A model generated the notes under the pieces. That model saw nothing but the letters and a program-made list of their open reading frames with translations. It was not told the origin of the DNA and did not search any database. Below are positions 1-64,000 of a DNA stretch of 64,000 nt, one piece after another (the first letter of the stretch is position 1; each line of letters begins with the position of its first letter). Position numbers and translations under genes: made by a program. Source of the stretch: an uncultured Fibrobacterota bacterium (GTDB lineage: Bacteria; Fibrobacterota; Chitinivibrionia; Chitinivibrionales; FEN-1185); assembly GCA_963753345.1 (NCBI GenBank), contig CAVWBU010000035.1, positions 1 to 64,000 on the forward strand, given 5' to 3'.

Positions 1-122
1 TGACCTGCCCCTGGTATGATTAGAGACAAGGCTAAAGCTACATATCTGTCCTTTTTTTCACCTCTCTTTGTGTGAACATGTTCCCTTAACTGCCGAATAG
101 TTTTGTCATCGATGTACATCAT
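1..122 (-). CDS. Small membrane protein, TM2/DUF5683-like (5' part only; runs off the window)
   Basis: AGGAGG Shine-Dalgarno then ATG at 122. It translates to MMYIDDKTIRQLREHVHTKRGEKKDRYVALALSLIIPGAG, matching the 'K..ALxLSLxxPGxG' motif. Not in the ORF track. Confidence 0.55.
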   Translation of the reverse strand, partial: MMYIDDKTIRQLREHVHTKRGEKKDRYVALALSLIIPGAG

Positions 123-251
123 AGTCAACTCCTCCTAATTCTCCCATGTATTGTTCCAGTATTGCCTTGGGCGTTGACGCGTTATTGTATAGCAAGTTCC
201 TTTACATTCACCTAAGTACATCGTAATAGACCTTTAGTTATTGTCATTCGG

Positions 252-1526
252 CTAATGTTCATAATCTTCATCTTTACAGTCAGATGCTGGACAAAGTGAT
301 CGGTTAAATGGTTTTCCGGTTAATTGAGCGTATTCTTTCTTTAGTTTTGCAATTTCGCGTTGCATTACTTGCATCTCCCTTGGCGTATCAAGTGACTGCT
401 GGTAACCACGCTGCCAAAGTTCATTTGTTCGGCTATTATGTTCACGGGACATTTGTCTGTATGTACACAAGTCCCCACAAATTTCGGAAATAAGGCCATC
501 CGGATCAGCATTCATTTGAGCTTCTTTTTCCTCTTTTGCTGCTATTTTCTCCTCATCTGTGCTATAATTATCCCTAAGCGACCTGTGCCAGAGCTTATTC
601 TTCATACCTCCAGCTGCGAAAATACTATTGTTGCTTATCGCAAAGAGTAATGCGATCATTTCTATGTTTGGAAGCCCTACACTGATTGTTTCCCAATTTG
701 TGCCATTATCGTTGGAAAGGAAAACACCATCTGTAGTTCCCGCAAAGATATTGTTGCCACTAACGACAAGAGAAAAAAGGACTCACTTGTGGGTAAGCCG
801 AAATTGACCGCAGTCCAGTTTGTACCGTTGTCGGTGAAGCGGAAAACACCATCACTAGTTCCCGCAAAAATATTGTTGCCACTAACGACAAGAGAGGCAA
901 TAATAGTATCATTTACGGATTCAGAATCGATTCCGGTCCAGCTTGTACCATTATCGTTGGAAATAAAAACACCATCATTAGTTCCTGCAAAGATATGGTT
1001 GTTGCTAATGATAAGTGTGTTAATTCTTTGATCTGCTAGACCAGTAGAGGTATAAGTCCAACTTGTGCCATTGTTGGTGGAAAGAAAGACACCACCCCCA
1101 AGAGTACCGGCGAAGATGTAAACTCCCGCTGACAGCAAGCGAAAGAATGGCAGTATTGGTGAGGCCATTATTGACCGCAGTCCAGTTTGCACCATTGTTA
1201 GTGGTTAGAAAAACGCCATTGTCACGAGTTCCAGCAAAAATGTTATTGCCATCTACCGCAAAACAAAGGACACTATTATTTCTGAGACCTGAACCAACTG
1301 CCTTCCAGCTTGTACCATTATTGATTAAGCGGAAGACACCATTATGAATAGTTCCAGCAAGAATATTGCTGCCTTTTACTCCAAGTGCCCAAACCTCGCC
1401 GCTATTCGGAACATTTATTTGTCTCCATTGAGCACTTGATGCTTGTACCAACAAAACGATCAATCCTACGTAAAGAAACAGTGATTTTTGCATAATCATT
1501 CTCCAATGGTTTCGATGGAACGTCAT
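252..1526 (-). CDS. Secreted Asp-box/BNR-type beta-propeller repeat protein, split by two frameshifts
   Basis: Signal peptide and repeats 'NIFAGT.xGVF.SxxNGTxW' continue across ORFs 1020..1526, 677..1195 and 252..659. Frameshifts at ~1120 (agttta) and ~775 (T-run) join them; ...SNDNGTNWETISVGLPNIE reads directly into MIALLFAIS. Confidence 0.75.
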
Positions 1527-1691
1527 TGTTCCTTCTCTATAGTTCTACCAGATTTGGATGGTTTATAACGCTAATTGTATTAATTAGAGCCTTTCAGTCA
1601 AATGGCTTTGCAGAGAGAAAATAGGAAGCCCTCCCGCTACCTTTGAAGAAAGTCATGGGAGCCCTAGTCTTAAGCTTTCTCGCCTGGAAAG

Positions 1692-2236
1692 CTATTTCTT
1701 GCCGTTTATATTTATTTGTCTGCATATTGCATAGACTGCCGCTATCGCAGGACCCTTGGTTGTTCCCAAAACGTCGTCAGCCATGTTGTTTATGTCATTT
1801 AGAATGTCCAGAACCAGTCCTGCTTTTTTATGGAGTTTTGTTAATGCTTTCGTAGGAATACTCTTTCCCTTATTTTTGTTTGAGCCTCCACCCTTATTTG
1901 CCATATTATCCAATATGATAATCTCCAAATCCTTTTCAGATGCATCGGCAGGAAACACTAATTCCAGATGTTCCTCAATAACCTTTATCAATATTTGTCT
2001 CCATGACAAAGCAGAAGCAAATGGATTCAGTTGTTCGAATCTATTCTCTAGTCTAGTGATGATGCCATTCAAATTGTGATCAATTATTATTTTTGCTTCA
2101 TTTTCAGCAGTACTTTCCATTTCATCAGGCCAATCAAAATTCAACGTGAGCCTAATATGTCTCTTTGCTCTTTGCTCATTGTCATTAAGGCATCAATAGG
2201 ACGGCGAAGGGTTTTCCAATCTGGCGATCCACTCAT
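1692..2236 (-). CDS. Hypothetical protein, weakly YaaW/UPF0174-like; frameshift at ~2143
   Basis: AGGAG SD with ATG at 2236 (MSGSPDWK...). Adding one T at cgt/ttg fuses it to ORF 1692..2144. 'WRQILIKVIEEHLELVFPADASEKDLEIIIL' and C-terminal 'GPAIAAVYAIC' recall YaaW. Confidence 0.45.
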
Positions 2237-2289
2237 AATGACTTCTCCTGTGAGTGCATTTCTTGAATCGGGAGACTGTGCAGGCGAGG

Positions 2290-2494
2290 AAATAAAAAAG
2301 CCCTGCCGCCAGCCTCTGATTTTCTGCGAAGAGAACCAGAGAGATGTAACACATCCATAGCTCACGACAGAGCGTTGAGCCCTGTTCAGACGGATGTGTT
2401 ACATTTCTCGATAAAACGAGATCGGTTTTAGGCAGAATATGCCCAAAACCACAGGTATCGACGTATCAATACCTGTTCACTGGTTCTCTTCGCT
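2290..2494 (-). ncRNA. Candidate structured ncRNA or 5' leader (four-way junction)
   Basis: Perfect 14-bp closing stem 2326-2339/2480-2493 encloses three hairpins (2341-2407, 2424-2450, 2451-2476). It starts ~7 nt after a consensus -10 box and ends in a U-tract. Confidence 0.6.
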
Positions 2495-2500
2495 ATTACA

Positions 2501-2529
2501 ATTATAGCTTGTCAGCGGTGATGAATCAA
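2501..2529 (-). promoter_or_regulatory. Sigma-70 promoter TTGATT-N17-TATAAT
   Basis: Minus strand reads ttgatt catcaccgctgacaagc tataat. Confidence 0.7.
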
Positions 2530-2672
2530 TAGAAATAGGGTGGAAAAAGAAGGCCGTATCAAGGAGGCGGGATTACCTACTCAGTGGTTGAATTTATGGA
2601 ACATAAAAGGAACCCCTTCAACGTAGTGTCTATGGGTCAGGTACTCCGTGGTTTGAGCAAGAGAGCAAGAAA

Positions 2673-3038
2673 ATGAGTCACAAGCTTGAAGTCGTCGTAG
2701 TCGATGATGAAGAACAAATCACTGAACTTCTCAAAACGTTCATCCTGATCGTGGGTGAGGATATATGTGTCCACACCTTTACAGATTCAACAGTCGCAAA
2801 GGATTTTGTTTTACAAAATCCAGTAGATGTGCTCATTACAGATTACAAGATGCCTCGCCTCGATGGCATGCAGCTCATGGAGTCAGCTCCTCCTGAGGTG
2901 AAAAAAATCATGATCTCGGGATATGTTTCTGAAATTGGTGAAAAGAAGCTTCAAAAACTCAATGCCATTTATTTTGAGAAACCAGTGCCTTTGCGGGCAT
3001 TGGCAAAGGTTATTTCGGAGTACCGCAAACAAATCTAA
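2673..3038 (+). CDS. Single-domain response regulator (CheY-like receiver)
   Basis: VVVVDDEE, DVLITDYKMPRLDG, ISG and KP receiver motifs. Confidence 0.9.
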   Translation: MSHKLEVVVVDDEEQITELLKTFILIVGEDICVHTFTDSTVAKDFVLQNPVDVLITDYKMPRLDGMQLMESAPPEVKKIMISGYVSEIGEKKLQKLNAIYFEKPVPLRALAKVISEYRKQI

Positions 3039-3076
3039 AGATGCGACAATCCTCGGGCTTGAGATGGAAACGATTT

Positions 3077-3112
3077 AAAAAAAAGGGAGATACTACATAA
3101 GTACCTCCCCTT
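3077..3112 (-). terminator. Rho-independent terminator
   Basis: Minus strand: GGGAGGTACT-tatgt-AGTATCTCCC followed by T8. Confidence 0.75.
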
Positions 3113-3115
3113 CCC

Positions 3116-3165
3116 TCGCTTTACTTTACGTTACTTTGCCTTACCGTACTTTACTCTACTATGCC
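3116..3165. repeat. Degenerate pentanucleotide tandem repeat (consensus TTACT)
   Basis: tcgct ttact ttacg ttact ttgcc ttacc gtact ttact ctact atgcc. Confidence 0.8.
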
Positions 3166-3554
3166 TTGATGACTCGCTAAACAGCAAAAGCTGCTCGGCA
3201 AAAACTCACCTCTCATCAAGCAAGTAAAGCAACCCCTCACGGAAACCGTGATTGGGGTTGAAAAGTAGGAGGCCTCCTTTTTGCGGAGACATGGCAGCGA
3301 GTAGGCCATGTAACTCAATTATAGCAAAAATTAATCAAAAATGCCAGCAATTTTTCTTCAAGGAAGTACGAAGAGGGGTGGAAGCCAGATCAACAAGGTT
3401 AAGGATATCGATTTAAAAAGGGAGCTGATGGGGACAGCTCCAGCCTGGTTTCTGCCAGAAAACACTTTCTTTCAAAGGGGCTTGAAAAGGGTGGAATTGG
3501 CAGTATATTATCTGGGGAAAGGGATCTCGGAAAATCTGTTTCAAAGGATAAAAT

Positions 3555-4304
3555 ATGAGAAAAATCCAATACCGTATTACTTTCTACGTTCTTTTATCTA
3601 TTTCATGGAGCTTCGGATTGTCGCCTGTTAGGGATGACTGTAAGAGTAATCTTGCCTACAATTCATATCGTGGGCACTCCACTTCAATTTCGCCTTCAAA
3701 AAAGTGGGTGTTTGAAACAGTACAATACCGATCAAACGCTTTTGCCTATTATGATTCCATACAGCTATTTCTTTTTCAATATTGTTACCCTTCCGAACAC
3801 ATTTACATGACAACCTTATTTTCCCATTCCGCAGGTGGAATGTATTTCTGGTTTCCTGGAAATGATTGGGGTGGGGCGTGGAGTCCCGGTGAAGATTCCG
3901 TCTATTTTATGGTAAATCAGTCCACAATTAATACTCCTGGTATGGGTGATACCGAAGAAGTATTCACCATGGATGTCTCGTCCATTACTGGGGGAACCTT
4001 GAATGCACCTCGATCAAGCAGTACACCGAAACTCATGAAAGTTTCCAATCACCCTAATCCTTTTTCCCGTATGACAACTATTAACTACTCCCTTCCTCAA
4101 GAAGGATTCGTTGCAATCAATATTTACAATGCGAATGGCGAATTGATCAGGGTGTTAGGACAGGAAAAGCAAGAGCAGGGAAATCATTCTACATATTGGG
4201 ACGGAAGGGATAATCTTGGCAATTCAGTAGCAACGGGTGTTTATTATTATCAAGTGATTTCCAGGGATATTATTTCTGTAAAAACAATGATAAAAACTAA
4301 ATGA
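3555..4304 (+). CDS. Secreted protein with C-terminal FlgD-Ig/T9SS-like sorting domain
   Basis: Signal peptide; C-terminus NHPNPFS..TTINYSL..IYN.NGELIR.L..G.H..WDGRD..G..VATGVYYY. Confidence 0.8.
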   Translation: MRKIQYRITFYVLLSISWSFGLSPVRDDCKSNLAYNSYRGHSTSISPSKKWVFETVQYRSNAFAYYDSIQLFLFQYCYPSEHIYMTTLFSHSAGGMYFWFPGNDWGGAWSPGEDSVYFMVNQSTINTPGMGDTEEVFTMDVSSITGGTLNAPRSSSTPKLMKVSNHPNPFSRMTTINYSLPQEGFVAINIYNANGELIRVLGQEKQEQGNHSTYWDGRDNLGNSVATGVYYYQVISRDIISVKTMIKTK

Positions 4305-4735
4305 ACAACCCATGGCACCCCTGACACATATGACATCCTGGTTGAGAAAAATGACGTGACAAAGTTGATAATCTTGGTAAAGGTTCACCGTTGTGCGCTG
4401 GAGGAATCAATGGGGCGATCCTGGAGCTTGTGGCGGTGGTTCAAGGACTGGTTCGAAGGTTATCACCAGAGCGGCGGTTCATTCGGTTTATGGGAAGATG
4501 GTTCTGAAAGTGCCGCAGTCTACAAGAAGATAAAAATACCCTTGACACCCTTGCCACCTGTGACGCCGTGATCAGGAATAGTGACGTGGCAATATTGGCA
4601 ATATGGCACTATTGGGGCCGGTAGGTGCTGGGAGGCTCTAGGGGACGATCCAGGGGCTTGTGACGATTTCTGGCGCTTAGCTACTGCTTGTTGAAAAATG
4701 TGTGTGCTGCCTAGTTCAACGGTTGATTGTTGGAA

Positions 4736-4758
4736 AAGTGTCCGGTCAAGTGTCCGGT
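4736..4758. repeat. 11-bp direct repeat AAGTGTCCGGT x2 (possible integrase arm-binding sites)
   Basis: aagtgtccggt c aagtgtccggt, about 120 bp downstream of the tRNA-Arg 3' end. Confidence 0.45.
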
Positions 4759-4824
4759 TTTACAGGGCACTTCAAGGTATTTTAGGGTATTTCGACAAAA
4801 GTAGGGTTCTTTGATACAAAAAGA

Positions 4825-4872
4825 AAAAGCCCGTTTTCCCCTATGAAAACTCATAAGGTTACGGGCTTTTTT
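4825..4872. terminator. Hairpin with flanking A/T tracts downstream of the tRNA pair
   Basis: aaaagcccgt...acgggctttt with inner stem tatga/tcata. Confidence 0.55.
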
Positions 4873-4875
4873 AAT

Positions 4876-4949
4876 CGTGCCTTGGGGGACTCGAACCTCC
4901 AACCTGCGGATTAGAAATCCGCTGCTCTGTCCAGTTGAGCTAAAGGCAC
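4876..4949 (-). tRNA. tRNA-Arg(TCT)
   Basis: GTGCCTT acceptor stem, GCGGA-TT TCT AA-TCCGC anticodon arm, GTTCGAGT T-loop. One A-C mismatch in the T-stem; no encoded CCA. Confidence 0.92.
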
Positions 4950-4959
4950 ATGTCAAGTA

Positions 4960-5034
4960 TCGGGGTGACTGGATTTGAACCAGCGACATCTTGGTCCCAA
5001 ACCAAGCGCTCTAGCCGGACTGAGCCACACCCCG
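4960..5034 (-). tRNA. tRNA-Pro(TGG)
   Basis: CGGGGTG acceptor stem, CTTGG-TT TGG GA-CCAAG anticodon arm, GTTCAAAT T-loop. Confidence 0.95.
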
Positions 5035-5084
5035 GAAGAAATCGTGAGGCGCGAATATGGTTCGGTAAAATATACATTCTGGAC

Positions 5085-5225
5085 GACGAAAATAATTTGG
5101 GCGTTCCCCTCGCTACCACGTCGGGTCGGTCCACCCCTTCGGGTGCTTCCAAGGGTCGTCCTTCCGGGCTCGGCTGTTCGCCTCGTTGCCGGACCGCCCC
5201 GATGACCTTCGGCCGGCACAAGGCA
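5085..5225. repeat. Dispersed GC-rich palindromic repeat (REP/MITE-like), related to 33495-33670
   Basis: Shares TTGGGCGTTCCCC...GGGTCGGT...CCTTCCGGnCTCGGC with the reverse complement of 33575-33670. Confidence 0.55.
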
Positions 5226-5405
5226 AGAGATACAATAATGAAGCGCGAAGCGCTATTACCACACCTTGGGGAACGAAGTGACAATTCGCTCTGGCTCACC
5301 CTGCGGTCCACCTAACGCGCGGCAACGGAATTCTATTAAGTCAATTGCTTCGTCTCGCGCCAATCGGCATCCGCAATAAATCGGCCGGGTATTCCTTTTT
5401 TTGAC

Positions 5406-5592
5406 TTTTCAACGTTTCAACTGTTCAACTATTCAACTTCTTTTACCACTGCTTTCCATGGGTGCCGCCACAACAATGCATGGTCTTGCAACTGCTTTGT
5501 CAAGGCGGTCACCCAGGAGGGGGTAGCGCAGGACACCGCAGGCCACAGGCCGAGGAGGCCGGAGCGCGGGGCGAAACTTCCCCCGCCAAGAT
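5406..5592. repeat. Composite intergenic repeat, copy 1 (octamer TTCAAC array plus GC-rich hairpin module)
   Basis: Same motif order as 6793-6993: (nnTTCAAC)x4, GGTGCC, TCTTGCAA, ACCCAnGAGGGGG, GAAACnTCCCCCGCCAA. Confidence 0.55.
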
Positions 5593-5613
5593 ATTTAGAA
5601 TTAAAGCTTAGTT

Positions 5614-6759
5614 TTAGAATGCAACTTTTACTCTCACCCCATATATCATTTCTCCATAGGGAAGAGGCAAGAGGCCATTTGCAGAAGATGGCAGGCCCTG
5701 CACATACACGATGAGGTCCGCGTTCTGCAGGATGTTGTAGGAATACTGGAGCGTGCCGACGCCGGATTTAGCGGTAATGTCGGCGATCGCGCTTGCGGAA
5801 ATATCCATGAGGTCGTTGATCTTGTAGCGCATCATGAGAAACCCGTAATGGTTGTGCGTAAGCGCGATGTTGGTCTCCAACAGGGAAAACTGCGCCGGGC
5901 CCACGGGCGTCTGGGGCCGCTCGTTGTACAGATACTCACCGGTAACGTACCATGTGTTTGCAATGGAATAATCCGCGCCGAGCATGCCCACAAAGGCCCG
6001 GTAGCCGCCGTAGTGCCAATGCTCAACGAGTTCGCCGTACACGCCGGCAACGAGGTCGCCCTTGAACGTGAGGCCGGTGATGTACTCCCGTGTGCCGCCC
6101 TGGTAAATGCCGACGCCCGCGAGGTCGAAACTTCCCGCGTGGCCGTAGCCTTTTATCGCGCCGGCCACCCCGTCGGCCCGCGAGCTCACCTTGACAAGCG
6201 CGTCAAGTCCCGCAAGGTCGCCGAACGGCACGCGCACGCGCGCCACATCGCTGCCCCTGCGGCGCAGCGACAGGTCGAGGATGTTGACCGAGGAGAACAC
6301 GTCGACGGGAGAGAACACCATGCCCTCGCCGAACGAGATGATCTGCCTGCCCAGCGACAGGTCGGCAAAGGGAAGGAACAACGCGCCGTACAGCTTGCGG
6401 ATGTCAAGCACGACCGCCGACGACGGGGAGGGGAGAACGGCGAGGGCAAAGGAAGAGTCTGCTTTGCGGAAGGCGTCGGCATACGCGCCGAGGAGCAGCC
6501 ACAGGTCGGCGCTGGCGTCGAACTTGACCACCGTAGCCTTCTCGTTCTGCGCGTTGAGCGTGAGAAGGTTTGCGCCCGCAAAGTCGAACTGGTTGCTCAG
6601 TGATTTTGTGTGATCAAACGTTTCCAGCGCGTCAATGTCGTTCTGCAGGGTGCCGAATAGAGTGATTCCCTGTTCCCGCGGCGATTGTCCCCAGGCGGCA
6701 GACATGAAAAATGGTAGAAAGATTATTAGTATAGATTTATAGAATCTTTCTTTCATCAT
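5614..6759 (-). CDS. Outer-membrane protein associated with the LolCDE-like ABC system
   Basis: Signal peptide; 'GRQ.ISFGEG.VFSPVD.F' motif; alternating beta-strands; C-terminal Phe. Confidence 0.7.
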   Translation of the reverse strand: MMKERFYKSILIIFLPFFMSAAWGQSPREQGITLFGTLQNDIDALETFDHTKSLSNQFDFAGANLLTLNAQNEKATVVKFDASADLWLLLGAYADAFRKADSSFALAVLPSPSSAVVLDIRKLYGALFLPFADLSLGRQIISFGEGMVFSPVDVFSSVNILDLSLRRRGSDVARVRVPFGDLAGLDALVKVSSRADGVAGAIKGYGHAGSFDLAGVGIYQGGTREYITGLTFKGDLVAGVYGELVEHWHYGGYRAFVGMLGADYSIANTWYVTGEYLYNERPQTPVGPAQFSLLETNIALTHNHYGFLMMRYKINDLMDISASAIADITAKSGVGTLQYSYNILQNADLIVYVQGLPSSANGLLPLPYGEMIYGVRVKVAF

Positions 6760-6792
6760 GACTCCCGATTGCCTGCTGTCATCTGTATTATC

Positions 6793-6993
6793 TATTCAAC
6801 TCTTCAATTATTCAACTTTTCAACTACTCTTCTCGGTGCCCCCGCAGCCGCAGTTTCTTTCTTGCAAACCAGCTCACTTGGGGGCTACCCACGAGGGGGT
6901 GTGGGTGCGGATCACCGGCGCCTTGTATGACGATTTACTTTGCCCGGAAGGCGCCGGAAGCCGCACCCCAGGGGGAAACCTCCCCCGCCAAAA
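6793..6993. repeat. Composite intergenic repeat, copy 2
   Basis: See 5406-5592. Confidence 0.55.
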
Positions 6994-7002
6994 TCTCTCT
7001 AT

Positions 7003-7734
7003 CTATCTCTGCAAATTCTGCAAACTGAAAACATTCTGATCTACCTTAACATCAAACGCAATATCATTCATCTCAAAAACTGTTTTTGTGTCCCTGCGCA
7101 GCTTGTTGACCATTTCCACTTTTACGGGAAAATGCCGCGCCCCGATTTTCTTGATGTCAAGCACATGCGAGACCTTGAGCAGGGTCCCGCTCTTGGCGTA
7201 CATCTCCTCCTGCCGCTGGATAAAGAGATCCTTGTCGACCCACATTTTCCGTTTGTAGTACGGTGCGTCCTTGACCGTTGCGTCGAGCGTGAGCACGTAG
7301 CAGGGGTGGCCGTCGAAGTCCTCCTCGCCGGAAAGCGTTGCGGCATATTTTTTGTGCAGCGCGTCGGCCTCGAGCGCGTCCTCGTAGGAGACGTCGGAGC
7401 CCATCATGCCTTCCTTGAGCATGTGGCCGGAAATCTTGACAACGTCCTGTTCCGACGGGAAATAGATCCACAGCTCCTTGTTGATCTTGAGGTACTTGGT
7501 GCCCCGGTCCTCCGCATTGGTGAATTCGGCCAGCGCCTTCTCGGTGCCGAGGCCCAGGGTCTTCATGGTCTTGGTCCGCACCTCGCCGCCCACGTGGATC
7601 TCCATGGTTGCGGTATAGGAAATTGTGCCGTAGTCCCTGTTTTTGTCAATGGCCGAAAGGATTTCGGCCGGGGTGAGGGCGAAGACGGAGGTGCAAGACA
7701 ACAGTGCGAAAAAATAGGGTTTGATTGTCTTCAT
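7003..7734 (-). CDS. LolA-like outer-membrane lipoprotein-sorting protein
   Basis: 'RGTKYLK...LWIYFP....VVKISG......MMGSDVSYED' family signature. Confidence 0.85.
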   Translation of the reverse strand: MKTIKPYFFALLSCTSVFALTPAEILSAIDKNRDYGTISYTATMEIHVGGEVRTKTMKTLGLGTEKALAEFTNAEDRGTKYLKINKELWIYFPSEQDVVKISGHMLKEGMMGSDVSYEDALEADALHKKYAATLSGEEDFDGHPCYVLTLDATVKDAPYYKRKMWVDKDLFIQRQEEMYAKSGTLLKVSHVLDIKKIGARHFPVKVEMVNKLRRDTKTVFEMNDIAFDVKVDQNVFSLQNLQR

Positions 7735-7746
7735 GGTTTGCTCCTT

Positions 7747-8139
7747 TTAACTCACCCCTGGCCCCTCTCTTGAAAGAGAGGGGGACGGGAATGAGAAATG
7801 TCTGGTGATATCATTCAATACGTGTTTCAAGTCGCCGAGTACCTCTTCATTCCGGAAGCGTATGAGGCGGATACCAAATTTTTCCAGAAGCATCTGCCGG
7901 TGTTTGTCAATCTCAATCCGGCCATCATGTATTGGTCCGTCAAGTTCGATCCCGAGTTTTTCCGCATGACAGTAGAAATCAACCACCACAAACCTGTAGC
8001 GTCCCAGTTCCCGAACGGTGAACGGGTACTGGCGCACGAACTTTCGATTCTCAAGTCCGCGGTTTCTTAGATGCACCCAAAGCGCAGCTTCAGCCTTTGT
8101 CTGATTTTTCCTGAGCAAACGCGCGGTCTTCCTGATCAT
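7747..8139 (-). CDS. DUF559 / Vsr-like endonuclease domain protein
   Basis: ARLLRKNQTKAEAALW..LR, FVRQYP, VDFYC...KL.IELDGPIH, LIRFRNEEV. Confidence 0.9.
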   Translation of the reverse strand: MIRKTARLLRKNQTKAEAALWVHLRNRGLENRKFVRQYPFTVRELGRYRFVVVDFYCHAEKLGIELDGPIHDGRIEIDKHRQMLLEKFGIRLIRFRNEEVLGDLKHVLNDITRHFSFPSPSLSREGPGVS

Positions 8140-8195
8140 CTCTTCCTTGTTTCCTTCACTCCCCTCTCTTTCAAGAGAGGGGCCGGGGGTGAGTT
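7749..8195. mobile_element. DUF559 gene bracketed by 35-bp inverted palindromic (REP-like) repeats
   Basis: 7749-7783 aactcacccctggcccctctcttgaaagagagggg is the reverse complement of 8161-8195 with 1 mismatch. Confidence 0.6.
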
Positions 8196-8287
8196 GCACC
8201 CTTGACGGATACATCAATTTGCATAAGACAACTTACCAACAGCGCTCCGTAGGTGCCCCCACCAGCTGCTTCATTATATTTATCAGG

Positions 8288-9526
8288 TCAGACACTTTTT
8301 ATCGCATCCACCACATTCATCCCCGCAGCCTGACGCGCGGGCGCCACCGACACGAGCGCGGCAAGCACCGTGCCCAAGCCGACCGAATAGAGTATGTTTG
8401 CCAGGCCCACCGTGGGATAGAGCACGTTGTCAAGCGGCACGCTTATCCTGCTCATGTATGCCGTAAGATCGAGCCCGCACGCATGGAAGATCGCCACTGC
8501 CGCGCCTCCCAGCGCAACGCCCGCCAGGCTCCCCACAAACCCGAGCATCATGCCTTCGGCAAGGAACATGACAAGGACTTCACTCCGCCTGAACCCCATC
8601 GACTTGAGGATGCCGATTTCCTTCCGCCGCTCCAGCACCGCCATCATCATGATGTTGCTGATGATGAACGCTCCGAGCAGGGCGATGACCACGTAGATCC
8701 AGTCGTAGATGCGCGTGACCAGCACGACCGTGGTGTAGGTGTCGCCGACGCGCGTCCACGAGGTCACGCTCATTGACGTATCGGATATATCGGACCGGAT
8801 GCGGGCGGCGACCTTGTCCGCGTTGCGGTAGTCCTTGAGCATGATGATGATCTGCTGGGCCGCGTTGCCCGTGCGCAGAAGGTCCTGGGCGTCCGCAAGA
8901 CCGATCTGAAACATCATGTCGTCGAACACGTTCATGCCCGTGGAAAAAAGTCCCGCGACAACGAATTTCTTCAGGTGCAGGGCGTAGTCGCTGCCGGAGG
9001 TCATCACGCGCACCGTGTCGCCCACGCGAAAGCGGAGGCTCTTTGCCATTGCGCTGCCCATGATGAGGTCGCGCGGCCCGCTCAGGTACCGGCCGCCCGG
9101 AAGGATCGACTTCTGCAGGAGAAGGAGTTCCTTCTCCTTTTCCGGATCGCCGGCAAGCGCGAGCGCCGACTTGTTGAGACCTCCGTTGGAAAGAAGCACG
9201 CCGAAGGTAATGCGCGGGGTGACAAGCGCGATTTCGCGCGAAACAGCGGGATCGGCCCGGATGACGCGGATGACGGAGTCCGGGTTCGCAACCGTGTACG
9301 AGACCGGAAAGAACCTGCTGCGCTCCTCGAACTTCTTCGCGGCGATGCGGATGTGGCCCGCGTCGTTCTTCGTGGCATTCTTCACAAACGATTGTACGAA
9401 CCCGTTCATGAACCCCTGCGCGAACACAATGACCGTGAGGGAAATGGCGACGGACACAAACGCCAGAATCGAACGGCGCCTGTTCCTGCCCACGTTGCGA
9501 AAGGCGAGACGGATCAGAGAGAGCAT
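8288..9526 (-). CDS. ABC transporter permease, FtsX/LolE family
   Basis: RNRRRSIL N-terminus, periplasmic MacB-like domain, ERRKEIGILKSMG motif. Confidence 0.9.
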   Translation of the reverse strand: MLSLIRLAFRNVGRNRRRSILAFVSVAISLTVIVFAQGFMNGFVQSFVKNATKNDAGHIRIAAKKFEERSRFFPVSYTVANPDSVIRVIRADPAVSREIALVTPRITFGVLLSNGGLNKSALALAGDPEKEKELLLLQKSILPGGRYLSGPRDLIMGSAMAKSLRFRVGDTVRVMTSGSDYALHLKKFVVAGLFSTGMNVFDDMMFQIGLADAQDLLRTGNAAQQIIIMLKDYRNADKVAARIRSDISDTSMSVTSWTRVGDTYTTVVLVTRIYDWIYVVIALLGAFIISNIMMMAVLERRKEIGILKSMGFRRSEVLVMFLAEGMMLGFVGSLAGVALGGAAVAIFHACGLDLTAYMSRISVPLDNVLYPTVGLANILYSVGLGTVLAALVSVAPARQAAGMNVVDAIKSV

Positions 9527-9602
9527 GCATTACCTCGTCGGATGATTACATTCCAGATTGCAAAACGTCTGGACATTCGGTGTCACAAATCATGATCGGG
9601 AA

Positions 9603-9626
9603 ACTGTCAACTGTCAACCGTCAACT
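9603..9626. repeat. Heptamer tandem repeat (ACTGTCA-like)
   Basis: actgtca actgtca accgtca act. Confidence 0.6.
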
Positions 9627-9643
9627 CTTGGCTTTAACATCAA

Positions 9644-10899
9644 TCAATTGAAACGGAGCGCCTCCGTCACCTGTATCTTTGACGCCCTGCGCGCCGGGAT
9701 GATTCCGGCAAGAGTTGCAACCGCAATGCCGAGCAGAAAAACCACGACGATGGCCGGAATGTTCCATTCTCCGTATATTGTTCCGGCAACACCATACGAG
9801 GCGGTTGCCACGCTTCCCCCGAGTTTCTCCATGGGTATGCCGGCCGTCACCAGTTGCATGTTGAGCAGCGAGCCCAGTGCCACGCCGAGCACGCTTCCCA
9901 GAAGACCGGTGACCACTCCTTCCAGCATGAACATAATCGAAACGTCCCGCGGTTTCATGCCGTGCGCGCGCAGCACGCCTATTTCCCGAATGCGCTCGTA
10001 CACGCTCATGAACACGGTGTTGAATATCCCGACCACGGCGATAATAAGAATGATTCCCATGATGACAAACCCGCTTGCCCGTTTTGCGCGCGTGAGCTCC
10101 ATCACGCCTGCGCCAAGGTCGAGAAATGTGTTGACGCGCAGGGAAGGAAAATCCCGTTGCAGGTGTTTCTGAATGCCTTGCACGGTGCGGGAGAAACGCG
10201 GAAAGTTGTTGCTTTTCGCAACGGCAACGTCAAGTTCGGTCACCGAGTTCTCCAGATCAAGAAAATCGTTTGCCGCGGCATAGGTCATAAAAATGCCGCT
10301 GTGGTTGATGCCCGGATCAGCCGTGGAGAGCAGGCCTACAATCCTGAACACGTCGGCATTGCGGCTGTCGTATTTGGTAAGCGCATACAGGGTGATGTTG
10401 TCGCCCACGCCCACGCCCAGATCGTGCGCAAGCTGCTTTCCTATGATGATTTCCCGGGTGTTGTCCGCGCTGAAATAGGCGCCGGAAAGGCACGGCTTGA
10501 GGCCGAATACTAGGGTATCCGCGGCCGGGTCGATAACCGTGCCCACCGCAGGAACGGTCTCTTCGTAGTTGGACAACTGGCCGAGAAACTGCGTGCGCCG
10601 CGTGACGTGCGCAACGGCCTTGTCTTTTGCGAGTGCCGCCATGAGCGGTACGAGCGCGCTGTCGAGCGCAAAAGTGAGGGGGAAGGAATCCTTTTCCTTT
10701 TCGTAGGCGGCGGTCTGGATCTTGAGCGCGCCCGCCGACATGGTGATCAGGTTGTCGATGCTCATGCGGTCCACGCCGGTGAGCAGGGAATCCATGCAGA
10801 TGAACGCCATGAGCCCTGCCGCGATGGTGATGGCAGAGAGCACGGTGCGGCGCTTGTGGCGGCCGATGTTGCGCAATGCGATTTTGAGGATCATTCCCA

Positions 10900-10900
<1 letters not shown>
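9644..10900 (-). CDS. ABC transporter permease, FtsX/LolE family
   Basis: RHKRRTVL; ERIREIGVLRAHG; C-terminal PARRASKIQVTEALR. Confidence 0.9.
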
Positions 10901-11590
<690 letters not shown>

Positions 11591-11611
11591 GCTGCCCTAT
11601 CTCCTTTCAAA

Positions 11612-11697
11612 ATTGCAGATTCCAGATTACAAATTCCAAATTGTCAGAAAGGCCAAAATGTTTTTAATTTGTAATCTGCAATCTATAATTTGGAATC
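11612..11697. repeat. Two inverted arrays of degenerate heptamers
   Basis: attgcag attccag attacaa attccaa attg ... aatttgt aatctgc aatctat aatttgg aatc. Confidence 0.7.
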
Positions 11698-11714
11698 ATT
11701 TCTTTACTTCCGGC

Positions 11715-12506
11715 CTACATTTGGTCTGCAAAGCGCCACCATGCAGCGGTACCCGCAAATCCCGCAATCGAAGTTGCGGTTAAAATGAAATAACTTATTG
11801 CTCCCGCATGAGGCAATGCTTCCCTTCCTGCAATGCCGCTGTAAAGCGCAGGAATTCCCCATGGAAAATACGGCATCATATTCGGAACGCCCATCGCGAC
11901 AAAATTGGTCAGGATAAGGGTGAATATGGCAAACCCGACCGGGAGCAGGTATCCGCGGCTTACACTGGCTAAGAAAGCAATGGGTGTGCAAAGGAGCATG
12001 GTCAGCAGGAAGCTGCCGGTGAAAATACTACAGATATGGATTGCGATTTGGGTCGACCAACCGGGCATTCCCACTGCCAGTCCTGCGAGAATGCCGGTGA
12101 TGAAAAGCAGTGCCCCAAGAATGGTGCACCAGATCAGGATAACGATGAACTTCGAAACAACGATGACGGTTCGTGAAACCGGCAATGCAAGCAGGTCTTT
12201 GATCACCCGGTCGGAGTATTCCCTGCCGAAAACCCAAGCAGTGACCATTCCGAAACCAATGGGCCCCATTGCCAGGACAATCTGCACGAGCAGATAGAGA
12301 AAGGAAGACCAGTCGGCTTTCCCGACCGCCGACGTCTTGGCGCTTATTGTCGCGGACCTTCCGGCGATTTCAGGATGCATGGCCACATACATGAGCAAGC
12401 CCATCATGACTGCGATAAACGCGAAGAGCACTGCTGTTATCATGAACATTTTTGATTTTCGCACCTTAAGAATTTCACCCCAAAGTGCCGCAGACAGCCG
12501 ATTCAT
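11715..12506 (-). CDS. ABC-2 permease, BcrB/lantibiotic-immunity type
   Basis: EILKVRKSK; FGREYSDRVIKDLLALPVSR..IV.SK; six transmembrane segments. Confidence 0.85.
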   Translation of the reverse strand: MNRLSAALWGEILKVRKSKMFMITAVLFAFIAVMMGLLMYVAMHPEIAGRSATISAKTSAVGKADWSSFLYLLVQIVLAMGPIGFGMVTAWVFGREYSDRVIKDLLALPVSRTVIVVSKFIVILIWCTILGALLFITGILAGLAVGMPGWSTQIAIHICSIFTGSFLLTMLLCTPIAFLASVSRGYLLPVGFAIFTLILTNFVAMGVPNMMPYFPWGIPALYSGIAGREALPHAGAISYFILTATSIAGFAGTAAWWRFADQM

Positions 12507-12513
12507 GGTGTCC

Positions 12514-13425
12514 TCAATTTTGTCCGATTACTCGCAGGAAATACGTTTCCAGGTCTTCCACCTCAACCTTAAGCATGGACGGCGAATTTCCCGAGTTGAC
12601 AAGCAGGGCATTGACTTTGTCGGGCCGGTCGAGCGCGTCCTTGCCGGTGACCTGGAGAACGTCATTATCGACGACGGCTGTTTCGAATCCTTGTTTTGCA
12701 AGAAACAACAGGGCATTTTGTTTGTCGTGCACGTCAATCAGGAGTCTTTTCTTTCTCAGGGCCTCCAGCGCATCCGTGTTCAATTCCTGGATGAGCCTGC
12801 CTTCATGAATGATCCCGATGCGCGTGGCGAATTTTGAAATTTCCCCCAGTATATGGCTGGAAATAAAAACCGTTGTGCCGTAATTATATGCAAGGTCAAG
12901 AATGAGTTCCCGGATTTCGACAATACCGGCAGGGTCCAGGCCATTCGCAGGTTCATCGAGAATCAAGATTTCGGGGTTGTGAATAAGCGCCTTTGCAAGC
13001 CCCAACCGCTGGGCGTTTCCCAGAGAAAGGTGTCCGGCCTTCTTGTTCCGATACTGTGCTATCCGGAGTTTTTCCATCACTACATCGACGGCTCCTGAAT
13101 CCTGCAGGCAGCGGAGTCTGCGCACTATCTCCAGATTTTCCCATACGGTGAGTTCGGGATAAGCATAGGGGATTTCGACAAGGTAGCCGACGTTGTTCCA
13201 AAGTGCCTTGCTGCCGGGGCTCACCCTGATGCCGCTCAGATACGATTCCCCGGATGTCGGCCGTATCATTCCCAGCAGCATCCGTATGGTAGTGGTTTTG
13301 CCTGCACCATTCAGACCCAGAAATCCGAATATTTCCCCTTTCATGACGCTGAGGGAAATATCGTCCGCGGCTTTGAATGCGCCGAATTTTTTCGTCAGAT
13401 TTTTTGTTTCTATGATGTTTTCCAT
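12514..13425 (-). CDS. ABC transporter ATP-binding protein, BcrA-like
   Basis: GLNGAGKTT, LSLGNAQRL, ILDEPANGLDPAG, SSH. Confidence 0.92.
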   Translation of the reverse strand: MENIIETKNLTKKFGAFKAADDISLSVMKGEIFGFLGLNGAGKTTTIRMLLGMIRPTSGESYLSGIRVSPGSKALWNNVGYLVEIPYAYPELTVWENLEIVRRLRCLQDSGAVDVVMEKLRIAQYRNKKAGHLSLGNAQRLGLAKALIHNPEILILDEPANGLDPAGIVEIRELILDLAYNYGTTVFISSHILGEISKFATRIGIIHEGRLIQELNTDALEALRKKRLLIDVHDKQNALLFLAKQGFETAVVDNDVLQVTGKDALDRPDKVNALLVNSGNSPSMLKVEVEDLETYFLRVIGQN

Positions 13426-13430
13426 TTGAG

Positions 13431-13757
13431 TTATTTCTTTCTCAGCCTTTTGATCAAACCGTCCATCTCTTCCATATACTGTTTGAGCGCCGCGCTGCCC
13501 TTTGCCGTGAGCGCCGCCCGCGTGAGCGGCTTGTTGTCGCGGAATTCCTTGGTGATGGCGACGTATCCCGCGTCCGCAAGCGTGTTGAGCTGCACCGAAA
13601 GGTTGCCTGCTGTAAATTCCAGCTTGTCGCGGATTTCACCGAACGCCACCGCCTTTGCGTCGCTGCTTGCCAGATAGGAAAGGATCAGCAAGCGCGCGCG
13701 TTCGTGGATGATCCTGTCGTTCACCAGCGATCCGAAATCGGGTTCCGCTGCGGTCAT
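13431..13757 (-). CDS. Winged-helix transcriptional regulator (HTH_34/ArsR-like)
   Basis: DRIIHERARLLILSYL...F..IR..LEFTAGNLSVQL..L..AGYV.ITKEF....P.T...LT.KG. Confidence 0.88.
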   Translation of the reverse strand: MTAAEPDFGSLVNDRIIHERARLLILSYLASSDAKAVAFGEIRDKLEFTAGNLSVQLNTLADAGYVAITKEFRDNKPLTRAALTAKGSAALKQYMEEMDGLIKRLRKK

Positions 13758-14428
13758 GCCGGTGTCCGTTTCTTCTGTGGCAGATACCAGATCGCCGAGA
13801 GAAGGAGCAGGCCGCACCCGAGTGTGAGGCAAAGCCCCAGAAGAGCCGAAACGGTATTGAATACCACCAGAATGCAGCCGGTAACAATGAACCAATACCC
13901 GAAGATCAGGAATTCGTCGATCCTCAGAAAGGTGTTGAACGTGTTGTACAGAAGCCCGACGCCGATCGAGATAAAGGGAATGATCAACCTTGCATTGCCC
14001 GTTTTCCATGCGAATATGCATGCAAAAAGCAGGACAAGGCCGGTGGGGATAAAATGGTGGTACATCTTTCCCGAATAGTACTCTCGCATAAGCCGGAACA
14101 GCGAGATACCGGGTTCGAATGTGCGGGCCGACTTCAGCACGCCCGTGTTCTTGAGCACCCCGAGGACGACGCCGTCAAGCGCGATGGCGCAGAACGCGAT
14201 CGCCTTTTGGGACGCCGGAATGGCCGCAAATCCGCCGAAATGTTGTATCAGGAGATGAAACAGGCCGCAGAAGAAAAGCACCGATATTCCGGACAGCAGC
14301 ACCGTGAGCCGCAGCGAGGAGCGGAAATCTATCTGGTTGAGGATCGTGGAGTTTTTTTCAATCGCCTTTTTCACGAATGAAATGTCTTCGGCGAGCCGGT
14401 CTATCTGTTCGCGGGAGAGGGTGTCCAT
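13754..14428 (-). CDS. Membrane protein translationally coupled to the HTH regulator
   Basis: AGGAGG SD; N-terminal 'LAEDISFVKKAIEK'; about 6 transmembrane segments; stop overlaps the next ATG. Confidence 0.75.
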   Translation of the reverse strand: MDTLSREQIDRLAEDISFVKKAIEKNSTILNQIDFRSSLRLTVLLSGISVLFFCGLFHLLIQHFGGFAAIPASQKAIAFCAIALDGVVLGVLKNTGVLKSARTFEPGISLFRLMREYYSGKMYHHFIPTGLVLLFACIFAWKTGNARLIIPFISIGVGLLYNTFNTFLRIDEFLIFGYWFIVTGCILVVFNTVSALLGLCLTLGCGLLLLSAIWYLPQKKRTPA

Positions 14429-14450
14429 AGGGCCTCCTGCTGCATAAAGT

Positions 14451-14504
14451 AGTTTATGTTGCAAACTTATTTATAATATAACGAAAAAATCGGGGATGTG
14501 TCAA
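14451..14504 (-). promoter_or_regulatory. Sigma-70 promoter (TTGACA-N18-TATATT) with downstream palindromic operator AGTTTGcaacaTAAACT
   Basis: Seen on the minus strand upstream of 14428. Confidence 0.65.
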
Positions 14505-14605
14505 GTTCTTTTTTTGATGGAGACACGAAAGGACTGAAGCCTCCCAGATGGGTTGGAGGCGTCGTGAGAGTTGGAGAGCGGGAGACTAAAGGAAGAGGGA
14601 TTATC

Positions 14606-14830
14606 TCAGGAGCACCTGTTCTTCTTCACGTCTTCCCAGTGCTTTCGGAAAGCCTGTGCGTGCTTTTCGATCCACTCCTTGCAGATATCGTTCATGGAGC
14701 GGTCGTTGAGGGGATCATGTCCGATTCGTTCGCCGAGATACCACTTGTATTTCTCAATCTCGTCGATTTCCGCTTTGATCGTTTCTTCCATCTCCTTGCC
14801 GGAGACGGCAGAGTCGCTGTTCTGTTCCAT
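14606..14830 (-). CDS. Small DUF4032-like protein
   Basis: EIDEIEKYKWYLGERIGHDP....EWIEKHA. Confidence 0.65.
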   Translation of the reverse strand: MEQNSDSAVSGKEMEETIKAEIDEIEKYKWYLGERIGHDPLNDRSMNDICKEWIEKHAQAFRKHWEDVKKNRCS

Positions 14831-15099
14831 AGCTCCATTCACCGCGTAAACGGTGCCCCCCGGCAATGCCTACACGTGGCGATCAATGCCGCTGTGATCG
14901 CCGCTAACCATAAAATAATACATTTATCGCGTTCCGAGGCATTCCTGAAGACGCTGCGGCCTGCAATATTCCAACTGCCGGCATGCAGCACCGGTTGCAA
15001 ATCCAGTTCCCCATCTTGGTGCCAGTCTCTTCACCGCCGCGGTCCACACGCGGGACTCATTGCAATCCGGCATCGTCAAACGTATTTTTCTGCATCGCG

Positions 15100-15184
15100 G
15101 GAGGAATAGGATAATGGTAATCCGACGGTCTTGAAAACCGTTGCCAGTAATGGCTTGGGGGTTCGAGTCCCTCTTCCTCCGCCA
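15100..15184 (+). tRNA. tRNA-Ser(TGA)
   Basis: GGAGGAA/TTCCTCC acceptor stem, ACGGT-CT TGA AA-ACCGT anticodon arm, long variable arm, GTTCGAGT, GCCA end. Confidence 0.96.
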
Positions 15185-15192
15185 CTATGCGG

Positions 15193-15230
15193 AAGGGGTT
15201 CCTTGTCAAATGCGCAAGGGGCCCCTTTTT
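15193..15230 (+). terminator. Rho-independent terminator after tRNA-Ser
   Basis: aaggggttccttg...caaggggcccc followed by T6. Confidence 0.65.
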
Positions 15231-15532
15231 GCATGTATGTGTTGCATCCGGAACCGGAAGGGCATGGAAAAAGGTACATGTCATATTCACTTATTAATGA
15301 AGTTTGAACGGTTTTCTTCTTGGTTGAGAAGAGGCGGCTCGGTATGCCGCCCTTTCTTTTGCACTCCCCTTCGACAAAATCAAGTTCGAAATTCCATTCA
15401 GTGCACCTTGCTTTCATCTCAAAATCATTGGACACGATTTCGGCATGTGCCCCGGCGACAATTGTTTTTGCAATCATGAAACGTTCTTGATTTCTTCACA
15501 TCAGTGATAAATTGATAGCTTCGTTTTGCGTG

Positions 15533-15561
15533 TTGACAATAAGCCGTCAGAGCGGTAGAAT
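15533..15561 (+). promoter_or_regulatory. Sigma-70 promoter TTGACA-N17-TAGAAT
   Basis: About 80 bp upstream of the NtrC-type gene. Confidence 0.7.
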
Positions 15562-15639
15562 ATGTTTCCGGATTCTCTCCCATTGTGTTCCACAGCAGAT
15601 CGTCGCTCGCATACCATGAGAAAAGTGTGAAAAGTCGGC

Positions 15640-17022
15640 ATGAATTCACCACTCAACCACCCGCGTAACCAGAACGTGCACATCCTTGTTGCCGACGACG
15701 AGGAGGTGATGCGGGACCTCCTGAATGACATTCTTTCCAGTGAAAAATATTCAGTGACGTCCTACGATCCATCGACATCTGATGCGCTCCTTCTTCAGAT
15801 TCCCTGTGACGTGGCGATACTGGATGTTTTCATGCCGAGCACAAACGGGTTTAAGCTGCTTGAGGAGATCCGGAAATTCTCCCCTGATGCCCAATTCATC
15901 ATCATCACCGGCATGCCGGACCAGGAGGTGCTTCAAAAGGCAATTGACCTCAATGCATATACGTTTCTCACCAAGCCGCTTAATCCCGAGCAGATCAAAT
16001 ACAGCATAATGGGCGCCCTTCGCCTGCGGGAATTGCTCAGGAAAAACCGTGAAATCGATGTGGGTGCCGGCACGCAGAGAATGGGGCTCATCGGGTCGTC
16101 AAAACAAATGGATGATGTGCGGCGGAAAATTGCCGAAATTGCCCCGCTTGAAATTCCCGTGCTGATAACAGGCGAGTCCGGTACTGGCAAGGAAGTGGTC
16201 GCCCGCTGTATCCACGAGTTCAGCCCGCGCGTCAAATGCCGCTTTACGACCGTCAACTGCGCGGGCTTGCCCCAGGGGCTTATTGAGTCGGAATTGTTCG
16301 GCCACGTCCAGGGTGCTTTTACCGGCGCGGTCAAAACCAAGCAGGGTTATTTTGAAGTCACCGACGGCGGCACCCTTTTCCTCGACGAAATAGGCGACCT
16401 GCCGCTTGAGCTGCAGAGCCGGCTTTTGCATGTGCTTGACAGAGGTGAATACAACAGGGTGGGCGACACGGAACCCAGGCGTGCCGACGTGCGGATCGTG
16501 TGCGCAACAAATTGCGACCTTGCCGCCATGATGGAAAGGGGGGCGTTCCGCAAGGACCTGTATTACCGGCTGCACGGGGCGCAACTATCGCTGCTGCCCC
16601 TGCGAAAGCGGAAAGAAGACATCCCCGAGCTGGTGCGGTATTTTCTGTCCGAGGGGGAGTGCGCTATTGTCCCGGATGCAATGCAGGCGCTCAAAGGCCA
16701 CGAATGGCCCGGAAATATCCGGGAGCTCAAAATGACCGTGTCGAACCTGAAGGGCATCTGTAAGAACAGGATAATAACCCAAGAAAACGTGGCCGACATC
16801 ATGGGGATCCGCGTACACGGAGATGACAACGCGGAGTCACCGGTACCGTACAGGGAATTCAAGAACAATGTGCTGTCGGCCGCGGAAAAGGAATATTTCA
16901 AATCGCTTGTTGATGCGTCGTCGGGAAACATCGCCAAGGCGGCCAGAATGGCTGGAATAGACAGAAAGAATTTTTATGAAAAGTTGAAGCAATTCGGATT
17001 GACAATCAAGAAAGATGTGTAA
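15640..17022 (+). CDS. Sigma-54-dependent response regulator (NtrC/AtoC family)
   Basis: Receiver domain, GESGTGKE, ESELFGH.QGAFTGA, LFLDEIGD, WPGNIREL, C-terminal Fis-type HTH. Confidence 0.95.
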   Translation: MNSPLNHPRNQNVHILVADDEEVMRDLLNDILSSEKYSVTSYDPSTSDALLLQIPCDVAILDVFMPSTNGFKLLEEIRKFSPDAQFIIITGMPDQEVLQKAIDLNAYTFLTKPLNPEQIKYSIMGALRLRELLRKNREIDVGAGTQRMGLIGSSKQMDDVRRKIAEIAPLEIPVLITGESGTGKEVVARCIHEFSPRVKCRFTTVNCAGLPQGLIESELFGHVQGAFTGAVKTKQGYFEVTDGGTLFLDEIGDLPLELQSRLLHVLDRGEYNRVGDTEPRRADVRIVCATNCDLAAMMERGAFRKDLYYRLHGAQLSLLPLRKRKEDIPELVRYFLSEGECAIVPDAMQALKGHEWPGNIRELKMTVSNLKGICKNRIITQENVADIMGIRVHGDDNAESPVPYREFKNNVLSAAEKEYFKSLVDASSGNIAKAARMAGIDRKNFYEKLKQFGLTIKKDV

Positions 17023-17190
17023 GAGAGAGGTATTATTGCCACAGTCATCCGCCCATATTCGCAACCCGATGAAACGAAACACGTAACGCCCGTTTTCCCT
17101 CTCATTCAGCTGCGGTAAAACAACCACGCTTTTCGGGTTGTTGATCTTCCTGTCGCCCGGCCAGCATTCCCATAGTAGACATTGGTTTAC

Positions 17191-17232
17191 AATCAATAAG
17201 TTTCGAACCAGGAATTTGGCGCGGCAGTTGCG
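17191..17232 (+). promoter_or_regulatory. Sigma-54 (-24/-12) promoter with upstream IHF-like site
   Basis: TTGGCGCGGCAGTTGC (GG-N10-GC) at 17216-17231; AATCAATAAGTTT at 17191-17203 is a near match to WATCAANNNNTTR. Confidence 0.65.
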
Positions 17233-17365
17233 TCATAGATTTCGCAACTCAATCTAGGAGTGTTCAGTTTATTCGCGAAACCATCATGAAAATGAGTGCG
17301 AAATGGTTTGGGGTGAGCCGCAAAGAGCGCGAGGCGAACAAAGGGTGAATAAAAGGGGGAAACGG

Positions 17366-18007
17366 ATGCGAAAATTACCTTCAGGATGGTCAAACCGATC
17401 AAGCGCATTTCTTCTGTCTTTGACAATGGCCGGGATGATCTTCGGTCAGACCACGCATTTTACATTCACGGCAAAGACCGGTTCCAACATGACCCTAATG
17501 GTGCCTCGCGCCATTAACCCGACCATCAACGGCAAGGCTCTTCAGTCAGGGGATGAAATAGGAGTTTTTACCACTGGCGGCCTATGTGTTGGGGCAAGTG
17601 TGTGGCCCGACACTGGAAATATTCCCCTTACCGCGTGGGGCTGGGATTCGGTCGACGCAGCCACCGTTTTTTCGGGTGCCCGGGCCGGTGAGGTTCTCGA
17701 GTACCGGATATGGAACAAATCCATGGAGATGCCAGCCACGGCGAGTTATTCGAATTCTCAACCATTCTACTCGGCTACCGGCGCATACTCAACTAACGGC
17801 ATTGCGGTTTTGTCCTCTTTAACCGCCGTCTCCCTGCCACAACCGGGGTATACAGGAACCATGCCGGCTAAGAACACACCAGCCAAAGTAATAGGTCCGG
17901 TAAACCTGAAATGTTGCGATCTCAGAGGACGGTCGCTTCCGGCAACTTCGGAGAGCACGAATATTCGCGTTTCCGAGGCTGGCAATGTCATTAGAATATC
18001 AAGATAA
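17366..18007 (+). CDS. Secreted protein with 'THFTF..TG.NMT..GDEIGVF' beta domain
   Basis: SD ggggga, signal peptide, paralogous to the N-terminus of 26391..27608; ends with a short DLRGR tail. Confidence 0.7.
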   Translation: MRKLPSGWSNRSSAFLLSLTMAGMIFGQTTHFTFTAKTGSNMTLMVPRAINPTINGKALQSGDEIGVFTTGGLCVGASVWPDTGNIPLTAWGWDSVDAATVFSGARAGEVLEYRIWNKSMEMPATASYSNSQPFYSATGAYSTNGIAVLSSLTAVSLPQPGYTGTMPAKNTPAKVIGPVNLKCCDLRGRSLPATSESTNIRVSEAGNVIRISR

Positions 18008-18649
18008 ATTGCATTTCAGCGGACATCTGGTATTGGAGCACCAGATTGCGTCCGGTCAACACCCTGCAGACAAAATCTGACTGATGCATATCACGGTAGC
18101 CTTGTTGCACCGCGGCCTCTTTCGGGATTCTCCCATGCTGCTGCAAAACCGGCCGAGTCAAAGCTGACATAGTTCCGCGTTTTCCATATCCTTTCCTGCC
18201 GACATACTTCTAACCCGAAAAAATTGCCTGCCGAGACGGCTTGTGTTTTTTGTTAATTGCTTGATCTGATCACAACTACTAATTAAGGATGTTTGTCCGG
18301 CTCTGCTCAGGACACAGTTCATTTCTGCATTCTTGCATTGATTTTACCTTTGAACAACCTTTGCTATTCGAAATGCAGGAAGCCTCCAGCTTTCTTGGGA
18401 GTAAGAAGATAGATCAAAAAATGTGTTGCAATTTTTCTATAATGATGTAAAATAGTGCTTAGGTTAACCGCATAACCTCGTTTCGGGAATCCATTCCGTG
18501 GATTTGATTTGAAAGGGCCTACCGGTAACCATTATGTCGAATCCGCCAGGATGGCAGTTTCGATAGCAAGGAAGCAATTGTTGCAATCAAGAGTTGGTCT
18601 TAAAACAACTCGAGGAAGCCGGCATCGAAATCAGGGGAGGCAAAGCAAG

Positions 18650-21600
18650 ATGGCTGCCAAAAAGATTTTCCTTCGCAGCTGCACATTTGTTGTTGCGGCA
18701 TTGTTCTTGATGATAATGCGGCAGGGAGCAGGTGCAGCTACCAAATATTGGGTCGGTGGCAATGGCACATGGAATGCAACTAATGCCAATTGGTCAAGCA
18801 CTTCAGGGGGTACTGCCAATCAAACATTCGTCACGGGAGACGATGCCATTTTTGATGACACTGCCTGCGCTGTGACTGTGTCGGCGCCGAATAATCCTAA
18901 CTCTGTTACATTTAATGTCAGCGGATACTCCGTGAGCGGCAGTACCATCACCCTGAACCCGAATGGCGCCGGCACCATTAACGTCAGCGTTTCCGGAATC
19001 GCCACTATCAGCTCAGTCGTTGCGGGAAATGGAACGGTTGCCTTGAACAAAACCGGTATTGGAACTCTCACTCTTTCCGGTGCAAACACCTATACGGGGG
19101 GCACCGCTCTTTCGGCTGGACAGCTCAATATCAACAGCGCCACTGCGATCGGCACCGGAGCCATCACGTACAGCTCGGGCACGACGATAGACAACACGAG
19201 CGGGGGACCTATCACGCTAAAGAATAATGCGCAGGTCTGGAACGTGAACTTCACCTTTGCAGGTAGCAATGCCCTGAACATGGGCACGGGTGCGGTCTCG
19301 CTAGGATCTAACTGTCAAGTTACTCTCGGCGGGAGTGCCTTGACAGTTGGCGGAGTGATAAGCGGCGGCAATTCTTTGACTCAAACCGGCGCCGGCACAC
19401 TCACTCTTTCGGGCACAAACACCTTTACCGGTGGTTTTACCTTGAATGGCGGAACTCTGAATATTAACAATGCTTCTGCCTTGGGAAATGCGGCCGGGAC
19501 TTTCACCATTGCAGGCGGAACCACCATCAATAACACCACGGCCGGGGCGATCACCATGGTGAATTATCCGCAGGTTTGGAACGGAAACTTCATCTTCACC
19601 GGTACGAATGCCCTGAACATGGGCACAGGCGCGGTCTCGCTGGGGGCAAACAGCCAGGTTACCGTGAACGCCAGTGCTTTGACAGTCGGCGGACCGATAA
19701 GCGGCGGTTATTCTTTGACCCAAACGGGCGCCGGCACCCTTACTCTTTCCGGCGTGAACACCTTTACCGGCGGCTTTACGCTGAATGCCGGAACGCTCAA
19801 CATCAACAGTTCGTCGGCCTTGGGCAATGCGGCCGGGACTTTCACCATTGCAGGCGGAACCATCAATACCACGGCAGGGGCGCTCACCATGTCGAATTAT
19901 CCGCAGGTGTGGAACGGAAACTTCACCTTTACCGGTACGAATGCCCTGAGCATGGGTGCGGGCGCGGTCACACTAGGAACAAATTGCCAAGTTACTGTGA
20001 GCGCCAGTACCTTGACCGTTGGCGGCGCGATAAGCGGTGCATATTCTTTGACGAAAGCCGGCGCCGGAAACCTTACTCTCTCCGGCGCGAACACCTACAC
20101 CGGGGCGACGTCAATCAGCGCGGGAACACTGGCTGCAGGCTCAACATCTGCATTTGGCGCTAATTCTGCAGTGACATTGGCCAATATTGCGGGAGCGATT
20201 CTCAACATCACCGGTTACAACAACTCGATTGGATCACTCACTGGCGGCGGCGCAGCGGGCGGCAATGTGACTCTTGGAGCCGCCACCTTGACAGTCGGCA
20301 GTGACAATACCAGTCCGGCCGCCTATGCGGGGATTATTTCTGGCACCGGCGCCCTGATAAAGACCGGCACCGGAACCCTTGCGCTTTCCGGCGCAAACAC
20401 TTTTACCGGCGGCTTTACGCTGAATGCCGGAGCGCTTAACATCAACAATGGGTCGGCCTTGGGAACCGCGGCCGGAACTTTCACCATTGCAGGCGGAACC
20501 ACGATCGATAATACCACGACAGGGGCGATCACTCTTGTGAATCACCCGCAGGTATGGAACGGAAACTTCACCTTTACCGGTACGAATGCCCTGAACATGG
20601 GCACGGGCGCGGTCTCGCTGGGTGCAAACTGCCAGATTACCGTGAGCGCGAGCACCTTGACAGTTGGCGGATTGATAAGCGGCGGCTATTCTTTGGCGAA
20701 AGCCGGCGCCGGAACCCTTACTCTTTCGGGCGCAAACACGTTTACGGGTGGCTTTTCGTTGAATGGCGGAACGCTGAACATCAACAATGCATCCGCCTTG
20801 GGAACAACGGCCGGGACTTTCACCATTGCGGGCGGAACCACCATCAATAATACCACGGGTGGAACGGTCACCATGTCGAATTATCCGCAGGCATGGAACG
20901 GAAACTTCACCTTTACGGGTACCAATAACCTGAATATGGGTTTCGGCGCGGTCTTGCTGGGCGCAAACAGCCAGGTTTCTCTGGGCGCCAGCACCTTGAC
21001 AGTTGGCGGAGTGATAAGCGGCGGTTATTCTTTGACTCAAACCGGCGCCGGCACCCTTACCCTTTCCGGCGCAAACACCTTTTCCGGCGGCTTTACGTTG
21101 AATGCCGGAACGCTGAACATCAACAGTTCGTCAGCTTTGGGTACGACAGCCGGGACGTTCACGATTGCGGGTGGAACCATCAATACCACGGCTGGGGCGA
21201 TCACCATGGTGAATTATCCGCAGGTCTGGAATGGTGACTTCACCTTTACCGGTGCGAATGCCCTGAACATGGGTACGGGCGCGGTTACACTGGGCGCTAA
21301 CCGCCAGGTTACTGTAGGCGCCAGCACCTTGACTGTTGGCGGTTTGGTAAGCGGCGGCTATTCTTTGAGTAAGGCCGGCGTAGGAACCCTTACTCTTTCC
21401 GGTGCAAACGCGTTTACGGGCGGCTTTACGCTGAATGCCGGAACGCTCAACATCAACAATACATCGGCTTTGGGAACATCTGCCGGGACTTTCACCGTTG
21501 CAGGCGGAACCACCATCAATAATACCACGGGCGGAGCGATCACCATGTCGAATTATCCGCAGGCGTGGAACGGCAACTTCACCTTTGCCGGTGCAAATGC

Positions 21601-24600
21601 ACTGAACATGGGTATGGGCGCGGTTTTACTGGGCACAAACTGCCAGGTTACGGTGAGCGGGAATACCTTGACACTTGGCGGAGCGGTAAGCGGCAGCTAT
21701 TCTTTGACTAAAGCCGGTGCAGGAACTCTTACTCTTTCCGGCGTGAACACCTTTACCGGCGGCTTTACGCTGAATGCCGGAACGCTCAACATCAACAGTT
21801 CGTCGGCCTTGGGCGATGCGGCCGGGACTTTCACCATTGCGGGTGGAACCATCAATACCACGGCAGGGGCGCTCACCATGTCGAATTATCCGCAGGCATG
21901 GAACGCGAATTTCACCTTTACCGGTACGAATGCCCTGAACATGGGCACGGGCGCGGTCACACTTGGCGCAAACTGCCAGGTTACTGCAGGCGCCAGCACC
22001 TTGACAGTTGGCGGCGCGATAAGCGGTGCATATTCTTTGACGAAAGCCGGCGCTGGGAACCTCACTCTCTCCGGCGCGAACACCTACACCGGGGCGACGA
22101 CAATCAGCGCGGGAACTCTGGCTGCAGGCTCAACATCCGCATTTGGTAACAATTCTGCGGTGACGCTGGCTAGTACTGCGGGAGCGGTTCTCAACATCAC
22201 CGGTTACAACAACTCGATTGGATCACTCACAGGCGGCGGCGCAGCCGGCGGCAACGTTACCCTTGGAGCCGCCACCTTGACAATCGGCAGTGACAATACC
22301 AGTCCGGCCGCCTATGCGGGGATTATTTCTGGCACCGGCGCCCTGATAAAGACCGGCACTGGAACCCTGACTCTTTCCGGCGCGAACACCTACACCGGCG
22401 CAACCACAATCAGCGGTGGCATACTGTTGGTCAACGGCTCGACTGCTTTGGGGAGCGCGGTAACGGTTCAAAGTGGAAGCACCCTAGGCGGCACCGGCGC
22501 GGTGAATGGCGCCGTTACAGTCAGCAACGGCGGTACCATTGAGCCGACTTTGAGCGGCAGCACAGGAACCTTGACCTTGTCAAATGCCACAGGTCCTGCT
22601 TTCAATGCCACTTCCACTTTGAAGATCAGAGCACCTTCGAGCACCCCAGATATGGTTTACCTCAGCAATGCGGGCGCGATTTTCACTGCCACCAATGTTC
22701 CACTGGTCATCGATGTCACCGGACTCTCCGGACCGGTAAGCGGAGTCACTATCGTGCAAGTTGCCAAGCCCGCAGGCGGCATCAGCGGCACCTTTTCGTC
22801 CGTCACAGCGGGCGGCTGCTATACTCCTACCGTTCACTACAATGCGACATCAATTACAGCGGATCTGAATTTGGCTCCTACGATTACCGCGAATCCTTCA
22901 AATGCCGGCGTCATTTCCGGACAAACTGCAACATTCTCTGTTGCGGCAACCGGCACTGGAACATTGAGCTATCAATGGTACAAGAACAGCACACTTATTA
23001 CGAGTGGAGCGACCGCGGCAACGTACACAACGCCCACGACGACGCCAGGTGATAGTGGGTCGATCTATTATTGCATGGTCACTAATACTTGCTCACCTGG
23101 CTCTGCTACCTCGACATCAACATCAGCAACCCTTACGGTATACACACCTCCTTCAATCACCACGCAACCTACAAATCAGAGTACCACGGCAGGATTAACG
23201 GCGACGTTTACAGTTGCGGCAACGGGCAGCGGAACGCTGGCGTATCAGTGGTACAAGAATTCCGCCGCCATAGCCGGCGCCACCTCGGCTTCGTACACCA
23301 CGCCGGCGACAAGCACGAACGACAACGGTGCCGCATTCTACTGTGTGGTGACCAGCTCGTACGGGTCCGCCACGTCAGCAAGCGCAACACTTACGGTGGT
23401 GCCTCTATCGGCGCCGACACTTTCTTCTCCTGCCAGCGGGGCGACCGGTGTAGCGCTCAACCCGAGTTTATCGTGGGGAAGTGTGACGAATGCATCTTCT
23501 TATGACCTCCAAGTGTCCTTATCTTCCAATTTTTCTTCAACGGTATATGACCAGGCCGGTCTCACTTCAACGTCTCAGGCCATGACAGGAATAACCTCCA
23601 ACAACACGACATATTACTGGAGAGTCAATGCCTCTGATGCCGGAGCAACGAGTTCTTGGTCGATTGCATCGAATTTTACGACCATTGTAGCGGCGCCGGC
23701 AGCTCCAGCGCTCGCTTCTCCATCCACAGGAGCAAACACGCTGCCCAGTCCGACTTTGTCTTGGGCTGCCTCGGCGGGTGCAACGTCCTACGAACTTCAA
23801 GTATCCACATCATCTGATTTTTCATCAATTGTCTACGATCAATCGGGTCTCACTTCAACGTCTCAGGGAGTGACAGGTGTGGCCACGAACAACACCGTTT
23901 ATTACTGGAGAGTGAACGCCACAAATGCGGGCGGGACAAGCGGATGGTCTTCTGCTTGGAACTTTACCGTGATTTATTTGCCAACGGTGCCGGCCCTCGT
24001 GTCTCCCGCCAACGGCGCCACAGGGGTGTCCGTAAGTCCGGCCCTGTCCTGGACAAGCGCGACAGGCGCTGCTTCTTATCGTCTCCAGATCTTTTCCGAC
24101 CCGGCTCTTTCTACGCTGGCCTATCAGAAGGACAGCATCAGCGGCACAGCCTGGACGGTGGCCGTCAGCTTGCTGAACAATACTCAGTACTACTGGCGCG
24201 TGGGTGCGAAGAACGCGGGCGGTTACAGCGGGTATTCCGACACGTTCAACTTCTCGACGATAGTCGCCAAGCCGTCGGTGCCGGCCCTTGTGTCCCCTGC
24301 AAATGGCGCCACAGGGGTATCGGTAAGTCCTGCCCTCACCTGGACAAGCGCGACCGGGGCCACGACGTATCGGCTCCAGATTGCCACTGCGCCTACGTTT
24401 GCTTCGCTGGTATACCAGAAGGACAGCATTGCTGGCACGACGTGGCCGGTTGCCACAAGCCTGTTGAACAATACACAGTACTACTGGCGCGTGGGCGCGA
24501 AGAACGCGGGCGGATACAGCGGGTATTCTGACACTTTCAACTTTACGACCATAGTCGCCGCCCCGGCCATGCCAACACTTTCTTCTCCATCCAACGGGGC

Positions 24601-26308
24601 AACAGGTGTTTCGCCTAACCAGATTTTGACCTGGAGCAATGTTTCAGGCGCATCGTCTTATGAACTTCAGGTCTCCACAGTCTCCGGTTTTTCGTCAACA
24701 GTCTATGATCAATCCGGTCTCACTTCGACATCCCAGCAAGTGGCCGGATTGTCAAATAACACGGTTTACTACTGGAGAGTTGACGCCACCAATGCCGGAG
24801 GCACAGGGCCGTGGGCAACTGCATGGAATTTTACCACGGTCATTGGCGCCCCGCCGGCGCCGACGGTGTCCTCTCCGACAAACGGAGCAACAGGAATTTC
24901 TACCAGTCCAACGCTCACCTGGAATGCGTCGACCGGTGCAGCATCGTACGGGTTGCAGATATCAACAGTCCCTGATTTCTCGTCTACTATCTACAGTTTT
25001 GCCGGTCTTACTGGAACTTCCCAGCACATAACGGGGCTGTTGAACAATACGACGTACTACTGGCAGGTAAATGCCGTCAACGCCGGGGGCGCGAGTTCCT
25101 GGTCTGCCGCGGCAGATTTTACGACCGTGCCGCCGCAATCGGTAATTGCCGGCCCGGGGTGGAACATGGTCTCGTTTAACATGCAGCCGGTCGATTCCTC
25201 ATGCGCTGCGATATTCGGAAGTCTGCGGGGCATCGTGCTTGTCAAGAACAACAGCGGACAGATCTACTGGCCTTTCTACAGCGTCAATACGATAGGAAGC
25301 GTGGCAACCGGTCAGGCATACCAGGTCTACACGGACACGCTTGACACGATAGCCGTGCCGGGCATGCCCTGCAATGTGGCGACGACGCCCATTTCGCTTG
25401 GAGCAGGGTGGAACATGTTCGCCTATTTGCCGCAGTCCTCCATGAACATTACAACCGCTTTAGCGGGCATAACTTCCCAGATAACCATAGTAAAGGACAA
25501 CAGCGGCAATGTTTATTGGCCCGAGTATTCGATAAACAATATCGGCAGCATGAACCCGGGCCAAGGGTACATGAGCTACATGAACCAGGCGGCCACGCTC
25601 ACGTATCCGGGCGGAAGCCTGCCAAAGAAGTCGGTGATTACAGAAAAGACAATCGCACTTCCTCTGGCCAAGCATTATGCGTTCAGCAGGAACACCGGCG
25701 CCAATGCCACGGTGCTGGCGACTGGTGTGTTGTTGAACGGCAGGCCGGTCCCGGACGGCTCAGAGGTTGCGGCCTTTGACGTCAAGGGCAATCTCGTCGG
25801 GTCAGGGGTCGTCTTGAATGGCGTGACTGCGTTCTCGGTATGGGGCAAAGATCCCCAAACGAAGGTCAAGGACGGGCTTGCGGAAGGGGAAGACATGATT
25901 CTGAAACTGTGGGATGGTGCAAAGCAGTATCCTCTGGAATTCAGCGGAACCGGGTCGAAGTCACTTGCAAAAATGACCTACAACGGGAATGCAATATTCC
26001 TTGGAAGACTCTCGGTTCCGAGTTCCTATTTTATCAAGCAGTTCGCGTTGCACGGCACATGTTCGGGCCTTAACGGACAGATAAAAATCATGTTTGACGT
26101 GCCGTATGATAACAAGAGCACGCATAATGTGGCCATCAACCTCTTTGACGTAAGCGGACGTTTGGTGCGCCGGATTGCTTCCGGAGAGTACTCTGCCGGG
26201 CAGTTCACCGTGACGTGGAATGCCTCGACGGCCGGCGCAGGGATGTATATCGTGCAGTTGAAGGCTGAAAGTTTTGACACTAAGGTGCGGTTGATGATTG
26301 TCAGATAA
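18650..26308 (+). CDS. Giant secreted/surface protein: autotransporter-associated beta-strand (PATR) repeats, 2 Ig-like and ~6 Fn3-like domains, C-terminal sorting-like domain
   Basis: GGGGAGG SD with ATG at 18650 and signal peptide. 'GAGTLTLSGANTFTGG' repeats; 'F.VAATG.GTL.YQWYKN' Ig domains; 'P.L.SPANGATGV...W..YYWRV' Fn3 domains; C-terminal 'FDVSGRLVR....G..W...G.Y'. Confidence 0.9.
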   Translation: MAAKKIFLRSCTFVVAALFLMIMRQGAGAATKYWVGGNGTWNATNANWSSTSGGTANQTFVTGDDAIFDDTACAVTVSAPNNPNSVTFNVSGYSVSGSTITLNPNGAGTINVSVSGIATISSVVAGNGTVALNKTGIGTLTLSGANTYTGGTALSAGQLNINSATAIGTGAITYSSGTTIDNTSGGPITLKNNAQVWNVNFTFAGSNALNMGTGAVSLGSNCQVTLGGSALTVGGVISGGNSLTQTGAGTLTLSGTNTFTGGFTLNGGTLNINNASALGNAAGTFTIAGGTTINNTTAGAITMVNYPQVWNGNFIFTGTNALNMGTGAVSLGANSQVTVNASALTVGGPISGGYSLTQTGAGTLTLSGVNTFTGGFTLNAGTLNINSSSALGNAAGTFTIAGGTINTTAGALTMSNYPQVWNGNFTFTGTNALSMGAGAVTLGTNCQVTVSASTLTVGGAISGAYSLTKAGAGNLTLSGANTYTGATSISAGTLAAGSTSAFGANSAVTLANIAGAILNITGYNNSIGSLTGGGAAGGNVTLGAATLTVGSDNTSPAAYAGIISGTGALIKTGTGTLALSGANTFTGGFTLNAGALNINNGSALGTAAGTFTIAGGTTIDNTTTGAITLVNHPQVWNGNFTFTGTNALNMGTGAVSLGANCQITVSASTLTVGGLISGGYSLAKAGAGTLTLSGANTFTGGFSLNGGTLNINNASALGTTAGTFTIAGGTTINNTTGGTVTMSNYPQAWNGNFTFTGTNNLNMGFGAVLLGANSQVSLGASTLTVGGVISGGYSLTQTGAGTLTLSGANTFSGGFTLNAGTLNINSSSALGTTAGTFTIAGGTINTTAGAITMVNYPQVWNGDFTFTGANALNMGTGAVTLGANRQVTVGASTLTVGGLVSGGYSLSKAGVGTLTLSGANAFTGGFTLNAGTLNINNTSALGTSAGTFTVAGGTTINNTTGGAITMSNYPQAWNGNFTFAGANALNMGMGAVLLGTNCQVTVSGNTLTLGGAVSGSYSLTKAGAGTLTLSGVNTFTGGFTLNAGTLNINSSSALGDAAGTFTIAGGTINTTAGALTMSNYPQAWNANFTFTGTNALNMGTGAVTLGANCQVTAGASTLTVGGAISGAYSLTKAGAGNLTLSGANTYTGATTISAGTLAAGSTSAFGNNSAVTLASTAGAVLNITGYNNSIGSLTGGGAAGGNVTLGAATLTIGSDNTSPAAYAGIISGTGALIKTGTGTLTLSGANTYTGATTISGGILLVNGSTALGSAVTVQSGSTLGGTGAVNGAVTVSNGGTIEPTLSGSTGTLTLSNATGPAFNATSTLKIRAPSSTPDMVYLSNAGAIFTATNVPLVIDVTGLSGPVSGVTIVQVAKPAGGISGTFSSVTAGGCYTPTVHYNATSITADLNLAPTITANPSNAGVISGQTATFSVAATGTGTLSYQWYKNSTLITSGATAATYTTPTTTPGDSGSIYYCMVTNTCSPGSATSTSTSATLTVYTPPSITTQPTNQSTTAGLTATFTVAATGSGTLAYQWYKNSAAIAGATSASYTTPATSTNDNGAAFYCVVTSSYGSATSASATLTVVPLSAPTLSSPASGATGVALNPSLSWGSVTNASSYDLQVSLSSNFSSTVYDQAGLTSTSQAMTGITSNNTTYYWRVNASDAGATSSWSIASNFTTIVAAPAAPALASPSTGANTLPSPTLSWAASAGATSYELQVSTSSDFSSIVYDQSGLTSTSQGVTGVATNNTVYYWRVNATNAGGTSGWSSAWNFTVIYLPTVPALVSPANGATGVSVSPALSWTSATGAASYRLQIFSDPALSTLAYQKDSISGTAWTVAVSLLNNTQYYWRVGAKNAGGYSGYSDTFNFSTIVAKPSVPALVSPANGATGVSVSPALTWTSATGATTYRLQIATAPTFASLVYQKDSIAGTTWPVATSLLNNTQYYWRVGAKNAGGYSGYSDTFNFTTIVAAPAMPTLSSPSNGATGVSPNQILTWSNVSGASSYELQVSTVSGFSSTVYDQSGLTSTSQQVAGLSNNTVYYWRVDATNAGGTGPWATAWNFTTVIGAPPAPTVSSPTNGATGISTSPTLTWNASTGAASYGLQISTVPDFSSTIYSFAGLTGTSQHITGLLNNTTYYWQVNAVNAGGASSWSAAADFTTVPPQSVIAGPGWNMVSFNMQPVDSSCAAIFGSLRGIVLVKNNSGQIYWPFYSVNTIGSVATGQAYQVYTDTLDTIAVPGMPCNVATTPISLGAGWNMFAYLPQSSMNITTALAGITSQITIVKDNSGNVYWPEYSINNIGSMNPGQGYMSYMNQAATLTYPGGSLPKKSVITEKTIALPLAKHYAFSRNTGANATVLATGVLLNGRPVPDGSEVAAFDVKGNLVGSGVVLNGVTAFSVWGKDPQTKVKDGLAEGEDMILKLWDGAKQYPLEFSGTGSKSLAKMTYNGNAIFLGRLSVPSSYFIKQFALHGTCSGLNGQIKIMFDVPYDNKSTHNVAINLFDVSGRLVRRIASGEYSAGQFTVTWNASTAGAGMYIVQLKAESFDTKVRLMIVR

Positions 26309-26390
26309 GAAGAGAAGTCCTGTTCTCGCGCTCTTTGAGAAGAGCGTTTGCCAAGAAGAATAGAACAGTCCCAAAGCCCGGAGGAATTTC

Positions 26391-27608
26391 ATGACATTTT
26401 CAAGAGTCAGAAGAACTTTTGCGCGCAGCGCGGCAATCATGTCCCTGATTATGGCCGGGACTGTTTACAGCCAGACCCATTTTACTTTCACCACGAACAC
26501 GGGGAACAACATGACGGTGCTGGTCCAGGCATCAATCAATCCAATGGTGGGTGGAGCCGCCATTGCTACCGGCGACGAAATTGGAGTATTTGACGGCAGC
26601 TTGTGCGTGGGCGCCAGCGTGTGGACGGGAAGCAATATCGCCATAACAGTCTGGGGGCAAAACACCCAGACCACGACAATCGACGGCGCCACTGTGGGAG
26701 ATACCCTCAGATACAGGGTTTGGCACGTCTCAACCTCCCAGGAGATTCCTGCCACCGTTTCCTATGCATCAGGCGGACCAACATATTCAGTCAATGGAAT
26801 TGTTATTCTATCGAGTTTGGTCGCAAATGTCTATACGGTAACCTACGCCGGCAACGGGAGTACCGGCGGCACCGTGCCTACTGACGCGAACAGCTACCCG
26901 CAGGGAGCCACGGTCACCGTGCTTGGCAATATGGGAAGCCTTGCCAAGACCGGTCTTACCTTTTCCGGTTGGAACACGGCTGCCAACGGAAGCGGAACAA
27001 GCTACGCCGCTCCCGCAACTTTCTCCATGGGAACGGCGAATGTGACCCTTTATGCGCAGTGGAGCATAACCGCTTTTACGCTTTCATTGGCGCATGTCAT
27101 TGGAACCGCCGCTCCGGTTGCCGACAGAGACACGACGGTCAATTACGGGGACACGATGCGGGCAACCGCTCCCGCTATATCCGGAGCCATTTTTGTGGTA
27201 TGGAGAATTACCGCCGGGACAGCCGTGCTGGTCGATTCAACCGCCCAGCCCGCAAAAGTGGTTCTTACCAGCGGCAATGCAACGCTGACGGCGGTCTACG
27301 ATGCAGCGAGCAGAGTTTTAAACAGAAGGAATTCTCTGCCCACCTCATTCGATTTTTCCTACAATGCCGGGCTATCCAGCATCCGAATAGCTGTGCCGTG
27401 CATTGCCGGATATTCCAGCGTTACAGTGCGGGTCTGTCTTTTCGATGCGAGAGGGCGTCTTGTATCGATTCTTGTGGATAGGGAAATGCAAGCGGGTTAT
27501 CATGACCTGAGGTTGAATGAAGGAAATAGTGCGATGCCGGTTTGGGGTATTTGCAGAATGGATGCAAAGGGTTTCAGCAGGACGGTGAAGGTGATGTGTG
27601 TGAAGTAA
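26391..27608 (+). CDS. Secreted protein with InlB B-repeat (Listeria/Bacteroides repeat) and C-terminal sorting-like domain
   Basis: 'YTVTYAGNGSTGGTVP...F.GWNTAANGSGTSY...NVTLYAQW'; FDARGRLV tail. Confidence 0.82.
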   Translation: MTFSRVRRTFARSAAIMSLIMAGTVYSQTHFTFTTNTGNNMTVLVQASINPMVGGAAIATGDEIGVFDGSLCVGASVWTGSNIAITVWGQNTQTTTIDGATVGDTLRYRVWHVSTSQEIPATVSYASGGPTYSVNGIVILSSLVANVYTVTYAGNGSTGGTVPTDANSYPQGATVTVLGNMGSLAKTGLTFSGWNTAANGSGTSYAAPATFSMGTANVTLYAQWSITAFTLSLAHVIGTAAPVADRDTTVNYGDTMRATAPAISGAIFVVWRITAGTAVLVDSTAQPAKVVLTSGNATLTAVYDAASRVLNRRNSLPTSFDFSYNAGLSSIRIAVPCIAGYSSVTVRVCLFDARGRLVSILVDREMQAGYHDLRLNEGNSAMPVWGICRMDAKGFSRTVKVMCVK

Positions 27609-27804
27609 CATCAACACCTTTCCGACCCCAGGCAAGACCCTGAGACACTGATAAAAGGTGGAGGTTCACTAGAACCCACAAAAAATTCCTAAAGTAAATG
27701 ATGCGGGAAAGGGAAGAATACAAATCGGTTCAACCGGGCGAATCCAACATGGCAGGTATGACGGCTTGTCAAGCAGCACAGAGCGAGACGTTGTTGCGTG
27801 GTTC

Positions 27805-29293
27805 TCAGCCCTGCCGCTTGCCCGCAGAAAGCCTGCACATCACCCACGCAACCAGCGCCCGCAGCAAAAATACTCCCGAATATTTTTCAAACAGCCTCAT
27901 CACCACATACCCCCGCCACAACGGCTGTTTGGAGAAGAACACGCTCATCACGAGCCGCACCGGCAGAAGGATGAACGCGCCTTCGTCGAACATGAAAAAA
28001 TTGTGGTGCCATGCAACGGCGACCGAAGCGAGCGCCTTGAGTTTCTTCAAGGTGAGCCGTCCGGGCTGATAGGCAACGGGCCGAAGGAAGTTGTCGTCCG
28101 GGGGCCGCTTGTTTTCGACCGTCCACGATTTCGGCAATGGGCGCGCCGTTGTAAACGCGGATACCGACGCCGATGCTCACAAGATCGAGCGGCGAAGCGG
28201 TGCGGGAAATGTTTGAGAACGTCTCCCGGACGGTATCAACGGTTTCGCCCGGCGCGCCGACAAGAAGGTACCATATCACGGGTATGCGGGTCTTATGGAT
28301 TATATTCGCGGCAGCCTTGACGTCGTCCACGGTGAAATTCTTTGCAAGTGATTCCAGCATGGGCCCGCTCATTGCCTCAATGCCGAAGCAGACCTCGATG
28401 AACCCAGCCCTTTTTAAAAGCCCGGCAAGCTCGTTATCCATAGACCTCGGATTGAGTCCCATGGTCAACAAGCGCAGTTTCAGGCCGCGGGAAATGATTT
28501 CCGCGAGCACCGCCTTGGCGTGGTCGAGCGGCACGTTGAAGGTACTGTCGACAATTTCAACAGTGCGAATACCCGTGGAGGTAACGAAATCCTCTATTTC
28601 GTCCGCCACGGCCGCCGGAGAGCGCAGACGGTAGGCGCGGCCTTCGATGCGGTTGTAGGTGCAATAGGTGCACCTAAGCGCGCAGCCGCGCTTGGTCTGG
28701 ACGGAAAATGGCGTATTGTACAGTTTGTAAAGGCCCAGGTTGAGGTATCGCTGCGGCCGCGCCACAGGAAGGCTGTCGAGGTTGTCGGCGAAATCCGGGG
28801 CGTTGACTTCAATGACGGCGCCGCTATGCCGTATAACGAGGCCCGGCAGGCCGCTTACGCTCTGCCCCGCCTGCATGCGCTGCGCAAACGCGCACATCGC
28901 GCTTTCGCCGTCGCCCTGCACGGCATACTCGCAGTCGAAATACGAAAGCAGCTCCGGACCGTTGATGCCGGCCGTCGCCCCTCCCAGCACAATGGGCCCC
29001 GCAAACGCCCGTTTGAGCGGGACAATCATATCTGTTTTTATTCTGTCAAGCATGAAGGCGGGGCGGATGCCGTTGGCCGTGTCGAGGTTGCGGACTCCCA
29101 CGCCCGTCACGTCCGGCGAAAAAGAAGCGACCGCCGCGACGATGTCGCGTCCCGGGCTCGCGGAAAAGCACAGGTCAAGCACGCGCACTTCGTGGCCCGC
29201 GGCCTCGAGCGAAGCAGCCACCGAGCACAGTCCAACGGGCATGACCGGAAACGGGACCTTGCACCTGTTGGTGTTGATGAGAAGAATGCGCAT
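27805..29293 (-). CDS. B12-binding radical SAM protein (frameshift at ~28130)
   Basis: P.GL..VAA.L..AGHEV..LD B12-binding domain; QTKRGCALRCTYC. Removing one A joins it to 'SWTVENKRPPDDNFLRPVAY' of ORF 27805..28137. Confidence 0.88.
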
Positions 29294-29304
29294 CAGGAAA
29301 GGGC

Positions 29305-32300
29305 CTATTTCTCCTTCAGGAACAGGACGCCGAGCGAATCAAAATAATTCTTCACGGAAAGCCGGTAGCTTTCCGGAAAATTGCCGGAAAACGCGCGCTG
29401 GCGCAAGCGGTAGTACGCATCAAGGCCGCTTCCAGGCGCGTCGATTCGCCCGCCGGGCGTTGCGGAAGAGAAAACCGTCTTTGCCGATTGGGATTTGCGC
29501 TCCTCCTTGCCCTCGTCCTGCTTGTGCTGCGACAGGGCCGTTTCGAGCATGCGGGAGAGAAAGCGGTCCTGGCGGTCGCTCAGTTCCTGCGACGGGTTGT
29601 CGAACATGTTCGACAACCTCCTCGCCTCATCCTCGAGCTCTCTTGCCTTCCTGTCAAGCGACGCGCCGGCTTCTTTGCCGTACCGGTCGGCCAGTCGCTT
29701 GAGTTCGTCGGCGACCGCTTTCTGGGCGGCGCGTGCTTCCTTGTTCGCGCGCCTCGCGCCTTCGCTGCGGCCACCGGCCTCGCGGGCGTTCTCTTCTTCC
29801 GATTCGCCAAGGCCGCCGGAAGAGAGAAGGCTTCGGAGCAGGTCGCCGGTGGCCGCGTTGACCATGGCCTGCTGCGCCGACAGGCGCCTCAGGCCCGACA
29901 TCATGCCGCCCATGCCGCCGCTCTGCGATTGGGACTGGCCGCCCAGGTCCGCAAGCGCGTCGAGCGCGGCCTGGGCGATGGCGCCGAGTTCCGCTTCGGG
30001 CCCGGGCGACACCGCGCGCCGGTTCGCATCGGTCAAGAGCTGCACGGCATCGCGCAGGGACAATGCGGCGTTGTCGTAGGCTTTCTTTATCGGAACAAGC
30101 GCCCGCGGGGACACCATGGCGAGGCGGTTCATCTTTTCCATGCTGTGGTCGAGCGCGCTTGACAGGTCCTGCTCGAGCTCGGCCGTCTGGCCCGCCGTGG
30201 TGCCGGGGGCCTGCGAGGCGTCGGCAATGGACTGCTGCATGCCGGCCATGCCGAGGGCATCGTGCGTTATGTCAAGCAACACCTCGCGATCCTTCTCGAG
30301 CCGCTTGGCGAGCGCGCAGCTCTGCATGTTCGAAAGGTTTTCCGACAGCTCGCTCAGCGAACCGGCCATGGCGTTCATGTCGGTGCTGGGCGGGATCCGT
30401 TTTTCGGACAGGCACGAGCGCATGGATTTCTGGAGCGGCATCAGCTTGTCAAGCGCGGGAAGCTTGAGTTTTGAGAACAGGGCCGAATCGGCATTCTGCG
30501 TGTTCTTGTCGATGTCGGCAAGGAGCCCGTCGACCCCCTTGCACACGCCTTCCTGTTTGGAAAGGCATTCGCCCGCGCTTTTCTCCTGCGAGGAGACCTC
30601 CTGCTGTTCCCGCGACAGCCGCATCGCGTCTGCCGCCAGTTTCCCGAGTTCCTGGTCGCGCTTGAGCATGGCAAGGAATCTGAGTGTGTTGTCGAGTCTT
30701 GCCGCAAGATCCGGGAGCTCCTTCTTCAGTTTCTCAAGCGACTCCCTCACGTCGCGTAGGGAAACGGTTTCATTTCCCCTGGGCAGGGAAAAAAGAAGGC
30801 TGTCGCCGTACTGCCGCCGCAGCTCCTCGATGGCCTTCTGCACTTCGTCCATTTTCGACAGCAGCTCGGAGGAGACCGGCTGCTCCTGTTTGATTTTGTC
30901 AACAGCCTCGCGGAACGAGGAGACCGCCTTCCCCAGCGAGTCGGCCTGGGCCGACATTTCCTGCTTCACATCGCGGATGATCTGCTGCTGCTCCCACGAC
31001 AGGGATTTCTTCCCGCGGGTCGACTGCATCAGGTTCTCCACCGATTGCTGCAGGTTGTCCGTGCGTTTACGGGAGGCCGCCAGGGCCTGCTCGGTGTAGT
31101 CCTCTTCATTCACGACCTTCTCGTGGATCTCCTCGAAGCTCGGCACGCGGAAGAAGAACGTGTCCGAAAAAGCGCATTGCGGCCCGCCAAAGCGCCGGTT
31201 GTCGCATGCGGATGCCCAGTACCACAGGGTGTCGCCAGGGTACAAAGAAAAGCGGTTGAGGGCCAGCGGCAGTTCGAGGCGAACCAGCTTGAGGGGACTC
31301 TCCGCGCCCGAAAAGGTGTGCTCGCCGAGCAGAACGGCCGCTTCGCCGGCCTTGCGCGCACTCACCGAGAGCCTGCTTATTCCTATGTCGTCAACCGCCT
31401 CCGCCCACAGGGTCTCGGCCATGGCCGGCGTGCAGTCCATGTTGCGGCCCGGTTTTTCCATGACCACCGACGGCGGCGCGTCCGGGATGACGTCGATGGA
31501 GAAAAGCGGGATCGAGTCGCTCGCCTGGTTGAACGTGTCGGAAAGCGCGAAGGTGTAGCTTCGCTGCGACGAAACAACCATGTCGCCCTCCGCGTCGCAC
31601 TTGACAACCGAGAGCGGGATGACGTCTCTGCCGGGCGAAACCAGCAGCGCCTTGGCCAGCGGATAGGGTGCGCTCAGGGAAAAATGGGCCCGCGTGCCGG
31701 GATAGGCCGCGAAGTTTCCCTGCCCGTCGGGAAGCGAGGCAGGCCCCATTCCCGTATAGCGCGGCGGCACCAGGCGGATTGCGAGCCTCGACAGCCGGGG
31801 GGCGGGAACGGCAACAATGGTGTCCGCAGGAAAGACGGTGTTCCCCAACGTGAACTGGTACGCCACGGAGCGGGATACGCGGCCCAGTGAATACGAGAAG
31901 CGGCCGGAGTCGCCCGGAAAAAGCAGGACGTCTGCCGCGTGCGATCCGTCAAGCTCGGCGCAGGTGATCCTGCACGACGGGAACAGAGATGAGACCGGCT
32001 CGAGCCGGAGGGTGCACGGCGCACCGACCGGCAGATACACGGTGCCGGGCTTCACCACGCCGGCCGCCGGCCTCAAATACGAAAAGGGAAGCTGCCAGAA
32101 CGCGGCGCAGTGCGGCTGGAGAAACAGAATGCCGCCCGTAAACGCGGCGGCCGAAAGCGCCAGCGCCGCGGCCAGCGGGCGCAGTCCCCGGGAGTCCGGA
32201 CCAGATGGACAAGAAGGAATTGCGGCGGCGGCCTGTTCGTGCACCGCGGCGGTGAGGTCGGCGGAGCCCGCGCCGCTTCCTGCCGAAAGTTCCAGTGAAA

Positions 32301-32610
32301 GCGAAAGCCAGGGGTGCAAAAGCCGCGCCCGTTCCTCGGCCGCGCGGGCCGTGGCGCCAAGGCCCGGTTGTCGCAGCCACAGAAGTTCCGCGGCCGACGC
32401 GCCGGCGCATGCGGCAAGCGCGGCGATCAAAAGGTCCCAGAGCAGGGGAAGCGCCACCCAGGGGAACACGGCGAAGAGAACCTGGACAAATGCGCATCCC
32501 CCGAGCGCGGCCGCGCAGAGCGCAGCGCACCGCCGCGCCAGGGCCGCAAGGGCGGTCCGCCGCCTGAGGCCGGCGGCATAGAGACGGACACGGTTGAGGT
32601 CGGGGTTCAT
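29305..32610 (-). CDS. Large membrane-anchored coiled-coil protein (DUF4175-like)
   Basis: N-terminal transmembrane segments, 'PPRYTG', 'D..P.V', 'A.DDIGI', 'L.PGD...YW..A.DN', coiled coils, C-terminal 'P..YR..VKNYF'. Confidence 0.8.
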   Translation of the reverse strand: MNPDLNRVRLYAAGLRRRTALAALARRCAALCAAALGGCAFVQVLFAVFPWVALPLLWDLLIAALAACAGASAAELLWLRQPGLGATARAAEERARLLHPWLSLSLELSAGSGAGSADLTAAVHEQAAAAIPSCPSGPDSRGLRPLAAALALSAAAFTGGILFLQPHCAAFWQLPFSYLRPAAGVVKPGTVYLPVGAPCTLRLEPVSSLFPSCRITCAELDGSHAADVLLFPGDSGRFSYSLGRVSRSVAYQFTLGNTVFPADTIVAVPAPRLSRLAIRLVPPRYTGMGPASLPDGQGNFAAYPGTRAHFSLSAPYPLAKALLVSPGRDVIPLSVVKCDAEGDMVVSSQRSYTFALSDTFNQASDSIPLFSIDVIPDAPPSVVMEKPGRNMDCTPAMAETLWAEAVDDIGISRLSVSARKAGEAAVLLGEHTFSGAESPLKLVRLELPLALNRFSLYPGDTLWYWASACDNRRFGGPQCAFSDTFFFRVPSFEEIHEKVVNEEDYTEQALAASRKRTDNLQQSVENLMQSTRGKKSLSWEQQQIIRDVKQEMSAQADSLGKAVSSFREAVDKIKQEQPVSSELLSKMDEVQKAIEELRRQYGDSLLFSLPRGNETVSLRDVRESLEKLKKELPDLAARLDNTLRFLAMLKRDQELGKLAADAMRLSREQQEVSSQEKSAGECLSKQEGVCKGVDGLLADIDKNTQNADSALFSKLKLPALDKLMPLQKSMRSCLSEKRIPPSTDMNAMAGSLSELSENLSNMQSCALAKRLEKDREVLLDITHDALGMAGMQQSIADASQAPGTTAGQTAELEQDLSSALDHSMEKMNRLAMVSPRALVPIKKAYDNAALSLRDAVQLLTDANRRAVSPGPEAELGAIAQAALDALADLGGQSQSQSGGMGGMMSGLRRLSAQQAMVNAATGDLLRSLLSSGGLGESEEENAREAGGRSEGARRANKEARAAQKAVADELKRLADRYGKEAGASLDRKARELEDEARRLSNMFDNPSQELSDRQDRFLSRMLETALSQHKQDEGKEERKSQSAKTVFSSATPGGRIDAPGSGLDAYYRLRQRAFSGNFPESYRLSVKNYFDSLGVLFLKEK

Positions 32611-33269
32611 GGGGAAAAAAACCACGCCACGATATTGACTCCCATGTCGAGGGCGGCGTGGTGCAGCGCCGGAGGGTCGGGGTACACGCCGATGTCTTCC
32701 ATGCCGTCGCCGATATCCGAGCTGAACGCGTAGAACACCACCAGCCTGTTGTTAAAGAATATCCCGAAGCCCTTGGCGGGCAAACCGTCGTGTTCGTGGA
32801 TTTTCGGGAGGCCGGCAAGCTTGTGGATGCTGGAATAGATCGGGTGGGACAGCGGCACTTCGACAAGCGGGTTCTCCGGAAACAGCGCCTTCATCTCGCT
32901 CCGGAACGATTTGTCCATGCCGTAATCGTCGTTTGCAAGCAGGAACCCGCCGCCGATGAGAAACGAGCGGAGCCGTATCCGCTCCTCGGGGGAAAAATGA
33001 ACGTTGCCGTGGCCGGTCATGTAGAGAAACGGGTACTGGAAAAAATTCGGATCCATTATTTGGACCACTGCGACCGTGTCGCAGACCGGAATCGCCGTTT
33101 CCTTTCTTACTGCCTCAGCGAGGTTTGGGAGCGACGACGGGCCGTTGTACCAGTCGCCGCCTCCGCCGTAGTGCAGGCGGGCGATGGTGAGTTCGCATTT
33201 GTCGGCGGAATTTGCAAGTAATGACAATGAGAGGATGATCGGGAAAACTGCTGAAATCGTTTTCATCAT
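32607..33269 (-). CDS. DUF4159 domain protein
   Basis: ARLHYGGGGDWY, YPFLYMTGHG, GGFL..DD, LPKIHEHDG, DIGDG. Confidence 0.9.
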   Translation of the reverse strand: MMKTISAVFPIILSLSLLANSADKCELTIARLHYGGGGDWYNGPSSLPNLAEAVRKETAIPVCDTVAVVQIMDPNFFQYPFLYMTGHGNVHFSPEERIRLRSFLIGGGFLLANDDYGMDKSFRSEMKALFPENPLVEVPLSHPIYSSIHKLAGLPKIHEHDGLPAKGFGIFFNNRLVVFYAFSSDIGDGMEDIGVYPDPPALHHAALDMGVNIVAWFFSP

Positions 33270-33494
33270 TGGTTACACCGCAGTGAGGTGAAGAACCTGC
33301 GCATCAGCTAAAATACCATTTTCTCCGGGTATGCGTTGAAGGTGTTACAGGCTAAGATAATTAGGATCTTGAGGATATTTTATTGTGGTTAGATACTCAA
33401 TGTTTCAGCGAGAATTCTTTTCGACCTTCTTTACTCAGCTGTACCACTGAGGAGTGAAAAGCAGGTGCAACCATTGCGTTTTGTTTTTGCGTTA

Positions 33495-33670
33495 GGGGCG
33501 ACTGGAGGTCCCGCCAAAGCGGGATGCCGCCCGGACCCGCCGCTATCGCGGCATAGGGCCGAGGCGGCCGGAGGCCGAAGGCCGAGACCGGAAGGAGAAC
33601 CGACCCCGAGGATGCAGAGGCGCAAAATTTTGCGCCTCTGCATCCTCGGGGGAACGCCCAATTTCTTCGT
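33495..33670. repeat. REP/MITE-like element containing a perfect 48-bp palindrome (33604-33651)
   Basis: ccccgaggatgcagaggcgcaaaa|ttttgcgcctctgcatcctcgggg. Confidence 0.75.
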
Positions 33671-33679
33671 TTTAGATAT

Positions 33680-34600
33680 TTATTTAATTTTCGGCGGGAA
33701 CTGCTTATTCCACCACAGCACGATGGGGCTGGCGATATATACCGTGGAATACACGCCGCTTGAGCACCCCACGAGCATGGCTAGGGAGAAATCCTGAATC
33801 ACCTGGCCGCCAAAGAAGGAGAACGCGATGAGCACGAACAGCACCGTGCCCGTGGTGATAATGGTTCGTGACAGGGTCTGGTTGATGCTCTTGTTGATCA
33901 TGGACTCCACGTTCGGGCCCAGAAGCCTCCCGCCCATGTTCTCGCGCACGCGGTCGAACACCACGATGGTGTCGTTGAGGGAATAACCCACGATGGTGAG
34001 CAGGGCCGCAATGATGCCCAGGGAAATTTCCCTGTTGGTAAGCGAGAAAAAGCCGAGGGTGATGAACACGTCGTGGAAAAGGGAAAGCACGCCTCCGAGG
34101 CCGTAGGGAATATTGAACCGTATCCCCATGTAAATCACGATTCCCACAAGCGCCAGGACCACGGCCCAGAAGGCCTTGGAGGCAAGTTCGGAACCGATCT
34201 TGGGACCCACTTTCTCCTCCCGCCTAACCTCGAACTTGTTCTCGGCGTAGCCTTTGGAAAACGCGGCTTTCACCATGTCGCCGACCGTGGTTCCCTCCGC
34301 CTGTTTCTTGACCGTCACCTGTATTTCGTTGTTCTTCTCGGCGCCGATGGTTTTGATTTCCGGCTGTCCCAGTCCGAGCGACGTCACGAGGGAACGAACC
34401 TTTCCGAGATCTCTTCCGATGGGTTTTTCGAATTTGAGCTGGATCTCTGTGCCGCCCGTGAACTCGATCGAGGTGTTGAACCCCTTGTGGTAGATGATGG
34501 AGCCGATGGTGATAAGGAGCAGGGTGCCCGAAATCGAGAAGGCGATTTTCCACACGCCGATAAAGTTGATGTTGGGGACTTTCTTGAAAATCTGAATCAT
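33680..34600 (-). CDS. secF: Protein translocase subunit SecF
   Basis: IEFTGGT, VGPKIG.EL, HDV.IT, GYSLNDTIVVFDRVREN, QTLSRTI.T. Confidence 0.97.
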   Translation of the reverse strand: MIQIFKKVPNINFIGVWKIAFSISGTLLLITIGSIIYHKGFNTSIEFTGGTEIQLKFEKPIGRDLGKVRSLVTSLGLGQPEIKTIGAEKNNEIQVTVKKQAEGTTVGDMVKAAFSKGYAENKFEVRREEKVGPKIGSELASKAFWAVVLALVGIVIYMGIRFNIPYGLGGVLSLFHDVFITLGFFSLTNREISLGIIAALLTIVGYSLNDTIVVFDRVRENMGGRLLGPNVESMINKSINQTLSRTIITTGTVLFVLIAFSFFGGQVIQDFSLAMLVGCSSGVYSTVYIASPIVLWWNKQFPPKIK

Positions 34601-34623
34601 GGGATAACCGTTGTTCCTTTTTG

Positions 34624-36327
34624 TTAAATGCTGAGCTTTTCCCCGGTCTTGGGAGTGAAGATGTTGTACATGATATGGGTAACGTACAGCGACGTGAACA
34701 TCGAAATGATGAGGCCGAACATGAGCGTGATGGCAAAGCCCTTGATGGCGCCGGTGCCGATCCAGAAGAGAATGCCCGCCTTGATGAGCATGGTGAGGTT
34801 TGAGTCCATAATGACGACAAACACGCGTTTATATCCTATGTCGATGGCGCTCCGCACCGTCTTGCCGAGGTGAAGCTCCTCGCGGATGCGCTCGCAGATA
34901 AGCACGTTGGCGTCCACCGCGACGGCAATGTTGAGGACAAGGCCGCAGACGCCGGGGATGGTAAGCGTGGCATTGACGCAGGCCATCGCCGCGAGCACGA
35001 ACAGCATGTTGAGCGCGAGCGCGAACACTGCGTAGGCGCCGCTCAGCTTGTAGTAAATGAGCATGAACACGAACACCAGAATCGACCCGAGGATGGCCGC
35101 GATGACGCAGTCGTGGATCGAGTCCTTGCCGAGCGACGGCCCTATGATCCGCTGCTCCATGATCTTCACAGGCGCGGGAAGCGCGCCGGCGCGCAGCACG
35201 ATGGCGAGGTTCTTGGCCTCCTCCATGGTAAAGCTGCCTTCGATCTGGGCCCTGCCGCTCGGAATCTTGGAGCGGATCACCGGCGCCGAGTATACGGTGC
35301 TGTCGAGCACGATGGCAAGGTATTTCTGGACGTTTGCGCCCGTGACGCGGGCGAACGTGCGCGCGCCCTTGGGATTCATTTCGAGTTCGACGATAGCGGC
35401 GCCCGCGGAGAATCCGCCGCGGTCGATGGACCCGCGCGCGTCCTTGATGGCGTCGCCGCGCATTTCAGGGCTTGACTTTACATAATACAGCATGCGATAC
35501 ATCGCCCCGTTCGCCACGCGCGTCTCGTGGCCCCACAGGAAATTAGAGCCGCCCAGGCCCGAACGCACAAGCGCATCGCGCACGTCCTTGCGGCCGAGGA
35601 TCTTTTCGACCTTGGCCTTGTTGCTTTCAAGAACGCCTATCTGCTCGCCGATGCCGGAAAGAAGCTCGGAGAACGACGTGATCGCCTCCTCCTTCTTCGT
35701 GCCCGCGGCGGTGGACTCGGCCGCGCCTGCGGCAGTGTCCCTGCCGGCTTCCTTTCCCTCAAATAGGGTTTGCGCCTTGTTCTGGGCCTCTTTCGTCTTT
35801 ACCACATTCGTGTCCGTGACTGCGGCGGCCGCGGCCGTGTCGCCCGTTCTGAGGCCCTTGAGCGCGTTGTCCACGACCTTTATTGCTTTGTCAAGCTCGG
35901 CTGGCTCGCGGAGCAAATTGAACTCGAGCTGGGCGGTGGAGCCGATCACCCTCGATGCCGCGCTTTCGTCGCGAAACCCGGGCAGCTCCACGATGATCCT
36001 GTCTTTTCCCTGTTTTTGAATGCTCGGCTCGGCGACGCCGAGGTAGTTGATGCGGTTCTCGATCACGGTGTACGCGCGGTCGAGGATGTCGGCCGAGGCC
36101 TCCTTGGGCAGATTCGACCTGTCGATCTCAAGCACGATCCTGATGCCGCCCTGGATGTCGAGCCCCAGGTTGATGATTTTCTTGAAAATGGTGGGGTGCG
36201 ACTGGGCATATGAGTCCTGGTCGTCGGCGCTTTTCGAATAAAACAGGATGGAATCCTTGAGAAAGAAAAGCGCGGCTGCGATGAGACCCACGGTGACGAT
36301 CAGGCCGACGGTGACGTTCCTGTTCAT
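34624..36327 (-). CDS. secD: Protein translocase subunit SecD
   Basis: LGLDIQGG, RI..LGVAEP, LAIVLD, LRAGALPAP, GPSLG.DSI, AVDANVLI.ERIREE. Confidence 0.97.
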   Translation of the reverse strand: MNRNVTVGLIVTVGLIAAALFFLKDSILFYSKSADDQDSYAQSHPTIFKKIINLGLDIQGGIRIVLEIDRSNLPKEASADILDRAYTVIENRINYLGVAEPSIQKQGKDRIIVELPGFRDESAASRVIGSTAQLEFNLLREPAELDKAIKVVDNALKGLRTGDTAAAAAVTDTNVVKTKEAQNKAQTLFEGKEAGRDTAAGAAESTAAGTKKEEAITSFSELLSGIGEQIGVLESNKAKVEKILGRKDVRDALVRSGLGGSNFLWGHETRVANGAMYRMLYYVKSSPEMRGDAIKDARGSIDRGGFSAGAAIVELEMNPKGARTFARVTGANVQKYLAIVLDSTVYSAPVIRSKIPSGRAQIEGSFTMEEAKNLAIVLRAGALPAPVKIMEQRIIGPSLGKDSIHDCVIAAILGSILVFVFMLIYYKLSGAYAVFALALNMLFVLAAMACVNATLTIPGVCGLVLNIAVAVDANVLICERIREELHLGKTVRSAIDIGYKRVFVVIMDSNLTMLIKAGILFWIGTGAIKGFAITLMFGLIISMFTSLYVTHIMYNIFTPKTGEKLSI

Positions 36328-36426
36328 GGCGTTGTCACAATTCCTTTCGGTAAAACTGCGGCCGCTTCGGTACGTTCCGACCACGAGGGTCGGAACTGCG
36401 GCTGCGGCGTTCTCTGGTGATGCCGG

Positions 36427-36831
36427 CTACGGCTGCGGAAGCGCGCCCTCCCGCGCCTGCAAAAACTCGCGGACCTTTTCCACGATGTCCTTCGGGTTCT
36501 GCGGCTTCGTGAGGTACAGGTCGCAGCCGAGACGCTGTCCTTCACGGTAATCGTGTTCCTGGTTGAGGGCGGTAAACAGAAAAATGATAATGTCCTTGGT
36601 TTCCGGATTGCTTTTCACCCATTCGCACACCTCAAATCCGGTCTGGCCGAACAGAATGACGTCGAGAATAATGAGATGCGGCCTTTCCTTCTTGACAACC
36701 TGCATCGCCTGGTTGGCGGTAATGGCTTCAAAGACGGTGTATCCTTCCAATTCGAGAAACAGCCTCAGAATCTTGCGGATGCCGGGCTCGTCATCGACAA
36801 GCAGGATGCGGTATGGGTTCTGCTTGGCCAC
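36427..36831 (-). CDS. Single-domain response regulator
   Basis: ILLVDDEP, LIILDV, LTA, YLTKP. Confidence 0.9.
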   Translation of the reverse strand: MAKQNPYRILLVDDEPGIRKILRLFLELEGYTVFEAITANQAMQVVKKERPHLIILDVILFGQTGFEVCEWVKSNPETKDIIIFLFTALNQEHDYREGQRLGCDLYLTKPQNPKDIVEKVREFLQAREGALPQP

Positions 36832-37039
36832 TGTGCACTGGTCCTGTCGCTTGAGCGGATTGTCCGCGTCGGCTCGGTGCCCGTCGGGCGTTGAAAGTGC
36901 GTTCCATGGGAGTGACGGGCGGCCGGATCAACGCGGATGGAAATTGTTCCGCGGTATACCCCAAAACCGGTCACCTAAAATACTATTTGGGGCTTCGGCA
37001 TGCCTATGAGGAATGTTTCTTTTAAGAAATAGCCGCCTT

Positions 37040-38437
37040 CTAAAGCACGAGCGAATCCTCCGGCGACGGATACAGAACGTTCTTGTATCCTTTCGCAAGG
37101 AGCGCGTCGCGCAAGGGCAGGGCCTGGTCTTCTTCCCCGTGGACAAGAACAATGTGCGAAAGCCTTCCGGGCGGCGTAAGCAGGGCGTATTCGAGAAGCT
37201 CCTGCGAGTCTGCATGAGCGCTGAATGCGTCGATGGTCTTTATTCTGCATTTCACCGTGTGCTCGACGCCGAAGATGCGCACCACCGGGTTGCCGTCCAT
37301 CAGCTTGCGCGCAAGCGTGTCTTTTGCGGCAAATCCGACAAAGAGGACGAGGTTCTTCGGGTTGTCGATGCTGTTCCGCAGGTGATGCAGGATGCGGCCG
37401 CCTTCGCACATGCCCGACGACGAAATAATGACGTGCGGATAGGAGAGGCCGTTTAAGGCCTTTGACTCGTTGATGTCGCTGATGTATTTGAGCCGTGAAA
37501 ACCCGAACGGGTCCTCGTGGCCCGAGAGAAAAATGCGGTTTGTTTCGCGGTCCATGCATTCCGGGTGGTTGCGGAAGATGTCGGTGGCGTTGCACGCAAG
37601 GGGACTGTCGACATAGATCGGCATGTCCGGAATGCGGTCCTCGTTGAACAGCTTGTGGAGATGATACACAATCTGCTGCGTGCGTCCCACGGCGAAAGCA
37701 GGGATGATCACCTTGCCGCCGCCCGCCGCGGTCTCCCGTATGGTATGGGCGAGCTCCTCTTCAACGTGGTCCGACGGGCCGTGCCTGCGGTTGCCGTAGG
37801 TGCTTTCCATAAGGAGAATGTCGAGGTCGCGCAGGATGTTCGGGTCCTGGATCACCGCCATGTTGGGCCGGCCGATATCGCCGGTAAAGCCGAATCGCAC
37901 CGTGCGGCCGCCCTCCGTGATTTCGAATGACGCGCCGGCCGAGCCGAGAATGTGGCCGGCGTCCCGAAACGTCACGCTCACGCCGGAAACCGGCGCAAAC
38001 GGCTTATCGTACGGAACGGGCCTGAATTTGTCCATGCACGCCTCGGCATCCTGGATCGTGTAGAGCGGTTCGAGGGGGGTGTCGTGCTGCCTGCGCTTCT
38101 TTGCATTGGCAAATTCGAGGTCCTTGAGCTGAAGGTAGGCCGAATCCCGCAGCATGATGCGGCACAGTTCCACCGTGGGCGGCGTGGCGTAGATCGGGCC
38201 GGAAAATCCCCTCTTGACAAGGTTCGGAATGTTTCCGCTGTGGTCGATATGGGCATGCGACAGGATGAGGCAGTCGAGCTGCTTCGGGTCAAAGGGGAAA
38301 TTGAGGTTCCTCTCGTACGATTCGCTGCGCCGGCCCTGAAACAAACCGCATTCGATGCATACCGAATGGCCGTTTACCGAAAGAACATGCAGCGATCCGG
38401 TGACGGTGCGGGCGCCTCCATAACAGTGAAGCTTCAT
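37040..38437 (-). CDS. MBL-fold beta-CASP metallo-hydrolase (RNA-processing type)
   Basis: LSHAHIDHSG, AGHILGS, FTGDIG, MESTYG, PAFAVGRTQ, SGMCEGGRILHH, FSAHAD, LVHGE. Confidence 0.93.
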   Translation of the reverse strand: MKLHCYGGARTVTGSLHVLSVNGHSVCIECGLFQGRRSESYERNLNFPFDPKQLDCLILSHAHIDHSGNIPNLVKRGFSGPIYATPPTVELCRIMLRDSAYLQLKDLEFANAKKRRQHDTPLEPLYTIQDAEACMDKFRPVPYDKPFAPVSGVSVTFRDAGHILGSAGASFEITEGGRTVRFGFTGDIGRPNMAVIQDPNILRDLDILLMESTYGNRRHGPSDHVEEELAHTIRETAAGGGKVIIPAFAVGRTQQIVYHLHKLFNEDRIPDMPIYVDSPLACNATDIFRNHPECMDRETNRIFLSGHEDPFGFSRLKYISDINESKALNGLSYPHVIISSSGMCEGGRILHHLRNSIDNPKNLVLFVGFAAKDTLARKLMDGNPVVRIFGVEHTVKCRIKTIDAFSAHADSQELLEYALLTPPGRLSHIVLVHGEEDQALPLRDALLAKGYKNVLYPSPEDSLVL

Positions 38438-38695
38438 GCAAACGGTCCCTCCAAAATGTCAACGGGTGGGTGGTCGCGACCCCCAAGCCAGGGGACTTTT
38501 CGGAAATCCGGGCTCCATCGGTCCGGCGGATGCAACCTGAAGATCCGCATTTCCGCATTCCAATTATACTATCACATCGATGGAAAGCAACACTAAAATG
38601 CTGGAACGCCAACGCCATATCGTCAATTCCTTGCTCCGTGACAGGGGAAAATTGTATACTTTCTTCATCGCCACGTTCATGAACAAACCGGAAGG

Positions 38696-39370
38696 ATGGA
38701 TCAAATGAAACAATTTTCTCTTGCACAGGCGGGCGCGGCCGCCCTTCTTGCAGCGCTGCTTGCGCAGTCCGCGCCGTGTCTTGAGTTGTCTCTGGGCGCG
38801 CGGCTCGGTCTCAACGTGTCGGGCATCCTGGGTGATACCGCGACGACGATGGCTCCCGGTTACGGCGCCAACGGGGAGGTGTTTGCAAGCGAGTGGATCA
38901 ACCAGAGCTTCGGCCTGCAGGAGGAAATAGGCCTTAGCGCACGCGGAGCCGGATGGAAGGTTCCCGATGCCTCGGGGAATGCAACTAACAAATACCCCAA
39001 CTCCTTCACCTATCTCGACATTCCGGTTCTTGCGAAATGGCGGTTTGTTCAGCGCGAAAACCTGCGCCCCGTGCTGTATGGAGGGTTCACCGTGGGATTT
39101 CCCCTTGCCGCTTCACTGGTTTACCAGGGCGGTATCGGGGACGACATGATGTCGGATATCAATCCGGTCGATCTCGGCCTCACCGCAGGCCTGTCGCTCG
39201 ACATCAAACGCGGAAACCTTTTGATCCCCATTGACATCCGATACACATGGGGCGCCATCAATTTTCTCAACAACACCAAGGCCGACTACCCCGAACAGCT
39301 GCACCACAGCGTTTTTTCGATCTCCGCGGGACTGGGGTGGATTCTTGATGTGGGGAAGAAGAAGGAGTAG
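38696..39370 (+). CDS. Outer-membrane beta-barrel (porin family, OMP_b-brl_2-like)
   Basis: Signal peptide; G.RLGLN.S, YLDIPVLAK, D.GL..G, DIRY..G. Confidence 0.8.
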   Translation: MDQMKQFSLAQAGAAALLAALLAQSAPCLELSLGARLGLNVSGILGDTATTMAPGYGANGEVFASEWINQSFGLQEEIGLSARGAGWKVPDASGNATNKYPNSFTYLDIPVLAKWRFVQRENLRPVLYGGFTVGFPLAASLVYQGGIGDDMMSDINPVDLGLTAGLSLDIKRGNLLIPIDIRYTWGAINFLNNTKADYPEQLHHSVFSISAGLGWILDVGKKKE

Positions 39371-39496
39371 GGACAACGCGATTTTTATAGCAGGCGAATT
39401 GAAAATAAAAAATATCAGCAGTATCATATGTGAGAAAGTAATAGCAATCTTCCGATTGCAAACAGCCGGTTTCTTGTTTAAGGAAGTGACTTCAGA

Positions 39497-40591
39497 TCAA
39501 AGCGCGCCGGGACACCGTTCGCAAACAATCGGAAGGTTCAGACCCGGATCGGATTTGCCGTTAATGCAGCGCCTGGCATAACGGTAGGCTTCATTGTTCC
39601 ACACGCTGCGTATGGTTTCGCGCGAAACATTGCCGAAATGCTTATCGCCCTCATTGTAGCAGCAGGGGTCAATGAGTCCGTTGCAGTTGATCACCATTGC
39701 CCGCCAGGGCCAAAAGCAGTTCTTCTTCATTTTGCTTTTTTGAACAAAAGCTTCTTTAATTTTCTTGCCTTTCTGCATTTGCTCGACAAAATCGGGTCTG
39801 ATAAACCGGGGATCTTTTGCCGGACGGATACTGGCAGTGACAGTGGCATCGGCCGTCCAGTCCGTGATGGGACTGCACAGCCGTACGATATCGGCACCCC
39901 ACTCCTTCCCGGCGGCAACGACCCTTTCGACTTCGTGTTCATTATGCTCGAACACAAGGTATTGCATTTCTATACGCGGCCTTTTTGTTCCAAGCCGTTT
40001 TTTGCAAGCGGCGATTTCTTTCAGGTTCTTCTTGACCGCATCGAGCGATCCGCCCCGGCGATATTGTTCATAGGTCTCCTGCGTCAACCCATCGCAACTT
40101 ACGATCAGATCGTCAAGACCCGAGCGGACCAACGCTTCGGCCCCCGTTTTCGGCAAAACATTAAGATTGCTGCTGACCAGAGTCGCGATCCTTTTTGCGT
40201 GAACGTACGATATCATGGCAATAATATCCTTATGCAGAAAAGGCTCTCCCCATTTATAAAGGTAGATCTTTGCTGCGAAGGGGCTGATCTCATCGACGAT
40301 TTTAGTGAATGTCGCAAGAGACATGACGGTTTTCTCTATGGTCGAGGCATTGAGGCCGGTCGTGCACAGAGGGCACCTGAGGTTGCAGATGTTTGAGGGA
40401 TCGATCATGTAAACATACGGCATCCCGACACAGCGCTCAAAACCTGCGATGCGACACGTTTCCGCCAGAAAAATATTCACCGTTTTCCGAAGGGTCGCAT
40501 AGCGAACGAATTGCCTGCCATGGCGTTTGAGCCGGGACCACTGGTTACGCAGGAGGTGAATCCTGCTTCTTATCACCTTGCCGCTTATCAT
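39497..40591 (-). CDS. Radical SAM/SPASM domain protein
   Basis: CNLRCPLC, WGEPFLH; C-terminal CFWPW...G.I.PCC...GN...W...CERC. Confidence 0.9.
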   Translation of the reverse strand: MISGKVIRSRIHLLRNQWSRLKRHGRQFVRYATLRKTVNIFLAETCRIAGFERCVGMPYVYMIDPSNICNLRCPLCTTGLNASTIEKTVMSLATFTKIVDEISPFAAKIYLYKWGEPFLHKDIIAMISYVHAKRIATLVSSNLNVLPKTGAEALVRSGLDDLIVSCDGLTQETYEQYRRGGSLDAVKKNLKEIAACKKRLGTKRPRIEMQYLVFEHNEHEVERVVAAGKEWGADIVRLCSPITDWTADATVTASIRPAKDPRFIRPDFVEQMQKGKKIKEAFVQKSKMKKNCFWPWRAMVINCNGLIDPCCYNEGDKHFGNVSRETIRSVWNNEAYRYARRCINGKSDPGLNLPIVCERCPGAL

Positions 40592-41083
40592 ACATTTCCT
40601 CAAACATAGGAAAGGGTAAGAAATTGATTTTGTGGCGATACTGTTCGAGCAACAGCGCTCCACGGTCAATTGAATAGATGAGCTGCAAAAATTACTTCAG
40701 GCACATTCGGAACACAGGTTCGTTTATCTTTTTCAATCATTTTTACGGGGAACCTATAAGTTACTTTTTTGGCTAAACATACCGTTTAATAAGCGTTGGG
40801 GCCGGTATTAATTTTCGAAGGATTTTTTGATTATTATAGGTTTCCTATACTTGCATGTAGCTGATAAGTATAGCGTTTTTTCGGAGCGGGTGGGCGTATG
40901 TAAAGAGTTTCTTTACGGGCGCCTATAATTTCAACTATTCTTCCGCCTCCAATGTCTATACAATGAATGGCTTGAAAAAATAGATATTTTGGGGCGATAT
41001 TGTCAAATCTAAAAATGCCGATCTTATGGCTCTGGGTTCAGGCTTAAAAAAATGTTGGACAATAGGTAATATTATACCATTCG

Positions 41084-42514
41084 TTACGATGCCCCGCTCA
41101 TTTGTCGGGACTTCCGGTGTGCCCGTACCCAGTCAGCGCCTCTTTTACCCAGCATGAGTTTCGCTGTTTTCTTTATTGGGGTCATGCACCGGTATTTCAA
41201 TTTCATCAATAAACGATACCCTCGGCCTCTTCCCGATACTTCAATAGGCAAAAGGTCACCAAAAGGGATTGCCGAGTTGTTGCTCCGGGTAATCCTGTCG
41301 CATTTCTTTTTCAGGGAGACATTTTTTAAGACCGATTCCTCATAATATTGTCGGGTTTTTTCTATCCGCTCCTTGTCCAAAAGGTCCAATTCTATGCACC
41401 GGTCGTATAACTTTGTGCCCGGAAAAGGATAGAAGATCGTAAAATAGGCATAATCCGGTTTTACCCGCTTATTAAGCCGTATTGTTTCCCGGGTCAAGGC
41501 ATCGTCATTATCAAACGGATAGCCGATTATATTGAACGAGGCGCGGAATATGCCTGCTTTCCTGAGCAGAGAAAAGGCCAGTTCGATCTGTTCGTTGCTG
41601 TGGAAACGATTGAGATGTTCCCGACGGAAATGGTCGTCCCCGCATTCAATACCCATGGCTACGTATTTGCAGCCGGTTTTTTTGAGATGGCCGGCTATTT
41701 CCGGCGTCACGTATTCGACGCGCGCCATCAGACCATAAGGTACATCGACCTTGTTTTTGACGTTTGAAAACAGTTCCATGGCATTGTCCCGGTCGGCGAG
41801 GATCATTTCGTCGCCAAAATAGAAAAGATGGGGATGATAGGCCTTTTTCAGAAGCTGCAATTCTTCTATCACGCGGTCGATCGGCCGGAACCGGATATAC
41901 TTTTTCCCGTAATATTTTAGATAAATGCCATTGCAGCAATAGGTGCAATTATACGGGCACCCGCGGGACGCCGTCACATACAACAACCCCCCATCAGTCC
42001 CGACAATTGATTCTTTTCTGAAGAAGTGCCATGGAAACTCGGGTAATGTCGAAAGGTCCTCGGGTGGACGCACCTGATTGGAATAGGTCGTTCCGTTTTT
42101 CCGGTAGCAGAGGTTTTGTACATCAAAGAGCGCATCGGTGGCGTAATGGCGCAGGAAATCCTTCACCATGGATTCCCCTTCACCGATACAAAGATAGTCA
42201 ATCTCCGGATAGCGGTCGAGGAGACTCGCTCCCGTTATTGTCGGATGGATTCCGCCTACCAGCACCGGCATATTTTTTGATTTCTTGACTTCATGGATAA
42301 GGGTAAGCGCCATAGGGAAATTCATTGTCATTGCTGAAATCATAAGAATATCATAGCTACCATCAATCACCTTAGCAGCAATAATGCCGATAGCATCATA
42401 ATAACTGTCAAAAAAAGAAACGGGATATCCTGCGGCCAAAAGCGCACCGGCAATATATCCTGCTCCTCTTCCGATAACTGGGGTATCATTCATGAAGACA
42501 AGGGCAACATTCAT
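41084..42514 (-). CDS. B12-binding radical SAM protein (class B methylase-like)
   Basis: GGIHPT, GEGE, ASRGCPYNCTYC, GIECG, PFPGT.LY. Confidence 0.9.
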   Translation of the reverse strand: MNVALVFMNDTPVIGRGAGYIAGALLAAGYPVSFFDSYYDAIGIIAAKVIDGSYDILMISAMTMNFPMALTLIHEVKKSKNMPVLVGGIHPTITGASLLDRYPEIDYLCIGEGESMVKDFLRHYATDALFDVQNLCYRKNGTTYSNQVRPPEDLSTLPEFPWHFFRKESIVGTDGGLLYVTASRGCPYNCTYCCNGIYLKYYGKKYIRFRPIDRVIEELQLLKKAYHPHLFYFGDEMILADRDNAMELFSNVKNKVDVPYGLMARVEYVTPEIAGHLKKTGCKYVAMGIECGDDHFRREHLNRFHSNEQIELAFSLLRKAGIFRASFNIIGYPFDNDDALTRETIRLNKRVKPDYAYFTIFYPFPGTKLYDRCIELDLLDKERIEKTRQYYEESVLKNVSLKKKCDRITRSNNSAIPFGDLLPIEVSGRGRGYRLLMKLKYRCMTPIKKTAKLMLGKRGADWVRAHRKSRQMSGAS

Positions 42515-42584
42515 TCCACGCTCCTGATAGTTATTATTTTGAAACACATCCGATCAGTTTGCCGTTTTCTTGAACAATCTGATG

Positions 42585-43735
42585 CCGAACCGAAACAACT
42601 CCTCCAATGATGATAATCCACATAAGGTGTTTTTGCATATTATTATTCAGCATTATCTGCGCGCCGAAGATGTTATCAATAAAAACAATGAGCGGCAAGA
42701 ACGACATGATTCTGACCAGGGTGGCTATTTCTTTCGAATGGTGTCCGCTTATCAGCAGCACTAAGATGTCCGCAGACAAAAAGCACGATGCAGATGAACC
42801 CGAATACGAGCGTACCTAAGGCGAGCGTTTTTTTCAGGAATCGCATGGCCCGTTCCCGTGATTCATTGAACAACAGGCCGATCCTTGGGAAAATGGCGCT
42901 TCCAGGGGCCCTGCAAGGCTGATGGCCGCCCGGACGATCTTTCGGCAACGGCATATATTCCGACGATCCGGTTGCCGGCAAACAACCCGAGCAGGAAAGT
43001 GTCGGTATTCGTGTACAGCGAAACGGACAGCTGCATGATAAATATCCGGAATCCGTCCAGTATACATTCTTTACAGAAAACAGATTTCGGAAACACCGGA
43101 TGAATTTTGAACTTTACCATGACAATGATACCGCTGCCAATGCCTATCGCCTATGTTCCCGCGGTGCCGAGGTAGACGAACCACATATAATCGCGAGAAC
43201 TTTTTATGAGCAGGAAATACAAGACCGTGGTTGCCAGTCGGGACAATAGATTGAATAGGGTAATGTATCCCATCGCCTCCATGCCCTGAAAAAACCAGAT
43301 GGGAAATAATATGCTTCCAACAGACGCCGGGAAGAACCAGAAGTAAAAAGGCGCCTCACTATGAAACCGCGGGATTCCGAGAAGCAGAGGGATAAATACC
43401 GCCAGACAGGCAATCGCCAGGCAGAGTTTAACGAATAGAACGGAATAAAAATACTGTGAAAGCCACTTTACATCCGCCCGATGCAGTGAAACTGCTCTTG
43501 TCGCGGAAAGGTTGAATCCATAATCCACGACAATCTGAAAATACGCCATGAGAGAACCGGCAAATGCTACAAACCCGAAGATTTCGGTTCCCAGGACACG
43601 GACAAGATAGGGTATGGTGATTATTGGTAAAAGGTAGTTAACGCCCTGAATGACATATAGGTACGCCGTATTGCTGAGCAGTTTCCTGTTTTCTTTGGAA
43701 TCCCCAACTCCGGCCAGTCGAAACGGTATCCGCAT
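42585..43735 (-). pseudogene. wzx: Degraded Wzx flippase
   Basis: Fragments 43151..43735, 42863..43120, 42676..42981 and 42534..42779 are collinear with the intact 53086..54336. In-frame TAG at 43151, several frameshifts, 3' truncation. Confidence 0.85.
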
Positions 43736-44503
43736 TATTTTCCGTGGTACAATGGATTGTGAGTTTACAATACTATCATAAACGAATTATTTTCAAGTTG
43801 ACAAATACCATTTTAGAAACAAATCGTCCCGGATATGCAGGAAGAACATCTAAAGATAAAGCATGTGTAAGGGCGGACTATATTTTAAGCGCGCTGGTAT
43901 GCAGGAAAAAAGAAACCATGAAGTGTTGCTATGGTTTTTTTTCCTGAACTGAATGATCTTTCCTGCAGAAGTTGGCTCAAGGGCAGTCTCTTTCCCGGTC
44001 CCGGTATCGTTTTTTTTGAGGCTCACCTTGAGGATCCGGTATTCGCGGCTGCTTCCGGGGTCCTGGAAACGGCGTTTGGCCACATAGGGCGGCTGGAGCT
44101 TGAAGATTTGGGGGCGAGGGCGGGAACGCGGCCAGGCCTCGCGAAATGCATCCAGAGCCATTTGCCCGTGGATTTTGACTCGTCGTCAAGAGCATAGCCA
44201 GGCAGATCCAGTACCCCTAGAAACTCCAGCCCCCATCTTCCGATAGTATCTTTCCCTCAAGCAGTTCACGACCCAGCAGGCAGAAAGATCGCCGTCGTGC
44301 GGAAATTCAACAACAATATCGTTGTAATATGGTCAGCATTCCAGGAAAAAGATGGCTGTTGTCCGGATATCCGCTATTCAATTATATGGTGCTGTTGCCG
44401 GTTCTGCTTTTTTTCCCCGCTTCAACGCCGACATCGACACAAACGGGAAATGCCGGTAGCAGCCCCCCCCAGTGGTTTTTGTTGGGTATGTGAATTTTTG
44501 GAA

Positions 44504-44574
44504 AGTTAACCTTCAAGCTCACCGGCGGCTTTGGAGCGCAGTGGAAAAGCCGCCGGTGGAGCGCCTTGTTATGC
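44504..44574 (-). mobile_element. Integron attC site
   Basis: GCATAAC-aaggc-GCTC(C)ACCGGCGGCTTT...AAAGCCGCCGGTGAGC-ttgaag-GTTAACT directly after the stop codon; the extra base in L'' is present. Confidence 0.85.
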
Positions 44575-45375
44575 CTAATTGGACTTCTGGAAGTACAAAT
44601 AGACACCTAATTCTCCCCCATGATCCGTGAATCTCACGTAAATATTGTGTATGCCTGCTGATTGTATCAGGAAAAAAAGTTCATTTACATTGTATGGGTT
44701 CATCTGCATTTCTGGATCTTGACGGGGAGACTCACTAATTACCGCACTACTGACAAGTCGCTTTACAATCTCCACCAAAGTCCTGACACGTCGCCTTACT
44801 TTTTTTTTCAATTTCTTAATGGGTAATTCTACAGGAGGTACACCATGGTTCTCTCTAAAAACGGTCTTCGAGTATGTGATTTGAATAGCGCAAATACCTC
44901 CCTCTTTCAAATGGTTAAGAAGGTTAGTGAAAATACGCCTTCCCCTCTCAATAGGGATATGCTGAAAAACGATAAAGGAATGTATTAGATCAAATTCCCC
45001 GTCCAAGGAAGACAGGTTATCATCAGACTTAAGCAAGCTGACATTTTGTGCAGAGTATTCATTACAGTTCTTGCGTGCCTCTTTCAACATTGAATCTGAG
45101 ACATCAAGTCCCACCACATGTTCTGCTATTTCGGCAAATGGTATGACAAGCCTTCCAACCCCGCAGCCGAAATCCAGAACTTTTTTTGGGGAAAAGCCTT
45201 GATCGAAATGGCGCCTGCAGACCTCTAAGACAAAGTTAATGTCCCTCTTCCCAGATTCAAAAAACTCCCTTTTAGCCTCTTCGGTAAGGTTCTTACTCCG
45301 AAACTTTTCGAGGGTAATCACGCCGAAATAAGGGTCGTTCTTACCCCACTTGTCCCATTCCACATCTGTGTTCAT
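44575..45375 (-). CDS. Class I SAM-dependent methyltransferase (gene cassette)
   Basis: VLDFGCGVGR, GLDVS, FDLIHS.IVFQHI, LK.GG; bounded by attC sites. Confidence 0.9.
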   Translation of the reverse strand: MNTDVEWDKWGKNDPYFGVITLEKFRSKNLTEEAKREFFESGKRDINFVLEVCRRHFDQGFSPKKVLDFGCGVGRLVIPFAEIAEHVVGLDVSDSMLKEARKNCNEYSAQNVSLLKSDDNLSSLDGEFDLIHSFIVFQHIPIERGRRIFTNLLNHLKEGGICAIQITYSKTVFRENHGVPPVELPIKKLKKKVRRRVRTLVEIVKRLVSSAVISESPRQDPEMQMNPYNVNELFFLIQSAGIHNIYVRFTDHGGELGVYLYFQKSN

Positions 45376-45394
45376 ATCGTTCCTTTCTTGAGAG

Positions 45395-45488
45395 GTATAA
45401 CGACAGAGTCAAGCAGCGAGGCCAGAAATAATAAATTTATGATCCTATGGCCTTCTCTGACCAAGTCAGCTTGAATGACTTGTTGTGC
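45395..45488 (-). mobile_element. Integron attC site
   Basis: GCACAAC-aagtc-ATTCAAGCTGAC...TCGCTGCTTGACT-ctgtc-GTTATAC, 19 nt upstream of the methyltransferase ATG. Confidence 0.75.
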
Positions 45489-45499
45489 GGCAATGTATT

Positions 45500-45705
45500 T
45501 CATATGCCATCAACAATTATTATTTAACCAATTGCAGCATTTTCACGAATACTCTTCTTTTGTACTCATCTGAATAATAAGAACGTTTTACGCTTTCTAT
45601 AGAATCAAATTCAATCATTATTATTCTTCGATTTTCATTAGGACCTTCTAATGTTATTGATTTCTCTGTTCTCACTTTTACATTTCCATTATTAAAGTAA
45701 ATTGT
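45500..45705 (-). pseudogene. DUF1330-family cassette remnant
   Basis: 'GNVKVR....TLEG....RIIMIEFDS.E.....Y.SDEY', and in a shifted frame 'RENAAIG*IIIVDGI*', ending just before the attC. Confidence 0.6.
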
Positions 45706-45842
45706 CCTACGAAATCCTTGCTGAACGCGATTGAGGAGGATGAAACAGTACGGCACGATCAGCAAGAAGCAAAACTTCAATGAATTCAAAACATGAAGTT
45801 GGCCGTTTGGATTTGAATCCCGGGAGAAGCCGGGAAGAGTAG

Positions 45843-46811
45843 TCATAGTGGAATTTTTTGCCGATTCTGGAATTCGAAAAACTCTTTTCTGCGGTCAAGA
45901 AACTTTCTCGTGTACTTTTTTCGTAAACTTGTGTATTTTGCAAGGCCAATCAATCCATCCCATTTAGCTTTTAGGTACAGTAACGGTGTGCTTCCCCTAA
46001 GAAAATGGTATTTGATAATACGCAGTTCATGCTTAACAATAGGTACAATATGTTCCAGAAAAACAGAAAGAGGATAGTACTTGAATAAAGACCACATTTT
46101 GTTTCTTTCAGAATAATAGAGCCACATTCCTTTTCTTTTTTTGAAGCTTGCACCATCCTTGTGATACACCACCGCCTGCGGAGCGTAGAGACATTTCCAT
46201 CCGCCCAGAAACAACCGCATGCAAAGATCCGTTTCGTCGTGATAGGCAAAAAAGTTCCTGTCAAATCCTCCCAGCTTGATGAATAGGTCTCTGCGGTAAA
46301 TTGCAGATCCGCCGTTAACAGAGATCACATAACCCGGAACAGCCAGCGATGAATGAATATCGTAACTGTCCCCGTGTCCGATTCTTTCAAAAGTCAATTC
46401 AGGGGAAGGATAGTGGAAAAACCCATCTCCAATGGAATGATCATAGTAACTCATCTGTCGGCAGCCGACAACAGCTAAGAGATCGTCATTTTCGAAATAT
46501 TCAACCGGCTTTTCAAGCCAATCCGGTTCGACAATAACATCGTTATTCAAAGTTACGACATACTTACCCTTTGAGAGCTCGATGCCCTTGTTGTTACCTT
46601 CTGCATAACCGAGGTTCTTCCCATTTTCCAGAATAAGCACTGAAGGGTACACAGATTTGACATAATCAACAGAACCGTCAGTCGAGCCGTTATCGACGAA
46701 AATAATTTCTAACGGTGCATACGTTGATCTTAGAACAGAGTCCAGACACTCCCGGAGATATTCTTTGCCATTCCAGTTTAAGATTACGACTGAAACAAGA
46801 GGTGAATTCAT
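45843..46811 (-). CDS. Glycosyltransferase family 2
   Basis: VSVVILNWNG, VDNGSTDGS, NLGYAEGNN, LNND, GGFD..FFAY.DETD. Confidence 0.93.
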   Translation of the reverse strand: MNSPLVSVVILNWNGKEYLRECLDSVLRSTYAPLEIIFVDNGSTDGSVDYVKSVYPSVLILENGKNLGYAEGNNKGIELSKGKYVVTLNNDVIVEPDWLEKPVEYFENDDLLAVVGCRQMSYYDHSIGDGFFHYPSPELTFERIGHGDSYDIHSSLAVPGYVISVNGGSAIYRRDLFIKLGGFDRNFFAYHDETDLCMRLFLGGWKCLYAPQAVVYHKDGASFKKRKGMWLYYSERNKMWSLFKYYPLSVFLEHIVPIVKHELRIIKYHFLRGSTPLLYLKAKWDGLIGLAKYTSLRKKYTRKFLDRRKEFFEFQNRQKIPL

Positions 46812-47512
46812 AGTTGAAATGGTCAGAGGCAGCACTTTTTCAAGCTGTCTCTGATATCCGTAATTTTCCACCTAAACCAGATTTTTGGGGAAGTTTTTAC
46901 AGAACGCAAAACGTGCAGGATGCTTATCACCAGGATGATGGCTAGTTCCAGGTTCAGGCTGTTCATAAAGAGTCTTGCGTTAACAAACTGTTCTCACATC
47001 TATTGAGGGTCTTAGTTTCCAGGAGTACAGCCGAGGTATTCGGGAAAGAATTTAGGGTAAGGTCCCTTATTCTTTAAAAATACAACAGGTACTATTGAAG
47101 CGGCAAACAGAAATCATTACTGATTTTTTCACAACTAACAATCCCGACCGAAATCAACCTGTTCCCATTCCGGGCAGTTCTGACTAACGAATCTCCAAAA
47201 GTCGGAGGTCAAATATAATTATATTTGTAAGCAAATATAAACAATCTGCGCCGCAGTTGCCCGGGCCAAACGGATTTATTCACTGAATAAGAATTCTTGT
47301 AATCTCCTCAAATCCTAGAATCTCTGGTTTATTACCGGGCAACTGCTGAAGGTAGGTCTATTGTGGGCTGGGAAGGATTGTAGATTTCAAGGGGACTTGT
47401 GAGTTTTTGCAGGCGGCACAAATGATTTTAAGGAAGAGATCGAATATTGTTTTCGTGGTAGCCGACCCGGAAGGCAGAAATAGTGACTTGAAGGCATCGA
47501 CGACGCGTAAAT

Positions 47513-48838
47513 GTGTCGATCGAAACCTCACTACTTAAAATAGGTAATTCATCCGTGCAGACCAACGGTGGCTTCAATAAGTGGCTGTATCGTACTGCCT
47601 ACCGACTAAAGGCCTTATCTCACGTTCACGCCATTATCCCGGTTAAAATACGAAAGAAGATTGCTGCCGCTCTTTTCCGCCGAGCATTCGTATACGACAG
47701 TTCGGCAACAGCGGCCCGTGGGGTGATGTCGAGTCTTCCATACGGCATTAATCTTATTGGAAACTTGTGTGCTGAACTCGGTATTGGCGAGGGGGCTCGT
47801 GCAACGCTGCGATCTTGCAAGGCTGCAAGAGTTCCGACAGCGGCGATTAATTTCACGAAAGGTTTTCTGTCGCGGCTCGAAGAGGAAATGCCGGATGGTT
47901 TCGAACACGACCCGAAATTTGGCGTGACGCTGTGGTTCCTCAATGCCGAGCAAATACCCCGTGCCGTTGCAGATCACGAAGCCGCCCTACAGGGACGCTA
48001 CAACATCGCGCATTGGAGTTGGGAACTGCCGGAGCTTCCTGATTCATGGCTCGAATGCACGCGGTTTCTTAATGAAGTCTGGGCGCCGAGCCAGTTTTGC
48101 GCAACCGCGTTCAGCCGGAAACTGAAGATTCCCGTTACATATATTCCTTACGGGATTGATGTTGAGGTTCCGCTCGGCATCGGTCGTCGTGAACTTAGCA
48201 TCCCAGAAAACGGTTTTATTTTTCTCTACATGTTTGATGCATTGAGCACGCCGGAAAGAAAAAATCCCATGGCTCTCGTCGAAGCGTATATTCGCGCATT
48301 ACCATCGTTTCAGGGAAAAACGTATCTGATCTTGAAGATGATTAACGGTGAAAGAGAAACTGAAGTGAAGCACCAGCTTAACGCCGCGATGAACCGCGAG
48401 CCGTCCATTGTTTCGACCGACCGGTATCTTCATCGGCCCGAACTCAACGCGCTTTTCAATGCGGCCGACTGCTACGTCTCGCTTCACCGATCCGAAGGGT
48501 TTGGCTTTACGATTGCGGAATCGATGTTCCTCGGCAAGCCGGTGATTGCGACTGGCTGGTCGAGCAACATGGAATTCATGACGCCGTGGAATTCGGTTCC
48601 GGTCCCCTACCGGCTCGTGCAACTCGACCGTGATTATGTTCATTACCCGCGCGGACAATGGTGGGCTGATCCCGACGTGGATGCCGCCGCCGCCGCGATG
48701 GTCCGTGTGGCAAACGATCCGGACTTTGCGCACGCGCTCGGCGCGCAGGCAGCACTGGACATTCGCGAAAAATATTCTCCGGAAGCCGTAGGCAAAATCA
48801 TTCGCGCGAGGCTGGATGTGGTGACGAATCGAAGGTAA
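47513..48838 (+). CDS. Glycosyltransferase family 4
   Basis: G.GEGAR, W.WEL, EVWAPS.F, RKNP, SLHRSEGFG..IAE.M..GKPVIATGWS.N. Confidence 0.9.
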   Translation: MSIETSLLKIGNSSVQTNGGFNKWLYRTAYRLKALSHVHAIIPVKIRKKIAAALFRRAFVYDSSATAARGVMSSLPYGINLIGNLCAELGIGEGARATLRSCKAARVPTAAINFTKGFLSRLEEEMPDGFEHDPKFGVTLWFLNAEQIPRAVADHEAALQGRYNIAHWSWELPELPDSWLECTRFLNEVWAPSQFCATAFSRKLKIPVTYIPYGIDVEVPLGIGRRELSIPENGFIFLYMFDALSTPERKNPMALVEAYIRALPSFQGKTYLILKMINGERETEVKHQLNAAMNREPSIVSTDRYLHRPELNALFNAADCYVSLHRSEGFGFTIAESMFLGKPVIATGWSSNMEFMTPWNSVPVPYRLVQLDRDYVHYPRGQWWADPDVDAAAAAMVRVANDPDFAHALGAQAALDIREKYSPEAVGKIIRARLDVVTNRR

Positions 48839-48888
48839 TGATCTGAAGAAAAGCCGATAAGATACACTAATATGCCTGATCCAGAAAC

Positions 48889-49890
48889 ATGAACAGCGTG
48901 AGCGAAAATCCCGAAACGAGCGTTATCGTCATCAACATGAATGGCTTGCAGTTTCTGAAAGCCTGCTTTTCCGCGCTGGGAACACAAACCTATTCGGACT
49001 TTGAGACCCTTCTTGTTGATAACGGCTCAAAGGATGGGTCGATCGAATTTGTGAAGGAGAACTTTCCTCATGTAATTGTTGTGGCATTGGGCCGCAATTT
49101 CGGCTTTGGCGGCGGAAACAACAAAGGAATCCTTGCTGCAAGGGGAAAATACATCGTTCTCTTGAATAACGATACGGAAGTAGAGCCAAACTGGCTCGCC
49201 GAACTGGTGCGCGGCATCGCGTCGGATCCCAAAGTTGCTATGTGTGCTTCGAAGCTTGTGTTTGCTGATAATCCCGGTATAGTAGATTCGGCAGGTGACG
49301 AAATTGCCTGGTTCGGCCAAACCTTCACCTATCGATATTATCCGGCCGAACATCCAGATGTCATCAACCCTCGTCGCTGTTTCTCTGCATGCGCCGGCGC
49401 TGCATTATACCGCCGTGATGTGTTGGACGAGATAGGTCTGTTTGAGGAAATCTACAGTCCCATTTACTACGAAGATGTGGACCTCGGTTTCAGGGCGCAA
49501 CTGCGAGGCTATGAGTGCCTGTACTGCCCTTCTGCCGTAGTGCGGCATAAGGTGTCGGCAACAATGAAACGTAATGGTGAGCGCTATATCTATCTCAACC
49601 AGAGAAACATTGAGTATCTATTACTTGTCAATTATCCAATCTTCCTGCTTGTCTGCTGTCTCCCTTTGCATCTGCTCTACATGGGGGCCAGCTTTCTGGC
49701 TCACCTGATTCGCGGCGAAGGAGTTCCCTATGTGCGGGCAAAAATCGAGGTCCTCCGTACAATGCCGGCGGTCTTGAGAAAGCGATCGCAGGTCCAGCAG
49801 AAACGCGTGTTACCTGTCCAAGAGCTTCGAAAAAGGTTTTTTAAGGGATGGTTCCGGCATAAGCTATCCTATGTTTCCAAGAAACGATAG
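48889..49890 (+). CDS. Glycosyltransferase family 2
   Basis: VDNGSKDGS, NFGFGGGNN, LLNNDTEV, YYEDVDLGFR. Confidence 0.93.
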   Translation: MNSVSENPETSVIVINMNGLQFLKACFSALGTQTYSDFETLLVDNGSKDGSIEFVKENFPHVIVVALGRNFGFGGGNNKGILAARGKYIVLLNNDTEVEPNWLAELVRGIASDPKVAMCASKLVFADNPGIVDSAGDEIAWFGQTFTYRYYPAEHPDVINPRRCFSACAGAALYRRDVLDEIGLFEEIYSPIYYEDVDLGFRAQLRGYECLYCPSAVVRHKVSATMKRNGERYIYLNQRNIEYLLLVNYPIFLLVCCLPLHLLYMGASFLAHLIRGEGVPYVRAKIEVLRTMPAVLRKRSQVQQKRVLPVQELRKRFFKGWFRHKLSYVSKKR

Positions 49891-49965
49891 CCAATGAACC
49901 TCGCTTCCGTTTTTATGACTAGGCCATTATCAAAAAGTAGTCCTGCAAAACAGCGATGTTCATTG

Positions 49966-50952
49966 TCATCGCCAGGAATCCGGTAGGTTGCGGGCCACCT
50001 CTATGTTCGAAAACGCCTTGCCCTTCTTGGCGCCTGTCTTCTTTGCCCATTCTGCCATACGACAAATCCCCTCTTCGAGATCGACCCTCGGTTCGTAGCC
50101 GAATACCCGTTTTACTTTGTCATGAGACGAATATGCGTTTACTACTTCTTTACGTGCAGGAAGATACTGGATTTCATTTTTTGAATTCATAGCTTTGAGA
50201 ACGTTCCGGGCAAGGTCATTGATCGAATATTCTCTGTCTGCGCCAATATTAAAGACCTGGTTGTAAGCCTTTGGTTTGAAAACCGAATGTGCAATCACCG
50301 GAGCAACGTCCGAAATGTAGCTGAAGGCGCGCTTCTGTTCTCCATCGCCAAAAATCGTAAGCTTTTTACCCTGCATTATCTGATTCATGAAGATACCGAT
50401 AACGTTCCGGTACTTGTCTCCAATGTTCTGGTGCTCGCCAAAGACGTTATGGGCCCGGAAAATAATGTAATTGAGATTCCACATCATTTTTGAGACCTGC
50501 AGATCCAACTCAACCGCGTACTTGCTGATGCCATAGGGGTCTTCAGGATGAGGAGTCAGCTCCTCAACAAAAGGCGGCTTTGGATTCCCATAGACTGCAA
50601 TTGAACTTGCAAACACAAAGCATTTTACCCCGTAATTGACACTGGCATTGATGAGGTTGACGCTGCCGATGAGGTTGTTCTCATAGTTGAACCGTTTTAT
50701 GAAAAAGCTAAGCCCTTCGGCGGCATATGCGGCCAAATGGTAGACATAATCGAACCTATGCTGCTCGAAAAGGCTTTTAACAAACTCGTAGTCTGTAACG
50801 CTTCCTTCAACGAAGGTAACCTTCTTGGGGACATTTTCAGTGAATCCGCCTGAGAGATCGTCCAAGACCACGACATCGCGACCATCGTTGGCTAGTGTCT
50901 CGGCAACATGCGAACCGATGAATCCGGCACCACCCGTGACAAGCATTTTCAT
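49966..50952 (-). CDS. NAD-dependent epimerase/dehydratase
   Basis: VTGGAGFIGS, HLAA, SS.AVYG, YGISK, GDGEQ.R.F. Confidence 0.95.
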   Translation of the reverse strand: MKMLVTGGAGFIGSHVAETLANDGRDVVVLDDLSGGFTENVPKKVTFVEGSVTDYEFVKSLFEQHRFDYVYHLAAYAAEGLSFFIKRFNYENNLIGSVNLINASVNYGVKCFVFASSIAVYGNPKPPFVEELTPHPEDPYGISKYAVELDLQVSKMMWNLNYIIFRAHNVFGEHQNIGDKYRNVIGIFMNQIMQGKKLTIFGDGEQKRAFSYISDVAPVIAHSVFKPKAYNQVFNIGADREYSINDLARNVLKAMNSKNEIQYLPARKEVVNAYSSHDKVKRVFGYEPRVDLEEGICRMAEWAKKTGAKKGKAFSNIEVARNLPDSWR

Positions 50953-51007
50953 GGAAAAACCTTTCTCTGTAGACCCGCGGGAAGTTGCAGTTCAAAAAAG
51001 TTGACGT

Positions 51008-51940
51008 CTATTTTGAAAATTCATGGCCTTTGTCCCCGAAGAAAATTAGGGTCGCATCAATGGTACCCCGTACAATCGAACCGATTTTTATTGACTTCTT
51101 ATCAACATATGGTAAAACAGCAAGAATTACAATTTTAATTGTTGCAATCGTCCAAGAATAAACAAGTAAATAAAATCTGTAGCCGATATTTCTTGTTATG
51201 AGTACGCGATTACGTGAGGAATAATACAAATAAAATGGGGTATAGTTTGCCAGTCCTATTCCCGCCTCGACCTTGTGATAAATCCGCGAAGCCGCTTGAT
51301 AATAGATCGGGATGGAGGCCTCACGAAGCCTGATGCAAAACTCCGTGTCGTCAAGGTAGATAAAAATTGATTCTTTAAGCAAGCCTATAGTCTCGAAAAC
51401 TTCACTCTTGACAAGCATCATACAGCCGCTTGCATATTCGACTTTGCAATCATTGTTGTACTCTGGCCTGTCCTTCTTAAAATGGCCCCGGTGTTTTCCG
51501 ATCCCGTGAATAAGGGATAAATCGCCACCGGCATACCATACCATGGTTCTATCTTGGTTACAGCAGATTTTTCCTGTGATTACATGGAGTTTTTCCGGTA
51601 TTGATACCCCTTTTTGGACCAATATTGATAGGAAGTCTGGCTCAACCTCAGTGTCATCATTGAGGATCAAGATATAATCGAATTGAGCATCCAAACAATA
51701 CCTGATGCCCAAATTGTTGCCACCGCAAAAACCACGGTTAAACTTGCTTTTCAGCAAGGTGATAATAGGGAAGCTCTCTTTTAATTTTTCCCCCGAATTA
51801 TCTGCCGAATTATTATCAACAACGACTATAGAATATCGAGGATAATTAATCGACAAAAGAGATCTTATGCATTTTGCAGTCATAGTAAAGCGATTAAGCG
51901 ACAAGAGAACAATTCCGACAGAAGGAGTTTGAGTCAGCAT
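51008..51940 (-). CDS. Glycosyltransferase family 2
   Basis: VVDNNSADNS, NRGFCGGNNLGI, ILNDDTEV, SGCMML, YLDDTEFC. Confidence 0.92.
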   Translation of the reverse strand: MLTQTPSVGIVLLSLNRFTMTAKCIRSLLSINYPRYSIVVVDNNSADNSGEKLKESFPIITLLKSKFNRGFCGGNNLGIRYCLDAQFDYILILNDDTEVEPDFLSILVQKGVSIPEKLHVITGKICCNQDRTMVWYAGGDLSLIHGIGKHRGHFKKDRPEYNNDCKVEYASGCMMLVKSEVFETIGLLKESIFIYLDDTEFCIRLREASIPIYYQAASRIYHKVEAGIGLANYTPFYLYYSSRNRVLITRNIGYRFYLLVYSWTIATIKIVILAVLPYVDKKSIKIGSIVRGTIDATLIFFGDKGHEFSK

Positions 51941-52408
51941 CTTGTTTTAGCTCTGCAGCTTTGCACTACATAGATAGATCGGAATATGCATTGAAAAGAT
52001 GATGAATTGTCCGCTTCGGATCCAAAGTCCGAAATCAGCAGCGTCACCCGAATGGTGCTAGGTCTCATATTGTTTCATTGTGCCCCTGCACGGCCAGTAT
52101 AGAAACATCCACCTTGGGAAGGCGTTCACGCTTGTCAGGGTGAATGTGCAATTATACGGAATAGGATCAAAATACTTCTATGTTACGCACAATTTGAAGG
52201 GGAAAATCGTCATTGGCCCATGTGGTGCCCTTAATAGCTGCCTCTGCTCCGTTGTGCACCACAGTACGCATGTAGATGCCACAGGCACGACGGTAAAATT
52301 ATCGAAGAGATTTTGCCTCTCAACCAAATCGGGTTCGCTAATCGCGCACATAAAGTGACTGAGGATTGTGTAATACTGAATCTCCATGCTATCGATAAAA
52401 GAAATACC

Positions 52409-52780
52409 TGCCTCTATCGTGACAGCGAAGCGCGAGGCGGCAATACTTGTTTTTCAATCACCCCAAGAACGGTCTGACCGTTTTGATCGTACAGCTTTCG
52501 CACGGTCATCCATTGTTCCGGAAGGCCCCTTTCCCCTGTTTTCATCCATCCGAAAAACGCAAGTGGAACAAGTCCGTTCCAGTCGTTTTATTTCAAAACC
52601 CTGTTTCATCCGGTAAAAATATAACTGTCACACAAGCCGGCGTTGGTTGGACTTTGCACGATATCGCACCAGGAACGCGCGCATTCTATTTCGTGCCTGA
52701 TATGCCTGGCGTCCGAACCGAGGAGGTTGTCGATTGCCTGAATGTTTTGAAGAGTGCTGTCCGTGGTGTAACAGACTGTA
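52409..52780 (-). pseudogene. 3' fragment of a paralogue of the GH20-like gene at 62836
   Basis: Nucleotide-level homology to 62831-63200 including the stop codon (e.g. gcaccaggaacgcgcgcattctatttcgtgcctgatatgcc); internal stops. Confidence 0.85.
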
Positions 52781-53085
52781 TATGATTGAGGCAATTGTTT
52801 TTTTTGGGGGGGACGAAATGCATCAGGCCCAACAACGGTGAAAAAATATCAGCGTGTGTCAGGAGGAAAAAGGAATTCTGAGGTAGAGCTGATCGTCTCG
52901 CGGCATCTAGGTGATCTAACGGTAAAAGCCAGGTTGTAAAACTTTCCCATAAAATATATCTGATTAAAACAGATTAAAACCTTAAAAATGAATTAGGGGA
53001 ACACGGTGATATGCTTCCCATATCGGAAATAATCTCTGAAATAAATGATACTTAATGACAAGGCAATTATTAAAAAAGATTTTGA

Positions 53086-54336
53086 TTAATCAAGCCTTAA
53101 CCCATATTTGCGGCAAAAAAACATATAGAGCGACAACAAGAAAAGTTCGGAAGTAACAAAAGAAATTGCGGCTCCGCGGGCTGAAAAAACTGGCACCAGA
53201 ACAAAGAGCAGGCTTACAGAGCCCAAACCTGCCGTAACAATTGATTGCATAAACTGCTTTTCATGACCGGACCCCAAAAGAACCTGTGTACCGTAGATAT
53301 TGTCAACAAAAACACTTAAAGGAAGAACGGCCATGATTTTCACCAATAAAGAAATTTCTGGAGACCACTTGCCTGATACAAGCCATACTACTATATCGGA
53401 TGTGAAAAAAAGGAGCACGCTTATTACCGTGAAAACAACGCTGCCGCCTAAAAGAAATTTTTTCAGGAATCGGAGCGCTTGGTACTGGGAAGAGGAAAAG
53501 AGTGCCGAAATTCTTGGGTAGATCGCAGTAGCGGGCGGTCCCGCAGTTGATATTGCCACTCTGACGATTTTTTCCGCGACCGCATATATGCCCACTTCCT
53601 TGTTGCTGGTAAGGAGGCCAAGCACGAACGTGTTGCTATTTGTAAAGAGCGTCACCGAAATCTGAGAAACAAACACGCTGAAACCGTCTCTGGCCAATTG
53701 TGCTGTTTTTTTCATGGAAGGAAAAGATAGTCTCATTCTCAAATATTTAACAGCCAGAATCAGGCCGGCCACGCCGGATACCCATGCTGCGCCCGTGTTA
53801 AGAATTAACAGATAGAGAAGCTGGTCATGCCTGCGGATAATTAAAAACGTTAGGGCCGTTGCAGCAATTCCCGTGGTGACCCTCAGATACGTTATCAGGT
53901 TCATCCGTTCGGTTCCAAGAAAAAGCCATTGCGGGAACAAAATGCTGCCAACGACTCCACCATAGGCCCAGAGATAAATCGCGATATTCGTCTTGAATCG
54001 CGGGACGAGTAAAACAATCCCTAAAAAAATAAAAAAGCATACAAAGGCCAGCATGGCCTTAACGAGGAAGACGGAAGAGGAAAACGAAGCTAACTCGGTT
54101 GGGTTGGTCCGCAGCCGCGATACCTCTCGTGTTGCTGTAAGGTTGAACCCGTAGTCAACAACGATCTGAAAATACGTCGTGAAGGAAATGGCGAAAACAT
54201 ACAGGCCAAATGTATCGGTGCCAAGAATTCTGAGAAGGTAGGGGATGGTCACCAAAGGAAACAGATATCCCACTATCTGGAGCGCAAGCAGATAAAGCGT
54301 GTTGCTGGCAATGCGTTTAGTTGATTCGGAAAGCAT
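53086..54336 (-). CDS. wzx: Polysaccharide flippase Wzx
   Basis: NTLYL..LQ...Y.FPL.TIPYL.R.LG...FG, DYGFNL.ATR, FP.W.F.G.E.M, VGIYAVAEK; about 12 transmembrane segments. Confidence 0.92.
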   Translation of the reverse strand: MLSESTKRIASNTLYLLALQIVGYLFPLVTIPYLLRILGTDTFGLYVFAISFTTYFQIVVDYGFNLTATREVSRLRTNPTELASFSSSVFLVKAMLAFVCFFIFLGIVLLVPRFKTNIAIYLWAYGGVVGSILFPQWLFLGTERMNLITYLRVTTGIAATALTFLIIRRHDQLLYLLILNTGAAWVSGVAGLILAVKYLRMRLSFPSMKKTAQLARDGFSVFVSQISVTLFTNSNTFVLGLLTSNKEVGIYAVAEKIVRVAISTAGPPATAIYPRISALFSSSQYQALRFLKKFLLGGSVVFTVISVLLFFTSDIVVWLVSGKWSPEISLLVKIMAVLPLSVFVDNIYGTQVLLGSGHEKQFMQSIVTAGLGSVSLLFVLVPVFSARGAAISFVTSELFLLSLYMFFCRKYGLRLD

Positions 54337-54412
54337 TGTTGATTTATAATTTTTTTAGGATACTGTCTGGAAAATTCTATTGAAATGAAAAATAACAATA
54401 GTGTCTGATTAA

Positions 54413-55341
54413 GAGCTTATCCATAAATAAGAATTGTGGTTAATGTCGGCATATATGATATTATTTCCATGGAAGAACCAAAAAAAACGCAGGCTCTATT
54501 CATGGGAGATATCGGGCACGAGTTCTGGGCGAAAGTTGAACCGTTAATACCGAAAAAGTAGCGTGATCGCCGTCAGAAGTTTGTTCGCTAAATCAGGAGG
54601 TGGACGGAAACCCATATCACCTCGTCTTGTTTTGGCTGGGAGAAACTTTTTGTTCTTCGGAATGGCAATTTAATGGAAAGCGCTTCCGAAGACTCAATTT
54701 GGCAGTCCAAGTGCAATCCATCGCTATTTTCTGAGTGGCAAAAGGCCGGATACTTTGAGAAATTGTGGAAAGCAGGGATTGCCGAATACGACGATATGGA
54801 AGGCATAGCCTGGCAATGGCAAAGTATTGATGGTGGGATGAACAAAGCCCCACTTGCACTTGAAAATGTCGGCCACAACCCAACTGATCGGGGAAAAAAA
54901 TGGCAGCAAGCGAAGCATACTCGTTGACGGTCGTGGCATCCCGCTGTCGCTCGTCGTGAGCGGAGCACAGAAGCACGACGTGAAGTTGCTGCCTGATACA
55001 CTTGACAACATTATGATAGAACGTCCAACAACAAAAGCTCGTCGGAGACAGCATTTGTGTGCTGATAAAGGGTATACAGGAGAGCCCGCGTTCAACCAGT
55101 GTGTCGAGCGGCGATATATCCCTTGCATTCGGCAACGAGGAGAAGAAATTGAAATGAAAGCGCAGGAACCCAAGGTTCAAGGCGCAAAGATGGGTTGTGG
55201 AGCGATGCTTGTCGTGGCTCAACCGCTTCAGAAAATTGCTGGTTCGTTTTGAAAAACTTGCTCGTAGTCATACAGGTTTACTACAGTTGGCTTGTGCAAT
55301 AATATGTTTCAGACAATCAACTTTTATTTATGGATAAGCTC
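54413..55341 (+). mobile_element. IS5-family insertion sequence (IS1031/IS427-like) with a degenerate transposase
   Basis: 18-bp perfect terminal inverted repeats GAGCTTATCCATAAATAA, TAA target duplication on both sides. Transposase pieces W.WQSIDG..NPTDRGK, G.KR..LVD..G.PL, HD, ADKGY, W.VER; slippery GGGGAAAAAAA at ~54890. Confidence 0.9.
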
Positions 55342-55813
55342 TAAGTTGACAACAAGAAAGGGGCCGCGAACCCGTTATAATCGTTGAAGGTTTTCTATTG
55401 ATGATTAAAAAGAGGAAGCGGGCCCTGAGCAGGATAAATACAATATTCAACCAGATAAAGCAACTGTTGAATCATAAAGGATTATGGCGCATCGAAAACC
55501 GGTATAATAGCAATCGATGGTTGAAGCGCATAACTTGCTGGGAACCTCAAGGCGATGTTTACCAGGCATTTATTGAAAAAAGATGAAAGAAAAGGCATTC
55601 TCGCTTCCGCATTTGGTTTGTTAACGATACGTATTTAACAATGTGATATTGTATTTTTATTTCGGTTGAATTGATAATTCTTTCCATACCAATTTCTTTC
55701 GCTTCTAATGAAAATGAGAAAAATATTTAAAATAATTAAAAAGATACTTCCACAAAATTTTATAAGGTTTATCCAACAACACCGAGTAATACTTATTTAT
55801 CTTCTTCAAAACC

Positions 55814-56725
55814 GTGCCGCTCAAAAGCAAAATATCTCAATACCCCTGGGTACGCGTTCTGCCAGACGATCCTAACAAAAGCTTGCATTATCTTAATGAG
55901 GTGTATCACGATTATTTTGTTTATTCGCATATACCTGTATCTTTTGTTAAGGGAAAAAGGATCCTTGAGGTCGGTCCCGGGGAAAACCTAGGGGTCGGTA
56001 TGCGGTTTCTCGCCGACGGTGCGGCGTTTGTGGCAAGCGTTGACAGGTTCAGCTCATTGCGAAGTGCCGCCGAGCAGGCAGCTGTGTATTTGAAACTTAT
56101 TGAGACTTTTACTGAATCTCAGCGTTCGACATTCGGTAATGCAATTGCATTTACTCCAGACGGCTATACTATTGATGAATCGCGGTATCGTTATTTATCA
56201 AATACGGCGATGGAGGGGGTAGGAAATACTCATGCTTTGGGAACATTCGACATGATTGTTTCCCGCGCTGTACTCGAGGATGTTTATGATCTTGAAGGGG
56301 TGTTTCATTCGATGGATTCACTTTTAAAACACGGCGGATATATGGTGCATGAAATAGACTTTAGAGATCATGGTATATTTACTAATTTTGGTCTTAATCC
56401 TCTCACCTATTTGACTATAAATAATAAATTATGGAAAGCCATGTCCAGCCATATTGGGGCGCCGAACCGTAGACTATTAGGAGATTATGTCTGTATATTT
56501 CAAAAATTACAATACGTTTTCCGTATATTAAAGATATTAATCATCGGCGAGAATGAGGTAGATGTAAAAATTCATAAGGAGTATATCCAAAAAGGCATAG
56601 ACTACAATGATAAACATCTTGGCTATATCAGAGAGCTGAGAAGCAAGTTCTCCACTGATTTCAAGAATATTCCCGATGAGGAGCTTTTAGTATCGGGCAT
56701 TTTCGTCACCATCCACAAGCCGTAA
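55814..56725 (+). CDS. SAM-dependent methyltransferase (N-terminus possibly in another frame from ~55708)
   Basis: ILEVGPG.NLG, FDMIVSRAVLE, LK.GG.MVH.IDFRDH, PNR. Confidence 0.85.
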   Translation: MPLKSKISQYPWVRVLPDDPNKSLHYLNEVYHDYFVYSHIPVSFVKGKRILEVGPGENLGVGMRFLADGAAFVASVDRFSSLRSAAEQAAVYLKLIETFTESQRSTFGNAIAFTPDGYTIDESRYRYLSNTAMEGVGNTHALGTFDMIVSRAVLEDVYDLEGVFHSMDSLLKHGGYMVHEIDFRDHGIFTNFGLNPLTYLTINNKLWKAMSSHIGAPNRRLLGDYVCIFQKLQYVFRILKILIIGENEVDVKIHKEYIQKGIDYNDKHLGYIRELRSKFSTDFKNIPDEELLVSGIFVTIHKP

Positions 56726-57011
56726 ATTTTGAATTATTTTTTTACATTAAAATGACCATTGAATTCATCTGATAAAAAAAAGTTGAATCATCTTCCGATC
56801 ACTGGAACGACTGCCTATGTTTTTTTCTTTGCATGGTTCGAGGATCTTATCGGAGATTTTATTAGGATATATAAGTGATTGCCGAGCTTATTTATGATAG
56901 CAGCATTTTCTAGGCAGACTCTGCCCTACGGCAGTTTTCATGACACGGGTTCAATTGTACGATTGCCTCTGGATGTCCCCCATAGTCTCAGATAGCGAAG
57001 GGGCGATAAAA

Positions 57012-58118
57012 ATGAGGATTACATTTGTGTTGCCGTCCTATCCGGGGATGCCAACCGGAGGATTCAGGACAGTCTATGAATACGCGAACCGCCTTGTGTC
57101 CAGAGGGTATAAAGTGACCATTGTCCATGCTCATCATCTTTCAAATGTCCCCTCGACGCCACCGCAGGGCCTTTATCGTAAACTTTCCAATCAAATCATT
57201 TTCTACCGAGCCCGCTTTCTTTTCCGGAGCGTTCGCTGGCAGCCAATCAATCGACATGTTCGAATGACTTATGTTCCGGAACTCTTTTCGAGATACATGC
57301 CCAATAGTGATGCTATTTTTGCAACCGCTTGGCAGACGGCAGAATACATCATCAAATATCCCGCGTCAAAAGGGTTTAAATTCTATTTGGTACAGGATTT
57401 TGAGCCATGGCTCGGACCTCGAGACCGGCTAGAGACGACATGGCGATGGCCGTTTCAGAAAGTCACCATCTCACGCTGGCTTTACGAGCAGGTTTGCGGG
57501 GCAGAGGGGACTTGTAAGAATACAGTCAACATCCCGATTGGGATCGACCAGAAAAGATTCCGTCTGATCGGTAAGGCCCGCCGGCGACCGAAGAAAGTAG
57601 CTATGTTCTTTGGAAATAGCAGTTACAAGGCGCCCCAAGACGGGATATCTGCTCTAGAGATCGCAAAGCAACAGTATCCCGACCTGGAGGTAGTCGTCTT
57701 TGGGCAGAGCGAGCAGAAGCCCGGAACAATTCCTTCCTGGGCCTCCTATTCCGGCAACATCCCCGAGAATGACTTAATCTCTATCTACAACGAGTCATCC
57801 ATTTTTATTTGCAGCAGCTTGGCGGAAGGCTTTGCCTTTCCACCAGCAGAAGCGATGGCCTGTGGGTGCGCCGTGGTCTCCTCCGACTGTGGTGGTATTC
57901 GGGAGTACGCTGAACACGAAGTCACGGCTCTCCTGTCACCGCCTGGGGATCCCAAAGCCCTAGCAAGGAATATCCTACGCCTGCTGGATGACGATAAATT
58001 GAGGCAGAAACTTGCTGTGGCTGGTCGCGAACGGATCCAGGCATTTACTTGGGAGAAAAGCACAGACCTTCTAGAAGCGTTCATCAAGTCTCGTGTTCAA
58101 AATCCCCATGGTGGGTAG
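57012..58118 (+). CDS. Glycosyltransferase family 4
   Basis: MRITFVLP...GG.R..YEYAN.L, FATAWQTA, YLVQDFE, EGF.FPP.EAMACG. Confidence 0.93.
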   Translation: MRITFVLPSYPGMPTGGFRTVYEYANRLVSRGYKVTIVHAHHLSNVPSTPPQGLYRKLSNQIIFYRARFLFRSVRWQPINRHVRMTYVPELFSRYMPNSDAIFATAWQTAEYIIKYPASKGFKFYLVQDFEPWLGPRDRLETTWRWPFQKVTISRWLYEQVCGAEGTCKNTVNIPIGIDQKRFRLIGKARRRPKKVAMFFGNSSYKAPQDGISALEIAKQQYPDLEVVVFGQSEQKPGTIPSWASYSGNIPENDLISIYNESSIFICSSLAEGFAFPPAEAMACGCAVVSSDCGGIREYAEHEVTALLSPPGDPKALARNILRLLDDDKLRQKLAVAGRERIQAFTWEKSTDLLEAFIKSRVQNPHGG

Positions 58119-58308
58119 CGTAGGGGTATTCCACATGCTTACAAGACTATGTTGAGTGACAACTTTATTTTTCGGGGTAATCAGGGTTAGTCAAGACACG
58201 CGCATACCTTTTTGTTTTCTGCAGCCTGCAACGGTAAAAACAAGCCACCAACCCTTTGACCTTAACTAACGCTCTCATATCGCAGAAGTGGCCACACCAA
58301 GGCGAACA

Positions 58309-59781
58309 CTAACAGTAATCGGCGGAGCGAGGGAGGGGTGGTATCTTCTGCTTCGCCAATTGTTTATCGGAGTGAATGAGGTATTGGCTGCAGGAAAGAA
58401 TAATAAAAAGGAAGAACATGATTTCGGGACTTGCAATGACACTATCGACTATTCCATGGGTCATGAAAAATATCAGGGAAAAAAGTACGCCAAATCTTAA
58501 CAAGGAATATTGGCGGGGCAATCTGAGACGCATCAGCAGGAATATGGTGCCAAACATAAGTATAGCCCATCCACATAGTGCCGCGAGTCCCCACCCCAGC
58601 CAGAGTTCAAGATACTGGTTATGGGACGACATGACACGCAAATAATCAAACCCTACAGGAAAACCAAACTGGAACTTGGCAAGGCTGAAGTTGTTCATCC
58701 CTATGCCGAAAATATAGTGATTCTCCCGGAGGATTTTTATTGCGGCCTTGAACAATTCGACCCGGCCGGCATTTGACAAGAAATCAGCGAACCTGGGGTG
58801 CAAGAGTCTATTGGAATATCCAACGCCGAATGCTATCAAGAAAACAATGATAATCCCAATAAAAATGAGGCGCATCTTTATGCTTTTCGTTGTTACAATT
58901 AAAAACGCACCCAAGAAAAAGAAACCGGGCAAACTGCCTCGCGAATAGCAGGCAATGATACACAAAGCATATAGTGCAGAAATACAGAAAAAAAACACCT
59001 GATTAACCCTCCGCTGTTCAGAAAGACCGACAAAAAGAGACAGCGGAAGAAGCAATTCAAGAAACGAGGAGATGATGTTAGGATTAATTCGAATTAAAAA
59101 GCCCAGCCGTCCCTGAAAAACCGCGGTGATTTCACCTAGTTTCTCGTACTCATTTAAAACCATTAGGATAAAGGGAATACCTGCAATAGCAACAGCCCTG
59201 AAAGTTGAGATAAGGGTAAGCGATCTGTTCGATAATAAAAAATAGAATGCATAAAAAACCGCTATTCCCGCTGCAAAGTACACATCGTATATCGCAGCCG
59301 GGCTGAATGCGGAAAGCTTGCCATTGCAGGCCTGGTACAACCAAGACATGACAAAGCCGGCAAAAATGAGAAAAAGGGGGGCCTTTGCAGGGATAAAAAC
59401 ATTTGGGAAGGATATTTTGCTTATTGCAAAAATTATGGGAACAAGAAAAACAGTAGCTATCGAAAGCCACCGTATTATAGGGTATCCGAGTGAATATCCA
59501 ACGGGAAAGAAAAGAGAAATGGCTGCATACAGAGGAAGGGCGAAAAGCAGCTTAAGGCTGTATCGCTGCGCAACAATGACAATACCCAGAATTGCAGTTA
59601 AAGACAGGACGGAAAGAACAGCCAGTTTCGTATGTTGAAAATGGATACAGACAAATTCGAAAACGGAAAACAGAACGACGGCCCCCAATAGCCATGTATT
59701 GTTCCTTTTCTCCCTGCCTGGCGAAGCTACAGAGGTACAGGTTTCGTGTGGTGGCAGTCCGTGATTGACATACAACGCCAT
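58309..59781 (-). CDS. O-antigen ligase/polymerase family protein (Wzy_C)
   Basis: Many transmembrane segments; NPN, SRG, R..LF..A, FGIG..NF, HNQYLE....G. Confidence 0.88.
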   Translation of the reverse strand: MALYVNHGLPPHETCTSVASPGREKRNNTWLLGAVVLFSVFEFVCIHFQHTKLAVLSVLSLTAILGIVIVAQRYSLKLLFALPLYAAISLFFPVGYSLGYPIIRWLSIATVFLVPIIFAISKISFPNVFIPAKAPLFLIFAGFVMSWLYQACNGKLSAFSPAAIYDVYFAAGIAVFYAFYFLLSNRSLTLISTFRAVAIAGIPFILMVLNEYEKLGEITAVFQGRLGFLIRINPNIISSFLELLLPLSLFVGLSEQRRVNQVFFFCISALYALCIIACYSRGSLPGFFFLGAFLIVTTKSIKMRLIFIGIIIVFLIAFGVGYSNRLLHPRFADFLSNAGRVELFKAAIKILRENHYIFGIGMNNFSLAKFQFGFPVGFDYLRVMSSHNQYLELWLGWGLAALCGWAILMFGTIFLLMRLRLPRQYSLLRFGVLFSLIFFMTHGIVDSVIASPEIMFFLFIILSCSQYLIHSDKQLAKQKIPPLPRSADYC

Positions 59782-59800
59782 TGATGATTACCGGCATGTT

Positions 59801-60976
59801 CTATTGTGAACGCTTGTGGGGTCTGAGTTCCTCAATAAATGCGGCAAAACTGCGGTTATTCGCGAGTAAAAAGCCAAAGGTGAATTGATAAGAAAGAATA
59901 AGAAGCAAAAAGCAATTTTCCAAGATAATAATTGCCGCCATCATGGGCACCCTCTTAGGGCGGTCCTTGTATTCGGGCTGGAATGCCGCATCAACAATGA
60001 CAAGGGAAGAGACGTTCTTCGCTTCTTGTATTTTTGCCTGCTCCAATTCCTTTGTCAAAAGCAAAATCACCTGTTCCTGCGCTTCAATATCGCGTTCGAG
60101 ATTGGTAAAAATTGGGATGAGCTTTGCGGACAGGTTAAAACTCGGCAGCACGTCGGGTGTTTCGGATGTTTCCATGGACCTTAATTTTTGATTTACCACG
60201 GCAAGGTTTCTCTGCAATTCCTGAATTTGCGGAGACGATTCGTTTCGTTCCTTCTGCAGGTCTTTTATTTGTATTTCCGTCATCAGCGCGTCTGCCTTGA
60301 TGGCAGCATACGAGTTTAACGAAAGCTTTAATTGCTCGGGAATGACATACGCCTTGTTTTCCTTCTGGAACGTCTCAAGAACATTTTCCAAACTGTCAAG
60401 ACTCGTTTTGCTTTTTGCAAGCTGGCCTTCAATAAAAATCCTGTTCCTGCTCGCGCGGTCCATGCTTATGCACCGTATTGCCGAATCAACAAGTGCGAAG
60501 ACGTATTCAGCCATTATTTTTGCAGTGTCCGGCGACGTTGCATAACATGAAATGGTGAACGAAATCGTATTTTGTTGAAGGCCAAGGTTGCTCGTCTGGT
60601 CGACGTCCATTGCTATCAATTTTTTCAGCAGCTTTGATGCGAGAACGTATTTGTTATTTGACTTGGTCAATTTAAACTTGCGGACCAGATCGAAATGATC
60701 AATTATTCTTCTTTGGTTCGCTTTGCTGGCAAAAATCGTGTAAATCTGCTCCGGAAGGATGCTAGGGGAAGAGAGGGTTGGTATATTAACACCTAAAAGA
60801 GACATTTGAGAACCCATTTCGTTTGATAAGGGGGGGAAAAAAGTGACCTGCGCAAGGTATTCTTTTTTGGCAACACAAAATGCGTACACCCAGGCACAAA
60901 TGGCTATCACGATAAAGTTGATGATAAAAACCCGTTTTTTCCGTAAAAGGAATCGGATATATAGCTGTAGACTCAT
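59801..60976 (-). CDS. Polysaccharide co-polymerase / chain-length regulator (Wzz/GNVR type)
   Basis: Two transmembrane segments flanking a coiled coil; 'LEQAKIQEAK...IVD.A..PE.K.RPKR'. Confidence 0.88.
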   Translation of the reverse strand: MSLQLYIRFLLRKKRVFIINFIVIAICAWVYAFCVAKKEYLAQVTFFPPLSNEMGSQMSLLGVNIPTLSSPSILPEQIYTIFASKANQRRIIDHFDLVRKFKLTKSNNKYVLASKLLKKLIAMDVDQTSNLGLQQNTISFTISCYATSPDTAKIMAEYVFALVDSAIRCISMDRASRNRIFIEGQLAKSKTSLDSLENVLETFQKENKAYVIPEQLKLSLNSYAAIKADALMTEIQIKDLQKERNESSPQIQELQRNLAVVNQKLRSMETSETPDVLPSFNLSAKLIPIFTNLERDIEAQEQVILLLTKELEQAKIQEAKNVSSLVIVDAAFQPEYKDRPKRVPMMAAIIILENCFLLLILSYQFTFGFLLANNRSFAAFIEELRPHKRSQ

Positions 60977-61167
60977 TCCGTCCGTATACTCCTATGAAAC
61001 GAGGTTAGGAAAATATAATTTGCGTCCATAGTATTGTTTTACAATTATTTTGTTAATAAGAAAGCCCGGAAGCACTTGGAACGGTTCAAAACTAAATCAT
61101 AAATTTAGTAGATGGCCCAATTTATTTTTATGCCAAGGAGCATTTTATTTAATATAAAAGGGATGTC

Positions 61168-62752
61168 ATGAAAATCGTGAAAAAAAATCTCACTGCTTTA
61201 TGTATCATTTTGTCCGTGCAACAATTTTCAGGCGTATCGATGGCACAGGCTCCGGATTTCCCCTTCGGTACGGAGCAAAAAACCAATGTTACACCACTCG
61301 TGGCGCCCATCTTGTCAAACGAGTCATCGGAAAACTCGATAGATTCCTCACAATATTATGTCGGGAGCGGTGATGTCTTTCTTGTTTCGATTTTAGCCAT
61401 GAGCAATCGGCAGTTCAAGGCCGTAATTGATGACAATGGAGGCATAGTACTTCCCGATTTTGGTTTGGTAAAGCTGGGCAAGGTACCTTTACAAGCAGCT
61501 AAAAAGCATGATACGGGATCATGTTTCCAAAAAAATAAAAATAAAAAGCGACGTCTATGTCTCGCTTATTAAAGCCAAAGAGGTGACAGTAAACATCACC
61601 GGCGCAATAGCAAATCCGGGAACAATAAAAATTTCAGGTAAAATGCGGTTGCTGGATGCAATAAAGCAGTCAAATAATAATACACTTCCCTCTGTTAATG
61701 AGCTTAATTTCAGGTCGGTATCCGTTACAAGCGGGGATTCGACAAAAGTTTTTGATCTGTTACAATTCATTTTTAAAGGTAATACCCAGCAGAATCCATA
61801 TGTGTATCCCGGCGATAACGTTCAAATAAACCTAGCCACGTCACGAGTTTTTATTGGGGGTGCTCTAAAAAATACTACCCAAGGTCAAATCCCGATAAAG
61901 GAATACGAACATGCAATTGACTTTATTTCCATGTTTCAACTTGATGCTTCAGCTGATTCGTCAAAAATCATTATTAAAAGCGGGAAAGATATAAACACCC
62001 AAACTGTTACTGTGTTCGATAAAAAGGCAGCTGCAGAAATTATTCTTCATGATAATGATATAATTATGATTCCCCAAAAAGAAAATTATTCTCAGCAATT
62101 GCTGGTTTACGTCTCAGGAGGGGTGTCTGCACCAGGAGGGTATCCTATTTTAAAAAATCGCTCAACTCTTGATGATGTCATCCAAATGGCCGGAGGTCTC
62201 ACGGCATTGGCAAACAAAGAAAAAATAGTGATCATCAGGCGAAGTAAAACATTACGGAAACCTAATCAACCGGGGACGTCTGCTTAACCCAGTTCGGTGA
62301 GGCCGGAAATCACCACCGCAATCGTGAAAGCGAGCACCACAAATGATTTTTCCATTATCGCCCCCGGATCGGCGCACAATGAAATTTACCTTGAAAGGAA
62401 TGACGAAGTTATTGTGCCCAAGACGGAACGATACATTTACATAAGCGGTAATGTTGAAAATCCGGGAGCCTATGAATATGTCAAGGGTAAGGATTGGCGC
62501 TATTATATCCAAAAGGCCGGGGGATTTACTCCGAAGGCGGATAGGCGAAATACTTTTATTATTTCCACACTTAATGATGTTTACCAGATCAAAGATTTTT
62601 CCAGAATTAGTGAAGGTGACATTATTATTATTCCTGATTCGCAAGAGTCAAAGCGGTTCGTTACAATTCTTCTGCCGGTTTTTCAGGCAATTATAACAAC
62701 CATTTCGGTGGTGCTTGCCATTTATGCCACCTATGCCTCAACGCGTAAATAG
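61168..62752 (+). CDS. SLBB-domain polysaccharide export protein (Wza/KpsD-like), interrupted
   Basis: Y.VG.GD..I...G.I.LP..G, repeated 'V.G.V..PG.Y' and 'I..AGG.T..A'. Frameshift in an A-run at ~61505 and in-frame TAA at 62285-62287. Confidence 0.82.
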
Positions 62753-62835
62753 CATGCAATGAGCGTAAGCTGTTGTAGGGCGGGATATTTTTATCGCCAT
62801 TAAACCGCAAACCTTTTCGCCTATGACCAGTGCCT

Positions 62836-64000
62836 CTATCGCGATAGCGAAGGGACGGCTGGTAGTGTTCTCTTGTTAATTATCTCAAGAACGGGCTGAC
62901 CCTTTTGATCGTACTGCTTTCGCACGGTCTTCCACTGTTCAGGAAGGTCCCTTTCTCCTGTTCTCATCCATCCGAAAAACGCAAGCGGAACAAGCCCGTT
63001 CCATCCATTCGATTGTAAATTTCTGTTCCATCCGGTGAAAATAAGACCATCACACGAGCCGGCGTTCGTAGGACTTTGCACGATGTCGCACCAGGAACGC
63101 GCGCATTCTATTTCGTGCCTGATATGCCATGCATCCGAATCGAGAAGGTTGTCGATTGCCCGAAGGTCTTGAAGGGTGCCGTCCGTGGCGTAACAGACCG
63201 CGAAGTGGAAGCTGTTCATTGTGCAAAAGGAAATTGATGTCTGTATTTCGGCCGTATTTTTCACCATGAACGTACCGGGTTTTTCATGGCTCGGCATGTA
63301 ATCGTACACCCAAATGATCGGAATAATATTTTGCGGGCCGATAGTTTCCCTAAGGTAGCAAAGTGCGGAGGCGTCTTCATTTTTTTCAGCATAGTAGAAA
63401 TATCCCTCTCCAAAGGGCAGAATCATATCGGCCCAGAATACAATGGTGGTGCGGGATACGGAAGTGTCGCTTCCGTGGAATATCGCCCGGTATCTTTCTA
63501 TATTTTTTTTCATTATGGCACTATAATACTGGCCATTTGATAATGAATTATAAAACGTATTGTTAAGACCTTTCATGGAAACAGCGTCTTTTCTATACAC
63601 AAACACTTCATCACCGCCTAAAAGGAAATAGTCGGGTTCCTTATTGTCTAACCCCTGTTTAATAATTGTCAGCATTTCCTGTGCAATGAGATCCGAAGCG
63701 GGCGATAGCGGGTCGAGGGGCCATCTGGTGCAAGGTGCTCCGATACCCTCGTGTAAGGGTATAAAATGCCCTCGCATTCTTTGTAACTTTCCCTTAGGTT
63801 TTTTCTGATTAAGGTATGCCTGCATGATGAGGGGTGAGTCTGTTACGGTCTTTTGCATGTCTTTATCGCATATGTAGATTAATGTTGTGGACATATATTT
63901 TTCAAAAGGAAACAGGGAACAATACGTTACGAACTGCGGTGATTTTTCCCACTCCGGATAGGCCAACTCCTTAAGAGGGTCTAGCATGGTAACGCTGAAT
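62836..64000 (-). CDS. Glycoside hydrolase family 20-like protein (probably truncated by the window edge)
   Basis: 'YFLLGGDEV' resembles the GH20 H.GGDE catalytic motif; 'VFWADMI'; 'WVY'; 'FTGW'. Confidence 0.55.
   Translation of the reverse strand, partial: FSVTMLDPLKELAYPEWEKSPQFVTYCSLFPFEKYMSTTLIYICDKDMQKTVTDSPLIMQAYLNQKKPKGKLQRMRGHFIPLHEGIGAPCTRWPLDPLSPASDLIAQEMLTIIKQGLDNKEPDYFLLGGDEVFVYRKDAVSMKGLNNTFYNSLSNGQYYSAIMKKNIERYRAIFHGSDTSVSRTTIVFWADMILPFGEGYFYYAEKNEDASALCYLRETIGPQNIIPIIWVYDYMPSHEKPGTFMVKNTAEIQTSISFCTMNSFHFAVCYATDGTLQDLRAIDNLLDSDAWHIRHEIECARSWCDIVQSPTNAGSCDGLIFTGWNRNLQSNGWNGLVPLAFFGWMRTGERDLPEQWKTVRKQYDQKGQPVLEIINKRTLPAVPSLSR

Follow-up and report, generated by a model that had tools for sequence, protein, structure and literature searches.

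TRAP-binding RNAs carry 9–11 GAG or UAG triplets set 2–3 nt apart, and in Bacillus these (G/U)AG RNAs present a purine-rich motif that returns about every 5 nt over 50–60 nt, just ahead of a terminator. The CsrB/RsmZ-type sponges are also non-coding, and they too combine a short purine motif in several copies with a terminator. In Bacteroides, the small RNAs GibS and FopS are bound by the RRM protein RbpB, whose binding sites are single-stranded portions of small RNAs (PMC11697453). Our study examined a 64,000-nucleotide stretch of DNA from an uncultured Fibrobacterota bacterium (the window) and revealed, on its minus strand, a unit that shares features with all three. A first-pass annotation had proposed a stand-alone non-coding RNA at this place, and the proposal was upheld in part: a promoter-like box, five hairpins, a U8 terminator and the lack of a credible ORF speak for it, whereas the promoter is mediocre and no relatives were found. 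We tentatively favour an insulated, strain-specific candidate for a stand-alone small-RNA gene, at a probability somewhat short of even. The analysis establishes the anatomy of the sequence, its surplus of structure, the difference between the strands, the orphan status, the island setting and the lack of matches to the proposed partner proteins; it is from these that we infer transcription, the exact ends and any regulatory role.

The candidate RNA body would occupy 3077..3312 of the minus strand (~236 nt), with a fold z score of −6.77 and an end in the U tract at 3084–3077. Its assumed start lies at ~3311 when counted from TATAAT, or at ~3321 when counted from an alternative −10 box, TAATTT. 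The former belongs to a sigma-70-like promoter match at 3318..3347 of the minus strand (CTGGCA, 18 nt, TGcTATAAT) with 10 of 12 matches and a TG before the −10, which was read from the sequence as TGCTATAAT at 3326–3318. The genome has 89 copies of the string TGNTATAAT, and a lone promoter-like match is near chance, because 6 sigma-70-like sites were observed in 2 kb where shuffles led us to expect 3.9 ± 2.0. Judged by the organism's own −10 consensus the promoter looks mediocre. In a model learned from 50 tRNA upstream regions (TATTTT, with T at the fifth position in 94 %), TATAAT scores 3.1 bits, a value equalled at 2,039 of ~128,000 window positions (1.6 %). The alternative TAATTT (3328..3333, minus strand) is nearer to TATTTT and scores 11.3 bits in the tRNA-upstream model, a score reached by 9 of 9,732 island positions; no TTG-type −35 was seen on reading the sequence 17 ± 1 nt from it. 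A sigma-54 reading of TGGCAT was ruled out by the spacing of that consensus. Set against generic small-RNA criteria, the unit has a terminator and is non-coding, and its E. coli-type extended −10 is weak in the organism's model.

As observations in their own right, the tRNA upstream regions gave a promoter consensus for this organism (TTGnnn, 17 nt, TATTTT), and a palindromic upstream motif was found to be common to at least 17 promoters. The consensus and the motif may outrank the candidate RNA in usefulness.

At the other end of the unit, an intrinsic terminator (3077..3116, minus strand) has 11 core pairs, a loop of 5 and U8, and faces the convergent response-regulator gene. Its stem can be extended to 17 pairs by pairing an A/G tract with the U tract, and over the final 42 nt the energy was −22.4 kcal/mol, over the 26-nt core −14.8 kcal/mol. 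The terminator is present in the folds and absent from the list of a simple terminator scan, in our reading because the stem continues into the T tract. Past the stem, the plus strand offers just 3 U in 9 nt, against U8 on the minus strand; the terminator is oriented for the minus strand, and therefore minus-strand transcription of some kind appears to end there, at 3077. A terminator-like hairpin at 3413..3441 of the minus strand (GGAGCTG..CAGCTCC followed by TTTTT; stem 3441..3421, 7 pairs, 5 of them GC) lies upstream of the candidate promoter and would block minus-strand read-in, insulating the unit. The promoter-like box and the U8 terminator share one orientation and stand ~235 nt apart with this hairpin just upstream, and no protein gene was found downstream of the unit on the minus strand. 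The transcript would begin at ~3311–3321 and run to the U8 terminator at 3077, a length of 235–245 nt; the hairpin at 3441–3413 would keep read-in out and the 3077 terminator would also shield the convergent response-regulator gene.

The 236-nt minus strand folds at −96 kcal/mol, with z between −6.5 and −6.8 in two computations, and none of 200 shuffles matched it (z −6.77). The plus strand folds at −73.7 kcal/mol, so that the minus strand is better by 22 kcal/mol. The minus-strand fold holds 85 predicted pairs (40 GC, 34 AU and 11 GU). Direct reading confirmed that the annotated hairpins, pentamer series, −10 box and terminator are all in place on the minus strand, and the five hairpins all appear in the −96 kcal/mol fold. 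In the predicted RNA, a pair of small hairpins at the 5′ end is followed by a GC-rich one and then by a single long composite hairpin ahead of the terminator. Hairpin 1 (3289..3311, minus strand; ACAUGGC/GCCAUGU) has 7 pairs, all Watson–Crick, and encloses the ATG of a 52-codon frame. Hairpin 2 (3274..3288, minus strand; CUCC/GGAG) overlaps the AGGAGGCCUCCU palindrome, and AGGAGGCCTCCT was read from the minus strand at ~3278–3267. The GC-rich hairpin 3 (3230..3260, minus strand; CAACCCC..UCACGG/CCGUGA..GGGGUUG) has 13 pairs, 9 GC and 4 AU. Hairpin 4, the long composite (3154..3229, minus strand), includes CTTGATGA/TCATCAAG and has pair probabilities of 0.87–1.0; its 5′ arm is GCUUUACUUGCUUGAUGA, its 3′ arm is UCAUCAAGGCAUAGUAGAGUAAAG, which is formed by the first pentamers of the array, and within it lies an inner hairpin, GCCGAGCAGC..GCUGUUUAGCGAG. 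Hairpins 1 and 3 and the inner part of hairpin 4 are independent of the repeat, and inverted copies of the repeat unit account for some of the fold.

An earlier suggestion was a sliding-register switch, in which an upstream segment would pair with the repeats in several registers. The complementarity itself is real, GCTTTACTT being the perfect complement of AAGTAAAGC by direct reading. The switch is not borne out by the thermodynamic ensemble, where GCUUUACUU pairs in a single register (p 0.87–1.0) and the next registers have p ~0.00. The perfect partner, AAGUAAAGC, lies clear of the terminator stem; re-pairing would therefore leave termination unchanged, and no alternative pairing competing with the terminator was present in the ensemble.

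The degenerate (AAGUA)n array, of ~10 units, occupies 3117..3166 of the minus strand, as placed by a period-5 call and the fold ensemble. From 3166 to 3117 its pentamers are AGGCA TAGTA GAGTA AAGTA CGGTA AGGCA AAGTA ACGTA AAGTA AAGCG, and stops fall within it in all three minus-strand frames, as had been annotated. Tandem Repeats Finder described the array at 3119–3160 (period 5, 8.4 copies, 75 % matches) with a score of 42, below its default threshold of 50. A level of at least 29 of 40 period-5 self-matches is reached at 6 places in the 4.5-Mb genome, the other 5 of which are homopolymer runs; the array exceeds chance and is the sole non-low-complexity place of its kind in the genome. Taken in register, 12 units start AGG UAG GAG AAG CGG AGG AAG ACG AAG AAG AGG AGG, with G at the third position in every one. 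No more than ~2 perfect units follow one another and there is no long perfect run. Slippage variation is unlikely because the array is this degenerate, and a phase-variable simple-sequence-repeat locus, which calls for a long perfect tract of strain-dependent copy number, was rejected at 75 % matches over 8.4 copies. The GTA period-5 pattern was found at 119 or more loci in unrelated genomes (GTAAA being the commonest unit in 8), and the array resembles, and seems best seen as, an ordinary decayed (AAGTA)n pentanucleotide microsatellite. In the predicted fold its 5′ half is paired and its 3′ half (3137–3118) single-stranded, with an unpaired probability above 0.7 at 3137–3131 and 3127–3120 in the ensemble.

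Rfam release 15 (4227 models) at gathering thresholds yielded 3 tRNAs only from the window, and allowing E values up to 10 across 2900–3700 gave 4 matches, of which the strongest scored 16.6 bits where 60 would be needed; the candidate RNA matches no known Rfam family. A DNA search of its own genome returned the locus itself as a single copy, and against 40 relatives the locus DNA gave no match longer than 37 nt. A covariance model built from the single sequence (163 nt, 56 pairs) matched none of the 80 other genomes of the order, in a search over 81 genomes (its own included) for which stricter filters were used, since more than 40 genomes were covered. With no homologue found in these searches, the fold has no covariation support. 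The exact pattern of hairpin 3 had no match in genome, viral or metagenome contig collections, that of hairpin 4 none in metagenome contigs, and that of the array/terminator junction none in viral contigs. By blastn, 3040–3560 matched no phage record and a single plasmid record, the latter through the repeat array only. With 2 mismatches allowed, a degenerate array pattern matched 1 of the 80 other genomes of the order, which is chance level because the reversed control matched 2. No similar array was found at the loci with relatives of the neighbouring type IX tail protein (L017 and L018), and BLAST of the own genome gave no complementary match to the unit better than E 0.6. A decayed gene at 3039–3554 was considered and rejected, as tblastx against the genome matched 3413–3536 only, which is the neighbouring gene's shared promoter motif. 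In the collections searched, the unit thus appears as an orphan with no credible relatives.

A low-GC accessory island (1..4875, ~4.9 kb; GC 40–44 % against 55.9 % for the genome) surrounds the unit; it runs off the contig end and stops at the 3′ end of tRNA-Arg(TCT). In a look for the missing part of the island at other contig ends, the opening 690 nt of the contig proved unique. Two syntenic congeners lack this strain-specific island: they keep the tRNA pair, and the sequence past it has normal GC and bears no resemblance to the island. The unit is flanked by a convergent gene for a receiver-only response regulator of 121 aa (2673..3038, plus strand; Pfam Response_reg, E 2.1e-12) and a divergent gene for a protein of 249 aa that bears a type IX secretion sorting tail (3555..4304, plus strand; Pfam FlgD_ig and Por_Secre_tail; TIGR04183), whose promoter region lies at 3447–3509 (TTGAAA-16-TATATT). 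The response-regulator paralogue and congener copies are 71–76 % identical and stand in another gene context, the chromosomal paralogue at 76 %. A second small promoter–hairpins–terminator unit was observed 600 nt away, at 2529–2423. Searched against 1–7000 of the window, contigs of three peat DNA runs covered ~3443–5082 and 5611–7000, and short pieces from one sediment DNA run covered 2040–2195, 2665–2860 and 3564–3729. The stretch 3043–3276 is uncovered and unbridged in the contigs of four DNA runs, a gap that is evidence neither way. Of 7 sequencing runs, none was recorded as RNA.

The main rival to the small-RNA reading is neutral intergenic DNA, in which a terminator would separate the response regulator from stray minus-strand transcription, the rest would be decaying island DNA where the microsatellite and a few inverted copies of its unit create spurious structure, and TGcTATAAT would match by chance in an AT-rich setting; we consider this possible, if rather doubtful. 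Equal folds do occur elsewhere, since among 102 background windows of the same genome that are free of ORFs, 2 had z scores of −6.5 or below, which puts the unit in the top ~2 %, and 7 had scores of −5 or below. The fold, however, still has a z of −5.0 when the terminator is left out and of −4.3 when terminator and array are both left out, and three GC-rich, repeat-independent hairpins stand in DNA of 42 % GC. The promoter is weak by the organism's consensus and near its shuffled expectation, whereas the U8 terminator clearly fits the minus strand and the second minus-strand terminator-like hairpin upstream makes the arrangement that of an insulated unit. An array of this type is an ordinary microsatellite, but one with 75 % matches is old or constrained and no fresh slippage product. 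Decay around the unit is plausible because the five frames taken as genes make up about 58 % of the island by our own sum and one repeat gene is broken into two frames, and a homologue was found nowhere in the collections searched. Unlikely, in our judgement, is the proposal that the unit supplies the non-coding RNA (an antitoxin, a guide-like or a recombinase-associated RNA) of a mobile or defence module whose protein partner was lost or sits past the end of the contig. The setting invites this proposal, since the low-GC island abuts the 3′ end of a tRNA gene, where elements classically integrate, the contig breaks off inside the island and a second promoter–hairpins–terminator unit lies nearby; yet 1–4875 showed no frame for an integrase, a transposase, a nuclease, a toxin-like protein or a reverse transcriptase, no obvious mobile-element genes stand among the island gene families, which are lineage-typical (propeller-repeat paralogues, the type IX sorting tail and the response regulator), and the unit is single-copy with no Rfam match. 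The relic of a repeat-templating RNA that had been suggested, and with it a retron or other RT-templating RNA, was set aside on similar grounds, RVT_1 (PF00078) having no match in the genome and 1–4875 holding no integrase or RT-like ORF.

The remaining alternatives concern what the RNA would bind or encode. Partner proteins were sought in the genome, which is 94 % complete, and neither TrpBP (PF02081), for which a Bacillus subtilis control was positive, nor CsrA (PF02599), Hfq (PF17209) or HutP (PF09021) gave a match in it; four small RRM_1 proteins are encoded. The TRAP-like sponge of the first-pass annotation was not supported: 2 of 12 pentamers begin GAG or UAG and 6 of 12 begin NAG, about half of the array is base-paired, and no downstream minus-strand gene or competing antiterminator accompanies it. 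A HutP-binding RNA, which needs spaced UAG triplets as well as HutP, an Hfq-dependent small RNA, which needs a U-rich 3′ end (the U8 terminator is present) and an internal A/U-rich site besides Hfq, and a CsrB/RsmZ-type sponge, which needs many GGA motifs exposed in loops whereas all three counted here fall in predicted stems, were likewise not supported, each with its protein family unmatched in the genome. We regard as very unlikely a multivalent decoy in which the 5-nt periodic purine repeats titrate a TRAP-like or RRM-type RNA-binding protein. The G that every one of the 12 pentamers has as its third base, the ~20 nt of array predicted to be single-stranded and the four RRM_1 proteins would suit such a decoy, but they have to be set against the unmatched TrpBP, HutP, CsrA and Hfq, the two GAG/UAG starts, the paired half of the array, the lack of a second copy or relatives in our searches and the text of PMC11697453, which, its supplementary motif figures aside, reports no pentamer motif for RbpB. 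It is just as improbable that the (AAGUA)n of the island RNA, half masked in a helix and half exposed ahead of the terminator, titrates one of the four RRM proteins or pairs with UACUU-rich leaders; were the decoy or the leader pairing true, an island peculiar to one strain could adjust post-transcriptional control in a host in which Hfq, CsrA and TRAP were not found. Slightest of all is the chance that the unit is a short mRNA, leaderless or lacking a Shine–Dalgarno sequence, for a cysteine-rich peptide of 52–55 residues (MAYSLPCL...). A 55-codon frame with a TTG start (3151..3318, minus strand; 52 codons from the ATG at 3309) does open a few bases from the predicted start site, but its ATG is paired within hairpin 1, it stops in the repeat array as do all frames, and it has no match in Pfam, PHROG or NCBIfam. 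Among 1.84 billion representatives it found only 2 weak, multi-stretch matches (E 3.9e-5 and 8.5e-4), in long, unrelated proteins of 399 aa and 1101 aa. The frame was judged non-coding, and the conserved small ORF that had been named as the counter-case to an RNA gene was not found.

Returning to the small-RNA gene that we tentatively favour, the first half of the array would be tied up in the long hairpin, forming its 3′ arm against the upstream UACUU-type complements, and the last ~20 nt, AAAGUAACGUAAAGUAAAGCG, would lie single-stranded directly 5′ of the terminator. This tail may be the working surface of the RNA, either as a base-pairing seed for UACUU-rich targets or as a site for one of the four small RRM-type proteins. 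If transcribed, the unit would be another orphan, island-borne small RNA, here in a poorly studied type IX secretion lineage of peat or freshwater sediment that lacks the classical RNA chaperones and in which RNA regulation is almost unstudied. The value of the analysis is mostly negative, as the TRAP-like, switch and templating readings are unsupported and the pentamers are best regarded as a decayed microsatellite.

Compared with known systems, the array is like the pentanucleotide microsatellites of bacterial genomes in that an AAGTA-type unit is repeated in tandem with period 5, and differs from them in its degeneracy, in lying within a larger structured unit and in being partly paired to inverted copies of its own unit. 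The 3′ end of the unit resembles the bidirectional intrinsic terminators between convergent genes, with an A tract, a hairpin (3085–3112) and a T tract placed 40–80 nt past the response-regulator stop (3038); in contrast to these, the T tract is good on the minus strand only, where the 236-nt unit takes the place of a protein gene. The purine-rich motif returning about every 5 nt upstream of a terminator resembles that of the TRAP-binding RNAs, from which the unit is separated by its 2 of 12 GAG/UAG units and by the lack of a TrpBP gene, an antiterminator or a downstream gene. It is non-coding and repeat-bearing like the CsrB/RsmZ sponges, whereas its three GGA motifs lie in stems rather than loops and no CsrA gene was found. 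Unlike GibS and FopS, as far as the text of PMC11697453 describes them, the unit is single-copy and unconserved, has no sequence or Rfam match, is a candidate RNA known from sequence alone, and has its single-stranded stretch near the 3′ end as pentamer repeats rather than as a 5′ seed. With GibS and FopS it shares a setting in which Hfq and CsrA were not found and RRM_1 proteins are present, and the form of an intergenic promoter-to-terminator unit with a single-stranded stretch beside a Rho-independent terminator.

Reading the minus strand between 3347 and 3077 confirmed every feature that the first-pass annotation had listed there, namely an extended -10 (TGCTATAAT, 3326-3318), the hairpin arms ACATGGC/GCCATGT, CTCC/GGAG, CAACCCC..TCACGG/CCGTGA..GGGGTTG and CTTGATGA/TCATCAAG, the palindrome AGGAGGCCTCCT, ten purine-rich pentamers (3166-3117) and, at the 3' end, a terminator consisting of a hairpin followed by eight T. 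A frame check also bore out the stops in all three minus-strand frames inside the pentamer array. The sequence features of this candidate RNA (about 236 nt, 3312-3077) are real and non-random. Its predicted fold reached -96 kcal/mol, compared to -65.6 ± 4.5 for dinucleotide shuffles (z -6.77), and none of 200 shuffles folded as well. A second shuffle set gave z -6.5 for the minus strand versus -4.1 for the plus strand (-96 versus -73.7 kcal/mol); z was -5.0 with the terminator removed and -4.3 when most of the array was removed as well. The 85 predicted pairs comprise 40 GC, 34 AU and 11 GU, the last located in the inner part of hairpin 4 and the terminator extension. Background windows of 236 nt were taken on both strands from 51 of the 106 ORF-free regions of the same genome (n=102) and had a mean z of -1.4, with two reaching z -6.5 and seven reaching z -5; the structure is in the top ~2 % of this background, yet it is not unique. 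Comparably strong ORF-free windows were seen at C18:25543-25778, C21:125084-125319, C21:83312-83547 and C18:18727-18962 (z about -7.0, -6.6, -6.1 and -5.4), two of them inside the extensive low-GC region with which contig C18 begins, and BLAST of the genome found no sequence likeness between these four and the candidate.

Tandem Repeats Finder reported period 5 at 3119-3160 (8.4 copies, 75 % matches, score 42). A period-5 self-similarity scan of the 4.5 Mb genome (threshold at least 29 of 40 matches) returned six places, this array and five homopolymer runs. We therefore regard the array's periodicity as real. The GTA period-5 pattern was found in at least 119 arrays of unrelated bacteria and archaea, nearly all plain pentanucleotide microsatellites; in 8 of these arrays GTAAA is the commonest unit. 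For the array in the window, the best reading is a decayed microsatellite, upstream of which lie a few copies of its unit in inverted orientation. Boltzmann pairing probabilities place GCUUUACUU (RNA positions 83-91) opposite positions 151-160 with p 0.87-1.0 and leave p about 0.00 for registers displaced by 5 or 10 nt, since the helix runs on into CUUGAUGA/UCAUCAAG. A long composite hairpin thus takes its 3' arm from the first half of the array. The prediction leaves only 3137-3131 and 3127-3120 open, within a ~20-nt tail immediately before the terminator. The perfect partner, AAGUAAAGC, stops short of the terminator stem, so re-pairing would not serve as an antiterminator. With one dominant register and a partner clear of that stem, the sliding-register switch suggested earlier is not supported.

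A sigma-70 scan identified CTGGCA, 18 nt and TGcTATAAT upstream of the candidate, with six such matches in the region against 3.9 ± 2.0 expected, i.e. near chance. We built the organism's own -10 model by expectation-maximisation on 50 non-redundant tRNA upstream regions, 22 of which contain TAnnTTT. This converged on AGTATTTTTA (about 39 expected sites; the fifth hexamer position is T at 94 %). In place of TATAAT, the housekeeping -10 of this organism reads TATTTT or TATATT, in many cases preceded by TTGnnn at a spacing of about 17 nt. Under this model the candidate's TATAAT scores 3.1 bits, a value reached at 2,039 of the roughly 128,000 positions in the window. Ten bases further upstream, at 3333-3328, a TAATTT box scores 11.3 bits, reached by 9 of 9,732 island positions, and has no suitably spaced -35. 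Genome-wide, TGNTATAAT is present 89 times. Overall, the evidence for a promoter is moderate at best. A conserved motif, GGTTTTCTGCCAGAAAACACTTTCTTTC, with the palindromic core TTTCTG-C-CAGAAA, was observed on the plus strand within 3447-3509, just upstream of the -35/-10 of the neighbouring type IX tail gene, and at 16 further places in the genome (e.g. C14:14142, C47:143553, C27:1388, C41:163272, C32:35360 and C24:55972). In alignment, most copies are followed by about 8 nt, CTTGnn, about 17 nt and GTATATTAT, and the motif looks like a shared operator or regulon.

The window covers the first 64 kb of contig C35, and the candidate lies in a low-GC stretch at its start (1-4875; 40-44 % versus 55.9 % for the genome). 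The stretch is truncated on one side by the contig end, and its other boundary coincides exactly with the 3' end of tRNA-Arg(TCT), which tRNA-Pro adjoins. The tRNA pair and the next gene are also present in two syntenic congeners (G004 and G005), which carry 52-62 % GC DNA on the island side without nucleotide or translated similarity to 1-4875. This stretch is an accessory island without counterpart in these congeners. It is one of 68 genome stretches of at least 2 kb below about 46 % GC, three of which hold long T runs; several of the 68 are situated at contig ends. Homopolymer T/A runs of up to kilobases (C16:165529-167747, C16:173545-174306, C18:146525-148164, C32:67129-67274 and C45:3225-3301) are probably artefacts or filled stretches.

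Five frames taken as genes sum to about 58 % of the island, and their families are typical of the lineage. A propeller-type repeat gene (677-1526, minus strand; NNGTSW repeats, weak Sortilin-Vps10/BNR matches) has many paralogues on other contigs (64-75 % identity) and is split into overlapping frames, 677-1195 and 1020-1526, by a frameshift, pseudogenization or an assembly slip in the repeat. The candidate's neighbours are a convergent gene for a response regulator that consists of a receiver domain only and shares 76 % identity with a C24 paralogue, and a divergent gene whose 249-aa product carries a type IX secretion tail. With another minus-strand terminator-like hairpin at 3441-3413, the layout on that strand is terminator, promoter, RNA, terminator. 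A second small unit (2410-2529, minus strand) lies within the 528 nt of non-coding DNA upstream of the response-regulator gene. It has TTGATT, 17 nt, TATAAT and then two hairpins, of which the second runs into a T-rich tail. The predicted fold of an 86-nt stretch reaches -33 kcal/mol (z -6.0). This unit is probably the annotation's other stand-alone RNA candidate. Between tRNA-Pro and a 381-aa gene lies a GC-rich dispersed repeat (about 5090-5600, and about 6790-7000). A query including 5090-5600 gave 55 matches in this genome and 56, 45 and 35 in G001, G005 and G002, nearly all of those listed falling inside 5090-5600, and summed contig depth there in metagenome runs was very high, up to about 1,500.

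Searches for relatives found nothing in Rfam for the region, only the locus itself by BLAST of its own genome (next best E 0.61) and a longest match of 37 nt among 40 relatives. Across 81 genomes of the order, a covariance model (163 nt, 56 pairs) hit nothing but the locus from which it was built, and the degenerate array pattern occurred in one of 80 other genomes versus two for a reversed control. Exact-pattern scans of three public contig collections gave no match, and phage and plasmid records yielded a single plasmid match, to the repeat only. The fold accordingly stands without covariation support. The main rival, that this is neutral island DNA with a minus-strand terminator, is a serious possibility, with the lack of relatives and the weak promoter in its favour and the structure that persists without the terminator or the array against it. 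That the RNA belongs to a mobile or defence module with its partner off the contig is unlikely; the genes seen on the island are of lineage-typical families.

An mRNA for a small peptide is the least probable reading. The longest frame runs for 55 codons if started at TTG and for 52 if started at an ATG at 3309 that is base-paired within hairpin 1 in the predicted ensemble. Searches of Pfam, PHROG and NCBIfam gave no match to this frame. A phmmer search of 1.84 billion representative proteins gave two hits (E 3.9e-5 and 8.5e-4), each of five short stretches in proteins of 399 and 1101 residues, and these do not make a small-protein family. A protein decoy is scarcely more probable. TRAP prefers GAG or UAG triplets, and the twelve in-register units start AGG, UAG, GAG, AAG, CGG, AGG, AAG, ACG, AAG, AAG, AGG and AGG, only two being GAG or UAG. 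TrpBP/TRAP, HutP, CsrA, Hfq and RVT_1 had no match in the 94 % complete genome, and each control was detected in the expected model genomes. A TRAP-type sponge, with no TrpBP match and two units of twelve, and a repeat-templating relic, with no RVT_1 match, therefore fare no better than the switch, and none of the three mechanisms first proposed is supported. The genome encodes four small RRM_1 proteins. Bacteroides likewise lacks Hfq and CsrA, and its RRM protein RbpB binds unpaired segments of small RNAs (PMC11697453); the passages describing RbpB give a 41-nt motif and mention no pentamer motif (PMC11697453).

In summary, we tentatively favour an insulated, strain-specific small-RNA gene as the most likely reading, in which transcription and function are inferred and interactions would take place through the exposed AAGUA-rich tail. 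The candidate itself is unconserved, and the kind to which it would belong, the stand-alone small-RNA gene, is already well known.
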